From Daphnia carinata (lineage: Eukaryota), in NCBI RefSeq assembly GCF_022539665.2, contig NC_081332.1:4836001-4900000 (forward strand): a DNA stretch of 64,000 nucleotides, in the 5' to 3' direction. The notes beneath the pieces were generated by a model that saw nothing but the letters and a program-made list of their open reading frames with translations, was not told the DNA's origin and did no database searches. The translations under genes and the position numbers were made by a program. Below, in pieces: positions 1-64,000 of this stretch. Within the stretch, counting starts at the first letter, position 1; the number at the start of each line of letters is the position of its first letter.

Positions 1-68
1 CAAAAAAACTAAAATTTCTCAACAGAAAAAAGTCGTGATATTCCGGAGGAGAAATGGAAAGTGGATAC

Positions 69-91
69 ATCTCTCTCTCTCTCTCTCTCTC
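69..91. repeat. (CT)n microsatellite
   Basis: About 11 consecutive CT units visible in the sequence. Confidence 0.9.
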
Positions 92-1635
92 CCCTTCGTT
101 CCTTTTTTTTTATTACAAAAACATGAAAACAAAAAAAAATATGACGTGCTGTAGCAAAATTTTGAGAGTGCACGTCTTAGTGGGCCTGGCTAAAATGAAC
201 GATTCTCGGAGCTAAAAGGGCGTGGTCATGAAAATAAGATTTCCCCATCCGCTACCCGGTTAGTTTCGCATGACCCACATATCATCGTGTATATACACAA
301 TTTTCTTTGCACAGAAAGAGGACCATCAGATGAAGTGATAATGTAACGATATAAATATAAACCGGTTGGGTTTGCCCCCCTTTTTTGCGGGATCCCGAAA
401 GCACGCTATCGAAAAAAAAAACATACAAACATAACGAGACACGAGTTGCCCGTATCGATGTGTAGTTTGTGTATATCAAACATGCGCACGAGTGAAAAGT
501 GTTTCCCTGTTTCCTGGGTGATATAGCTTTACTCATTAGAAAGTAGCCTATATATTTTTCAAAAAACCTTTTTAAAAATAAAAAGGAGAAAAACAACCGA
601 AAAAAACGAATTTTGCTATTTGATTTATTCAACTCTTTCCTCATGCCCTTTTAAGGCCACACATTTTTATCCGCCTCCGTTTTAAAAACCCGGCTAGTCA
701 ATTAGGAGTTCATAGACCTCCCAATGCGTGTTACTATTTAAGTGAATTAGATTACATCGCATCTAATTATCTATCACGTCCTACCTTATTTCTTCTTAGA
801 ACTCTTTTCAAAAAAGATGGGGTCAGGTAAAAAAGAGACAGCTTTCGTCCCTGTTTACGTCGATCGTACCATCTTCATGGGGGAAAGGGTAAGCAAAAGA
901 AACAAAAATTTTCCAAAATATGACGTAATTACCGAAACCTTGGAAAGTGATAGTCAATTGTTTTTTTTGCGGCTTCCTTAGAAAAAGCCTATTAAACTCT
1001 CACTCTCTCTGGCCCCTATTCATAGTAGAGTCGAACAAAAGATTTAATAACAATCAAAGAAGCACATTAAGCCCCAAAAAAAAAGAAATAAATACGAAAA
1101 CCACATCAACATTAGACCCCACCCACGTCTGCATGAATAACAAAATTCTTATGGGGCCGCTGATGCTCGCACGGCGGAACAGAAGCATCACGACCATAGC
1201 CGATTACATCAACCTTGGCGGTTATAACAATGCGCGGTTTAACAAAAACTTTTCGCTTTCGTCATATCAACATTTTCTCTCTGTCGTCATTGTAGAGCAA
1301 CAGGTTCTGTTTTTCGAGGTGTCTTCTGATGGCCGACTAACCGCATTCATTTTGAACCCCCCCCCTTCTCTTTAATTTTGTTTTTAACTGAATACAATTC
1401 TGAATAGGTGCGTAGTGTATTTTGTTAAAAGTCTACTTCAACAACAAAAACAATGAAACAATAACAATTTCTGCAGCGATTCAAATTGCGTCAACGCAAA
1501 GTGAATGCCGATTATACGAAAAATTCTATATAAGTATGTAAAGTATGGAACTGAGAGTTCACAAAAAAAAAAAAAATCTTAATAACTGCATAAGTTATTG
1601 AGGTCCAAATTCGGTCGATCTATTTTTCCTTTCGT

Positions 1636-2978
1636 TTACCACCATCGCTCCACCTGTCTGCGAATTGTGGCACGGCGGCCGGTGCGGCGGCCATTGCGAT
1701 AAGCAGCTGGAATAGGTAAAGGTCCATCAAATTCGATGACGTCATTGAAATCCTCTTCCACGGCAGCTTCGGGAGTAGGTGCAGGAAATTCAACGATCCT
1801 AGCACGAACGGGAGCGTTGAATTTTTCGGGTTTCGGCAACGATTCTGAAATGATGCGCAGCAAAGATTCAGAAGGTGCGGAAGGCGATTCAGCGACCAAT
1901 TTCTCGGGAGTAGGAAGCGATTCGGCTGGGACGAAAGGTTCAACAGATCGTGCTCTATTCGGGGCTCGAGGTGCAGTTTTATACTGGGCTGAATATTTAA
2001 CTGGAAGGACGGTAGCCTTCGGTGTGGGCGGTGCGGGACTGGGACGCGTGTAAACGGCTTTGATTTCCTTGTCCGCGTTCGCTCTGACATCCTGATCGAT
2101 CTTGATTTCGTGATTGCTTTTGACCTCCTGGTTGATCTTAACAATTTCTTGATTGATTTTAATGACCTGATTGACTTTAGCTGCCTGGCTGGAAGCAGAA
2201 ACGGGAGTCCTTTTGCCTTTATTGTCCTTGATATCGTTGGTTGGGACGTAATCCGGGTATTTCGCGTCACCTTCATAGCTGACTTGCATGATGTTACCAG
2301 TCTCAGGTGCTGACCTGTAATTAACGAGCTGGACACGACCATCGGGCAAGCTGACTCGATAAGATCCCGTCACCACATCACCATCGCGTTTCTCCTGCTG
2401 TTCGAAATCGTTGAACGTGTCCTGATCCTTGATGACGTAGCCAAATGAATATGATCTTGTGTTCTTCTGATTTCCAATAGATCGAACAGCCTGGATCTTT
2501 AATTTCAATAAGGATAAAGCCTTAAGGATATATTTTTATCTTGTCATTTAGTATTTTTACCTTGACTTTTTGGGAGTCTTCTTGTCTGGCTTCGTTCTTG
2601 CTCTCGGGATTAATTTCTTCTTTAATTAATGGCTTTGCTACCTGTCTGACAAACGGACGTTTGATCTCCGGTTTAACCTCCTCTCTGGTTTCTTCCTTGG
2701 CGATGTTTAATTGCCTGGATGCTGATGGTGTAATCACTACCGGATTGACAGGAGCTTCCCTTTTGATGGTTGAATACGGCCGGGCAATAGGAATCTTAAA
2801 TTCAGGGTGATAAATCCTGATGGAAGGATAAGTAGTGGGACGCGGCGATCGTTGCTGAGCGTCGCCACTGGCGGATGCTACAACGATGACGACAATAAAT
2901 GCCAAGATCTACAAAAAAAATCCAGGGTAAAGGAAAAGATGTCTTGAATTGAAACAAAATTAAAATGACTACCTTCAT
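1636..2978 (-). CDS. Cuticular protein with chitin-binding R&R domain (RR-2/pro-resilin-like); 3 exons: 2978-2973, 2908-2561, 2490-1636
   Basis: ATGAAG|GT mini-exon, then signal peptide ILAFIVVIVVASASG. R&R consensus YSFGYVIKDQDTFNDFEQQEKRDGDVVTGSYRVSLPDGRVQLVNY. Both GT-AG introns keep the frame. Confidence 0.9.
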
Positions 2979-3045
2979 CCTGATGTGTTTGGCTAGGAAA
3001 GGTTGAAACGATTGTGACGATTGAACTGTGTCGACTCTGTGTGTC

Positions 3046-3052
3046 TTATATA
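3046..3052 (-). promoter_or_regulatory. TATA box (TATATAA) of the cuticle protein gene
   Basis: TTATATA on the + strand, about 70 nt upstream of the ATG at 2978. Confidence 0.7.
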
Positions 3053-5015
3053 TGCGGCCGATGGCCAGTGATGGCTTCAATCCGGAATTGGGCGTTTCTA
3101 CGTCCATCTATCTAAGTTGCAACACGTGCTATAGGATACACCCGAAGAGCCAATTCTATTGTAGAACTGGAATTGAGAAAGAAAAAAAATAACACGCGTT
3201 CAAAGGGAAGAACAACTGAATATAAAAACAGGTTTTTTAATAATGATCTTGTTTCCCTTTTTTTTTTTTCTTTTCAATTTGGTCTTTTTTTTGTTATCTG
3301 GAGAACTTACAGAATGTGAAACGACATTCGCCCTTTCGACCGGTGTAGTAGCATCCAACGAGAGAGTAGCGCATCCACATCTCCTCCTTTCACCGCCCGC
3401 TCTTGCGCGTACCTCCGCGCGGTGTCAAGAAGCGCTACATTTCGATGGATTCCGCCTTCGTTCTTTTTGCTTTAGCGAGGAGAAAGTGGGAGAAACGAAC
3501 GTGAGATAATAACGAAAAGGAGAAAATGAACTAAATCTGTCGCCAGACAGACGACAGGTTTTTTTTTTTCGTACCTGAAATTGAACACATCGTTCGTGAA
3601 GAATCTCGATCCGTTTTTGACCAAACGATATCTATGTCACATCTTTACCTCACAGGTGATGGGACAGTTTGGGAAAGTTGGCGATGCCAAAACAAGAGAC
3701 TGTAGTACCCCCACCAATTGTGTTTCTATTGTTTATTTAAACTTTGCCTTAACTTCTAACGAACGCATTCAACGTGTCCCGCATTCATATTGCGATTGAT
3801 TATCATCGTGAATTTGTTTTTTTGGGTTTCGGATGTCGTCACATTCGGCCCACATCCATCATTACAAGCTTTAAATGGATCATGATTGAGGCCCTCACAC
3901 ACAATCAATTTATTCGACCATTTCTTTTGGGGAGGAGCGGACATTGTCCTACGATCGTCCCGCATGATTCGTGATTGTTCAGTCATCACCGCCATCACCA
4001 AAATTGATTGTAAAAAAGTGAAAAGTCTCAGTCGATTTCCTTGTAATGATTGATATCTATGCATACCTAACGCCCTTTTATTTGATAATAATTTTTTTAA
4101 TCAATAGAGCGCTGGATTTTCACGGAATTCATTTGCTCGGTGTCCATCGTAAAACGTTAATCGTCACGCTATAAATGACTCATTAGTAACGCGGACCAGA
4201 TGATGATGCTAAGAAGTTAAAAGGGGTCGACATGTTTTGTTTTGAATGTTTTAACTCGTATGTCGGGTAGAGCAGTTTTAGGGCAACGTCCAGGTTCTTT
4301 GCGACTTTCTATTAGAGCAGACAGCAACATCAGGCTTTCTTTTTTGTTTCCGTGGTTGCTACAGTACAAATATTGTATGCTAAATATTTTGTTTCTCTCG
4401 TGTAATAGCTTAGACGATGTCATCGTTTGATAGTCCGTGCAGACAGCAACGTCTGGACGATTGCAATGTCCTCATTGTTCTAGTGACATAAGCCTAACTA
4501 ATGGACCTCATTAAAGAGGACAAATCAATAGCCAGTTTCTTGAAGGTATTTATTCGAAGTATTTGAAAAGAATGTATTACTCATTAAATTCCCAAATAAA
4601 TCGAACGTGAGTGAAAACAAACAATGTCTGTATGTCTGGGTATTCGCTGATGATCGGGTAATTACGTCCCGATAGCCGAATGACCTAATAAAACGAACGG
4701 TGAAATCGAAGAGGTCGGCCGCTTATGTCTCGTCCAACTATTGCGTAATAATGAAACTCCTCGTTCTATAGGCAACACTATCACCCAGTTGTTTTTTTTT
4801 GAAAACCTGACTAGACAATGCAAAATGTATGGGTAAAATAAAAAATTCACGATACCCAATTCTCTAATGATGCGAGTGAAAGCGTTTTCGGTTTAGCCCT
4901 TTGCCACGACTCTATTATCACGCGTGTTTTAGTTTACACGTTTCATCCGCATGGAAATTCCAGCGGTTGTTGTGCCTCGATTTCCCTTCTCCCCATTTAA
5001 ATAATTATACGTACA

Positions 5016-5340
5016 CCAAGGTCAAGATCGTTGGCATAGAAAAAGTAGGCCTGATGTTTCTCATTTCACAATGGTTTTTCACTTTCTGGTTAAAAGGCCT
5101 AACATCTGCCCATGTAAAAATGAAAGCATTTCAATCATGTAGAGGCCTATGTCCAGTATATTTTTCAAAAGAATAAGCCACGATTTACTAATTGAATAGC
5201 ATGATGACAATGCAATCATATTCACCTGCCAAGGTCAGAATCTTTTCCTACTCACTTGAATAGGACAGGAGCGAAATTGACCCAGTTCGTCCAGCCATCG
5301 GGTTCATTGAATTTTCTGAAATGAAAATCGTAAACCGGTT
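5016..5340. promoter_or_regulatory. Candidate epidermal enhancer: two FTZ-F1/NR5A sites (CCAAGGTCA at 5016 and 5229) and a Grainy head site (AACCGGTT at 5333)
   Basis: Exact consensus matches within 330 nt, between two divergent secreted-protein genes. Confidence 0.4.
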
Positions 5341-6628
5341 GGAATTTCAATTTCCTACATAATCTCCGAAAGGAAACTCTATTTTTTTTTTATATACTCT
5401 CATGGAACAGAGGCTAGACGGTACAAAATGTGCACGCGGATGCCACCTATTGCCGGAACCTACCAAACTACTTATTATTACCGATATCGGTCACGTTTTT
5501 TTCAGGCAATCGAATCCAATGGCTACAGCTATTATTATCTATTGTAAGGTCTAATCATGCCGTACCTTCAAATAAATCGAGAATTAATTTTAAAGCCCCT
5601 CAAGTGGACAGAAGGCTTGTTAAAAGACTCGTTTCATATACAAACAAACGCGAGTTAAAAAAGCCTTACATGTACAAGAACAGGATTATCGCTTAACGTG
5701 TACATATCCTAACTGGTGAAACTGTTCCAGGAGGAACCACGGAAAAGAGAGAGAGAGAGCAGGAGAAAGCAGCACCTTTCTTTTGTTTGCCTTTTGGTGT
5801 CCCTCGTGTGAGATGTTTTCTCAAAAATAGAAAAAAAGGTAAGTTTTCCCCAAGAATAGCAAAAACCTTCTATATAGCGTGTGTTTTGTACATCTCTCCG
5901 AAATGCCATCGGAGTGGAAAAAGTACTCAAATGATTTCAACTAGAAAAACAGACCCATCTTTTTTTTTTCTCTGACTTTCATTTTATTTCTTTTAAAAAT
6001 CTCTCGTTTTTTCTTATCGCTCTCTTGAATCTGGTTCCTCCGGTGCAACACTTGAAACGCAAACAGAAAAGAGTCGGTTGATGACTCGAGTTTTTTTTTC
6101 TTCTACTTCAGCAGCTCGGTCATAATCTTCCTGCTCGTTAAAAGAAAAAAAACCACGGCCATTTAACCTGTCGGATTGCGTCCTCGATGTAGAAGAAGAT
6201 GTGGTGTGTATACTCAGGCAGGTGTACGATGACACAGGTGAAAACGCTGATGGGCATTTTTCTGTTTGCCCATCCATCGCCGCTTGTTATCTTCCTTCCC
6301 TTGTTTTTACCCTCTTCATGGGCCTTTTGTTATTGTGGGAAAAGCATTTTCACTTTTTACGGGATTGAGCATTGTTTTGTTCCGAGTTTTTTGTGGTGTG
6401 TGTGTGTTTATGTGAGGGTGTGTTATTTCTTTTAGCTTAGACAAGCGGAGAAAGTCAGAGAGTGGTCCTGCATGAGCGTACGGCAATTAATGAGTCGTCG
6501 TAAACCGGTCGAGGTGAAAGTGAACAATGGCATATCCTTCCCCTCGATATTTTCTTTGCTGGCCGGTCGTACATTTTATTTCGCCTGGCTGGACGTACGC
6601 TACCAGCAGCTGCTATGGGCTCGGGCTC

Positions 6629-6635
6629 TATATAA
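6629..6635 (+). promoter_or_regulatory. TATA box (TATATAA) of the small secreted protein gene
   Basis: About 85 nt upstream of the ATG at 6718. Confidence 0.7.
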
Positions 6636-6717
6636 GAGCACTACGTTGGTCTTCAAGCACAGCTCATTCATCGTTTATTTGTCGACCAACCCTCTCGTAA
6701 GCAAGTTCCATTTCACG

Positions 6718-7209
6718 ATGAAGGTAAACATTTTTTTGAAAGTGTGCGACACATTGCCCAGGAAAAAAAACAAAACACATTTCTGTTTTTAAACAAGGTG
6801 CTCCTCATTTGCGCTGTTGGATGCTGGATGATGTCTTCGGTGGTATCGATGCCAGTAGCTCAGAAATCATCCCTCGATCATTTAATTATCCCCTACGAGA
6901 ATTCACCAGTTGATTACGGCGTGTTCTCATCTGATCAAGGCTCACAATATCAAGACGAACCGACAGTAAGTATTGATCGTTTAACAACGAAATATTATTG
7001 ATGTTATTGTTTGTTTGAATTCGTAGGTGATCACCACCTACAATGTAGGCACGTTCAGACAAGGTGATTTCTTGACAGTGCCTCTTGGTGCTTCGTACAC
7101 AGTTGGAGGTCCCGATCATCAGAATCGTTTGAAGAAAGGGATCGTCGTTGGAACCAAGCGTTTCTCGCTGACTAACACCGCTGGCTATCGACCTGGCATT
7201 GTTTTGTAA
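6718..7209 (+). CDS. Small secreted protein of unknown function (~118 aa); exons 6718-6723, 6798-6965, 7027-7209
   Basis: TATA box, ATGAAG|GTAAAC mini-exon, signal peptide MKVLLICAVGCWMMSSVVS, two phase-0 GT-AG introns, stop at 7209. Confidence 0.75.
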
Positions 7210-9277
7210 ATCACTGATAAAACACACAGACCTTTTGATTTCGAGTACCGAACTTTTGTATAGATTTCATATGCGTGTTGGAGTGCACGTCATTTTGTTT
7301 TTCACGACTTTTTTTTATGTCAACGTCTATTTTGCTCAGGTAAGCAAGAAGGCATTTCCCCTTAAATGTACAACGGTGTGTTACAACTGCCCATATCCTC
7401 AATACACAAGATCATTTTTGAAAACGATTTGAACAAATGACGCCATTAATCTATTGAATTTTGTCTTTTGGTGTGGCGATCAGCAGATATTTTTTCACGC
7501 ACGAAGCGTCTGTAGTATGCTATCATCCAGTGGCTTGTGATCCTTGTTACGACATTCTCTTATGTGTTTTGCGGTGACTACAGATATCCGCACTTGGTGA
7601 GTTTCTTTCAATGCCAAACACGTCCGTGTGGGTTGTGGCTGCGGCTGTAAGTCGACATAACACACACCAAAAAAAAAAAATTTCGTGATTACACGAGATT
7701 GATAAGTACGACAGCAAAAAATATATATATTGAAAGGCAACCGATGCTCTTTTTTTTAAGTACTTGGACACGCGCTGACGACAACGATCAATAAATAAAA
7801 TGCACGTCCTTGGTTGCACGAACGCGCAATCCAAACGCGCAGGTATTGTGTGGTATAGTTAAAAAAAAGGGCCACCAAACGCAGCAGTAGGTCTCGAAAC
7901 AGCTGTTCCACATGGTCTGTCACGACTAAAAGTCTCTGTATGTGTACACTTTCATCGTGGATCGATTTCTATTTATTCTGTCCAGCGTGAAAGGCGACAC
8001 AAGAAGAGGACTTTTACAAGGTAAGAGAAAAAAGAAAAACTGGAACTTGTTACATACCAACAGCGGGGGAAAACTTAAACAAACGAATATTGAATGCTAC
8101 GACACGACGGGAAACCTTACAATTTTCTCAGTGACATATTTAGCTTGGTTCGCGTTAGGAGCCAATCTTCTGTGACGATGAGCAACTCGAACGAGCAATT
8201 ATATGTCGGTCGGTTTTTTTGATGAGACACAGAAAGAACGTCACGGTCATGTGTGAAAGCTTCGCTTTCATTTTGACGTGTAGACAGTGTTATAGTCCAT
8301 TTAAAGTTGTTGTCCAGGTCTTGCTATTCGATTCAAGATTCGTTGTCAACTGTTGAATCTTTCACGACTTTCTACCCTTCTGTCGACTACCGAATCAGGC
8401 TCGCACTCGACGCACGGAATGTTAAGGCGAAGGAGATACACATCACAAGACTCGTCTTTCCTTGTTTTCACTTCTGCTTAGAGTCGTGATTGCTTTTCAG
8501 TTTTATTGGCTGAGTTTGCAATAGAATTACAAGGGGATTTTGCATTCGAATTAATGTTATCCGGTCAGTGAACACTAGCCACGTAAGGTAATTCGCTCTC
8601 GTCTTAAACATTGTGTTTTCTTTTTAATTAATTGCACCTGTTCTCTGAATTAAATTTTAATGAAAAATAGTGGCGTGAGTGATTCGTTTTCTAATCCTTT
8701 GTTTCTGCTCTCGATCCATATCGATGGGATGTGATGGGCAAGTTGATTGCTTTCTCATTCCATCAACAGGTGCCAACATTTGTTTGTCTGACACGTACCA
8801 CTATTAATCACTACCTTAAGGTCTGGAACTTTGGGGCTTGTTCGACCTTCAACGTCTTTATTGAAGGGCAATCACCTTTTCTTATTTATCGATAGCCATA
8901 TATATATAAAGACATCGCTCTTCCATTGTAAAAGCAAGTTAGTTGATCAGAGTTAATCAACTGATTAACACCGTGACGAACACGTCTGTTGCTCCCAAAC
9001 ACGAAATCCCGTTTCGGCTGACTGATTTTCCCAGCTGGCCTTTTCTAATAATGGCTAATTCAACGTTCGTATATCCATGTTGCTTAAGATTTATTTACAC
9101 CACAATAATACTTTAATAACTAGTTAACGGTTCATCGACGTACGTCTTTAGTCATTAGCTTCTATTTTGATGTTTAATTATTTTAGAGAAACTCAACCGC
9201 CATCAGTTGCACAAGGATCCATTGCCACTGGAAATTCGGGACTTGGCAATCCTTCCGGAGACGATAATCCAAAAGAA

Positions 9278-11548
9278 ATGGGCGGACTACGTAACCGGTT
9301 ATTATGCCGTTTCGTTAGCTCGACGTGCTTCCAGATGAACCGGCGCAAAAAATTGGGAGAAAATCTTATGGAAACACCTTTGCGAAGATGTCTGTCAACT
9401 TTAGACATAACAATGCTCGGTATACCCGTTATAAAACTATAGGCGTTTAGTTTCAAATTAAGCCCGACAATCATCCTCAGGTATTGGACATATGGTCGGA
9501 GCCGGTATTTATGTCTTGACTGGTACCGTGGCTCATAGTATGGCCGGTCCGGCCATTATTTTGAGCTTTCTCATAGCCGGTTTCGCTTCCGTTTTGGCCG
9601 CTTTGTGCTACGCCGAATTCGGTAGCCGGGTACCAAAGGCCGGTTCTGCTTATGTTTACACTTATGTCACAATCGGAGAATTCTGGGCGTTTGTCATCGG
9701 CTGGAACATACTTCTAGAGCATATGATAGGTAATTCAAGATCAGGTTTATATTATATTAATACATTTCATTACGTGAACGGGTTATGTACAGGTGCGGCT
9801 TCAGTGGCCAGAGCATGGAGTGGCTACGTGGATGCGTTAGCTGGAGGAGTAATCGCTAATGCAACCGCCGGAGTTTTCGGTGAAATTCACAACGACATGA
9901 TGGCCAAAACACCAGATTTCTTAGCCTTTGCAGTTTGTCTGGCTTATTGCGGGTTATCTACTTTGGGAGTCAAAGGCTCTTCCTACTTTAACAGCTTCTT
10001 CACTATGGTACGATTAATTCACGTTTTTAATCTTTTATTACATTTTAAAAAATGGTTTATCACTTTGGCAGATAAACATTGCGGTCGTTGTCTTTGTCAG
10101 TGGATTCGGTTTCTATTGGGCTGATTACCACAACTGGACTGATTACGGTGGGTTCACGCCCTTTGGGTTCTCGGGCATCTTAAGCGGGGCGGCTACCTGT
10201 TTCTACGCGTACGTGGGGTTCGACAGCATCGCCACCTCGGGAGAAGAGGCTCGTGACCCAAGTTTCTCTATCCCGGTGGCAACTTTCGTTTCGATGAGCG
10301 TCGTTTCGGTGGGTTACATGTGCGTTTCGGCTGCTCTCACGCTGATGGTGCCCTATACGCTCATCAACCCGACGGCTGCTTTACCTGACGCTTTCGCCTC
10401 TCACGGCATCACCTGGGCTCGAATCATCATCAGCGTCGGTGCGCTGGCCGGCATGACGACCACACTTTTCGGATCCCTGTTTTCTCTTCCACGTGGAGTC
10501 TACTCCATGGCGCAAGACGGTCTCCTCTTTAAAGTATTCGCCAAAGTCAGTGAGAAGACCCAAGTGCCGCTCGTCACTATTGGCGTCTGCGGCTTCTTGA
10601 GCGCCCTTGTGGCCCTTTTCTTCGATATTGAAAAATTGGTCGAGTTCATGTCGATTGGCACTCTTATGGCCTACACGATTGTTTCGGCAGCTGTTATTAT
10701 CCTACGCTATCGCCCGCTTGTCAACAAATCTGATGTACTCCCGTTAACGGAGAGCCCAACGTCACCTGGAAGTGCCAAGGATTTTGTCGATGTTTGTTTA
10801 AATTAACTTTGGTGTGTGTCTGCGGCATGAATGATTATTTGATTTTGTGATAGATGTTGAATGAAGCAGGACGATTGAAGCCGAAATTCTACTGGATTGA
10901 AAGAATTATTGGCAGCTATGAACCGGGTGTTCTTCCAGCCACTTGTGTCTTTATTTTCACCGTCAGCTGCGCGTGCATTTTCGCTATTCTTCAATGGGGA
11001 GGAAGGGCCGTCTACCATCCAAACGGTCCAGAATGGTGGCTGGCTGTATTACTAACTTTCCTCGTTGCAGTTTCTCTCATTAGTGAGTCCATCACGGTTG
11101 CATTGTTTTTATCTTATTTATCGCTAATTTTTCTTTGTTGGTCTTCAATTAATTATTTAGCACTAGTCCTTATTGCTGTTCACAATCAGTCGACCGAAGG
11201 TTTACGATTCAAAGTTCCTTGGGTTCCGACTCTTCCGGCTCTATCCATCGCAGCTAATGTCGCTCTTATGGTGAATTTAAATCCGATGACGTGGGTTCGT
11301 TTCGCCATTTGGATGTCTATAGGTATGTGCATAACATTGCTATACATCTGGATCCCGTGAAATGATGATCAAAATGATGTGTAGGTTTTGTGATTTACTT
11401 TGCTTACGGAATGCGTCACAGCAAGGAAAACGCCACAGTCAGCTCTTACTCTGGCTTACTGAAATCCAACTCGCGTACGGGCGAGTGGGGTTCCACTCTG
11501 ACGGCCAAGGATCTTCCTAGTACACCTTCCTCTCAAACAGAAAATTAA
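9278..11548 (+). CDS. SLC7A4: Cationic amino acid transporter, CAT-4-like (APC superfamily), multi-exon
   Basis: METPLRRCLSTLDITMLG|IGHMVGAGIYVLTG, LCYAEFGSRVPKAGSAYVYTY, GFDSIATSGEEA, FKVPWVPTLPALS and YFAYGMRHS motifs. The start may extend further upstream (open exon from ~9187). Confidence 0.9.
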
Positions 11549-11743
11549 AACGCTATTTTAAAAGTCGCTATACCTACGTCAATGTTTAAAGTTTAGATCT
11601 ATTTAAAAAGAGAAATTCGTTCTTAACTATTCAGTCACCTTTCACATTGTATTACGGGCCACTGCAAAAAAAGAGGAGAGAAAATGGCCGGAATACACGT
11701 ATTATATGCAACAGGCAATCCGTTTAACCGCGTCTTTTGAAAT

Positions 11744-13486
<1,743 letters not shown>

Positions 13487-13824
13487 TTTCACGGGTTTTT
13501 TTTTCGACTTATTAAGAAGAAATATTCTACACAGCAGCAGAGGAACTATTTCGCTTCGTGACAAGCCGAAAATTTTGTATAACAAAATGAATACGGACTT
13601 GAAGTATCTTCTGACTATGTGGTTTCGACGTTGGTGCTGACGAAATTATCTTATTTGATGGATTTACTAAATTAATATTCTAGTAACTTCAGCAGTAGTT
13701 TAAGCATCGATCATTTATTTTTATCTATTTGTGCTTAAGGCCATTCTATAGCTACTTAAATACAATTATAAGCGTCGTCTTTGTAAGCATACCACACACA
13801 GCAACAAACAGCATTTGTCAAATT

Positions 13825-15086
13825 TCAATACTTTTGTAGTTCCGCGTAAATGACAGAATTTTCCTGATTTACAATGCCATGTGATTGTCTGGCAGGAAAA
13901 CTTCTTCCCGCAGCCTCACCCTCCTGGTTCACATTATTCGGAGCTAAATCTAATTCAGCGTAAATGGTTTCCTTATTATACACAACAGGGATAATGTTTT
14001 CGTAAAGGTCGTTTTGCGGTGGTACTTGATTCTGGCGTCTTGACAACGACATATCTCTGTAGAAGAATGCATTATCTAATATATCTTGATTGTTTTTGCT
14101 TCCAAGACATTTCATAATCTTGGATCTGGAATTTTTAAAAACGAGTTTATGACGAAGATTTGAATGACACTGAAAAACATTTGCATACCTTTGGGTGAAA
14201 AGTATTGCGCAACCCACTAGGATAAATACAACTGCGGCGGCTGCCAAAGAAAACCAAATAATAAGGTAGTTGTACTCCTGATTTAGGCTTCCTTCGTTTA
14301 GGTTTATTGCTGAATTGTTTTCGTGACCAGGAAGTTCAACTTTCGGTGGTGAATAAGAAACATTTGGTGGTCCAGCTATTGGTGTAGTCGGCCAAGTACT
14401 CCGGTATGTACTTGCTGCGTATGGTTTTATTTCCCTTATGTATTCTGTTATGTGATGAAAATTAAAAATTACTAAGGCTTATTCACCAAGGCCTTTTGTT
14501 GAAAGAGTTTAGTAGCATATTGCTGACTTTTACTCACGGCAAATCGGATTTGCATTACAGGCGTTTGCATACTTTCGAAGGTAATATCGATCTATAACGG
14601 AACAAGAAAACACTTCCAGATCCAAGTACAAGGTTTCATTTGCTCCTAGAACTTTCTCCAGAGTAATGCTGCCTTTTCCAACGTTGAGATCTTTAGTAAC
14701 ATTCGTAGATCTATGAAGTTGACTGCACCCATATGGATCTAAATTGCCATTTTGATTATGATAAAAATATGCATTATTACTTCAGAAAAATCAGGGATTT
14801 AACTTACAACAACCAATGCAGTGGGTCACATTGCGATAACGATAGCCACAGTCAGTGTTTAACTGCTTCCAAATATGGAATGGACCGACGCAAGTAGCTA
14901 CCTGTTCAGTTTGGGCGAGATTTCTAATAAAGTGCAAATACATGACCGGAGGGTTTTCGGCACAAACGCTCCAACCTGCTAAGTTAAAAAAAAAATGAAC
15001 TATTATGCTTTATAAAATTTTTGATTAAAAAAAGGTTTTTAACACGTAAACATACCAATACTGAGCAGGAAGGCGAGTGTTGTCAT
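13825..15086 (-). CDS. Orphan type-I transmembrane protein: signal peptide, 8-Cys ectodomain, P/T/S-rich stalk, TM helix, tail with two ITIM-like motifs
   Basis: Reconstructed exons at about 15086-15056, 14978-14808, 14738-14538 and 14444-13825, with a possible in-frame intron at ~14188-14126. All junctions are GT-AG and frame-preserving. TM segment YLIIWFSLAAAAVVFILVGCAILF; tail motifs TIYAEL and VIYAEL. Confidence 0.75.
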
Positions 15087-15572
15087 CGAAACTCGAAACT
15101 TCACGACACTTTTCCTAGCTGAGATACTCAATAAACGAATACGCATTTTTCTGTAAATGGACGTTTTAAGTATCCAGCGGAATTCCATGAATCTCAGTAG
15201 AATTTCGATGTTAGTTTAAAACTAGACGCATTGCGTTTTGCTCACGAAACACGAATACTGTTGTCAGCATATAACCCCCCCCCCCCCAATCCGATAAGAA
15301 ACGAAATGAAGCATTGAAAAGTGTCGACATTTTCCTGGAAAGGAAATTTTGCGGTTTGTGAGCTGCTAAAGCACGTCATTTGCATACGTTCTTGCTAAAG
15401 CCCACAAATGCATTGTTGATATGTTCGCCATTAGTGAGTGTGGCAAACTTAAGTTCTAAATGGATCCAATCTCAAAATACAATTGCATGTGTTTTTAAAA
15501 GGATAGAAATAGTAGACCAATGTCAATATGCATTTTAGTCTGATGAAAAACAAAACAACGAATAAAAACAAA

Positions 15573-17287
15573 TTAAAAGTTAGCTACCAAAAAATCTGTT
15601 ACATGATCAACGTCGGAAGGAGATTGCCTAACCGCAAGCTCACCAATTTTCCTTAATGTTTCCACTTGATACATTTCGGAAAGTTGTACTAGTTGTCTAT
15701 TGGCGGCGGATATTCCTAAACAACCAGTGTAAATGAATCGCAAAAATTGTTCCAAAACATCTGGATCCGTAGACGAATCGAACGTGACATTCGGTTTTTC
15801 GGTTCCACTTGTTTTACACAGCAGGGCATTCAGTACTGGACTTCTTGTTGCCAGTACAACCTTGTGGGCTTCCATTACCTTGTCGTTCCCGATGAATATG
15901 TCAACATCAGTGAAGTGTCGATCGACGGCCGCCTGCCAAAGTTCTGTGATCCACAACGTATCCATAATTTCGTAATGATAATGTTCGACAGTGTTTCTCA
16001 TTTTGATGCAGAAACTGATACTCTGTCTTTCGTAGAACGAGTCAACAGTTTGGGCCATAAAGAGGAACAGTTTCACCTTGTCCTCTTTCTTTGGTTTCAT
16101 TTTTATCCATTTCCTGAAATCGGTCGAATAAAGTACTTCGGTTACCTCGAAGCCAAGGCTTCCATAATCCATGCAAATGAGATGAATCCAAGGCTTTTCT
16201 ATGCTGTTGCTGTATAACATTTTACCGGTGAGATGCGGGGAAAACAGTCTGTTGTATTGATGTTCAATAACAACGTTTGGTAAAAGAGCTGCTGAATTAA
16301 TTCCAAATTCCCAGGAACACTGAAATGTGGATACAGCGGGGTCGTAAAATATTTCCGTCTCTTTGTCCGGCCTATTATTTAAATTCCCATAAATCATTAC
16401 ATAAATTGTTGGGTAGTTTACAATAAGTTTTACCATGTCAGAACATAAGGCGGTGATTTAGCACATTCCGCATGCAACGCAGTAGCTTCTGGATTGAGAC
16501 TAGCTATGCAACTCATTATTTGTTGGGCATCAATCTTTCTCAGTGCAGATCGGCACAAATTAAGTAGAGTTGTTAACTGATAACGTTCAGCCAATTTCAT
16601 CAACTGTTCTTTAGCCAGAAATGGCAAATTCGATTCGCCAGTGTAGAGAAAGTAAAGGAATTCTTCCACGATCGCAGGGTCTACATCGTCCATGTGGATT
16701 TTAGGAGGGCCATCTCTTTCTGGCTGTTGACTAGCGAATTCTTCTGCAAATACTGGACTACGAGCAGCCAAAATGGCTTTGTGGGCAGCAAATGTCTTAC
16801 CCTGACACACAATTTCAACGTCGGTCCAATGTTGATTTTTGAGGGAAGCATTCCAAAGCTGGTGTTTAACCAGTCGATCGGTCAACTGGTAAGAATAGGA
16901 AGAGACACTGCCTTCAATCCAAATTGAGAAGACGAACGTACACTTCCCGACAACCATTTCAGTGAGATCAGCTATGAAAAACTGCAAACTCTTGCTATTT
17001 TTCATCTTGTTCCCCACTTCTTTTTCTCTCATCTTTTGATGGGTTTCTGAGTCTTGTTTACCATATCTGACCTCTCTTACTTTCATTCCAATAGTGTTCA
17101 AGTTAACTACCAATAATATTACAATAGGTTGATTCTTCTTTTCATTTTTGATGCAAACTCTGAAGATTTTCTCTCCGTGAAACATGATCATTTGTGATGA
17201 AATGGTTTCGGGGTCCTTCTCGATATTTTCCAGTACCCATTCGTAGCACACCATCATCACCGAGTTCCCCGTAATATTAGCCGGCAT
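15573..17287 (-). CDS. Tandem (N-domain+BTB)x2 protein, SPOP/roadkill-like; exons 17287-16434 and 16371-15573
   Basis: Two BTB motifs: WTDVEIVCQGKTFAAHKAILAARSPVF...FLYFLYTG and FTDVDIFIG...AHKVVLATRSPVL...FLRFIYTG. A phase-2 intron TG|GT...AG|G joins the two ORFs. Confidence 0.85.
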
Positions 17288-18010
17288 TTTTCTTTAATAT
17301 TGCTACACCAAAGTGCTGCAGTACCATAGAAGAATACATCAAGTAAAAAGGAACCTTTCATTAATGATTGAAAGTTGAAAAAACTCGCCTGTAATTACAA
17401 ACTGTGTTTTTCCGACCGAAAAATGCCTTACGCAGAGATAGTCCGGTGAAGTCTACATCCAACCCCTACAACGTACAGACTGAAGGCAGTTGCCGCGTAT
17501 TCTCTTTGCCCGAAGGTAAAGAAAGAAAAAGCGTTTGGCAACGTTGTATTTAACATTTTATTCCCCTCTGAGTTGGTAACGACCTCCTATCTTGTTGAGT
17601 GGGCTCGAGGTAAAGAGCATTTCCCTGGCGTTTTCAGTTTTGAGAACGTCCCTCATTGATATCGTCGTCTAAAAATATATGACTTTAATAACAGCTACGT
17701 GTTTTATGCATAGAAAGCAAGTATAAATAAATCCCTGTGTTTCATAACAAACAGAAACGATGTCATAGCAACTGGTCTATTCCCAGCCGGAAAACATTGA
17801 TGGCTTTCTTCGTAAAATATTTAGAAGCGATTTGGGCACGTTGAAACTAAAAGTTGAATGACTTTCCAAGCTGTTGCAATAACGATAACATTCTTTGTAT
17901 TGGTCTAGACAATCAGCACACAAAACCGTTAACTTAAACCATCTGTCGATGAAGTGTTTACGTTTCATTAGTAACAAATGAAAAAAGGAACTTGACAAAG
18001 GAAAACTCTT

Positions 18011-19938
18011 TTAGAAAAATGTGAGCATGAAGGTCGTCAGTTTGTCGACGTCTGGAGAAATTTCGCTCACCAATCTGCTAACTTTGCTCAACGTTTTCGT
18101 TTCGTATATCGTGGCCAACGCAGCTAACTGAGTTTGGCTGACGGATGAATCTAGCGAACCCGTATGAAGAAATTTCAGAAACAGATTCACGACTTCCAGA
18201 TCCATTTGAAAAGAAATGGCAGGTTTGTCTGTAATGTCGACTTTACAGGGAAGAGCATCTAATTTGGAAGTGACATCCGGAGAAATACGATTGGCCAGTT
18301 GGCAGATTTTTAACAACGTTTCAACTTCGTACGATTCAGCCAATTGAAGAAGCTGTTTGTTTGTGGCTGACATGTCCAAACGACCAGTATACAGGAACTT
18401 CAAAAACACTTTAACTACTTCAACATCAATATTTTCTTCTACAGCCATTGACGATCGGCCCAGGTGATCGATTTCACCCAACAGGAGATTCAAGACTGGA
18501 CTACGTGCAGAAAGAACAACTCTGTGAGCTTCGAGTTTAACAGCACCGACGAATATTTCCACATCCGTCCATTTATGCTCTAACGCGGACTGCCAAAGTT
18601 GGGTTGTCCAAGACGTGTCCATCAGTTCGTAATGGTAGTTTTCAATAGTGCTGGACATTTCCATACAAAATGTTACACGACATCCGTTACGAAACGTTTC
18701 ATTCGTTTGCCCCACGAATAGAAATAACTCGACGCCTTTTGCTTTTCTCGTTTTCATTCCGATCCAAGTTTTCCCATCCGTCGAATAAAGTCCACTTAGA
18801 GCTTTGAAACCAAAGCTGCGATGATTTACACAGACTAGATGGATCCACGGGTTCTTTACGACGGATACTTGCATCATATTCCCGGTGAGATGTGGGGAAA
18901 ACAACTTCTCGTGTTGATATTCAATAACAGTGTTGGGAAAGAAAACTCTAGAATCGATCTTCGGTTCCCAACAGCATTGAAATGTAGACATACTCTGATC
19001 GTGGTCTATCACAATCTCCGTGTTTGGTCTAAAGTCAGTATATAAATAACGTAAAAATGTGATCATTAAGCTCGGATATTTTCGTACCTGATCAGGACAG
19101 ATGATGAGGGCTTGACTTCCAGGTGCATGCTAGTAGCTGCTGGGTTTAAACTAGACATGCACGCCATGGCTTGTTGGACATCGATTTTGGTTAACGCAGC
19201 CCGACACAGATTTTCGAGAGTTTTTAGTTGATAACGACTGGCTAATTTGAGAAGCTGAGCATTAGCTAACGCCGTTTTCGGTTGGCCAGTGTAGACAAAG
19301 TAGAGGAATTCTTCCAAGGCTGATGGTTCGACATCTTCCACATGGATTTGATGAGGACCCGACTCGTGTTTTGCTGGATGATCTTTGGCAAATTCAGCTG
19401 CAAAGATTGGACTGCGAGCAGCAAGAATGGCTTTGTGGGCGGAAAATGTTTTCTCTTTACATACCAACTCGACGTCTATCCCATGCTCCTGTTTGGCGGA
19501 GGCATTCCATAACTGTTGTGTCATAAGACGATCGGAGATGTGGTAAGAATATCCAGTGACACTTCCTTCAATCCAGATTGAAAAAGTAAACATACAATTG
19601 CCCGAAACCCTTTCATGGAGATCGGCAGTGAATAGCTGTAAGCTTGATGCGCCCTTTTTCTCTTTCTTAATTTCTTTTTCTTCCATCTTTAAATAGCACC
19701 GTGTATCTTGTTTACTATATCGAATTTCTTTCACCCTCATTCCCATTCTATTGAGATTGGTGGCCAAGAATAACAAAGTAGGATACCCATATGTTATTTT
19801 CTTCAAACAGACACGGAATATTTTCTCTCCACTAAAGAGAATCATCTTGGATAAAACTGTTTTGGTTTCTTCTACATTTTCCAATGTCCATTCGAATGAC
19901 ACCACCAACATCGACGTGCCCGAAATTGTCGCTGCCAT
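18011..19938 (-). CDS. Paralogous tandem double-BTB protein with an extra partial BTB at the C-terminus; exons 19938-19088 and 19028-18011
   Basis: Same architecture and intron position as 15573-17287. AHKAILAARSPIF and AHRVVLSARSPVL motifs, plus a repeated FLKFLHTG...ISPDV segment. Confidence 0.85.
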
Positions 19939-20870
19939 GGCACGGTCTATTCTGCAGTTGTGTAGAAACAATTCACAAGTTAAGAGAGAAAGCAATTCAC
20001 GACAGTGACGTGAGAAAATAGATTTATGCAAGAACCTGATGTGCTGTTAATATCGTTCCTTTCAGTGTTTTTGCTGGTGGCAATTTCGAATAGCAAACAG
20101 GAAGCTTTGCAATGTGTTAAGACTACGATCTGCTGGAGCAATGCCTTTCCAACCTTTCTTTTCTAATTTGTGGACAACTAATGGAGGAAAAACAATGAAA
20201 CTGCATCATTTCAACGTTTTGTTTCTAATTGCGTTGACGATGTTTCCCTGGAATCGCCCCCTGTGATTTGGTTCTTCGAAGGGCCTTAACCGAGTACGAC
20301 ATATGGAAAAATTGTTTACAGTTGAAGATGAACCCGATATTGACTTCCATATTGTTTTTGATCGGCCAACGGGAAAACTTTTCTTGTTTAGTATAGAATA
20401 ATCTACAGTTTAATGGCCTGTGATTTTATTTCGATATATCTTCTGTTGGCCGGTTTACCCAAGTGTTTCTGCTGTGGTTTTACAGCAAAACTTAACTCAA
20501 TAGACTTCCCACATGTTTTTATTTCTCGTCATTTTCCACAGACAAAAAACACAATTGTTGGAGAAAGCCATGACTTGTTAAGACGAGCAATGACGTTGAA
20601 CGTAGGCAGATTAATGTAGAAGTAAACAAAAGAGGTTTATTGGCAATAAATTACAAACTGCACTCAGTCAACTTAGTCCATGCGGCATTCCTGTTTTATT
20701 GAACAGCAGATAACAAGATCGGTTATGTAACCTCAATTATGGTCCCTAAAAAAATTAATTCGAAATATCAACCTCTTCGAAACTCAAATTTAAATATTCG
20801 TCTTCAGTAGCTTAGGCAAATGATGTTTTGACAAAAAAACGATTGAAATGGGGGAAGGGTGAGAAACGCC

Positions 20871-21070
20871 AAGGACAAAGTGAGATAAAATTTTATTTCT
20901 ACTTCACCCATTCCCCAGAGAACTGCAAAAACAAAAAGGATACAGTGAAGAGATTAAAAATTTACATTTTTACTTTACCCCTTCCCTCTAAAAATTAGAA
21001 AACAAAGAAGGACACAGTGAAGATTAAAAATTTACATTTTTTATTTTACCCCATCCCTCTAAAAATTAAA
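20871..21070. repeat. Degenerate tandem repeat, ~65-72 nt unit, about 3 copies
   Basis: AAGGA(T/C)ACAGTGAAG...ATTAAAAATTTACATTTT...TTTACCCC(T/A)TCCCTCTAAAAATTA at ~20936 and ~21008, with a weaker copy at ~20871. Confidence 0.8.
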
Positions 21071-21664
21071 AAGGAAAACAAAACTTTTTTGGTTACTCAT
21101 CCCTTGAATACTCATTTAAATAAACATTTCGAAAACAAAACTAAATGAATCATCATTGTTGTTTTAGTCGTTTTCCCGCGTTTTATTAGGTCAGACTTGA
21201 TTCGTCCCAATAACACAACATTTTAGTCAGTCGGCCATGTCCAACTCATTCCGCTCGACTAATTCGCAATGGCTGCATCCCAATTTCCCGAAATTCCACC
21301 AAATAAAAGACCTACTAAAACCCTTTCGCATTACAAAAAAAACCCTAATTAATTACGCACAAAAACAGCATTACAACTTATTTCCGATTCTTGTAAACAC
21401 GTCGTTAAATATACGACAAGAGCATTGCCCAACGAAAATAGGATTGCAACATCTGCTAATCGATGATGCAATGTCCTTACGGTTGTTGTTTGAATGGCGC
21501 AATCGCCAAGCCTTTATTCAAAAGTAGATATGGAACCGACCGTTGTTACCACATAACAATCCAGCACTAACAAGAAGCAGGTACAGTTTATAGTACCAAC
21601 CGTTCGCCGTTCATATTGTCGTTTTATTTGTTATTTCTCTTTCACCGTGACAAGTACTCGGGAA

Positions 21665-22207
21665 ATGGATTTAAAAGAGGGTTGTTCTATTGTGCAAGTT
21701 GACCCAGTAATTATCTGCCCATTCTATTTGGCAAATCGCTGTCGATTCGGTGATCAGTGCCGAAATCGTCATCCAGTCGATCAATTACTTTCTTCACCTA
21801 ATTCTTCAACCAAAACGAAGCCAATCAAGAAAGAGAGGATAGAAACAGAAAGAGCTAATCCTAAAATGCGAACGGCGTCAGACGTCATCCATCGAATCGT
21901 TTGGGATCCAGCTATAAACGTCTCCGACTTCCGGTTGATCTACCTGGACCGTTTTACCGGATTGGGCTGCGTTACATTAGCCGAATACGTGGCTCACGAT
22001 GCAGACGATCCTGTTATCCCTCAGCATCGGATCCAGCAAATCTGCTATTGTCCATTCACCTCTTCCGACAGCCGGTGCGGATGGGTCGTCTGGGAAAAGA
22101 AGAGCCGAACGGATTATGTATTCGGTAGCGCTAGAAATGCTGGAACAATTAAACTGCTCGATTTGATTGAGCACGTGAACAAAACGAGTCATCCACTCAC
22201 GAACTAA
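21665..22207 (+). CDS. LENG9: CCCH zinc finger + MJ1316 (DUF504) domain protein, LENG9-like, single coding exon
   Basis: C-x7-C-x5-C-x3-H finger (CPFYLANRCRFGDQCRNRH). MJ1316 motifs KMRTASDVIHRIVWD, YLDRFTG, IPQHRI and VVWEKKSRTDYVFGS. Confidence 0.8.
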   Translation: MDLKEGCSIVQVDPVIICPFYLANRCRFGDQCRNRHPVDQLLSSPNSSTKTKPIKKERIETERANPKMRTASDVIHRIVWDPAINVSDFRLIYLDRFTGLGCVTLAEYVAHDADDPVIPQHRIQQICYCPFTSSDSRCGWVVWEKKSRTDYVFGSARNAGTIKLLDLIEHVNKTSHPLTN

Positions 22208-23021
22208 ATGTATTCTTCTCACGACCGCTAGATGGCATTGTGCTAAAGCTCCGACCTCATTCGCGCACGAAAATAAAAAGAGGGGAGAGTAAAGAAGAAA
22301 TGTAAATTGTACATAACGATGCAATGGAATACACACAACTGGCTCGTTATTTTGTTTTCTTTTCATACGATACAGGTCGTTATGTTCTACAACTTATTGT
22401 CCATAGGATCGTGAAAAATTGAAACGACTTTAAGGGTATCAGCCCCGCAGAGAGAGTTCATTAAATAAAGAAGAGCAAATTCATTAAGAATAAGGTAAAA
22501 AAAAAGAGGCAGGTATAAAAACCTCACATCAAAAAAAGGCCCGTTGATAATAAACGGTCCTATGCGGTTTTTTCAACCATTCTGTTTTTTTGTAAGTGTA
22601 GGTGTGTGTGTGTAGGAGAGTCAAACGAGAGGAGAGAGTGAGAGAAAGAAAAAGAGAGGGGAGGGAGAGAAAACTATCCATTCGTTTCCTGCCCACTGAT
22701 AGCAAAAAAAAAAAAGAAACGGGTTCTGGTGTGTTCTGCTGCCAGTTGCAGTCCAGACTTGTCGGAGGATAGTTGAGCCAAAACGAGAGTGTGTGTGTGT
22801 GTTTAAAACTTGACTAGTTTTCAACAATACAGCCGGGACATATCAATTTTTTCTAAAAATCCGCACGCGTGAAAGTGAACACATCAATAATTCTTTATTT
22901 TTGAATTGAAAATAAAGAATTGTTGAAGTGGTTGGCGAAAGGAACTTGACATTTTTATTCGGACACGTTGTACAAAAGGTTCGTTATCACCATTGCGCCA
23001 TATTCGCAAAACAAATCGACG

Positions 23022-26000
23022 ATGGATGCGATTCCGCCTGACGCTCCGGCTCCTCGTCTCTGTCACGTCATCAAACGTCCGGACTTTGAAGGATTCGGTT
23101 TCAATTTGTTCGCCGGCAAAGTGAAACAAGGCCAGTTTATCGGTAAAGTGGATTCGGGCTCGCCGGCCGAAGATGCCGGACTCAAAGCGGGCGATCGCAT
23201 CGTTGAAGTCAACGGCGTTCACATCGGCAACGAAAACCACAAACAGGTAAAAGTTTTTTTCCAGACTATAATGTAATCAACGGTTTTACAATCATAAAAA
23301 AAACGTTGACCATCATGTTAACTAAAAAAAAAAAAAGAAGGAAGAATTAAATGAAAGAATTTTTAAGGTTTGATGGTTTTAAAAAATGCTGGAATGTTTC
23401 GCTGTTGCAACGGGACATTATCGTTATTTGAAGATAAGTGTCGCTGGGTTGGGCTTTTGCGTCGTGATAATAACCGTGTGCGTAACTTGTAAGGTGGGTT
23501 CTCTCATCGTTTTCAAAAAGATTCTCTTCTCATTTTTTTTTAACGACTCGTGCCATTCCGGCATAGGAATGTTCACATGTATAATTAACTCGACTGCCTG
23601 TGATAATCTAATAACGAAAAAAAAGAGAACCCATCATTCTGAGTTGAAAGAATGTACATTTATGAAACAACTCGACGCAACTAGACTGGAACCAGTTGAC
23701 ATTTGTGCTGCTGTGCTAGTTAGTACACAGTGGCATATGTGGCTGCAGATATCGTTAACAAAAAAACGGCTGACGTGCGGAAGTGTGTGGGGGGGATAAC
23801 TACCGAGTTCCACACCCCTGTGCTGCACATGTGCATAGAACAAACCGGAAACAGATTCCCACCATCCTGGGGGTTTCTCTTAGTCCGATTTTTTTTTTCC
23901 TAGAAATAAAAATTCTTTAATGTTATTTCAGGTTGTCCAGCGGATTAAATTGCGTCCAAATGAAACGGAATTATTGGTGGTAGACGACGAGGCAGATGAA
24001 TATTATTCAAGTCTCGGAATAACCATCAAAGGCAGCCAATCGAATGTCATCCGCATAAGCAGCGCACCTGTCATCGTCCAGCCGGCCAGAAAAATTTCCA
24101 GCTCATCTGAAAGCGAGCCAGAACGTCCTACACAAGCCCGTCTGGAACGGTCGAACGTGACGAATGGCCAAAGGCGTGAATCCAGCTCATCTGAAGAGGA
24201 GGTAAACGTCTAATTTACTTTGATCGATCGAGTTGAATTGTTTGCACACCAAGATAATGGGGCGGATAAATAATGTCTTGATTCTATTCAGGATTGGAGC
24301 AATGCACCTGCACCTCGATTGTGCCACGTTGTCAAGTGGAACGAGAGTGATGGTTTCGGATTCCACCTGCTGGCCGACAAGAAGCGCAAGGTTTTTTATT
24401 TAAATTTTTGCATGATAAATAGTTGATCATTAAAAATTGAATAATGTACGTGAACAAAAGGGCCAGTTTATTGGTAAAGTGGACCCTGGTTCAGCGGCTG
24501 ACGGTGCCGGATTGAAATTGGGGGACAGGATTGTCGAAGTTAACGGACATAACGTGGTAGAGGAAACACACAAGGAAGTGGTCCAGCGGATCAAAACAAT
24601 TCCCAACGAAACCAAGTTGCTGGTCATCGATCCGAGCGGTCAACTCTTTTACGCCGAGCGCAACATTGCCATCACCTCATCCATGCCGAATGTGCAAAAG
24701 ATGAAAACTCCGGCCACGCAACCCAACCGAATGAATAATAGACCGGATAACTTGAAATTTGTGATGCCAACCGAAACCAACGGCACGGCACCTCCCAAAT
24801 CATCTCTCAAGGTATTTTCTCTCCCCGCACAATATAATACGATAATAATTGACTGAATACTTTGGTTTAAAAAAAAAAAGAGAGTTGATTCAGCTCCAGC
24901 TCCTCGTTTGTGTCACATCGTCAAATGGAGGCAGGATGCAGGATACGGATTTCATTTGTTGGCTGATAAGAAACGTGTCGGTGAGTAGTAGCCATGACCG
25001 ACTGACCATTTTTTTATTGATAAACTCGTTCCTAATTCTCTGCCTACAAAGGTCATTTTATTGGTAAAGTGGATCCGAACACGCCAGCCAGTGCAGCGGG
25101 ACTTAAAGTTTCTGATCGTATCATCGAAGTTAACGGTCACAACGTGGTCAACGAGTCCCACAAACAGGTTCGTTTTTTTTACTCAGTTTGCTAATGACAG
25201 CAATATGAATAACAACATTTTCAAATAGATTGTGGAACGAATTAAAGCCGTTCCGAATGAAACGAAATTGTTGGTGCTCGATCCCGATGCCGACGTTTAT
25301 TATAACGAACGCAATATAATGGTCAGCTCGTCGCAGAGTAATGTCGTCTTTATCAAAACACCTGCCGCCCCACGCGCAAAGAATGACTCATCCGATGACG
25401 ACGATTATGACGTGAAACTTCGTTCCAAAGGATCGCGGGTAAGTCACATTTATTTTTTTGAATCCAGCAAAATGACACGGTATATTTGATATTCCCTTAT
25501 AAGAAACAATAAGGAAATTGGTCGTTGCTCCGTGCATGAACTTGCATATCATTTGCATGTTTAGTTAGATTCCATCGACAAATCACGCACGCTCATTCAA
25601 GTTTGAATCAGGTTTCGTGAAAGGGATGGCTCGAGCTGAAAAAGCGTGTCCTTTCATTAAACAAGAGACACCATTTTTTGCCCTGCGTCGGGAATGATGA
25701 GTCGCTCATTTGCGATGCAAATGTCAATAAAGAGAAAGCTAAGAGAGAGAAATCTGAAGATAGGTTTGTTTATTGCGTAAACAACTAGACAGGCTTTTGA
25801 AATATTATTTCCTATCGTTGATAAAGAGTTTTTTTTTCAACGGTGAAGGAAGCCATGTATGGCCGATTGGGGCCGAATTATCACGAAATCCAACTAGCCG
25901 TTCTAAGGATTGTTTTAAAACCGGTTTAATTCATTTTTAGAATTTTTGATGGGGATTCGTACGATCATCGTTAATCCACGTTTTCATAGAATAGAAACCT

Positions 26001-28479
26001 CGCAAATATTCCCAGCTGCAACCAACACGCACAAGTGTGTTCACGAACTCCGTGCCTGAACGTTCAAAAGAAAAACAAGAGTGAGTCAGGGATAGGACGA
26101 AAATATGAAATAAATCCTTTTTTTTTTTTTTTTTTTTTTTTTGAGCCTTTAACATCTTTTCTTCGTAATGCCTCAGGTGGTTCCCATAGTTTTAGTTCAC
26201 GTAACGAGGAAACACGCGGGAAAAAAACGAACGTAAACCAAAACTTAACGTAAACGTGTCAATTCTTCCTCATCACATTCACACGTATATTTTTATACAT
26301 GGGTTTTTGTAACTTTTTACGAAAACGATTTGTTCCGATGATGAAATTACCTTTATCCGGCGACAGTGATGGAATACCCATAAATCTTATAAGATAATGA
26401 CGTAATCATGTGCGACATGATATCAATGTTGTTAAAGGAAATGTAAAAAAAAAATTCGGTATTGGGCGTTGTTTCTGAAAGGAGCTACGTGTGACGTCAT
26501 CACTCACGCTGGGGATGTATATGATAAGCGAGTGGAACCCAAGACGAAGTAGGAAAAAGGCTTTTTTTTTCTTCTTTTTTAGGTTGTTGCGTTTAGAATT
26601 GTTCGGCATGCAAATGGCTAGAGGCAATGAAGTGGAATACTTGTCGTTTTTCTTTTGAGAAGTTTCTCCTTTGCTGAATGACCAAATTCACTAGACAATT
26701 GTCAATAGGTCAGAGTTTGCATTTGTGGGAATAAATAGCAAAAGAAAAAAATAGATAAGTCTTTAGACGACAGGCATTTTGTTTCCTTTTTTTCACATTC
26801 TCAGTTCCGGTCGACAACAAGCAAGTGCCGTGTGCCCATTTCGCGTGTCATTTTCTCTATAAAGACGAACAAAAGGTTATAGAAATACTAGGATGGGGAG
26901 GAACGAACAGAAAAAAAAAGAAAGGAAACACTGAATTTTCTTTTTACCTGGCGAAAAAAAAAAAAGGAATCAAGGTCGTTTAAAAGGTATATACCACTTG
27001 TCTTTCTTTAAAGCCCTCCAGGTATATTGTGGTTGAAAAAGGAACTATCGGTTAGGGGCAGGCTGTTAGAGGGGAGCATTTTCTTTACAAAGATGGTTAT
27101 ATTCGACATCCTTATATGCAGTCTTTAAATGTAATAATAATTTCTTTTCTTTAACGTTAGGGGTTCCTTTTTTTTCTTTTGGATGTACACATTGTTGTTG
27201 CTCCATCATTTCGGGGTAGGCTGAAGTGGGCGTCGCTGATTGGAACATGAGTAATTGAGCAGTTTAGCATACCGTTGTTCGCTACGTAACAATATTTTTT
27301 CTAAGAATAACATTAAATCCTACGGATAAAAAATGCATTCGTTTAGTAGATTACATTTCCGTAGCGTGACGATAAGCACCTGAAATTGGAAGGCTCTAGA
27401 GGTCTCGCAGGTTTACTGATTACAAGTGCGCACTACATTTTTTTTGTTTTGTCGAATATCCTGTGTGACACGTCTATGAAAAAGGGGGAAGATAAAAAAG
27501 GAAGACAATAGGTCGATTCCGAAAGGAGATGCAAAAATAGATAATGTATACCAAAGTAGGGAAAAACAAGGAGAGATGGGGCCAAGAATAAGATGGCTCC
27601 ATTTTCTGCTTAAAAGCCAACAGGGGAAAGGAGGACACGTTCTTGTGTATAATAGACAAAAAAGAACAGCAGCGCAGAGAGATATAAACATAAGAAAAAA
27701 TAAAAGGCAACTTTTTATGTTTCACCGATGAAACCGGTAAGATGAGGGGCGCCGTGCTCGTCACATTCCATCAGGTGAATTTCTTTCCTTTTGTTTGTAC
27801 AATTTTAAAGCAAAGCTTTTCAGCTTAGCCTATCTCGTTTTCTTTGTAATGCTACGTGTGTGCGTTAGTTTACACAAATCCCCTCGCCGTGTGTCATGAT
27901 AGTGACACATGCGTGTGCGCATGTGTGAAACAGAAGTAGTCCGTTGAAGGATTCCGATAATCAGGTCGTCAGCGCGCAGACCAGATTTATCTTTTCCTTA
28001 TTCAAATGGAAATTTTGTTTTTACTTGGTATCTGTGCGCACATGACCCATCGTCTCCAATTTCCAAAACAGGCATTGTTTAACAAACCAAACAAAAATAA
28101 GATGATCCAGTTTTGTGGTAAACACAGGAAAGGATAAACTTTTAAGCCTGTGATGGACACATCGCAGACAGGAGAAATTATTTTAATTCTCAAATTCTTT
28201 GAGATAATTTTCTTCAGTTTTTGCATGAACCGGTTGAATAATTCTCAATGAAATTTACAGTCACCAGCATCGCCATCGTCCGTTTCACCGGTGTCGTCCC
28301 CAACTTCACCAACTCGGCCACTTTCTATGGCGACGATAGCGGCGGCTGCCAATTCCGGTTTGAATTTGAACATGTCGGCTGCCCAGCTCCGAGCCCGCTT
28401 GGCCTCACAAAAGAAATACGATCCCAAACGAGAAGCGATAGACCTGCGTCGCAAGCACGAAATCATCCAGACCATGTGA
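23022..28479 (+). CDS. NHERF1: NHERF/EBP50/Sip1 scaffold with three PDZ domains and a C-terminal ERM-binding region; exons 23022-23246, 23932-24201, 24292-24390, 24461-24811, 24881-24980, 25052-25167, 25229-25438, 28261-28479
   Basis: Three APRLCH..K...G(F/Y)GF.L...G.FIGKVD...A..AGLK..DRI.EVNG repeats. C-terminus LNLNMSAAQLRARLASQKKYDPKREAIDLRRKHEIIQTM*. Confidence 0.9.
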
Positions 28480-29982
28480 ATACATTAAACACAAGAGCAA
28501 GAAAAAAAAGGAAATTGCTGAAATGAATTGTTGCCGTTTCAAATCGGTACTATTGGACGCTAATTATTTTTTTTTAATACGAGCTTGCGCGTGGTTGTGA
28601 TGGTGTCATGTTTATAGTCACTTGCGTATCGCATTGGCACACGTACCTCTGAGCAAAGAGAAATTTATTTTTGAATTTTTTTTACGGAAACATTTTGATC
28701 CCATTTGACCCATTTAACGGCAAACAAAAAAAAAATAAGGAAGAAAACAAGCAGAACTGGTTTTTTTAAAAAAATGCAGTTTTCAACTTTTAATGTAGCC
28801 CATAAACAACGGCTAATGTTTTTGTTTACTTCCCCGTTCAACATTTACCTTACATGTTGTTTAAATTTTTGTTTTTACGGGGAACATATTTTTTTTTTCA
28901 TTTTCCGATTCGGGTGGACAGTTTTCTTTGGTTTTGATAACCAACTTGTGCAAGAGACGTAAAAAAAATTCATGAATCAACTATTAAAAAAAAAAGGTTT
29001 AATATAATACGTGTATAATATACCAATTGAAATATATAGTGTTTTAAAACATGATTAAACCCGCAATTTTTATTTTAGATTTCCCTTAAACACATCGCTA
29101 GTCCAGCAAATTATGGGAAGAGAAAATTGTCCAATTTGCATAGCCAGTTTAGTCCGCCTGTCGATAATAATAAAAAAAAAATTGTGAATTATCTTCGTGG
29201 TTATTATCAGTGCTACCACGGAAACGCACAACACTTGCACCGCCAAACGCGAAATGCACGAGGAAGAAGAAACAAAAGAATGGTATTTTGACAATAAAAA
29301 TGATATGACAAATTGGTTGACGGGAAATGGCTTTTAGCCAACAAAGATAACGAGAACTTATCGGCGGTTGCATCGTCCAACAGCTGCGGAATCGCCAAAC
29401 AAAACGATAGAAAAAACCACAACATTCTAACGGCGAGCTTGGCGGTACTGTACGAAAAGAGACTGCAGTTTCCCGTGTGCAACCGATAAAAAAGGCAAAC
29501 ATTCATCGGCTGATGTAGCAGCGGCAATAAAACACTGCGCTACGGTGAGCCGCGTCGTACTTGGAGTGGAACACACCTTCTCAGCTGCAACAACTGCCCA
29601 TCAGACTCTTCATCTATCGGCTCGCGCGTGGTCCCGCATCGATGAGATTCCGGTTTCAGCGCAGCGTGAACGCCACAACACACACACACACACACAAAGC
29701 GGTTTGGAATTCAATGCGGTCTCATTCTCTCATTTGATTTGGCTCTGACGTGTTCTTTCTCACACAGGAATACAGAGGAGCGCCGGGGCGTATCTTGACG
29801 CTTTGTTTAAGTAAATATCTTATATATACACGCACATAGGCCACACGTTATGGCACCTTGCTCCGATTACGTGTCAACATTGAACACGTAAATTCTTTTT
29901 TCGATTTGGACTCTGTTCCCATATCAGTTGGTAAATCACCTGAGATTATACAGAACAGCGGACAGGCAGGCGGCGCGCAGTG

Positions 29983-31240
29983 TTACGAAAATTCCTTGAT
30001 CCATTCACTGACAATGGTGGCCATCTGTTGGCTGGACTGGAGGACGAACGCGTGTTCGAATCCGTGAGGGCAGATAATAGCTCTGGCTTCAGGCACTTGG
30101 CGCTGCAAGTTGTGGCAGTACTCCAATGGGCACCAATGGTCTTTGGTTCCGAAATACAGCACAAGCCTGTCACGCCATCAATCAACGTCCACGTCACGAT
30201 TTGAATGAAAGGCAATTAAAGACGTGTACAACCAATCACCTATCACTGTGAAGACGTATATCGTCAGCATTCAATTCACCCACAACTTTCAGCTCGTCGT
30301 GAGCCATGAAAAGGGAGCGCTCTAAAGCCTGTGGGTGTAGGAGCCTCATGGTAGTTCTCACGTTTACGTGGACTACAGCCGGTGTACCAGAAGCCGATGA
30401 CGTCGAATTTTCAATAGACAATTGACTTCCTTTCGAACCTGTACAACGTGAGAAGCTATTAGAACCTGGAATTTTGTTTTAAAGAGATGCACATTGTTGT
30501 GTTACTCATGGCCCATTGGACGATCGTTGTTAGCCACGATTCTGGAAGCCGATTGATCAAAGACGCAGCGAGGATGACAACTTTTCTAAATGGGCCAAGG
30601 ATTGGCCACAGTTTCCTTCCACTCGGAGTTTGAGCCATTCGCTCGAGGGTAGGAAACAGTAGGTAGGCCGCAGCATTGTGTGTCTTCCTGTATCGTTTGA
30701 CAAGCTCAACACAAATTTTAGCTCCAATAGAATGCCCAATGAAGTGTAAGTTCACATCAGTAGGAACATGAGTATCAATAAACTTGATTTTATGGTTCAC
30801 TTGACCGTCAAGGGTAAAAAGCTCTGGTTGATCTAGGGGAATTTTTCCAGTACTGTTAGAAAGGCAAAAGATAAAGTTAATTAAAGGTGCTTACCATTTA
30901 CAGTTGGTAAGGTAACATTTTTTGGAATGTCATGGCCTGCATGACCTAGTCCCCATATCACATATTCACCTAGCAGTTCATCATGAAGTGATTTGACAAA
31001 CTCTTCATAGTAGCCAATGAGCCCTGGATTACCTAAAAGGATCCATACATGGAGAATCCATATAATGCAATGCTAACTCAATAATATGAAAGTAGACACT
31101 GGCAGTAATCATTCCTGGACTACAAATTTACCTGGAATTACAATTATCAAATGCCTCCGTTTGATCGGCTGATCAATCCAACCACCAATAGTAATCACAC
31201 GAGTTGGTACATGGTTAATGTCGACATATCCTTCCTCCAT
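29983..31240 (-). CDS. LDAH: Lipid droplet-associated hydrolase (DUF2305, alpha/beta hydrolase), multi-exon
   Basis: IPG|NPGLIGYY, GHAGH, nucleophile motif GHSIG, LLFPTLERMAQTPSG, YFGTKDHWCP, HAFV. Confidence 0.9.
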
Positions 31241-31505
31241 TTTTCTTCAGCACTAACACTGAAATACGACACTGTAATATTAAAAACACACATAAACAAG
31301 AAATAGGATTTCTAATAACTCTTAATGGATAGGTGACATGTCTCGTGGAGTGAGTGGCCCGTAGCAGACGAAGCGTTTATAGGTTTGTAAACATTGGACT
31401 TGCTGTCTGAAATAGATGCGGATAGGTGTCACTTATTATTTCCCCCCACCCCTTCTCCCTCGTTTTGGCTCTGAATATTTTATCTGTGATTACTGCTAAA
31501 GTAAA

Positions 31506-34272
31506 ATGTTGCAATGCAAAAAATCATTCTTAACTAATAGTATTATCGGTTATAAGGAAAAGTATAGATTTATTAAAAATGTGCTACCCTCACTACAATG
31601 CAAAAACTACTCGTAAGTTGATACTTTTCCACGGTTTTAGAATCGGTAAAATAATCTAATTCATGCTGGTAAACTTTTAGGTCTGATAATGAAAGATATT
31701 TGCACAAGTCAAAAGTTCCAACAATGCATTTTCAACCTTCTCTACCCAGATTACCTATTCCACGTCTTGAGGACACCTGCCAGCGGTATTTAAATGCTCA
31801 ATTGCCATTACTCGATGCTACCCATTTTGAGGATACCAAAAGACTGGTTGCTAACTTCCAGTTGGAAGCTGGAAAAGGTATTTTATATCTCATACTTTCC
31901 TTAATAATTTGCACCTATTAGCAAGTGCCAATTTCTTTCAGACTTGAACCAAAGGCTGATTGCCCAAGACAAAGCAAATAAGCACACAAGCTATATCACT
32001 GGTTCATGGTTTGACATGTATTTAAGAGATCGTCAGCCCATTGTTTTGAACTACAACCCGTTTATTTCCTATATTGATGATCCAAAGACAGAGTACAATG
32101 ATCAAACAATCAGAGCTGCAAACTTCTTGATCTCAGCCATCAGGTAACTTACTAAACAATTTAATGGTGGTCATTCTGAGATTTAAAAAATTGCTGGATG
32201 ACTGGTGTATATAAAGGTTCAGAGAAACTTTAAATGCTGGCCTTCTTGAACCTGAAGTATATCACCTAAACCCCAAAAAGAGCGACACGGAAACATTCCG
32301 GAAAGTTGTTCGCATGCTGCCATCTTCGCTCTCTTGGTACGGAGCCTACTTGTATAACGTACGTGTTTTTGTTTTTTCGTATTAAATTCTTCCCAGGCTG
32401 GAATAGCAGTGTAATTTTTTTTCTATCTAGGCATATCCATTGGACATGTCTCAGTATCCCAGTTTATTCAATTCAACTAGAATTCCCGAAATCGGCAAAG
32501 ATCGCCTTGTCCGGTTTGAAAAGGCAAAGCATGTGTTGGTTATGCGAGGCGGACATTTCTACGTTTTTGACGTATTGGATAAAGATGGTGCTAGATTATA
32601 CTATAAAATCCTGTCAAATAGCGACCGCAGTTAACATCTGTCATCTTTTCTGTACAGGAAACTTATTGGAGCCACTAGATATTTATAGTTGCTTGAAGTA
32701 TATCCAGCAGGATCCTATTGCCCCATCGCAACATCCAATTGGTTATTTAACTGCCGAAAACCGCGACACGTGGGCGAATGCTCATCGATTGCTGAAGGAA
32801 AACCATAGCAGTCAGATGGAAGCTATTGACAGTGCGCTTTTTAACTTGGTTTTGGACGACGTCGGCACTGACAACGATCCAGTCAAAATATCAAAACTGT
32901 TTCTCCACGGCAACGGAGCAAACCGGTATGGAAAAAATATATATATATTTATCTCCAATTGCAGCGTATCTTTTACACTATATGCTCAACATGAAACTTG
33001 ATTCCAGGTGGTTCGACAAATCGTTCTCATTGATCGTTGCTCAGGACGGCAAAGCAGCCGTCAATTTTGAGCATTCGTGGGGAGACGGAGTTGCTGTAAT
33101 GAGATTTATCAACGAATCGTTGAAAGACTCGACTGAAAAGCCCCGTGTCCATCCTCACGAAGTAGCCGGGATGGCTCCACGACGTGACTTTGATCCGTCA
33201 TATCACGTCAAACGTCTTGGTAAAAAGACAATTTAAAACAAGAAAAATCAAATGACTTCTCCGTGGCATCGCAGATTGAAACGTCTTTATTATTCCCATT
33301 CCTGTATTCAGAATTCCAATTGAGTGATCGCCTCAAAGCGGCAGTCAGCGACGCTCGACAGCGTTTCGATCAAACCACGGGCGCTTTGACAGTCAACTTA
33401 TTTATTTACAACGGCTTTAGTAAACACTTTTGCAAGGAGCAACAAGTCAGCCCAGACGCAATGATGCAACTAGGTTTCCAAGTACGAAATTACATGACAC
33501 GAAATTTTCTTTGACAATCTGTTTGTATCCTAAAATGCCTTCATTTGCGTAAAACAGGTAGCCTATCAACTGCAGAATGGCGGTACGTGCTCTACGTATG
33601 AATCGTGCAGTACTTCCGCCTTCAAGCACGGCCGAACGGAAACAATTCGGCCGTGCACTTCGCAAACCACTGCCTTTAGTCGGGCTATTACCGCGTCTTC
33701 GGGAAAGCACAGCCAGACGGAAATGCGTGCTATGATTGCCGATTGTTCCAAAGTTCACGGCCAACTGACTAAAGAAGCTGCTATGGGTATATTTTTTTAT
33801 TGTAATCTGCATACATAGTCTTAATTAATTATCTATTTTAAAAATTGTTTTAGGGCAAGGATTCGATCGCCATTTGTTCGCCCTTAAGTATCTAGCCCAG
33901 CAACAGTCGTTGCCCATCCCGGCTCTGTATCAAGATCCAGCTTATGCAGCCATCAATCATAACATTCTGTCGACGTCAACACTGGGAAGTCCGGCTGTCG
34001 AGTTGGGTGGTTTCGCTCCGGTCGTACATGATGGATACGGCATTGGGTATGGGTATCCCTCTTGACTCCTGTCCAACCGCTATTCACCATGCTGCTTATG
34101 TAACCGAATACCTTTGTATCTGACATGTCCACCCTCCAGGTACTCGATCCAGGACAACCGACTGGGCGCTGTGGTGACCACTTACCCCCCACACCGAAGT
34201 GGCTCAGATTTCGCGTCTTGTTTACAGTCGGCCTTCAGCCGGATCGAAGATATCTTGCGCAAAAAGAATTAA
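31506..34272 (+). CDS. CPT2: Carnitine O-palmitoyltransferase 2, mitochondrial, multi-exon
   Basis: [32 protein letters not shown]...[51 protein letters not shown]. Confidence 0.95.
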
Positions 34273-34646
34273 CCAATATTTGGTGTCTTACGCTAGAGCT
34301 TTGATTACGTGCAATGTTTTAATGAAAAGTATTTGATCCCAAAGTTTAGGTTTATGCCGTGAGCATTCTACGCTGTTATTATATTCGACGAATAAGAGAG
34401 TGCGAACTCTTGTGCGCTATTATACGTTTCCCGCACAATAGGTGCGGTCGGGATTGATAGCTGTAGTGGTAGACTATTTCTATTGTGATTGTTTGACTGT
34501 GTTACAATGAGCGGGTCATAGTAGTCACACACACACATAGCAGAAGTACATATGGAATAAGTTCTAGAGGAATCATTCCTGCTGCTGTTCTGGATGGGTG
34601 TGTGTGTGTGTGATCCCCTCATTACACGTCCCGTTCAGCCCAGCGC

Positions 34647-34659
34647 GTTGCTTGGCAAC
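34647..34659. promoter_or_regulatory. RFX X-box (GTTGCTTGGCAAC) upstream of the RFX4-like gene
   Basis: Near-palindromic match to the X-box consensus GTTGCY-N1-3-RGCAAC. Confidence 0.45.
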
Positions 34660-37600
34660 AGCAAATCAGCCCTTCTTTTCAACCAACGCAAGAAATATAT
34701 AGAAAATCAAAATAATGGAACGTGTGACGAGGCATAGGAGGGAAAAAAAAGAAAAGGAGGAGTATTTTTTTTTTCATTCTTTTTCACCTGTTCTTCGCTC
34801 ACGGAGAAAGGAAGAAGTGTGTATGCCTTATACATGGTACTAACATGGGATTGATAATAAGGGACGAAAAGAAAATAGGGAAAAAAAAATGTTATCCATC
34901 TAACGAATGGAAGATAACGATGAGTTACTATTTTTGGTCTCAAATCGAGCCATACTGCGTGAGTAAGGAAAGAAGGCGTTGAATAATATGGATTTGTTCC
35001 AAATATAATGTCCCATTATTATTTCTTAAAATGTACAAATAAAATAAAAGCAGTATGCAAAATCTCGTATCTTTTTCTTGCGAAACCCTTAACATGACAC
35101 GAAAGAGCAGCGGTTCTTATTGATACTGGGATGAAGGAGAGGGTACGAATGGACAAAAAAGAATGATTGGCAGCTGTATGGCGAAAGTATGAATACTAGC
35201 GTAGGGTTTGCATACTAGAAGAATACCAGTGATGTGAACAAGTCCTTCCCTCTGTGTAATGTTTTGCTGTTCTTTAGAGCTTTCCATGTCACCCCTAGCA
35301 TGGACCCCACTCCCAATTCAATAGAAAACGAATCTCAACAAATGCATTGAGAGCTGCCAATATTGTCATCGTTCTCTCCGTCCCCCTCTATCTTTCATCC
35401 GATGAGATGGTTGACGGGGTTCAGGGATCTTTCCACGCGTCCATTAGTAGTTTCGTACCTAATAACATCGATCCTCGGTGTTGTATGACAGGTACGTGCG
35501 GGAGCGTAGCCACTTGAAGGTAACCCATCTTTTTGATTACCAGTTACTTTTGCCACCTGGCCTATCTCAAGTGATTTATTTCAAGGAAACGCCTCCAGTA
35601 GTGCTCCTAGTTTAATTGACGATTACCTTCTTGGGCTAATACGAAGTGGAGGTAAGTGATTTGTCTCGATTGCTCTTCCAAGGGGGAGTCGAATTTTTTG
35701 TAAGATTTAGTTTTGTTTTAATAAGCTGCGTGACATTAGTTTTAAATGTTAGGATGCTTTTGTCTGACGGTTATAGGAGAACAAATGAAATGACTATGTA
35801 AACAGATAAAAAACAAAACAATGGAACCTCCATTTTTCATGAGATCAGGCAATGACGTTGACATATTTTCTAAATTACTTTTTTTTAAATTAATATAATT
35901 ACTGCAGGCTGGTGGTAAATATTTTTAAATACTACGTAGTCGTATTGATATAAATAAAAATAATTTAAATATATTTTTATTTGAGTGTTTAATGTTAAAA
36001 ATTAGTTTCGTCAAAACCAACGTTTCAACTTCCAGCACGTGTTTCGGCAGTGTTCGTTGGCATTGGGCTCGAACAAGGTCGTTTCCCTCCGAAATGATAG
36101 TTTTTGTCTGTTAGTTGCTTACAACTGGAATCCCTCAAAATGAATCAGTTCTAAGTTCTTTTTTTAAAGTTATCATTGGAAATCAATTTCAGCAATTAAT
36201 TCAACGAACTCCCAACACTTACGTAGGTTCATTTTTTAAATTTTATTTTAAACCATGCCATTGCTGCTTTGTCGCCTAATTTGATTTTGAATTGTGTTAA
36301 ATCATAGCTGATTATACCTGTATTGCAACCACTAATTGCTCACTTTAGCCTACATAATTGTAATATCAATATTAAATTTCTAGAAAATTTAATCCTAGTT
36401 CTTAACCAATTCGAAGGAAACAACTCAGCTCGTGATCTAACACGTGGTTCGATACCCACCTATAGACGTGTCGGCAATCTCTGTGTCTGAATGCCTGGGC
36501 ATCTAAAATGGAATGGGCGCAATACTTTTGAAGAGACGTAATAGAGTACAACTTGGAACAAACTTTTCGCATATATCATCGTCGTCTTCGATTTCGTAAA
36601 GGTAAAATATGTGTACGTTTCATGGCTGAATGATTCCAATGCAGTCGATGAAGGCCTTGCTCGGAAAGAAAGGCGTATGGAGCCTCCTGTCCCAATAATG
36701 AGAAGACTCAACTACCATCCGAGGTAAGATGAACTTTATTGCCCCATTTTGCGCACCCATCCGTCAATCTGATATTGCTTTTTTTGTTTACCTGTTTTTT
36801 TTCCTCTTCGAAGAATGCATGTACTTGTGTGTGAAGAAACTGACTTTGTCAAAGCATTGTCATTTTGGTGAATCGAACAGAATCTAATTAAGACCGGATA
36901 CAAAAGGCGTAGTGACCGGTATGTAAATGCATTCGCATTAAGTTTCTTTCAGTTTACTTGTTTTGCACCTTTTTAAAAAATATTTTCTTTCAGGATATCT
37001 AAGCCTTTTTCGGACTTCAAGTGTTGTACCACGTCATTATTCTTGGCTGCTGAGTCCAAGTTGGAGGCGGCAAGGTGAAGTCGATCAGCGAAAAATGATC
37101 CGATCAAAAATAAATCCCTAAGGGAAAAAAAAGGAAATAAAGAAATGGCCCTTTCCCTCCCGCCCATCAATTCAGATGCATCTGAGCGTGAAAGTGGTCC
37201 CTTTGAAAGGTAAAAAATCTTGAAATAAACACAGCATTCCCCTCGTTCTTCATTTTCCAGTTCGTAGTAGAATATTTTTAAAAGATGTCAAAAAGAAGCC
37301 GTAAATTTTTGTTGGCAATATCCAGTCATAGTATGTACGAAGTACAAAGTTGTAACTGTTCAATGTAAAAAGGAAAGCATTTATCTATTTCGATTAATAA
37401 GTTGGTCCCTATAAATTCTATCCAGGACAGCAAAAAGATGAAAACAGTTTTTTATTTGTGATGGGCTGGAAACAAACTGATACTGACAGTCACTATTACA
37501 GAAACTGGCTGACGCCAATTGATGAGCTCATCCGCCAAAAGTTCCACCCTCCTACGTCGCTCACAACTTTCCCACTGCCATTTGGAGTGTAGGATAACTA

Positions 37601-38049
37601 CACCAGTTGACATGTAACCGAAATCCCGGCGGTAAACCCACATGACTTGCTTTGTGATTTGTTTTTCTTTGACATTTTGTTCTTTTTTAAACAGACGGCC
37701 TGCCATGCCTCAGCGAAATCCAACGTCAGTTGATCCCCTCACCCTTTTTCCTTACACGCTCGACATAGTAAAGTGTGCGTCTGTCATCCACCCATCAAGT
37801 CGTGGTGGAGAATAAGAAGAAAAGTAGAGCGGAATGAGGTGGGGATCGACGGGGTGGAAGAAAAGACGTCGACGTTGAAGCAGTTACGGGAGTTTTGTGA
37901 TCATCGATCTACATCAAAGACGCCAACCAGAAAACCGACGCGATACGTTGCAACTCATAGAGCCGCCGCTAGGAGAGAGGTCGAATGCAATGGTGCTTTC
38001 AGGTTATACGGGTAGGATTAATACGGAAAAAGAAGGACGGAGGTGAGCT

Positions 38050-38305
38050 TTCCTGATTGGCGGCCGTTGCGTCGACTCCGCCCGCTCCTCGTCTAGTGCG
38101 GGATCTAATCCATGGGCGGGGTCGTCCTCCCTATTGGTTCCTGCGCGTCACTCTCCTGACGTCACCTTTACCACATCTAACGTGAAAGGGTCTTCTGCAC
38201 ATCACAACTGATAGACGGCGAGAGTCAAGAGGAGTTTTTTCGGAGGGAGACATGCAAGGTGGAGGGGAGGGTGAACGGTTACAAATAGTCTCTGAATCGG
38301 CCAAT
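38050..38305 (+). promoter_or_regulatory. GC-rich proximal promoter of the RFX gene: CCAAT boxes (38056, 38133, 38301), GC boxes (38078, 38114), CRE (TGACGTCA at 38157)
   Basis: Dense exact motifs, followed by a strong donor AAG|GTGAGT at ~38501 consistent with a non-coding first exon. Confidence 0.55.
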
Positions 38306-39594
38306 CTGGTCGTAAACGTGATCCGGAAATCCCGCTATCAAATACCCACTCCCGATTCGGTCCTTAAAAAGTTGGTCGCCAAGCGAACACATCGTCGTGG
38401 AACAAACTCTTAACCAAACAACATATCGCCGAGTAAAACAACTCAACTGCATAAGTGATTCTCCGAGTTTGTTTTTTTCATCCTCAATTGACCGAGCCAA
38501 GGTGAGTCATCAGTTTTACATCATTTTTAGATTCAACAAGATATGACGTAAAGATCTTGACCTGTAGGTAAACATTTTTCATGGCCACATCTGTTTTAGG
38601 ATTTATTTAAAGTGTTCCCCATCAGGATCAAGATGTTATTCAATAAGCAACAAATTTGAGTGGGTCAATCCTTTCAGGTGAAACTTTTCGTCTATCGCAC
38701 TCAAAAGTTGGGTTCGTTCGAGCTGAGTTCTAGTCCTTTGAAACCTAATTTAAAGCAGACACCTGTACACTAATTGTCCCGGAATCGCATAGGCGTCATT
38801 CTGCAAAGTTTCAAAGTTAACGAGGCCTAAAAAATGGTGAATCTGCTTCATCCGTCGGCTGTTGTTGACAGAAGAACTAAATCGTTTCATAGATAATTAG
38901 CTTCTACGCAAAACTAATCAAAATCAATTGCTTAAACTGCCATTATGTGCTCGATGATTTGTGATGTCCAGTTGTATGGGCCTATGATTTCATTGACCTC
39001 TGGGGCATGAAAAATGATTCCGCTTTTTATCCATCGCTGCATCTTTTTAAAAAAATGGACAGGATATCAGAACTAATGCTCTTTCCACCCTCCTATTGGC
39101 TGATTTACTACGTCGCACCTGGATTTGGTACATTGTACTTATCCGCACCAGTTAACTCGTTGCGAGAGGATTTAGAACAGAAAAAAGGGACAGGGATAAT
39201 AATAAAAAAAGGGATCTACTGTTGACTGATTTTTCCACTCAACCTAATGACGAGACGGTTCTTTTCTAGCAGAGATTATCGCTCCTAAATGTTGTAGATA
39301 AGTAGGTAGTTGACTACCGAAAGTCCCCATCATTCAGAGTGCTCCTGTGAAAGTGCTCAAATGTTTGGCACCTTGAGACCTCCCGCAGGTTCACTGTTAC
39401 CGATACCCCCCTACTACAATTCCCCCTTTATAGATGTAACATCACGTGAGACGAGCATCCCATAAACAGAGATTGATATTTAAAAAAAAAAATAGGGCAG
39501 ATGTGAAGTAGAATAGAATTAATTCTTTTTTTTTTTGTTTAATTACAGGTAGACATTATATCGAAGCGGCATAAATTTGTTGATTGGCCCGCTG

Positions 39595-42500
39595 ATGATG
39601 GAGACGCGGATCCTGATGTCGACTTCGTCTACCAGCAACGGCAGCAATTACGACGGTGAGATGTTTCACGTGTTATTTTTAGTCCGCCTTTTTTTTTTTT
39701 TTATTCAAAAACGATGCAAACAAAAGGTAGAAAAGAATTGCGCGTCTAGCCGTCCGTAGGTAAAAGGTTTCCGCTCGAACCATAACGAAGTCATCAAGTC
39801 AAAACGAGATTGAAACAAAAGCGAAGCTGTGGAAAAGTCGGTTTTGATTGTGACTGACGAGTTGCTTCACCAACTCATTAAGACTTTTAATTGCTTGGAT
39901 AGCTGTTTATAACTAGAAAATGTTGATGTATTTATTTCTTACAAAAAAAACAAGAAAAGAGCGCTGCGAATATAAAGAGAAAACGTTTTCCAACCAATTA
40001 TACGCTGCCACAGTCGGGCCGTCGTTTGGCGCATATTATATAAAGCGAAGCCGTATTGGATATCCAAAACTGCTCCTTTCCTATTTATCTAAAACGTAAC
40101 CTGATCAAACGAACTAATTAACGAGCTCCTTTTTGTCGTCGCTCTCGCCCTGTTCTCTCCCCCTTTTCATGTTGATAACTTTGTCTCCTCTTGTAATGAA
40201 GCTCGCGAAGCATCAGTCAGCCACTTGGAATCGACGTCGAAGTGTCACAAGACTTCAGATGAGCAACTTAAAACAGGTTTTTTTGATTGACTTGCAGAAA
40301 TGGAAAACTAGTTTTTCTCTGAATCTTTAAAGATAATATTCGTAGGCGGTTCTTCTTTCGTTTTCTTAAATCTTTTCGGTAGTCAAGGTAACTTGCAATA
40401 TAAATATGAGCTTTAAATCTACCACACTTCTGCGGTTCCTTAATGCTTCGTTACGATGTTTTTAACTAACGCCAAAGTATTTGATCTCGCATTCATCACA
40501 GCTGGGGTACATATTCAGCAGGCCTTGTTTTGCGTTGTTTGTTATATTTGACCATGAAAACGATACAGCAAGGCTTCCTTTGCTATGGTATAACCTACTA
40601 TGGGGGGGGGTCTCAAACCCAAACAAAAGGTAGACTGAATATAGCGTCGCTATAGTATACATGCTGAAAGAGTAGAGAAGCCATGCCAAAATTCTTGTCT
40701 CAATAGAATCTCTCTCCCTTATTCACCTTTTCATATATCATACAGCAGCAGCTCATGCTATATACCATGATGGCGGATATTGGTTTTTCTCTAGTTCTTT
40801 CACCTTTTCCCCCCTCCTTGCAGCAGGTATAGAGACTACGTCGATCAGCAGAATTCTAAGATATTTTCCCCATAAAACAGAACTCTATTCTACTATTACA
40901 GTCAAGAGAAAAATAAGTTGTACATACATAGTGACTCTTTGAATAGAGACGGGGAGATAGTATGGAACCCCTCTGAAATTATTGAACCGAATAATCCTAA
41001 CTAGTAATGTAGGGAAATGTTACATTTAAAAAATAATGTTACACGGCTAGATCGTGAAACATATCGCCGAGAATTATTATTTTTCTTAGTGGCACACCTG
41101 GTAGTAATAATTATTGATCGTCGATGAAATCAGATAAGGACGGGGTACAGGTAATTGAAACACTGTATATGAAAAAAACTGGGAGGGTTGTACTGGTAGA
41201 TCTGAGGAAGGGGGCTCGCACGCGTGGGATCGAATGTTTGGAATGATACGCCGACAAGGGCACGTGGCCGCTTCTTGATTGACAGCCATTCAACTGTGAT
41301 ATTAGCTGCTCTTTACCGTGTCAGTACTCTCTACCTCTCGCTTATAATGCCGGCGTACATGTGATTAAACCCATACAGCATGCATATAGTCAATTCGATT
41401 TCCTACCCCTACCGTGTCCGTCATGTTCTGGTTTTCTTTTTATTCTCTTCGTCGGTCAATTCGATTATAAACAAATCTTACTTCTCTTTCGACACAGTTC
41501 TATAGAAACTAGATAACAGAAATAATTGTTTCATCCATACGATAGAAATGATGCTCAACCGGAAGGAATCATCGGTACACCATCATCACCAAAGAACCAC
41601 ATCTTCAAGTGTGACGGCCATTGGAGGCGGACATCATCATCACCATCAAACGGCTCAACTTCCTCCGCCTTTGACGGCCGTTCAAATGAGACCTCACTCA
41701 ACTCCGGCAACACTTTTATGGCTGGAAGAAAATTACGAAATGGCTCAAGGAGTTTGCGTCCCACGCAACACCCTCTACCTTCACTACGTCGATTTTTGTT
41801 CCAAACACGGAATGACGCCCGTCAATGCCGCCTCATTCGGCAAAGTAAGACCAACTCAATTCTCAAATCAATTAGATTTTTTTTTTTAAAAATTTTAAAC
41901 GATTTATTTCAGATTATACGACAGCAATTTCCACAATTAACAACGCGACGTTTAGGAACTAGGGGTCAATCACGTTATCATTATTACGGGATCGCCATCC
42001 GGGAAAATTCAGCTTATTATGAGTTAGTCTACTCAAAGAAAGGGTTGCAAGCGTAAGTGCATTTTTTTTTAAGTCTAAATAATTTCTGTGTCAGTCCATT
42101 TTATTACTTGATCGACTTCTGATGTGATAGCTGGCTGTCATCACAGACAAGGAGATCTAAATCAGTGCTATAATAAGCGTATCTATCATACGAAGAAGAC
42201 CGGTTTTCTTTCGATTCGTGTATTTTCCTGTCGTATGGCGATGTAGTTGTGCGTTTATGTGTCGTCCGTTGCCTAGGTGAGAGCAGCCATCTTGTTATAT
42301 CAAGCCACCGTGAATCTCTTTCTCCCCCACCGTGCACACTTTCTTTTTTTTTTATTTAACCATCCTCCAATCCATTTCTTTTCCTACCCTTACACAATCT
42401 CACTGGATGTATTGAAAAAAAAAAAAAAGAAAAGAAAAACGACATAACATATTCTACCGTAACTTTGGTGTCCCTTTATCTTGGAGATAGAAACTTTTGA

Positions 42501-45435
42501 GTTGTAAACGAAGTGTGTAAACATAATTTTTTCTTTTCCCAACAGGACTGAAGATATTCGAAAAGATCACCTTCGACAGGTAATAAAGCATATAGAAAGT
42601 TTGCATTCATTCTAGCAAAAACTTAATTTTTTTTCCTTAAACGTTAGATGCCTTCCTCATGTGCTGGGAACCATGCAGGAATGCCATCGTCTTCAAGATC
42701 TGTGACGTCTTCATCATCGCAAGGCGTTGGCGGAGGGATTCCTGTATCAGTTGCTGTGGCTCAAGCTGCCACTGCTGCAGCGCTGGCTACCCGCCTACCA
42801 GAGTTCCCCAATTTACGTGACTTGTGTCTACCGCCTGGCGGCATTAGCGGGGGCGTGCCCGAAGAGCGTGTTGCCACGTTTATCGTCATGTATCGCGCCC
42901 ACTGTCAGAGACTCCTCGATACGATTATTCGTGGCAGCTTCCAAGAAGTACGTTTCATTCATTTCTAATGACCGTATGATTGAATTATTGAAAAATGTTT
43001 TGTGGTAAGGTGCAAACATTCCTCTTGCATTATTGGCAAGGCATGCCGCCACACCTGATTGGCGTCCTAGGAAGTCACGTGGTTGTCAACATTGTCGGTG
43101 TTTGCGATTCGATCCTCTACCGCTCCGTTTGCAGCATCCTCATGTCTTCTGTCATTCGAGTAATGTGAAATCAATGGAAATGGGGATACGCTTAGTACCT
43201 ATGAATGTGTATTGCCATACCCCGACCGATTATCGATCTATTCCAGGGATTGCCCGAGAATTTGATCCAGATGATACGCAAATTCGCATCCGAGTTGGAT
43301 TCGTGGCTTCGAGCTGCGCTGGAAGACTTGCCGGAAAATTTACGCGCCGTCAAAATCGATTGTAAGAATTTCTTAACTTATTTTTCCTTTAAACAGAAAA
43401 ACAATCTCCGTTTTTTTTTAATTTTTGGTTTGCACTTGTTGCATTAACAGTGGCACGGCATTTTTGTCACATGCTACGGAGACAAAGTTCACTAAATCAG
43501 CTGTTTGGGACCGTCCGGTTGGCTTTACATGACCCGCAAGTGAATAGCGTTTTACTTCACGACTGGCAACGTCAGGATCTTCACGCCATGACTAAAAGTG
43601 CCCTACAAGCGGCCAGCAATTTTCATTTGAACGATCAGGGTCAACAGTTCCGTAAGCGCCGGTCAACCGAGGCGCAACCCATCAGTCCCGCTACCGTCGA
43701 ATTCGTGGCCGCCTGTAAGTTGACAGTCGATCAATTTTCTGATTTTCATTTCTTTGAAAGTGTTTTTCAAATTTTTCCAGTCGGTGGCGAGTTCGAGCGG
43801 CTGCTGGCGGAGCAAGCGCCGTTGGAGGCCTACACTGAATGGGTGGAGTCGATTGTGGATCGGTGCGTCCTTCAACAGCGCCACCATCGCAGCAGACCCG
43901 CCTCTTCTTTGCGTCACTCCATCCGTCAATTCCTGCTTGTATGGATGGCTTTTAGCGGACGGTTACTGCGTGAGTTGACCGCACAGACCGCTGCCGGATT
44001 CGGTGAGTTGCCGCGCAACATTCGATTTTTTTTTTTTGTTTTTTTATCTACAACATATTTTTCCGTATTCGTTTTTTCTGGATGGTTTATTTTCTTATAT
44101 TATATAGAAACGTTCCATTTGATGCGCATCATGGTGGATGACTACTTCCTTTATCTGGTCGAGTTGTTGCACGTTGACGACCGGGCCCGTGAGCTCATGC
44201 GCAACATCACCCTCGACATACCGCCAGAATATCTTGACACGGATTATGAAGGTGTTCTTCAAAATTTTATTTTTCTGTAAAATATAATTTTTTTAAATAA
44301 TTGAATGCAAATTTATTTAGGCTTCCTTGCCACCGTTTTTGCAAATCTTGATATTTCGCCGGAAATCACTAGTCTCGGTTCAGATCACTCATCATCCGGC
44401 AACAGACATCTGACCGTGGGCGAACCACACTATGCTGACGTTGTGACGGAAGAAACAAGCCGTAAGTACAATAATTCTCGATCCATATCCAAGTAACTCA
44501 TTTTTGTTTAATGGCAGATATGGAAAATAACAGCCCAAACATCCAACAGCAGCAGGTTATTGTGGTTAACAACGCCACAACTAACAATGGTTACAACAGT
44601 TTACCCACCGAATCTCCTTCCGATACTGGAACGTCGGATGAAACGTTCACTAGTTATGACTACGCATCTAATATTCGATTAGCCAATGGCTATAAATTCG
44701 CTAGCGGTGGTGGACCCACAAACACCGGAGGTTATAATAGCTATCCGGCTAGTAATACGCCACCTGCAGTTTCCCATCAAGTACTCACTTAACTCAAATT
44801 TTTTTAAACTATAAAAATCATAATGTTCGGGTTTCATTTCAGCAGTTAAGCTACTACCCTAGCACGGGTTTTGGCGATGTATCAAATGCTGCAGAGCAGT
44901 ACACTAATGGATCATACAATGCAGCCTATCAGCACGCAGCGTATCATATCCGGCGGGATTTCAGTACGGATGTCATACATCACCAAGTACATAGCTGTTC
45001 CACTTCTGGTGGCGTGGGTTCCAGCGGATTTTATGCTTCGGAACACCAGCAATCTCCACAGGTAATTACACCGACTACAGGCACCAATTATGTTAACATT
45101 CCTGCAACTGGTGGAACCGGAGACTATTACGGAACAGTCTACGATGTGACGTCGTCCGCTTCATCCAGCAGTAGCGCTTCAGTTTACGGAGACCTAAACG
45201 ACCAAAGTCATTCAAAGTAAACTTTTGTTACGTGTATCCATATTTGGCTTTATTAACTATTTGTTGTGTTTCTTATCTCGTTAGATTGAAAAAGAATGAA
45301 ACTGTCATAGCCCAGCAATCGTCAAGCGTCATCATTGGCCAAACTCAACCTGACACGGAATGCGGAGGAAAAGCTCCGGAAACAAACACGTCAAGTAACT
45401 TTCATATCTCCTCAGAGCCCTATATTCGTTCATAA
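39595..45435 (+). CDS. RFX4: RFX transcription factor of the RFX4/6/8 class (winged-helix DBD plus dimerisation domain), multi-exon; N-terminal exon and last exon tentative
   Basis: [39 protein letters not shown]...[44 protein letters not shown] is close to vertebrate RFX4 as I recall it. B/C/DIM regions: [28 protein letters not shown]. Confidence 0.9.
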
Positions 45436-46472
45436 GAAAGAGACTGTATTATGCTTGAAACCTAGTCGAGTAATTATCCATACATGGTACAATCTCAAAT
45501 TTTTTTGCAGCGAGTTCGGCTACACTCGCGAGAATCCCGAGTGAATTACCGAATCCCAGCACAAACCAAAATTCTTGACCACAAACCATAGTGGTGAATT
45601 ATCGTCATCATAATTGATCATATTTCTAGTCTGCGCGTACATGCTTACCTATTTCGGTACTTCAGTCTGATACTGGTCAATGTTAAATGCACAACAGTTT
45701 TTTTTGTCACTTCTTATTTTATTTAAATCGCTGTTTTTTTTTTTTTTGGCCTTTTGCTAAAATTTCTAAAGGAATTTTCGTTCTTGTACCAAACACTTTG
45801 AAGTGTTACATCCTGTTGCTTTTCTCTCGGCGTGCGTTCAATCTATTACTGTTTGCCATTGAAAGGTCTCTCCAATACACTTATATTTCGTTTCGATTCT
45901 TTGTTTTTACTACCTGTGCTCACCGAAATAAGATAAACAAGTCTTTTAAATGAAATGTTCAATGATAGGTGGCACCACTTTGCAGGTTCTTTTTTCAGGT
46001 AAATTGCCGTTCTGGATAGAGGTATGCTGCGTAAAGTGCGGGGCACTGCGGAAGTTGGGGTACAGGTGTGGGGATCATTTTTGATTTAATCTATTGTTTT
46101 ACTTGGTGTGGATAACATAATCTATAGTTAAAATTTATTGCTAGGATGTGTTATGCTACAATTTCGTTGCGTTACGCTGATGCAAAATCCCATGAATAAG
46201 AGGTACGTATGATATGCTCATTTTAAAGTAATACCACTTTGCGCGCCATAAACCCCCATAATAATTTGTGTAGCAGACCGGTAAAGCAAAACGGCGCCCG
46301 TATTCGGGCTTACGCGTTTTACACAACCTCCGATGCATTCTTCAGTTTAGGTGGTTTCCACGGTTTCGGCGTCTAGTTTACATATTTTTTTCACAAAAAA
46401 TTTCATGGGTTAGTGTAGAGTTTAAGTCATGATGGAGAGGGTAAAATGAAATAGATTCATGCATCAATTGAG

Positions 46473-48763
46473 ATGGAAGAGTTATCCAGGCTACTACTGG
46501 AAGAAAGATCACATTCAGAACAGTTTAAAGCAAATTTTATGAAGCTCAAAATTGAATATGATAAGTAATGCCCGATTGTGATAGACAATAACAGATCTGT
46601 TATTAAAAATCATTCAAATTTTTCAAAGGATCTTAGCTGATAATCATAGGCTCAATGATGATATATTGAAGCTCAAAGAATATAAACCTGAAGAACCTAA
46701 TGAAGTGGTTAAACGAAAGCTCAAGAATGCTGAAAAACAATTACAGAGCAAAGATTGTCTCATTTTATCACTTCAAGAAGAGGTTAAATGAAATAATCAT
46801 GAATTTTTCATGTATAACTACAAAGGTTTTTGTATTACAGCTTCGAACCATCAACGAATCTCTAAAGGAGAAACTCTGTTATGATAAGCAGTATGCTTCA
46901 AGGATTGCATCAACAGAAAATGCCCTTGAACAAACAAAAGTCTTGTTATCAAATCTTCAGTTAGAAACATCAGTGTTGGTGAAAAATGTAGAGAAGACCA
47001 GAAAAACAGATGAACAAGACCATCAAAGAGATCTCATGATGTTAGCAGACCGAGTATATGGTGGAACTTACTGTTAGAGCATAGAGGTACTAGACATCAG
47101 CCATTTTTTTTTTTAGTGTGCCCAGTCCGACCATGACCGGAGAGTGATTGCCCGCCAAGTGTTAAAAGCCACGTCAAAAGCACGGAAAACAACAGATTTA
47201 TTAAAACAAGAAAACAGTCTACTCTCGTTTACCATTACAGTAAGACTTTAATGCACTATTCCCGTCATGAAATTTTTTTCATAAAATTTATTTTTCCAGA
47301 AACTTAAAGAAACTTTGGATAAAATCTGTTGGGATAAAAGTGAACTGTCATCGCAATTAGACACCCTTAAAGTTCAGCACGGACAAGATCGTGGGGAGTT
47401 GATCATGCAAATCCGCAACCTTGAAGTATGTGAAAAGAAAAAGCGTTTCTAAAACTGTATGTAGCTTAATGAATTTTCAACAATTAGTGCGAACACACCA
47501 AGCTTCAAGCTAAATGCGATGCTACCGAAAAAAGCATGCAAGAAGCTTTACGTGAAAAAGAAAAGGCTGTTTTAGCATTTCAAGCTGCCGAAAACAATGA
47601 AATCAAACTGAGGAATAGCGTGTTTGCTCTCGAAATAAAATTCGAAAAAACGTGCGATCAATTTAAAGGAGATATGGAGTACAAAGATCAAATAAATAAT
47701 ATTGAAGTTCAAGAACTGAAGAAACATATTCACGGTATGCTATTACACACTACTCGTTGCCGTTTTACTTATGTTTAATGGCTTGTGATCATTTGCCTTT
47801 GAAAAAAAAGCGTTGAAAGTTGAATTAGATGAAGAACGCTCAAAAATCCAACAGCAATCTGAAAATTTGCGTGTTCATGAAAAAGAACTTATAGTGGCCA
47901 AAGAAGAGTTACGCAAGAAGGAAATCGAAGTCAATACTCAGGTGCAGGACGTCAAAATTGCAACGGAAAACAAGTACCGGGTAATAGAGGAATGTTCGAT
48001 ACGTTTGAGCTTCATACTTGTAGTTTTCAAAATTATCTTCTAATAGGCGATAATCGAAGACAAATTTCAGAACGAAATGGAAACTGCCCGCAAGTATGCC
48101 GAAATCCAGAGCCAATTGATTTTAGAGCGCAATTTGAAGACTAGCCTCGAATCAGAATTGCGCAGATTAATGTCCAATAATCAAACGTTAAGCGAACGAA
48201 TTCGATCTCTGGACGAATTGGAAATGGATCAGAAACGATTAAAAAATACTATAGAATTTCTGGAAAAAGAAAAGAATGAACTTTCTGAGCAGTTGGATCG
48301 CAACAAGCAATCTTCTGCAGAGGTAACTTCTTGAATAAAACAACTGTGATTAATAACTTCTTACATGTATTTTTCAATAGCAATATGAGACTTTTTTGAA
48401 AGAACTGGAAATAAGTCGCTCTGGTCAAGCCATCGCGAATGAAACGATGCTTAAGACGGTAAGTGACTTGCGAGAACAGGTCACGCAGCTACAATGTCAA
48501 CTCGCTGTTTCGGAACAAAATGCTGAATCTCAAGTGAAACGACTTGAAACCTCATTAAAAATCAACCAGCAGGTATAATTTTTATTGCTTTCAATCTGTT
48601 GCTTATCGATTACAACATCATATTGATTTCATATTACAATTTTATTTTGCAGAAATCTCAGCAGTATGCAAAATTGATTTGGAAGTTACGACAACGTCTT
48701 GCGTTGACTAGCCATTCCAAGCAAATAGTCCAACCAACTTCGTGTAACGATCTGGAACAATAG
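46473..48763 (+). CDS. CEP83: Long coiled-coil protein, CEP83/CCDC41-like, multi-exon
   Basis: N-terminal ELSRLLLEERSHSEQFKANFMKLKIEY resembles the CEP83 motif (L.DER...E..KANY..LK.EH). LKVELDEERSKIQ also aligns from memory. Splice chain is consistent; TAG at 48761-48763. Confidence 0.6.
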
Positions 48764-49461
48764 AAATTAAGGACAATGTGTTTCTTTGAAGTAGCATTGT
48801 ACAGTTACCATTTCTGCTTACATTTAATAATTTGAGTGGCGCTAACGGGCGAGCCCGACGAGTTCGTGACAGCTATCTGTAACTTAATTCTCTTTTTTTT
48901 TTTAAATAACAGTTGGTTATTTTGACTTAAACTCAAATGAACTTATCTTCAGAGTAATATTTTAAAATGTAAACTAACATTAACTTCTTGTTTTGAAAAA
49001 CGTCATATATTTAAAGATTTGATGGTTAGAAAAGCATTTGAGTTGGATTCAAGAACTCAGCACTGCTATTTTGCATCCATAAAAAATCATTGAAAAACAG
49101 AGGGCCAATATGAAAAACCATTTACAATCTGTAGCTGAATGGGAGGACATCAGTTCCATGAAGTTCCATTTTGTATAAGGTAGGTCAACCTATGAAGCTT
49201 ACTCTCTCAAACAGACTAATTTTTTCCTACATTAATAGAGCTCTTTACACAGTTCAAATATGAACTGGAGAGCTGCTACACCAGTCAGCATGTGCACCAA
49301 ACCTGACTGAAGGCTTTGAAAGAAAAAAAAGGAATTGCTGTGCACAGCTAAATAAGAAATACAACATGTCTTTCATGACACAACGAAATTAGATTATAGG
49401 TACATACACACGGGACTTTGAGTCTAACCCTGGTTATTTACATGAGAAAACCAAAAAAGTT

Positions 49462-49929
49462 CTACTTTTCAATTGGTGAATACATTGGTATTGGAAAGTC
49501 AACATGGAGTCTTGGGTTGGGGTAGTATACTGTGCCCTGAATAAGTGAATGATAAATAAATTATGTTTCATGAATCATACAAACTAGACTTGCCTGAGGC
49601 CTCAGATTGCCTAATTTCCTCCTCATGGTTGTGGTCTGTGAATTTTCAACCTTTACCTCTTCATAAAATTCATGAGCTAAATCACCATCTTCATCAAAAT
49701 ACATGGAACTAGAAAAAAAAAGGGGAATGTGAAAAAATGAACATTTATGCTTTATTACATATACCCATTCTGTGGCCTACCCTTTCCTGGTGTAAACGAA
49801 TTGCGAAGCAAGTCTACGGGGATCTAATCTTGGTTGCTTCTGGTATTGTCCATTGATTGTCGCTTTTCCCTCTTTTGCTGGGCTGGCCGAACTAAACCAA
49901 GAGCCTTTACCAGACCACGACGCACCCAT
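49462..49929 (-). CDS. TUSC2: Tumour suppressor candidate 2 (FUS1) homologue, 3 exons
   Basis: Myristoylation-type start MGAS; FVYTRKG|SMYFDEDGDLAHEFYEE; NLRPQ|G...PRLHVDFP. Confidence 0.92.
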
Positions 49930-51420
49930 GAGCTTGACTGTTAGGTGTTTTGTCTTAAATAAAAAAAAATACGAATTTCACACAAAACTTGTCGCGTTTT
50001 TTTATTTTTTCTGTAAAAGTCGGAGCTTCGATCGATGACATTTGTTCTATTGACATCTATTCTGTCTGCTATTCGGGATGGCAACAAGGTTCCCTACAAG
50101 GTTGCCAATAGAGGTTTTTTCCAACTGTGCATAAATTCTAATTTTACGCGAGTGTCGCGTGTCGGTGTGTGCATGTGTGGACGTGTGTTGTGTTCGCTGT
50201 GCCATTCGGCGTATGGCATAAAGGAAACGTGTTAGGTTCGCATAGTTTGTAGCTGGTAAATGAAAATGAAGTCGCATTTCAAATCCTTGGCGAGTACGTG
50301 CACTTCCGCTTACTTCTGTAAATATCTTTCCACTGTAAATCTTGCACATCAACCACCATGAAAGCCAACCCATGCCACTCACCCACACCCCAACAATGAA
50401 GCATGACTAAGGTTAAGTATAGTTCTATTGTTTGTTAGTCAAAATTTTTCATCTGCTATTACCTCTCCCCTATATCGACCGATTGCAACATAATTGAGGA
50501 GTAGCATGTGCACTTAAAATGTATCTAATTTCCTGAACTCTGGCAAAAAAATCAATAAGGTTAAGATCACCAGATGGTATCGCTACGAACAGGCGGGGTA
50601 ACTTGGAACTAAAACATGCCTAAACGCTTCCTGGTATAATTTCTTTGTTCAGACTGCACGTGGTGGCGAGAAGCTGATGTGTGCAACACAACGTCCTGGA
50701 AGTTGGAACCTGCAATTGTGAGAACTTCGCAGTGGAAGAAACCAATTCGTTGTGAATCGTAACCCACAAAAAAACACCTAATCCTGCCAAAGTAAGTTAC
50801 ATTATTTTCCTGAATTTCCATCGAATTTCACTATTTGAAGCGTATGTGTGTAGTTCAGCAATAGCCAAGCTTATTGCTTCCATTCTTATCCGTATGAACT
50901 AGGCGGCAAAAAAAAATTACTAGAATCCCATGTACTTGTAACGTTCAGATATTTTTTACCCAAACCTTTTAGTTAACTCATATCCAATTATATTAAAAAC
51001 ATCCTACGGATTTTTGCCTTTTTAAGAGTCTCCAAGTATTCCCTTATCAATTAAATTTCAATACGTGTGATTAGACGAACTGTTCATGGTATTTCGTACC
51101 GTTAATATTTTTTCAATATAGCCTAGTACCCATTGGGAGTTTTTCTCATTAGGTTCTATATAGTCAAATGTTTTTGTAGCCGATATAAATTTTGAACGTT
51201 TTCCGTTGCAATTTGCTAGAATTCTTGAATTTTTCCCCCCTGAGAGAACGTTTACATGCTGTCTGTTGAATGTTCGCACTTGCCTCACGGCTCTGAAGTA
51301 AAGCCACGTTTTTTTTTTCAACTGAAATACTCAGGAATGCCCTGCAGACAATGTTAAAAAAAACACAAGGCAAAAGACCCCAGTTTGAAGAAAATGTATT
51401 TAAATTCAACCATTTCAAAC

Positions 51421-53753
51421 CTATTGTTTAAGTTTTTTGGAGGTTAAACAAAGCCTTATACCGTCGCGGGGACGAAGCACTACTTCGTTCAAAAGAAAAA
51501 CGTTTTACCTCTGGTCCAGAGCTTTCACGTGAAAATTCCTCAAAATTGTTGATAAAATAACTTTTTCCTCCATTATTGCAAATTTTTGCCCTGAAATGTT
51601 CCACAGGAAAAAAAGAAAATCGCATGTCGAATTTTAAAGCTTATAAAGTAACAGCAATATACCAATGCAATTTCGTGGTCCCGCACTGAATGGAACGTAA
51701 ACATATGGATGTCGTCCCCTGCTATTCTCCTCAAAGAATCGTTCTGGCTGAAAGAGCTCAGGATCGGGATAGTATTTAGGATCCCTATGAAGAATGTAGG
51801 TAACAAGCAACACCGTTGTGTTGGCGGGTACGGTATATCCATCTAGTGTTGACCATTCGACACAACAGCTCTAATTAGTTGTTCTGGGGTAAGAGGTAAA
51901 AAAATTCTGTTCATACGTATAACAGTATCTTGGCTCAGTTGACGACCCATTATCGGAACACTCGGATATAAGCGCAGAGCTTCTTTGATGCAACATTCGA
52001 GATATTTTAATTCACTTAGGTCATTCATTGTAGCATGACGATCCGAATTTCCAAACACGCGATCAAGTTCTTCGCACACTAATTCCTATGAAACTTGCAA
52101 ACATTTAATAACGTAAATTTGGCGTATTCTAGGATTGCAGTAACTTGAACATGTGGATGGCTCCCAATGAGGAGAAGAGACCAGTTGATTGCAGATGTCG
52201 ACGTGTCATGACCCTTGAAAGAGAAAAAGAAGAAATGGCGCAGTGAAAAACACTAGCAATTGCGTACTTCGAACATAAAAGTGTCGACTTCTTCACGAAT
52301 GTCGGCATCGGTTAGCAAAATCCCATCGTTTGAAGCATCAATAAGAAGATCAAGGAAAGCCAAGCGTTTCTTAGCTGAAAAGGTAAAGGCAGAGTATTAA
52401 TCGTATTTCTAGATAATAGTGTCCTAAATAATTTTATTTTCAGAGAAATAACTACCTGGAATGAAATTTTCATTTTGACTGCTACACACATCGATGGCTT
52501 TCTTCACTAAGCTGTTTTGCTTCCGTTCGAGCTTCCTACTTTGAATCACCTGTAACGATACAGTAAATGGTAAGAGCCAATGTCACACAACGCACGAATC
52601 AAGGACACACTTACCTTATCCGTAAAGCCATGTAAGATTTTAAGATTTTTACGTTGCTCTGCGCCATACGAGGACAGATGGAATAAGAGATCAGATTGCA
52701 TCATGGGTTGACTTGTTCTAACATTTAAAATTCGGCACATCCTTTACGTAAAAAATTAATTAACATGCACAAGAGCAATTGATGCAATTAAAAATCTTAC
52801 GATTGAACAGCTTGAGGGTATTCGCCATTGCCGTGAGACTGGGCTTCAATTTTGCACCCCATTGCTGATTCTAAACAAAGAGTTCAGTTAAAATACAGCG
52901 TGGGACTTTGTTTGTCTTAAGTGGAACTACCACAGATGATGTCAAGGGTGCATTTCGTTATAAATGGGTAAAGATCAAATCCGTTCTTTTGGGTTTCCAA
53001 AGCTGCGTTGAGTTTTGCGATTAAAATCTGACTCTGTTCATTAAAAACTTGCACGAAATCTGCTAAAATTTTGAAATGAAAGGTTGGTGTAAGCAATTTT
53101 CGCCGGTTAGACCATTTGCCTCCTGTCGAATCAAATTACAAATTAATTTATGAAGCTTTCGTCAGTAGAAATCCAACAAACTACCTGTGCTCGTGAGTAG
53201 GCCTGTACTAAGCCAAGGATGAAGAAAGCTATATTCGCGGCTTTTATCTAGTAACTTATTGCTACTCAGCACAACCTAGTGACCCAATTAAAGGTGTAGA
53301 TAATAGTCGTTGGTTAAATGTAAATGAAAGTAAAACGGACAGTTCCAATATTTTTAAAAAATTTATTTTCACACAGATCTAACCTCAAATGCCTCGGGTG
53401 TAAACAACAAAAAATTCGGGAACGGCCCAGCCCATAAACGAAGCACAGGACCACAAGCGCGCATGATGTACACGTATCCCATTAGCCGAGTGAAAAGTTC
53501 TAAGAAAGAAAAATTAGAAATACGTAAAACTAAAACATGGAGGCTGTACACAACCTTCAGGTGTAACAAGAAAGGCAGTGGCATTGCCCAGAAAAGTAAA
53601 CCCGCCAAAGATTCCAGGTATTTTGTTAGCCCGTCGTATAAAGTTGATCCTTTTAATTATGGCGAAGAATATTGCACAGGTCACAACAATGGCCAAAGTG
53701 AACATCGTCACACTGTTAGGTACTGAAATCAAATGCAGAAGATGAAAAACCAT
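51421..53753 (-). CDS. Cytochrome P450, CYP4 clan (CYP4C-like), multi-exon; premature TAA at 51507-51505 (truncated allele or young pseudogene)
   Basis: [15 protein letters not shown]-helix, [17 protein letters not shown], heme motif [15 protein letters not shown]. The start could be the ATG at 53753 or at 53705. Confidence 0.9.
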
Positions 53754-54051
53754 TTTTCTTTCGGTTTGCCACGTCAGCCAATAACCACACTTTATTCCGC
53801 ACTAACTAGATCGCATTTGTATGTTAACAACAGACGAAATTAAATGCTTCTTTATCTATCGTAGATATCAATTACGTCGTACTAAACTTCAATCTCTCGT
53901 GCAACGATCAATCTCTAAAGACTCCCGACACCGCAATCAAGACTCATGGGTAAAGATATATTCTTATGTGAGCAACTTCTACAAGACATAAGTCATTTGT
54001 AAGACAAAAGGCACAGCTCTGGAACAAAAAGAAAAGCACTACGACTGACTT

Positions 54052-56068
54052 CTATAATTTGCTTTTGATATTTTTCAGTTCTCGTCGCATGATTTTTCCT
54101 GTGGCCGTCTTAGGAATGGAATCGACAAAGATGACTCCACCTCGGAGACGCTTGTGTGGGCTCACCTTGTCTGCAGAAACAAATAAAGTACACCTTTTCC
54201 TAATATTTTTCTGTAGACAAAAATAACTTACCTGCTATAAATGTTGCAACCTCCTTCTCCGTCAGAGTCGATCCGGGCCGCTTGATAATGTAAGCTCGTG
54301 GTAAATCACCAGCTGCTTCATCGGGAATTGCAGCCACTGCTGCGTCTTGCACGTCCGGATGGCTCAGCAAGATCTTCTCCAGTTCGGTAGGAGATACTTG
54401 AAGACCTTTGTACTTGATGAGTTCTTTCTTACGGTCTGTAATGTAGAAGAAGCCGTCTTCGTCATAGTAGCCGATGTCACCTGTATGCAACCATCCCTCA
54501 GAGTCGACCGTCTCCTTAGAAGCGGCTTCATTACCAATGTAACCCTTCATCACGATGGGGCCTCTTACGCAAATCTCGCCTTCTTCGTTAGGACCCAGGG
54601 ATGCATCCGTTGTTGTATCCACAACCTATGTAACATATTTCTTTTTTAAATACTTCCAGTTAATCAAATAATATGAATTAAACCTTGGACTCGCAGAAGG
54701 GCATGACGATACCGATACTTCCCTCACGATTATGCGTGAATGTGTTGCCATGTGTACAGAGTGTCGCTTCAGTCAAGCCGTAGAGTTGCAAAATAAGAAC
54801 ACCCAACTTTTCCTGTAAGGCGAGAAGCGTTTCTTTGCTAATGGCAGCCGCTCCAGATCTCATCATCCGTAAAGAACTGAGGTCATAATATTTCTCTACA
54901 GGCTGTTTCACCAATTGGACTGCTATAGCCGGTACCAAGAACATGACACTAATCTAATTTTGAATAGCATATTAAATAATATCGATTTTTAATTAGTTAG
55001 CTGATTAAATCTGTGACGAACTTTGAATTCCTGGATGCACTGCAACATTCGTTCGAAGGTGAACGTGTTCATAAGGACGAAACAAAGACCACGCATGAAA
55101 CATTCAAAAAGGCCGTTGAGTGTGGCCGCATGATACAACGGCATGAAAAACAAAGTGATGTCATCAGGATTTCGCATCAGGTATTTTGTAGTTTCTCTGC
55201 GTTAAACAAACCGTCATAAATTTGATAGCAGATCATGAATTGTTCAAGACACTTACTGGCTTTGTCTTCTCGTTACGACGTAATTCAAATTCGTAAGTGC
55301 GACGCCTTTAGGGACGCCCGTCGTCCCACTCGAGAACAGGATGAAAGCCACCAAATCTAGTGGATTGTTCTCCACCGATTGGATGGATTTTCCGCGGCCG
55401 GATATCAATAGATCTTCCCAGTTGATGCCACCACGATTCGACGATCCCAATAAAACCATTGGCGGCCTGTTGGCAATTTGTGGATATAGTTGACTGAATT
55501 TACTGTCAAAGCTATCCGTCCCAATCCACAAAGTAGGTTTTGTCAACTGTACGCAATGTGTCAATTCGGCTACAGAATAAAACGTTTATTATTATTATTA
55601 TTTTTTAACATTATAGGTAAAACAATAAAGGGTGATCTTACAAATGGTCTGAGCCGGATTGATTAACGTGGACGTCGCTCCGCACAGATTCAATGCCAAG
55701 GTTGTAATGGAGTACTCCAAACAAGTGGGTAAAGCAACAGCTACCATGTCTCCCGGTTTGAGATTGAATTTCAGTTGAAATCCAGCGGCTAATGCCAAGA
55801 TGCTGTCGGCAATTTCATTGTACGTCAGCTTGCGTTTCGTGTCTGGATCAATCTTTACAGAAATATCATCACAACTGTTGGTAGATTAACACATATATGA
55901 CCTCAAGCTTTGAATTAAAATGTTTATATCAATTACGCAGGACACGTCGTCGCCAAATTCACGCATCCTGTCGACGACAAACTGGGCTAGCGTTACATTT
56001 GGGATTTGATCGTCATATTCTTCCGGGTGTCGTAGAATTCTGGAATTGGCTGTCGACAACCGAAACAT
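54052..56068 (-). CDS. Luciferase/4-coumarate-CoA ligase-like acyl-CoA synthetase with a C-terminal PTS1 (SKL), multi-exon
   Basis: FSSGTTGVPKGV, YGLTE, GEICVRGPIVMKGY, GWLHTGDIGYYD, DRKKELIKYKG, PKTATGKIMRRELKNIKSKL*. Confidence 0.92.
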
Positions 56069-56764
56069 TGTTACGTCAGTGCAAGCTCAGTTATACACAA
56101 AAAAAAAGAACTGAGAAAAAGGAAAAGTGAAACCTGAATCTTGTTGTTGAGAAATGGTGACCATTGTGCAAATGTTGAGCGAAAACAACACGGATCAGTT
56201 AGCAACAGTTACTGCGACAGAGTATGAAGACCGACAACAACTGACTAGCATCAACATGGGCCGTCGTCAGCGCATGTGGCGTTGGTATTTCAGGAACGAA
56301 ATAAACGAACAACGGCGCCCGCAGTCACGGACTTGAAGGTCGCCTAGTATATGTTGCTACTGCAAGCCTAGGGTGTTTTTAACTGATCCACACACTCTTA
56401 TATATAGGCACGCGTTAAGTTTCTCGTTGCTATGACAATAAGACGTAAGGCCACTTATCGGAAGGTTTCTTTTGGTACATATTTTGTTTACTTTGAAAGA
56501 CGTAAGTAATTGATTATCTATTTTGATCTCTCAGGCCAAAGACCATCCGAAATGGTACGATTCGTTTTAAACGGATAACAGTTAGGAAAATCCCAAAACA
56601 GAATTTACAATATTGACTTACATATACAAACAAGAATGACAATATTCTGCAGCCTTAGGAGAGTCTTGCTTGATGAGTATCACAATTGAAAAATTCCTGT
56701 TAAGTATAAAAACAATTATTCATTTTCTTAATTAATAGGACAGTCAGTTAGCACATTTGCAACG

Positions 56765-57229
56765 TTAAAGAGTTGTACACACCGATATGAAGCAAACAAA
56801 CGTTGGGAAAACGATATTAAACTGGATGGAGAAGAGAAGCACTTTTAGTCCAAAAAGTGGGCCGTTCAGCAGACTTACGATGACAGCGAAGATTAGAAAT
56901 GGGCCCAGAAAACGTGGGGTTAAAAGTTTGTTGAGACAGCGATTCAAGACGGACACTAGTGAGGAGGAAACCCGTTTATTTTGACGAGGCGCTTTCATCG
57001 GCTTTGCAGCTAGAGAAGATTTCGTAGTCGTCATTTCATCGTCGGCCATTCCATTCGAGGTAATGTTATCTTCAGCAGGAATTGTTACGGTCAAAAATGA
57101 CTGCGACGGTTCAATGTGAAAGCTGCGTTTAATTGCTTCGTTACGCTCTGTTGCCGTGTAGGCTAGGGAAACTAGAGATGAAATCAGAAACAGCCAAACG
57201 AGTTGTTCGCTTGCCAAGAAAACTGGCAT
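56765..57229 (-). CDS. Orphan protein with an N-terminal hydrophobic signal and a hydrophobic C-terminal segment (~154 aa)
   Basis: ORF from ATG 57229: LVWLFLISSLVSLAYT, S/T-rich middle, FLGPFLIFAVIVSLL...VFPTFVCFISVC. No family recognised. Confidence 0.5.
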   Translation of the reverse strand: MPVFLASEQLVWLFLISSLVSLAYTATERNEAIKRSFHIEPSQSFLTVTIPAEDNITSNGMADDEMTTTKSSLAAKPMKAPRQNKRVSSSLVSVLNRCLNKLLTPRFLGPFLIFAVIVSLLNGPLFGLKVLLFSIQFNIVFPTFVCFISVCTTL

Positions 57230-58281
57230 TTTGCTGACTGATGAAAATGGACTTGCACTTGGGTTTACACACGTCGCTTTCACCGCATTCATACGATAGG
57301 TAAGCGCTTTCACCTCCTTCTTTTTTGAGAAATGAAAAGTAATAGTAAGGTTGATTTCGCCAAGACAATGCTCTTTGAGAAATAACTGGAGTAAGGGCTT
57401 GTAAAATCTCTGGAATTGCGTCCCACTCCTTACTAGGCCACATGTCATGCAAAAATAGTTTAACGCATTAAGGGCATCGTAGGGAAGGGTAGGATTCCGT
57501 TTATGTTGCGTCATCGCCTCGGGTTCGTAAAACTGAAAACTTGACATTTCACAGGGGCAGGACAACGTAACTAAAATTTTATTTAAGTTAATGTGGTTTT
57601 ATTAGCTTTCAAAAGGAACCGAGATTATAGCGGGTGGAGTTCATTAAATGTTTCAAAAACTAAATATGCATCTACGTATTTGGCATAGCCTTAAAGAAAG
57701 AAAACCAGGAGAGAGATAGCATTATTGGAACCAGGGAAAGCTAAAAAAAAATCGTAAATGGAAGACAAAACAACCGGTTGTACGAATAAATTAACGGAAT
57801 TTTATAATGCCGAGTTTGGGGACAATCTTTGAAAGCGAGCATGATGCCAATGTCGCCATGCTCCAGTCCTTCGCCATAAAAGAAAGTTATCCCAGAATCA
57901 ACGACCAGTCAAATTTCGCTGTGCGTCACTCTATTTGAGGATGGTAAATGCGTTTGAATATTATTTTTGAACAACCTAAATTTGGTGATTTACTACATGA
58001 GGGTTTTCTGGTTCAGTAACTGGACCAGAGGGGGGAGAGGGTTGGGGTTTAAAAATATCTGGATGTAATACTTTTTAGTGACGTCGCATTTACCGTTTTA
58101 GAATACTTTACAGAGCAGCCAAGAAAAAATGTTAATATCGAGAAATTGTATTATAAGAAACCATTTTTGACTTAAAATTTTGATAAACCGAATGACAATA
58201 TTGGCATACGTAAGACAAAAAATCCAAATTCAGGGACCACGGTCACAGAGAACGATTCTGTGTCACCTTTAGAAGAAGTTT

Positions 58282-58638
58282 TTAAGAGAGCTGTACAGCG
58301 AGAACAATGACTACAATAATAATGATAGTGGTGACGGTACCAACGGCAATCAGCGTCCATTTCATATCTTTCCACCACATTTTCCTCTGAAGCCTCGTGC
58401 TGGCGACGTGGAAATCTTGGGCTTGGGTTTCCAACGTCGCGGCGCGCATTTCCAGTTCGTTGAGGTTGCGCTCTCGGGCTTCGATGCTCTCCAAATTCTT
58501 GCGCATAACCTGAACAACTTCATCCACTTGTCGTTGCGTCTGCTCAATCTGCGATGGTAACCGGCTCGATAGCTGTTGACCAGGAACCGTTGTCACAGTT
58601 AACTGGGCAACTGCAGGCACTTCCGCAGCTTCCGCCAT
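58282..58638 (-). CDS. Synaptobrevin/VAMP-family R-SNARE, intronless CDS
   Basis: QTQRQVDEVVQVMRKN...ARERNLNELEMRA...RKMWWKDMK followed by a C-terminal TM anchor. Confidence 0.9.
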   Translation of the reverse strand: MAEAAEVPAVAQLTVTTVPGQQLSSRLPSQIEQTQRQVDEVVQVMRKNLESIEARERNLNELEMRAATLETQAQDFHVASTRLQRKMWWKDMKWTLIAVGTVTTIIIIVVIVLAVQLS

Positions 58639-59247
58639 CGTCTTAGTAGCACAATGCACTAGTGGTAAAACAGGATTTTCGTAATGTCAGTTATGAGCAC
58701 GAAAAAAAGATGAGTCAGCAGTGCCAGCGGAACCCAGTCAGACGTCAATTTGTTATCTTTGAGCTATCATCTCATATTTCTCATCTCGATTTCTCCACAT
58801 TTCGTTACCTTTTTCGCCCTTTTTGGATGACACGGAAACTAGCAGACATGAAAATGTTCTTGTCTCTTTCAGTTCCAGTTTTGATTTACAGATTTACGAC
58901 AAATGTGGGACGGGGATATATTAAAAATATTTAGAAATCTTACCTGCAGCGCTAAAAGCAAAACTTTGAAACTGAGGATGCGATAGTCAGTGAAGTGAAA
59001 AGCTAACTACCTTATCGTGTTCTAACGTAGTTTATCTCTTGATCACACTATCTGGACGTTATATCGGGGGGACATTAGGCCGCCATCTAGCATGTAACGT
59101 AATAGTTTAAAACTAGTTTAGCCGCCTAAGTTATGACTAATGCACACAATTTATTATATTTTGGCATTTATAATTCAAACAGATACAATAACGATCAAGA
59201 GTCCTGCTCGTCTACAGTTAACATGATTTCAAAAACAACAAATGGCG

Positions 59248-60183
59248 TTAATAACGTTCAGCTCCTTCGCGGGCCAGTCGTTTGGCGCCTGAAGATCCAT
59301 CGTCGTATATTCCTGGGCCTTTGAGGTACTTCCATTCTACATCCATCTCTTCTAAAGTAAATAAAAGTTCACGCCATAATTTCCGATGTTTTATTAAATT
59401 TCCAGTCGTCTTCCTCCAGCCGTTATCCATCCAATAAAAGATGAGGTTTTCATTGACGTTGCGGAGGTATTGAGACTCTGTATGGATGGCCATGCGACCG
59501 ATTCCCCACGCCTTGGCAATTTTAATCGCTTCGATAGCTGCTCTGATTTCTGCAGCACTTTTAGTCGTGTCATCTCGGTCATCTAGCGGCTCACTCAGAT
59601 TTCTGGTAATATCAAGTTAACATTGTAAAGACTTACAACGTGTACTTAATAATTTAAATGATTACAATTTATGATTACGCCCAAACCAAACGCCAATGCC
59701 AGCCTGAGCATCCGGATGGCCTTGCTGAAGACAGATGCCATCAGTATAAACGCGAACAAATCCGTTTCGATTGATGCTAAAATTGTGAAGCAATTTCTCT
59801 GGAGCGGCGGGAGGGTTAACGTAACGGGTCGATCCGATGCGCATCAGGTCGACTATCCACTCGGCATTCTGGGCGGCTTCGCACAAATCGTGCCAGGAGA
59901 CATCCTCGTCGGGGATGTGTTCGAAAAGGTAGGACGAATGCAATTCCCTCCAGACGGCACGCTGCATCCCCCTGACAAGCACATCTTTCTTGACTCCACG
60001 ACGGAACAAACTGAAATCCGGATCGGGGAAGTCGCGACATCCATAGGCTTCCATGAAAGCTGCATCAATACGACGGGTAAAATTACGGATGCGCTCAGTC
60101 CTTCCCTGTTTCATCTTCTTCAGTTGATGATGATGATAGTACATTTTATTCTCTATCGACGAAGTATCCGTCGATGCGTACAT
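59248..60183 (-). CDS. Chimeric protein (290 aa): retrotransposon Gag capsid-CTD-like domain fused to an RNase H1 domain; exons 60183-59666 and 59602-59248
   Basis: MHR-like LKKMKQGRTERIRNFTRRI and WHDLCEAAQNAE. RNase H1 motifs VYTDG...AGIGVWFG..HKL|N...AEIRAA...TESQY...WMDNGW...LAREGA. A 63-nt GT-AG intron restores the frame. Confidence 0.8.
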
Positions 60184-60685
60184 TTTCGAACCTAAATGGA
60201 ATTTTAATGGACTTAACTGGGTAATTGAAAAAAGTAGAGATAAGTTTACCTTTTGCACTTGAACTACTACAAATAATATTTTTGTTTAGGGGGAATTATT
60301 TGCGAATGATGTGATACAACTGAACGGTTTGGCCGTCAGCGATTGACTGGTGTTCTTATCGGCTCAGCAGCGGACTGTCATGAGAGAAAACGGAGAAAGG
60401 ACAAATCTTGTTGAGACTAACAACGGGAAAGTAGAGCGAAGAGTATATTTTTATTAAATAAAAACAAGGTGCTGTGGCGATTTCTTTCACAAAATCGAGC
60501 CAACCGGTTTGTGTCCCTTATAGATTGTCACATTGCGGTTAACCCGCAAATGCAGAGCTGGGGACCTACATCGATTGGAGGCAGTAACGAATAAGTAGCT
60601 TGATTCTTTTTAATTCGTTTTTATTGATCTGATAAATTTTAGTTTAGTAAGACGAAAAGTGTTTAGGATTGAGTGTGAATGCATT

Positions 60686-62192
60686 TTAATGCATTTGCAT
60701 ACTGGGGACTAAAAAGAAATTTGGCGACCTTTCCGCACCGTCGCCTTTAATTGTCCGTTCGATATCAGATTGGCGAACTCGGAAAACGAATGTGAAGATG
60801 ACACCAAAGAGCAGAGCTTCAGCTAGGGTAAGCAAAGCATCGATATCTGCATTATAAATTAATGGTAGATTAATTTCCTGTTTTTTTTTCCCACAATGTA
60901 CAGTAATTGTCAAGTGAGTTAGGCTGAGAGATTGCGACCGGTTGGATCGACCTACTTTGTTTCATATGAACGGGTGAAATAGCCGGTGGCAAACATGGGA
61001 TGTAATTAGTATAATCCACTAGCAATCCCAGCACGAAGAATTGAATCTTCATGACAGCGATAAATAGAGTCAAAGCGTGTGCCTTTTTCTACACAACGTA
61101 AAACGTAAGTTATAGTTAATAATTATATAAGCACATCAGATACGAAGAAAGAGAAAATGGGGAAAGGTTACCATGCGACGATTCCAGTTTGATCTCTCTA
61201 ATCCCTTAAACGTCTTGATGATAACGTTAAAACCCCAGTTGCCCAACATGCACATTAGGACGTTCAGGCCAGCTAGGGTTTGAAACAGAGGCACCACGAT
61301 GTGCTGCATTAAAAAAATGTAAAAAGTTTATGTTTTGATTATGGGATATGTGGCCCAAAAATTTACTTCGGGAAGAAATTGATTTATTTCAGCTATTTGC
61401 AGAACGACAGCAGCCATCGTTAGCAGAAATTGCCACAGTGGTGCTTGATACACTCTTCTCCTCATAGCTCGGAATCCTCGTCTATAATGAAAGGTATTTT
61501 TTTTTTTTGAGATTACAACGATAGTATTTTGGCCAAAAGAATGACTCACCTGGTAACGATAGAACTCTTACAGCACATACCAAAGAAGCAGCAAGGTGAT
61601 GCGCATAGAGACATTGGAATTCGATTGTCCATCAGTGTGTTAAGAATTTGCTCTTCGTCACCATCAATCATTAGTGCCAGATCGAGAAAATGCATCAACA
61701 TGAATGGCATATACCTGAAAATATCAAGGTAAATTTTTTTAAATATTTTTATTTGCGTAAAATTTGATGTACGCTTGTTTGACAATGCTGCAGAGATCAC
61801 CCGCCCGTGGAACGAGAAACGACGTTATAGAGAGCCAAGAGATTATCATAGGCATGGAAACTAATAACCATAGGAAATCAGTCAATTACAAAAAAAGTGA
61901 TGAGCCAAGAATTTTACCAATCCAGCTGAGAGGACGTTGCCATTCCCACGGACATTTCCTGATGTTAGTGCAAATTTGGATGAGGAAAAGAAGCGTTAAC
62001 AGGCCAGAACTGGCTGTTCCCCCATAAGCGATACCCAGGCCAATGACACCGAAAGCTGTGATAAACGAGGTATGCTCGATTTCAACGATATGCAGTACGA
62101 GAAAAACATTTTGATTGTTTACCTTCAAAGTGTTGCGAAACATCGGGATGTTCGCTGTCAAACTCGTATTGACTGCAGTTGAATTCTAGCAT
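60686..62192 (-). CDS. Organic solute transporter alpha-like protein (SLC51A/OSTA-TMEM184 family), multi-exon
   Basis: About 7 hydrophobic segments, Cys cluster SPCCFFGMCC, RRRVYQAP, IPCLPPAISP. Frame-consistent GT-AG chain from the ATG at 62192. Confidence 0.75.
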
Positions 62193-63310
62193 AACATCTT
62201 GTGACAAATTCATGATGAGACGACACCAATCACAACAGTTTTACCGGCCAGACTAAAGTGCCGCACCCACAGGTGTAAAGAGCGACCACGTCTAGTACCT
62301 GAAGTTATCTCAACGTCACTATCGTATTACTTCATATCGGACCGCTGATTAGGAACCTCCAACAATCATCCCTACTGATAAACGCAAGAAAAAGGTATTC
62401 GTAATAGTTTAGCACGCGTTTGTGTTTAGATTAATGTTTTCCTTATTTTATATCAATATTAAATTCCGATGCTTGTCAATTTTTTAGATGGTTCTTAACA
62501 AACCAGATTTCATAAGTAATTATGATGTCAAAGCGATATAATTTACCGTTACGTTCCTGTAAAGCAGGAACTGGAGCAATTAGGCATAGTCGTGATCAGG
62601 CCCGACAACGTTATGTTCTAGTAAAGCCAAAATTTAACGTGGCTTTTCTCGAAAATTAGGTTTCTTATTTTGTACAAAAGCCAGTCTTGTTATATAGCTG
62701 CCTGCGTGTAATCATTCCTGTTTAGGTCTTCTCGCGGTAATCCTCTTGATACAACTTGTTCTAGTTCCTTGCATGACGGGATTGCAACGGGGTTTCGTGG
62801 AAATGAGCTCGTATCATTAAATATTGCACACAAGAACTTTAACCGTAATGAACGAACAAATATTGAACACAAGGTTGAATTTCACAAGCAGATAAGCCAA
62901 ACATTTGTCGGTACGTTCCCGAAACGCTGTCCTTGCTCATGTTCCAAATACCCGAACTGCTTTTTTTTTTTTAAGTTTTTGTTTCTTAGAATTTCGAAGT
63001 CTCAATGACGAAGCCTTACAGCTCGAATTTAAAACTGCACAGTGAGTCCGTAAAATTCATAGAACAAAAGAGAAAGTTTGTTTTTGCGTTCTTTTTGCTT
63101 TTCTGGCTTTTGCAATTCTCGGAAAACGTGTTATCATTGAATTTCCATTCTTGTCCGGTTAGGATCCCCCAACAAATTGATAACTATAAAATTGATTGTA
63201 TAAAAGAGTGTAATTCGTTCGATTTGCTACTTTAAAAAAAAAAAAGTCAGCTCGGCTATTTTACAACGGGAAGCATTCAATTTTACCCATGCATTTTAAT
63301 TGCTCAAAAT

Positions 63311-63989
63311 TTAGGCGGTGGTGACTGGAACTGTTGCAGCAGCAGCAGGGGCAGCTTCAGGGGTAACAGGAGCTACTGGGGCAGCAGATGCAGCGGGAGC
63401 TGCTGAAGCAGCTCTAGCAGCAGCAAGGGCGGCTCGGGCTTCAACGTGAGCGGCCATATGTGCAGCCTTAGCCTGGGCGACTTCGGGTGTGTCCTGTACC
63501 TGGACTGGTGCTACCAAATTGGCGACGGGAGCGACGGGCAGGTCGTTGGACAAGACGCGGAAGCCGCGGTGATCGGCGGTGTATGAAACGCGGACCTCTT
63601 TGCCTTCGGGATTGAAGTAAGCGTAGCTTCCGATCTGGTTGCCGAAAGCATCGCGGTAGTTGGTGGATGCCTGTCCGGGATGAGCATAACCGAAATGGGC
63701 TTGACCCAACTCGTCCTGAGAGTGGTACTGGCTGGCAGTGAAGCTGGGAACTCCGTAGAACGATGGGACAGCTGCTGTCGGAACTCCGGCGTATGCAACA
63801 GGAGCAACTGGGGCACCTGGATAATATCCTCCAGCGCCATATCCGTAGTTGTTAAACCATTGGGCTTGAGCTGCAACAGCGAGAACCAACAAACATGCGA
63901 CCTGTTCAAGTGTAAGTAAAGTAAGTACATTTTAAAGATATGTGTTAGACAATGATTAGCTGAAGAATATGACTTACAGTAGATTTCAT
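63311..63989 (-). CDS. Cuticular protein with an R&R chitin-binding domain and Ala/Pro/Val-rich tail; exons 63989-63978 and 63901-63311
   Basis: Signal peptide MKST|VACLLVLAVAAQA; SQYHSQDELGQ...GSYAYFNPEGKEVRVSYTADHRGFRV; VQDTPEVAQAKAAH; AAPA/VAP repeats. Confidence 0.92.
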
Positions 63990-64000
63990 TTTGGTTCGCT

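What the first reader, a model, noticed from the sequence alone, without database searches (positions are those of the whole stretch)
59248..60183. Spliced host gene fusing a retrotransposon Gag capsid-like domain to a cellular-type RNase H1 domain
Seen in sequence: one intact 290-aa frame with a GT-AG intron inside the RNase H domain and a probable 5'UTR intron (~60249-60192). No LTR, protease, RT or integrase lies nearby; the neighbours are ordinary host genes. The N-terminal ~120 aa carry LKKMKQGRTERIRNFTRRI, matching the capsid major homology region pattern (L..Q..E....F/Y..R.), and end in WHDLCEAAQNAE, like the last CA-CTD helix. Established knowledge: the C-terminal half (YTDG..AGIGVWFG..H.LN..AEI.AA..W..NGW..LAREGA) is eukaryotic RNase H1 type rather than LTR-element RNase H. 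Cellular RNase H1 normally has a hybrid-binding domain where this Gag-like part sits. Gag-derived restriction factors exist (Fv1, Ty1 p22). Inference: a domesticated anti-retroelement factor that co-assembles into virus-like particles through its CA-CTD and brings an RNA:DNA-hybrid-binding domain to reverse-transcription intermediates. It could alternatively be a self-assembling R-loop binder.
Basis: partly seen in the sequence, partly recalled or inferred. Interest (0 to 1): 0.88.

Follow-up and report, generated by a model that had tools for sequence, protein, structure and literature searches.

The report
Water-flea capsid-RNase H fusion genes
A water-flea gene joins half of a jumping-gene capsid protein to a copy of the cell's own RNA:DNA-cutting enzyme RNase H1; it belongs to a gene family whose intact members likely carry the enzyme into retrotransposon particles, while this strongly conserved copy is predicted to have lost cutting.

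Summary
The minus-strand gene (60183-59245, 290 aa) is spliced as described: both introns are removed in transcript-type contigs of relatives. It sits between the same two host genes in D. pulex (one flank) and D. galeata (both flanks), with dN/dS about 0.025 in the N-terminal domain. That domain is a Gag capsid C-terminal domain (CA-CTD). Its profile finds zinc-knuckle Gag proteins, and the top 28 structural matches of its model are all capsids. The C-terminal domain is cellular RNase H1 and keeps an intron site of canonical RNASEH1.

New here: it is one member of a family from a single fusion. I found about 50 diverged proteins, tandem intron-bearing copies without LTRs, members with an intact active site, dead members, and a subfamily keeping the whole capsid. 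This copy lacks the equivalents of Asp210, His264 and Asp274, and its orthologues lose different catalytic residues, so it is likely a pseudo-nuclease.

The family resembles a natural form of engineered Gag-RNase HI 'capsid-targeted inactivation'. Binding to Gag and restriction are untested. This copy is only 26-34% identical to the Gags in hand and evolves slowly, so a host dimerisation or scaffold role is a close rival. Five paper searches found no description.

The parts
60250..60304 (-). Part of a 5'UTR exon (start of the transcript not located)
   Evidence: X4 contig lays on 60255-60304 and joins to 60190
60192..60249 (-). 5'UTR intron, 58 nt, GT-AG
   Evidence: sequence; skip of 64 with 6 letters between in X4, loose end in X3
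59666..60183 (-). Coding exon 1 (aa 1-173): capsid domain, linker, first strands of RNase H with Asp148
59824..60144 (-). Gag capsid C-terminal domain, aa 14-120
   Evidence: profile hits to Gags; model pLDDT 84.8; all 43 listed Foldseek rows and the top 28 VIA rows are capsids; dN/dS 0.025
60067..60123 (-). Major-homology-region-like segment, aa 21-39 (L..MKQ...E.IR.F..RI)
   Evidence: aligns in register with the Gags; Gln26 in at least 90% of 62 rows; the MHR label is recalled
59603..59665 (-). Coding intron, 63 nt, phase 2 in the Leu of H-x-L|N; same site as in all family loci and as the frame break of canonical RNase H1 genes
   Evidence: 9 of 12 genomic frames with the RNase H1 N-terminal domain stop at the same offset
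59245..59602 (-). Coding exon 2 (aa 173-290 and stop): rest of the RNase H1 domain; Glu191 kept, Glu215 for Asp210, Pro269 for His264, Lys280 for Asp274
   Evidence: Pfam RNase_H E 2.4e-11; best PDB match of the orthologue is human RNase H1, E 4e-23; residue table
60695..62216 (-). Upstream neighbour: organic solute transporter alpha-like host gene (synteny marker)
   Evidence: tblastn of D. pulex EFX87771; Pfam Solute_trans_a
58282..58638 (-). Downstream neighbour: synaptobrevin/VAMP host gene (synteny marker)
   Evidence: Pfam Synaptobrevin E 6.7e-26; same order in D. galeata model CAH0112188

Best explanation
A spliced, syntenic, strongly conserved Daphnia host gene joins a retrotransposon capsid C-terminal domain to a copy of cellular RNase H1, and it belongs to a family from one inferred fusion whose intact members likely carry RNase H into LTR-retroelement particles, while this copy, predicted to be nuclease-dead, would act by binding alone. 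SHOWN: two-domain anatomy, splicing, synteny, purifying selection, tandem paralogues with RNASEH1-type introns, intact and eroded active sites, a whole-capsid subfamily. INFERRED: a gag capsid sequence (likely Ty3/gypsy) was captured ahead of the catalytic exons of a duplicated RNASEH1 and replaced its hybrid-binding domain as the address. The ancestor had the whole capsid; most descendants kept only the CTD. UNTESTED: the CTD joins assembling Gag lattices as Ty1 p18 and Drt2 do; intact members then cut RNA:cDNA intermediates; dead members such as this one poison assembly or pair with active paralogues.
For: Capsid origin: the exon-1 profile finds 12 long Gag-like proteins at E 2.6e-7 to 1.6e-4 among 1.84 billion. 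Of these, 3 of 12 pass Pfam Retrotrans_gag and 7 of 12 have a zinc-knuckle hit (2 over the cut-off); one cluster holds D. pulex proteins. Fold: with Drt2 among the matches (Z 7.2, rmsd 3.7, 88 aligned). Cellular RNase H1; shared intron site. One origin: 12 of 12 family RNase H domains form one side of a branch, 99/91; 48 family CTDs stand apart from 10 Gags, 100/99. Whole capsid in the D. sinensis subfamily: 182 columns, probability 99.4. Intact sites: 4 of 10 complete members keep all four acids and the His (L028, L001a, L043a, P0036), and 40 of 54 keep the first Asp (one motif missed by the script was counted by eye). Between paralogues the CTD diverges more than RNase H in 4 of 5 pairs. Precedent: CTD-only restriction factors (PMC8458377, PMC10951436 abstracts); engineered Gag-RNase HI blocks MLV (PMC5035972 passages); loss of cellular RNase H raises Ty1 cDNA about 3-fold (PMC4214602 passages); D. 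pulex holds 333 intact LTR elements (PMC2996953 abstract).
Against: No binding or restriction data. The window CTD is 26-34% identical to the 10 Gags compared, and the other CTD-only members average 21%, while yeast CA-CTD restriction is highly subfamily-specific (PMC12530519 abstract). dN/dS is 0.025 in this lineage and 0.18-0.32 in paralogue CTD pairs: no sign of positive selection or of tracking a changing target. This copy lacks catalytic and several hybrid-contact residues. The Gag set is small and was chosen by the query's own profile. The good model was folded with 10 Gag rows among 62; the model from 9 close rows alone was poor (pLDDT 43.5). No Foldseek row reached E 0.001, and the best VIA Z of 10.0 is modest for a helical domain.
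Confidence: 0.48

Rival explanations
1. The capsid domain has become a plain dimerisation module, as the gag-derived SCAN domain did. The family makes homo- and heterodimeric RNase H enzymes and pseudo-enzymes for host RNA:DNA hybrids (R-loops, germline or stress genome care), and this conserved dead copy is a scaffold or regulator of active paralogues.
For: Very low dN/dS; single syntenic copy whose lineage is a slow clade apart from the fast paralogues (96/97); catalytic residues lost at different places in different orthologues while the rest is kept; low identity to present Gags. SCAN derives from a gag gene (PMC8321522, Results); its role as a dimerisation domain is recalled.
Against: Does not explain why one subfamily keeps both capsid domains, or the birth-and-death pattern of tandem copies with fast-diverging CTDs. 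Canonical RNase H1 with its own binding domain already serves host hybrids. No SCAN entry is among the 50 VIA rows (inconclusive).
Confidence: 0.36
2. The family builds its own Arc/PNMA2-like capsids: whole-capsid members form the shell, and CTD-only members are incorporated as cargo or modulators (as RTL8 is for PEG10), for RNA transport or signalling and not for defence.
For: Six whole-capsid members with a dead RNase H; PEG10, MOAP1, PNMA2 and Arc domains rank among the top structural matches; RTL8 antagonises PEG10 particles (PMC11684626, search listing only).
Against: The window protein has no capsid N-terminal domain and no zinc knuckle; most members are CTD-only; a retained active RNase H has no clear use in such a shell.
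Confidence: 0.12
3. The unit is a non-autonomous mobile element or an internally deleted gag-pol of an LTR element that had captured a cellular-type RNase H.
For: An LTR-type pol with an extra cellular-type RNase H exists (P0189); one family locus has a DNA-transposase frame about 2 kb away.
Against: Spliceosomal introns at fixed sites inside RNase H: three in 6 of 7 copies examined, and the seventh is cut by the contig end after two. No terminal repeats, no RT or integrase seen nearby, conserved neighbours in three Daphnia genomes, tandem copies only 32-55% identical per domain, and P0189 falls outside the family clade.
Confidence: 0.02

Closest known systems
Ty1 p22/p18 and the domesticated Drt2 restriction factor of yeast (PMC8458377, PMC10951436, PMC12530519; abstracts)
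   Same: CA-CTD without the N-terminal domain; Drt2 is a host gene; fold match to Drt2 (Z 7.2).
   Different: No enzyme is fused in yeast. They are close to their target Gag and subfamily-specific; here the CTD is 26-34% identical to the Gags seen, introns are present, and it is a multigene family.
Engineered capsid-targeted viral inactivation, Gag-RNase HI fusions (review PMC5035972, passages; the 1997 primary papers were seen only as cited there)
   Same: Capsid protein N-terminal, RNase H C-terminal; proposed delivery of the nuclease to RNA:DNA intermediates.
   Different: Artificial, whole Gag, bacterial enzyme. Here it is natural, mostly CTD only, with eukaryotic RNase H1, and this copy is predicted inactive.
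Co-opted gag genes of animals: Arc, dArc, RTL/PEG10, PNMA/MOAP1, SCAN, Crtg1 (PMC8321522, abstract and Results part 1 of 2)
   Same: Host genes from LTR-element gag, kept in synteny under purifying selection, some expanded by duplication.
   Different: None of the 14 events is in a crustacean (D. magna was in the screened list; only events above family level were counted), and 'RNase H' does not occur in the main text.
Eukaryotic RNase H1 (RNASEH1; PF00075 with N-terminal PF01693)
   Same: Catalytic domain sequence, upstream F-x-V-D-x-D-G motif of arthropod-type members, intron site in H-x-L|N.
   Different: The hybrid-binding domain is replaced by a capsid domain; this copy lacks Asp210, His264 and Asp274 equivalents.

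Membership tests
Retroelement Gag CA-CTD fold | Sequence homology to the C-terminal capsid half of Gag proteins, MHR-like segment in register | tested here: met
   hhalign 98.0%, 105 columns (Gag set chosen by the same profile)
Retroelement Gag CA-CTD fold | Helical fold matching solved CA-CTDs | tested here: met
   top 28 of 50 VIA rows (Z 10.0-6.3; first non-capsid 5.8) and 43 of 43 Foldseek rows; no Foldseek E below 0.001
Ty3/gypsy as donor superfamily | RT phylogeny or pol order of the donor element | tested here: inconclusive
   PF03732 and a weak PNMA hit point to Ty3/gypsy, but Copia, PEG10 and MOAP1 tie structurally; no donor pol obtained
Eukaryotic RNase H1 | Catalytic domain closer to cellular RNase H1 than to retroviral or LTR RNase H | tested here: met
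   human RNase H1 E 4e-23, bacterial 6e-11, foamy virus-type 0.005 or weaker; clade among HBD-bearing proteins (no LTR-type RNase H in that tree)
Eukaryotic RNase H1 | N-terminal hybrid-binding domain (PF01693) | tested here: not met
   no hit in exon 1 or the full orthologue
Eukaryotic RNase H1 | D-E-D-D active site and His | tested here: not met
   window copy D-E-E-K, His to Pro; met in 4 of 10 complete family members; human numbering recalled
Eukaryotic RNase H1 | Shared intron position | tested here: met
   9 of 12 HBD-bearing genomic frames stop at the same offset; the second and third family introns could not be compared with a canonical gene
Domesticated gag gene | Synteny across species, purifying selection, expression, no mobile features | tested here: met
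   synteny above genus level not tested
CA-CTD restriction factor (p18/Drt2 type) | Associates with particles and lowers retrotransposition | not testable with these tools
   needs bench work
CA-CTD restriction factor (p18/Drt2 type) | Close kinship to the Gag of a resident target element | tested here: inconclusive
   26-34% to 10 Gags; the genome's own Gag set was not available
LTR retrotransposon or non-autonomous derivative | LTRs, pol, dispersed near-identical copies, no host introns | tested here: not met
   copy number in the whole genome not testable

The most novel reading that the evidence does not exclude
Water fleas evolved, once and long ago, a natural capsid-targeted nuclease: a host gene family that uses a captured Gag capsid domain to put RNase H1 inside retroelement particles, and that diversified into armed, disarmed and whole-capsid forms. 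It would be the natural counterpart of engineered Gag-RNase HI antivirals and a new class of animal retroelement restriction factor.
Probability: 0.4. Interest if true: 0.93.

Novelty: new variant of a known kind. Interest (0 to 1): 0.8.

Why it matters
Known domesticated capsids either build their own shells or block assembly by themselves; I found no report of a host gene that couples a capsid domain to a host nuclease. If the intact members act on particles, nature arrived at capsid-targeted inactivation, and Daphnia, which reproduces clonally much of the time and carries hundreds of intact LTR elements, gains a testable protein-level defence beside piRNAs. If the rival holds, it is a SCAN-like birth of a new dimerisation domain on an enzyme. 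In both cases the databases call these genes 'uncharacterized' or 'RNase H domain protein', and Pfam misses the capsid part.

Tried and rejected
Complex prediction of the window CTD with a Gag capsid (P0055, residues 8-192): no answer, score 0.00, alignments not used by the tool; no evidence either way. Pfam and PDB sequence searches of the N-terminal part alone found no capsid family. The fold from the 9-row alignment was too poor to search. The ESM Atlas gave no usable hit for the orthologue. No whole genome is held, so copy number and the genome's own Gags are open. No run on record as RNA was listed; splicing rests on contigs of relatives. A search for longer fused forms found 8 proteins, none with the capsid part as far as read. 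A scan for donor elements in viral contigs found none. The motif scan gave 65 metagenome loci and 1 viral locus; 5 were family loci, 1 had a weak hit, 60 had none. The human RNASEH1 exon boundary could not be found in print, so I used genomic frame ends instead. PMC191470 is not held. The sister group of the family among RNase H1 proteins is unresolved. Four short or gappy rows (P0027, P0040, P0049, P0058) were left out of the CTD tree. dS is saturated in several paralogue pairs. The supplement of PMC8321522 was cut when stored; bioRxiv supplements and subscription journals were not seen. Chance resemblance and mobile element were considered and rejected.

Full report
THE GENE. The finding is a minus-strand gene with ATG at 60183, a 63-nt GT-AG intron (59665-59603, phase 2 in the Leu of H-K-L|N) and a stop at 59245-59247, giving 290 aa. 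Contigs of relatives skip exactly this intron in 2 of 4 runs laid (X1, X3), and one X3 contig spans 60193-59404, joining the N-terminal part to exon 2. X4 and X3 also support the 58-nt 5'UTR intron. The runs are only guessed to be RNA and are about 90% alike to the window; precise loss of GT-AG introns is the evidence for transcripts.

A HOST GENE, NOT AN ELEMENT. Full-length 291-aa orthologues are on record in D. pulex (EFX87772, XP_046464195) and D. pulicaria (XP_046655031), named 'uncharacterized' or 'RNase H type-1 domain'. The D. pulex entry with the adjacent accession is the solute transporter that lies upstream in the window, and a D. galeata model fuses transporter, this gene and synaptobrevin in window order. 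The gene fills about 2 kb between these neighbours. There are no terminal repeats and no frame over 372 aa in the window. Against one relative's contig, 90 codons of the N-terminal domain show 33 silent and 6 non-silent changes: dS 1.13, dN 0.029, ratio 0.025.

THE N-TERMINAL DOMAIN IS A CAPSID CTD. Pfam and PDB sequence searches see nothing there. A profile of 9 close homologues run over 1.84 billion proteins returned 206 hits; of the 150 listed, 12 are long Gag-like proteins matched only over this domain (E 2.6e-7 to 1.6e-4). Three pass Pfam Retrotrans_gag and seven have a zinc-knuckle hit; one cluster includes D. pulex proteins. The alignment is in register from the MHR-like segment to the last helix. 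A model from 62 rows has pLDDT 84.8. All 43 Foldseek rows listed and the top 28 of 50 VIA rows are retroviral, retrotransposon or domesticated capsids: Copia Z 10.0 (rmsd 4.3, 104 aligned), PEG10 9.7 (2.8, 85), MOAP1 9.5 (2.7, 100), MLV 8.9 (2.9, 85), Drt2 7.2; the first non-capsid has Z 5.8. Caveats: no Foldseek E reached 0.001, the Z values are modest, and 10 Gag rows were in the folding alignment. The donor is likely Ty3/gypsy, but no donor pol was obtained.

THE C-TERMINAL DOMAIN IS CELLULAR RNase H1. The orthologue's best solved match is human RNase H1 (E 4e-23), far ahead of bacterial (6e-11) and retroviral domains. Canonical proteins carry PF01693 where the capsid domain sits. Nine of 12 genomic frames with that domain stop six residues after the GxGVWF motif, as most family frames do, which is the mark of the same phase-2 intron. 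A retroelement would not be expected to keep such introns (established knowledge), so the RNase H came from a duplicate of the host gene.

A FAMILY FROM ONE FUSION. The same search gave several dozen diverged proteins with CTD plus the start of RNase H; 54 were tallied. A motif scan of metagenomes gave 5 family loci of 65, holding 8 copies, with three in tandem on L001 and two on L043. Of 7 copies spliced, 6 have three GT-AG introns at identical sites and phases, and the seventh shows two before its contig ends. Repeats in the three loci scanned are paralogous coding and upstream stretches only. The 12 family RNase H domains form one side of a branch (99/91) among 33 other RNase H1-type rows; the sister is unresolved. 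The 48 family CTDs stand apart from 10 Gags (100/99); the window's lineage is a slow clade of 8 (96/97), and six proteins form a clade (99/96) that keeps both capsid domains, one from D. sinensis. The simplest history is capture of the whole capsid with later loss of its N-terminal half (inference). Named members are all Daphnia; the family's reach beyond the genus is unknown.

ACTIVE SITES. Four of 10 complete members keep D-E-D-D and the His (L028, L001a, L043a, P0036); six do not, three of them the window's own lineage. The window copy has Asp148 and Glu191 but Glu215, Pro269 and Lys280 in place of human Asp210, His264 and Asp274, and the Asn151, Asn182 and Asn240 equivalents are changed (numbering and roles recalled). 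Among orthologues, P0183 keeps the third Asp but not the fourth, and P0005 and P0008-P0010 lose the first. Different losses on a conserved background indicate that catalysis is not what selection keeps in this lineage (inference). Hybrid binding is uncertain.

HOW IT MOST LIKELY WORKS. A capsid CTD alone restricts Ty1 by joining Gag (PMC8458377, PMC10951436, abstracts). Engineered Gag-RNase HI fusions are packaged and block MLV (PMC5035972, passages). Yeast lacking cellular RNase H accumulates about 3-fold more Ty1 cDNA (PMC4214602, passages). D. pulex has 333 intact LTR elements, nearly half gypsy (PMC2996953, abstract). So I read the family as capsid-addressed RNase H, with this copy as a disarmed member acting by binding (0.48). 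Against it: the window CTD is 26-34% identical to the Gags in hand, restriction in yeast turns on three interface residues (PMC12530519, abstract), and no pair shows dN/dS near 1. These fit a SCAN-like dimerisation or scaffold role (0.36). A self-built Arc-like capsid system is third (0.12), a mobile element last (0.02). The anatomy and host status are near certain; the function is inferred.

NOVELTY. The survey of 2,011 proteomes lists 14 deep gag co-options, none in crustaceans, although D. magna was screened; it counts only events above family level (PMC8321522: abstract, Results part 1 of 2, term search of text and a truncated supplement). Five searches pairing Daphnia or Cladocera with RNase H, gag and domestication listed no paper on such a gene; passages of two Daphnia papers mention RNase H only in general. 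Subscription journals were not searched. The scan's own notes hold no look-alike sequence and one unchecked moss gene of similar build. Verdict: a real, undescribed family, a new variant of domesticated gag genes; interest 0.8.

Noticed in passing
P0170 (D. galeata CAH0112188): An 802-aa gene model fuses the transporter, this gene and synaptobrevin; likely a mis-annotation, but it records the gene order.
   Followed up: partly
window 59245-59602 against L001, L028, L037, L043, L051: The window's lineage has one intron in RNase H; paralogues have three. Two introns were likely lost in this lineage.
   Followed up: partly
window, aa 272-275 of the protein (exon 2): The loop that normally holds the catalytic His carries a Y-D-D-G motif kept in orthologues (P0164, P0183); the two Asp might serve as substitute metal ligands.
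   Followed up: no
P0060 (D. sinensis KAI9565372) and P0046, P0063, P0092, P0131, P0138: Subfamily with both capsid domains and a fully eroded RNase H site; candidate particle-forming host proteins.
   Followed up: partly
P0189: An LTR-type pol fragment with RT_RNaseH followed by an intact cellular-type RNase H; outside the family clade.
   Followed up: partly
L028:4446-5342: DDE_Tnp_4 (Harbinger-type, label recalled) transposase frame about 2 kb downstream of an intact family gene.
   Followed up: no
window 15576-20046: Tandem pair of long related frames with 72-78% repeats 2.65 kb apart; not examined.
   Followed up: no
window 56765-57598: A 277-aa stop-to-stop frame on the minus strand without a Pfam hit.
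   Followed up: no
earlier finding e1-9936167 (another genome): An unchecked note reports a peat-moss gene joining half a capsid to a dead RNase H; if right, the same pairing arose twice.
   Followed up: no
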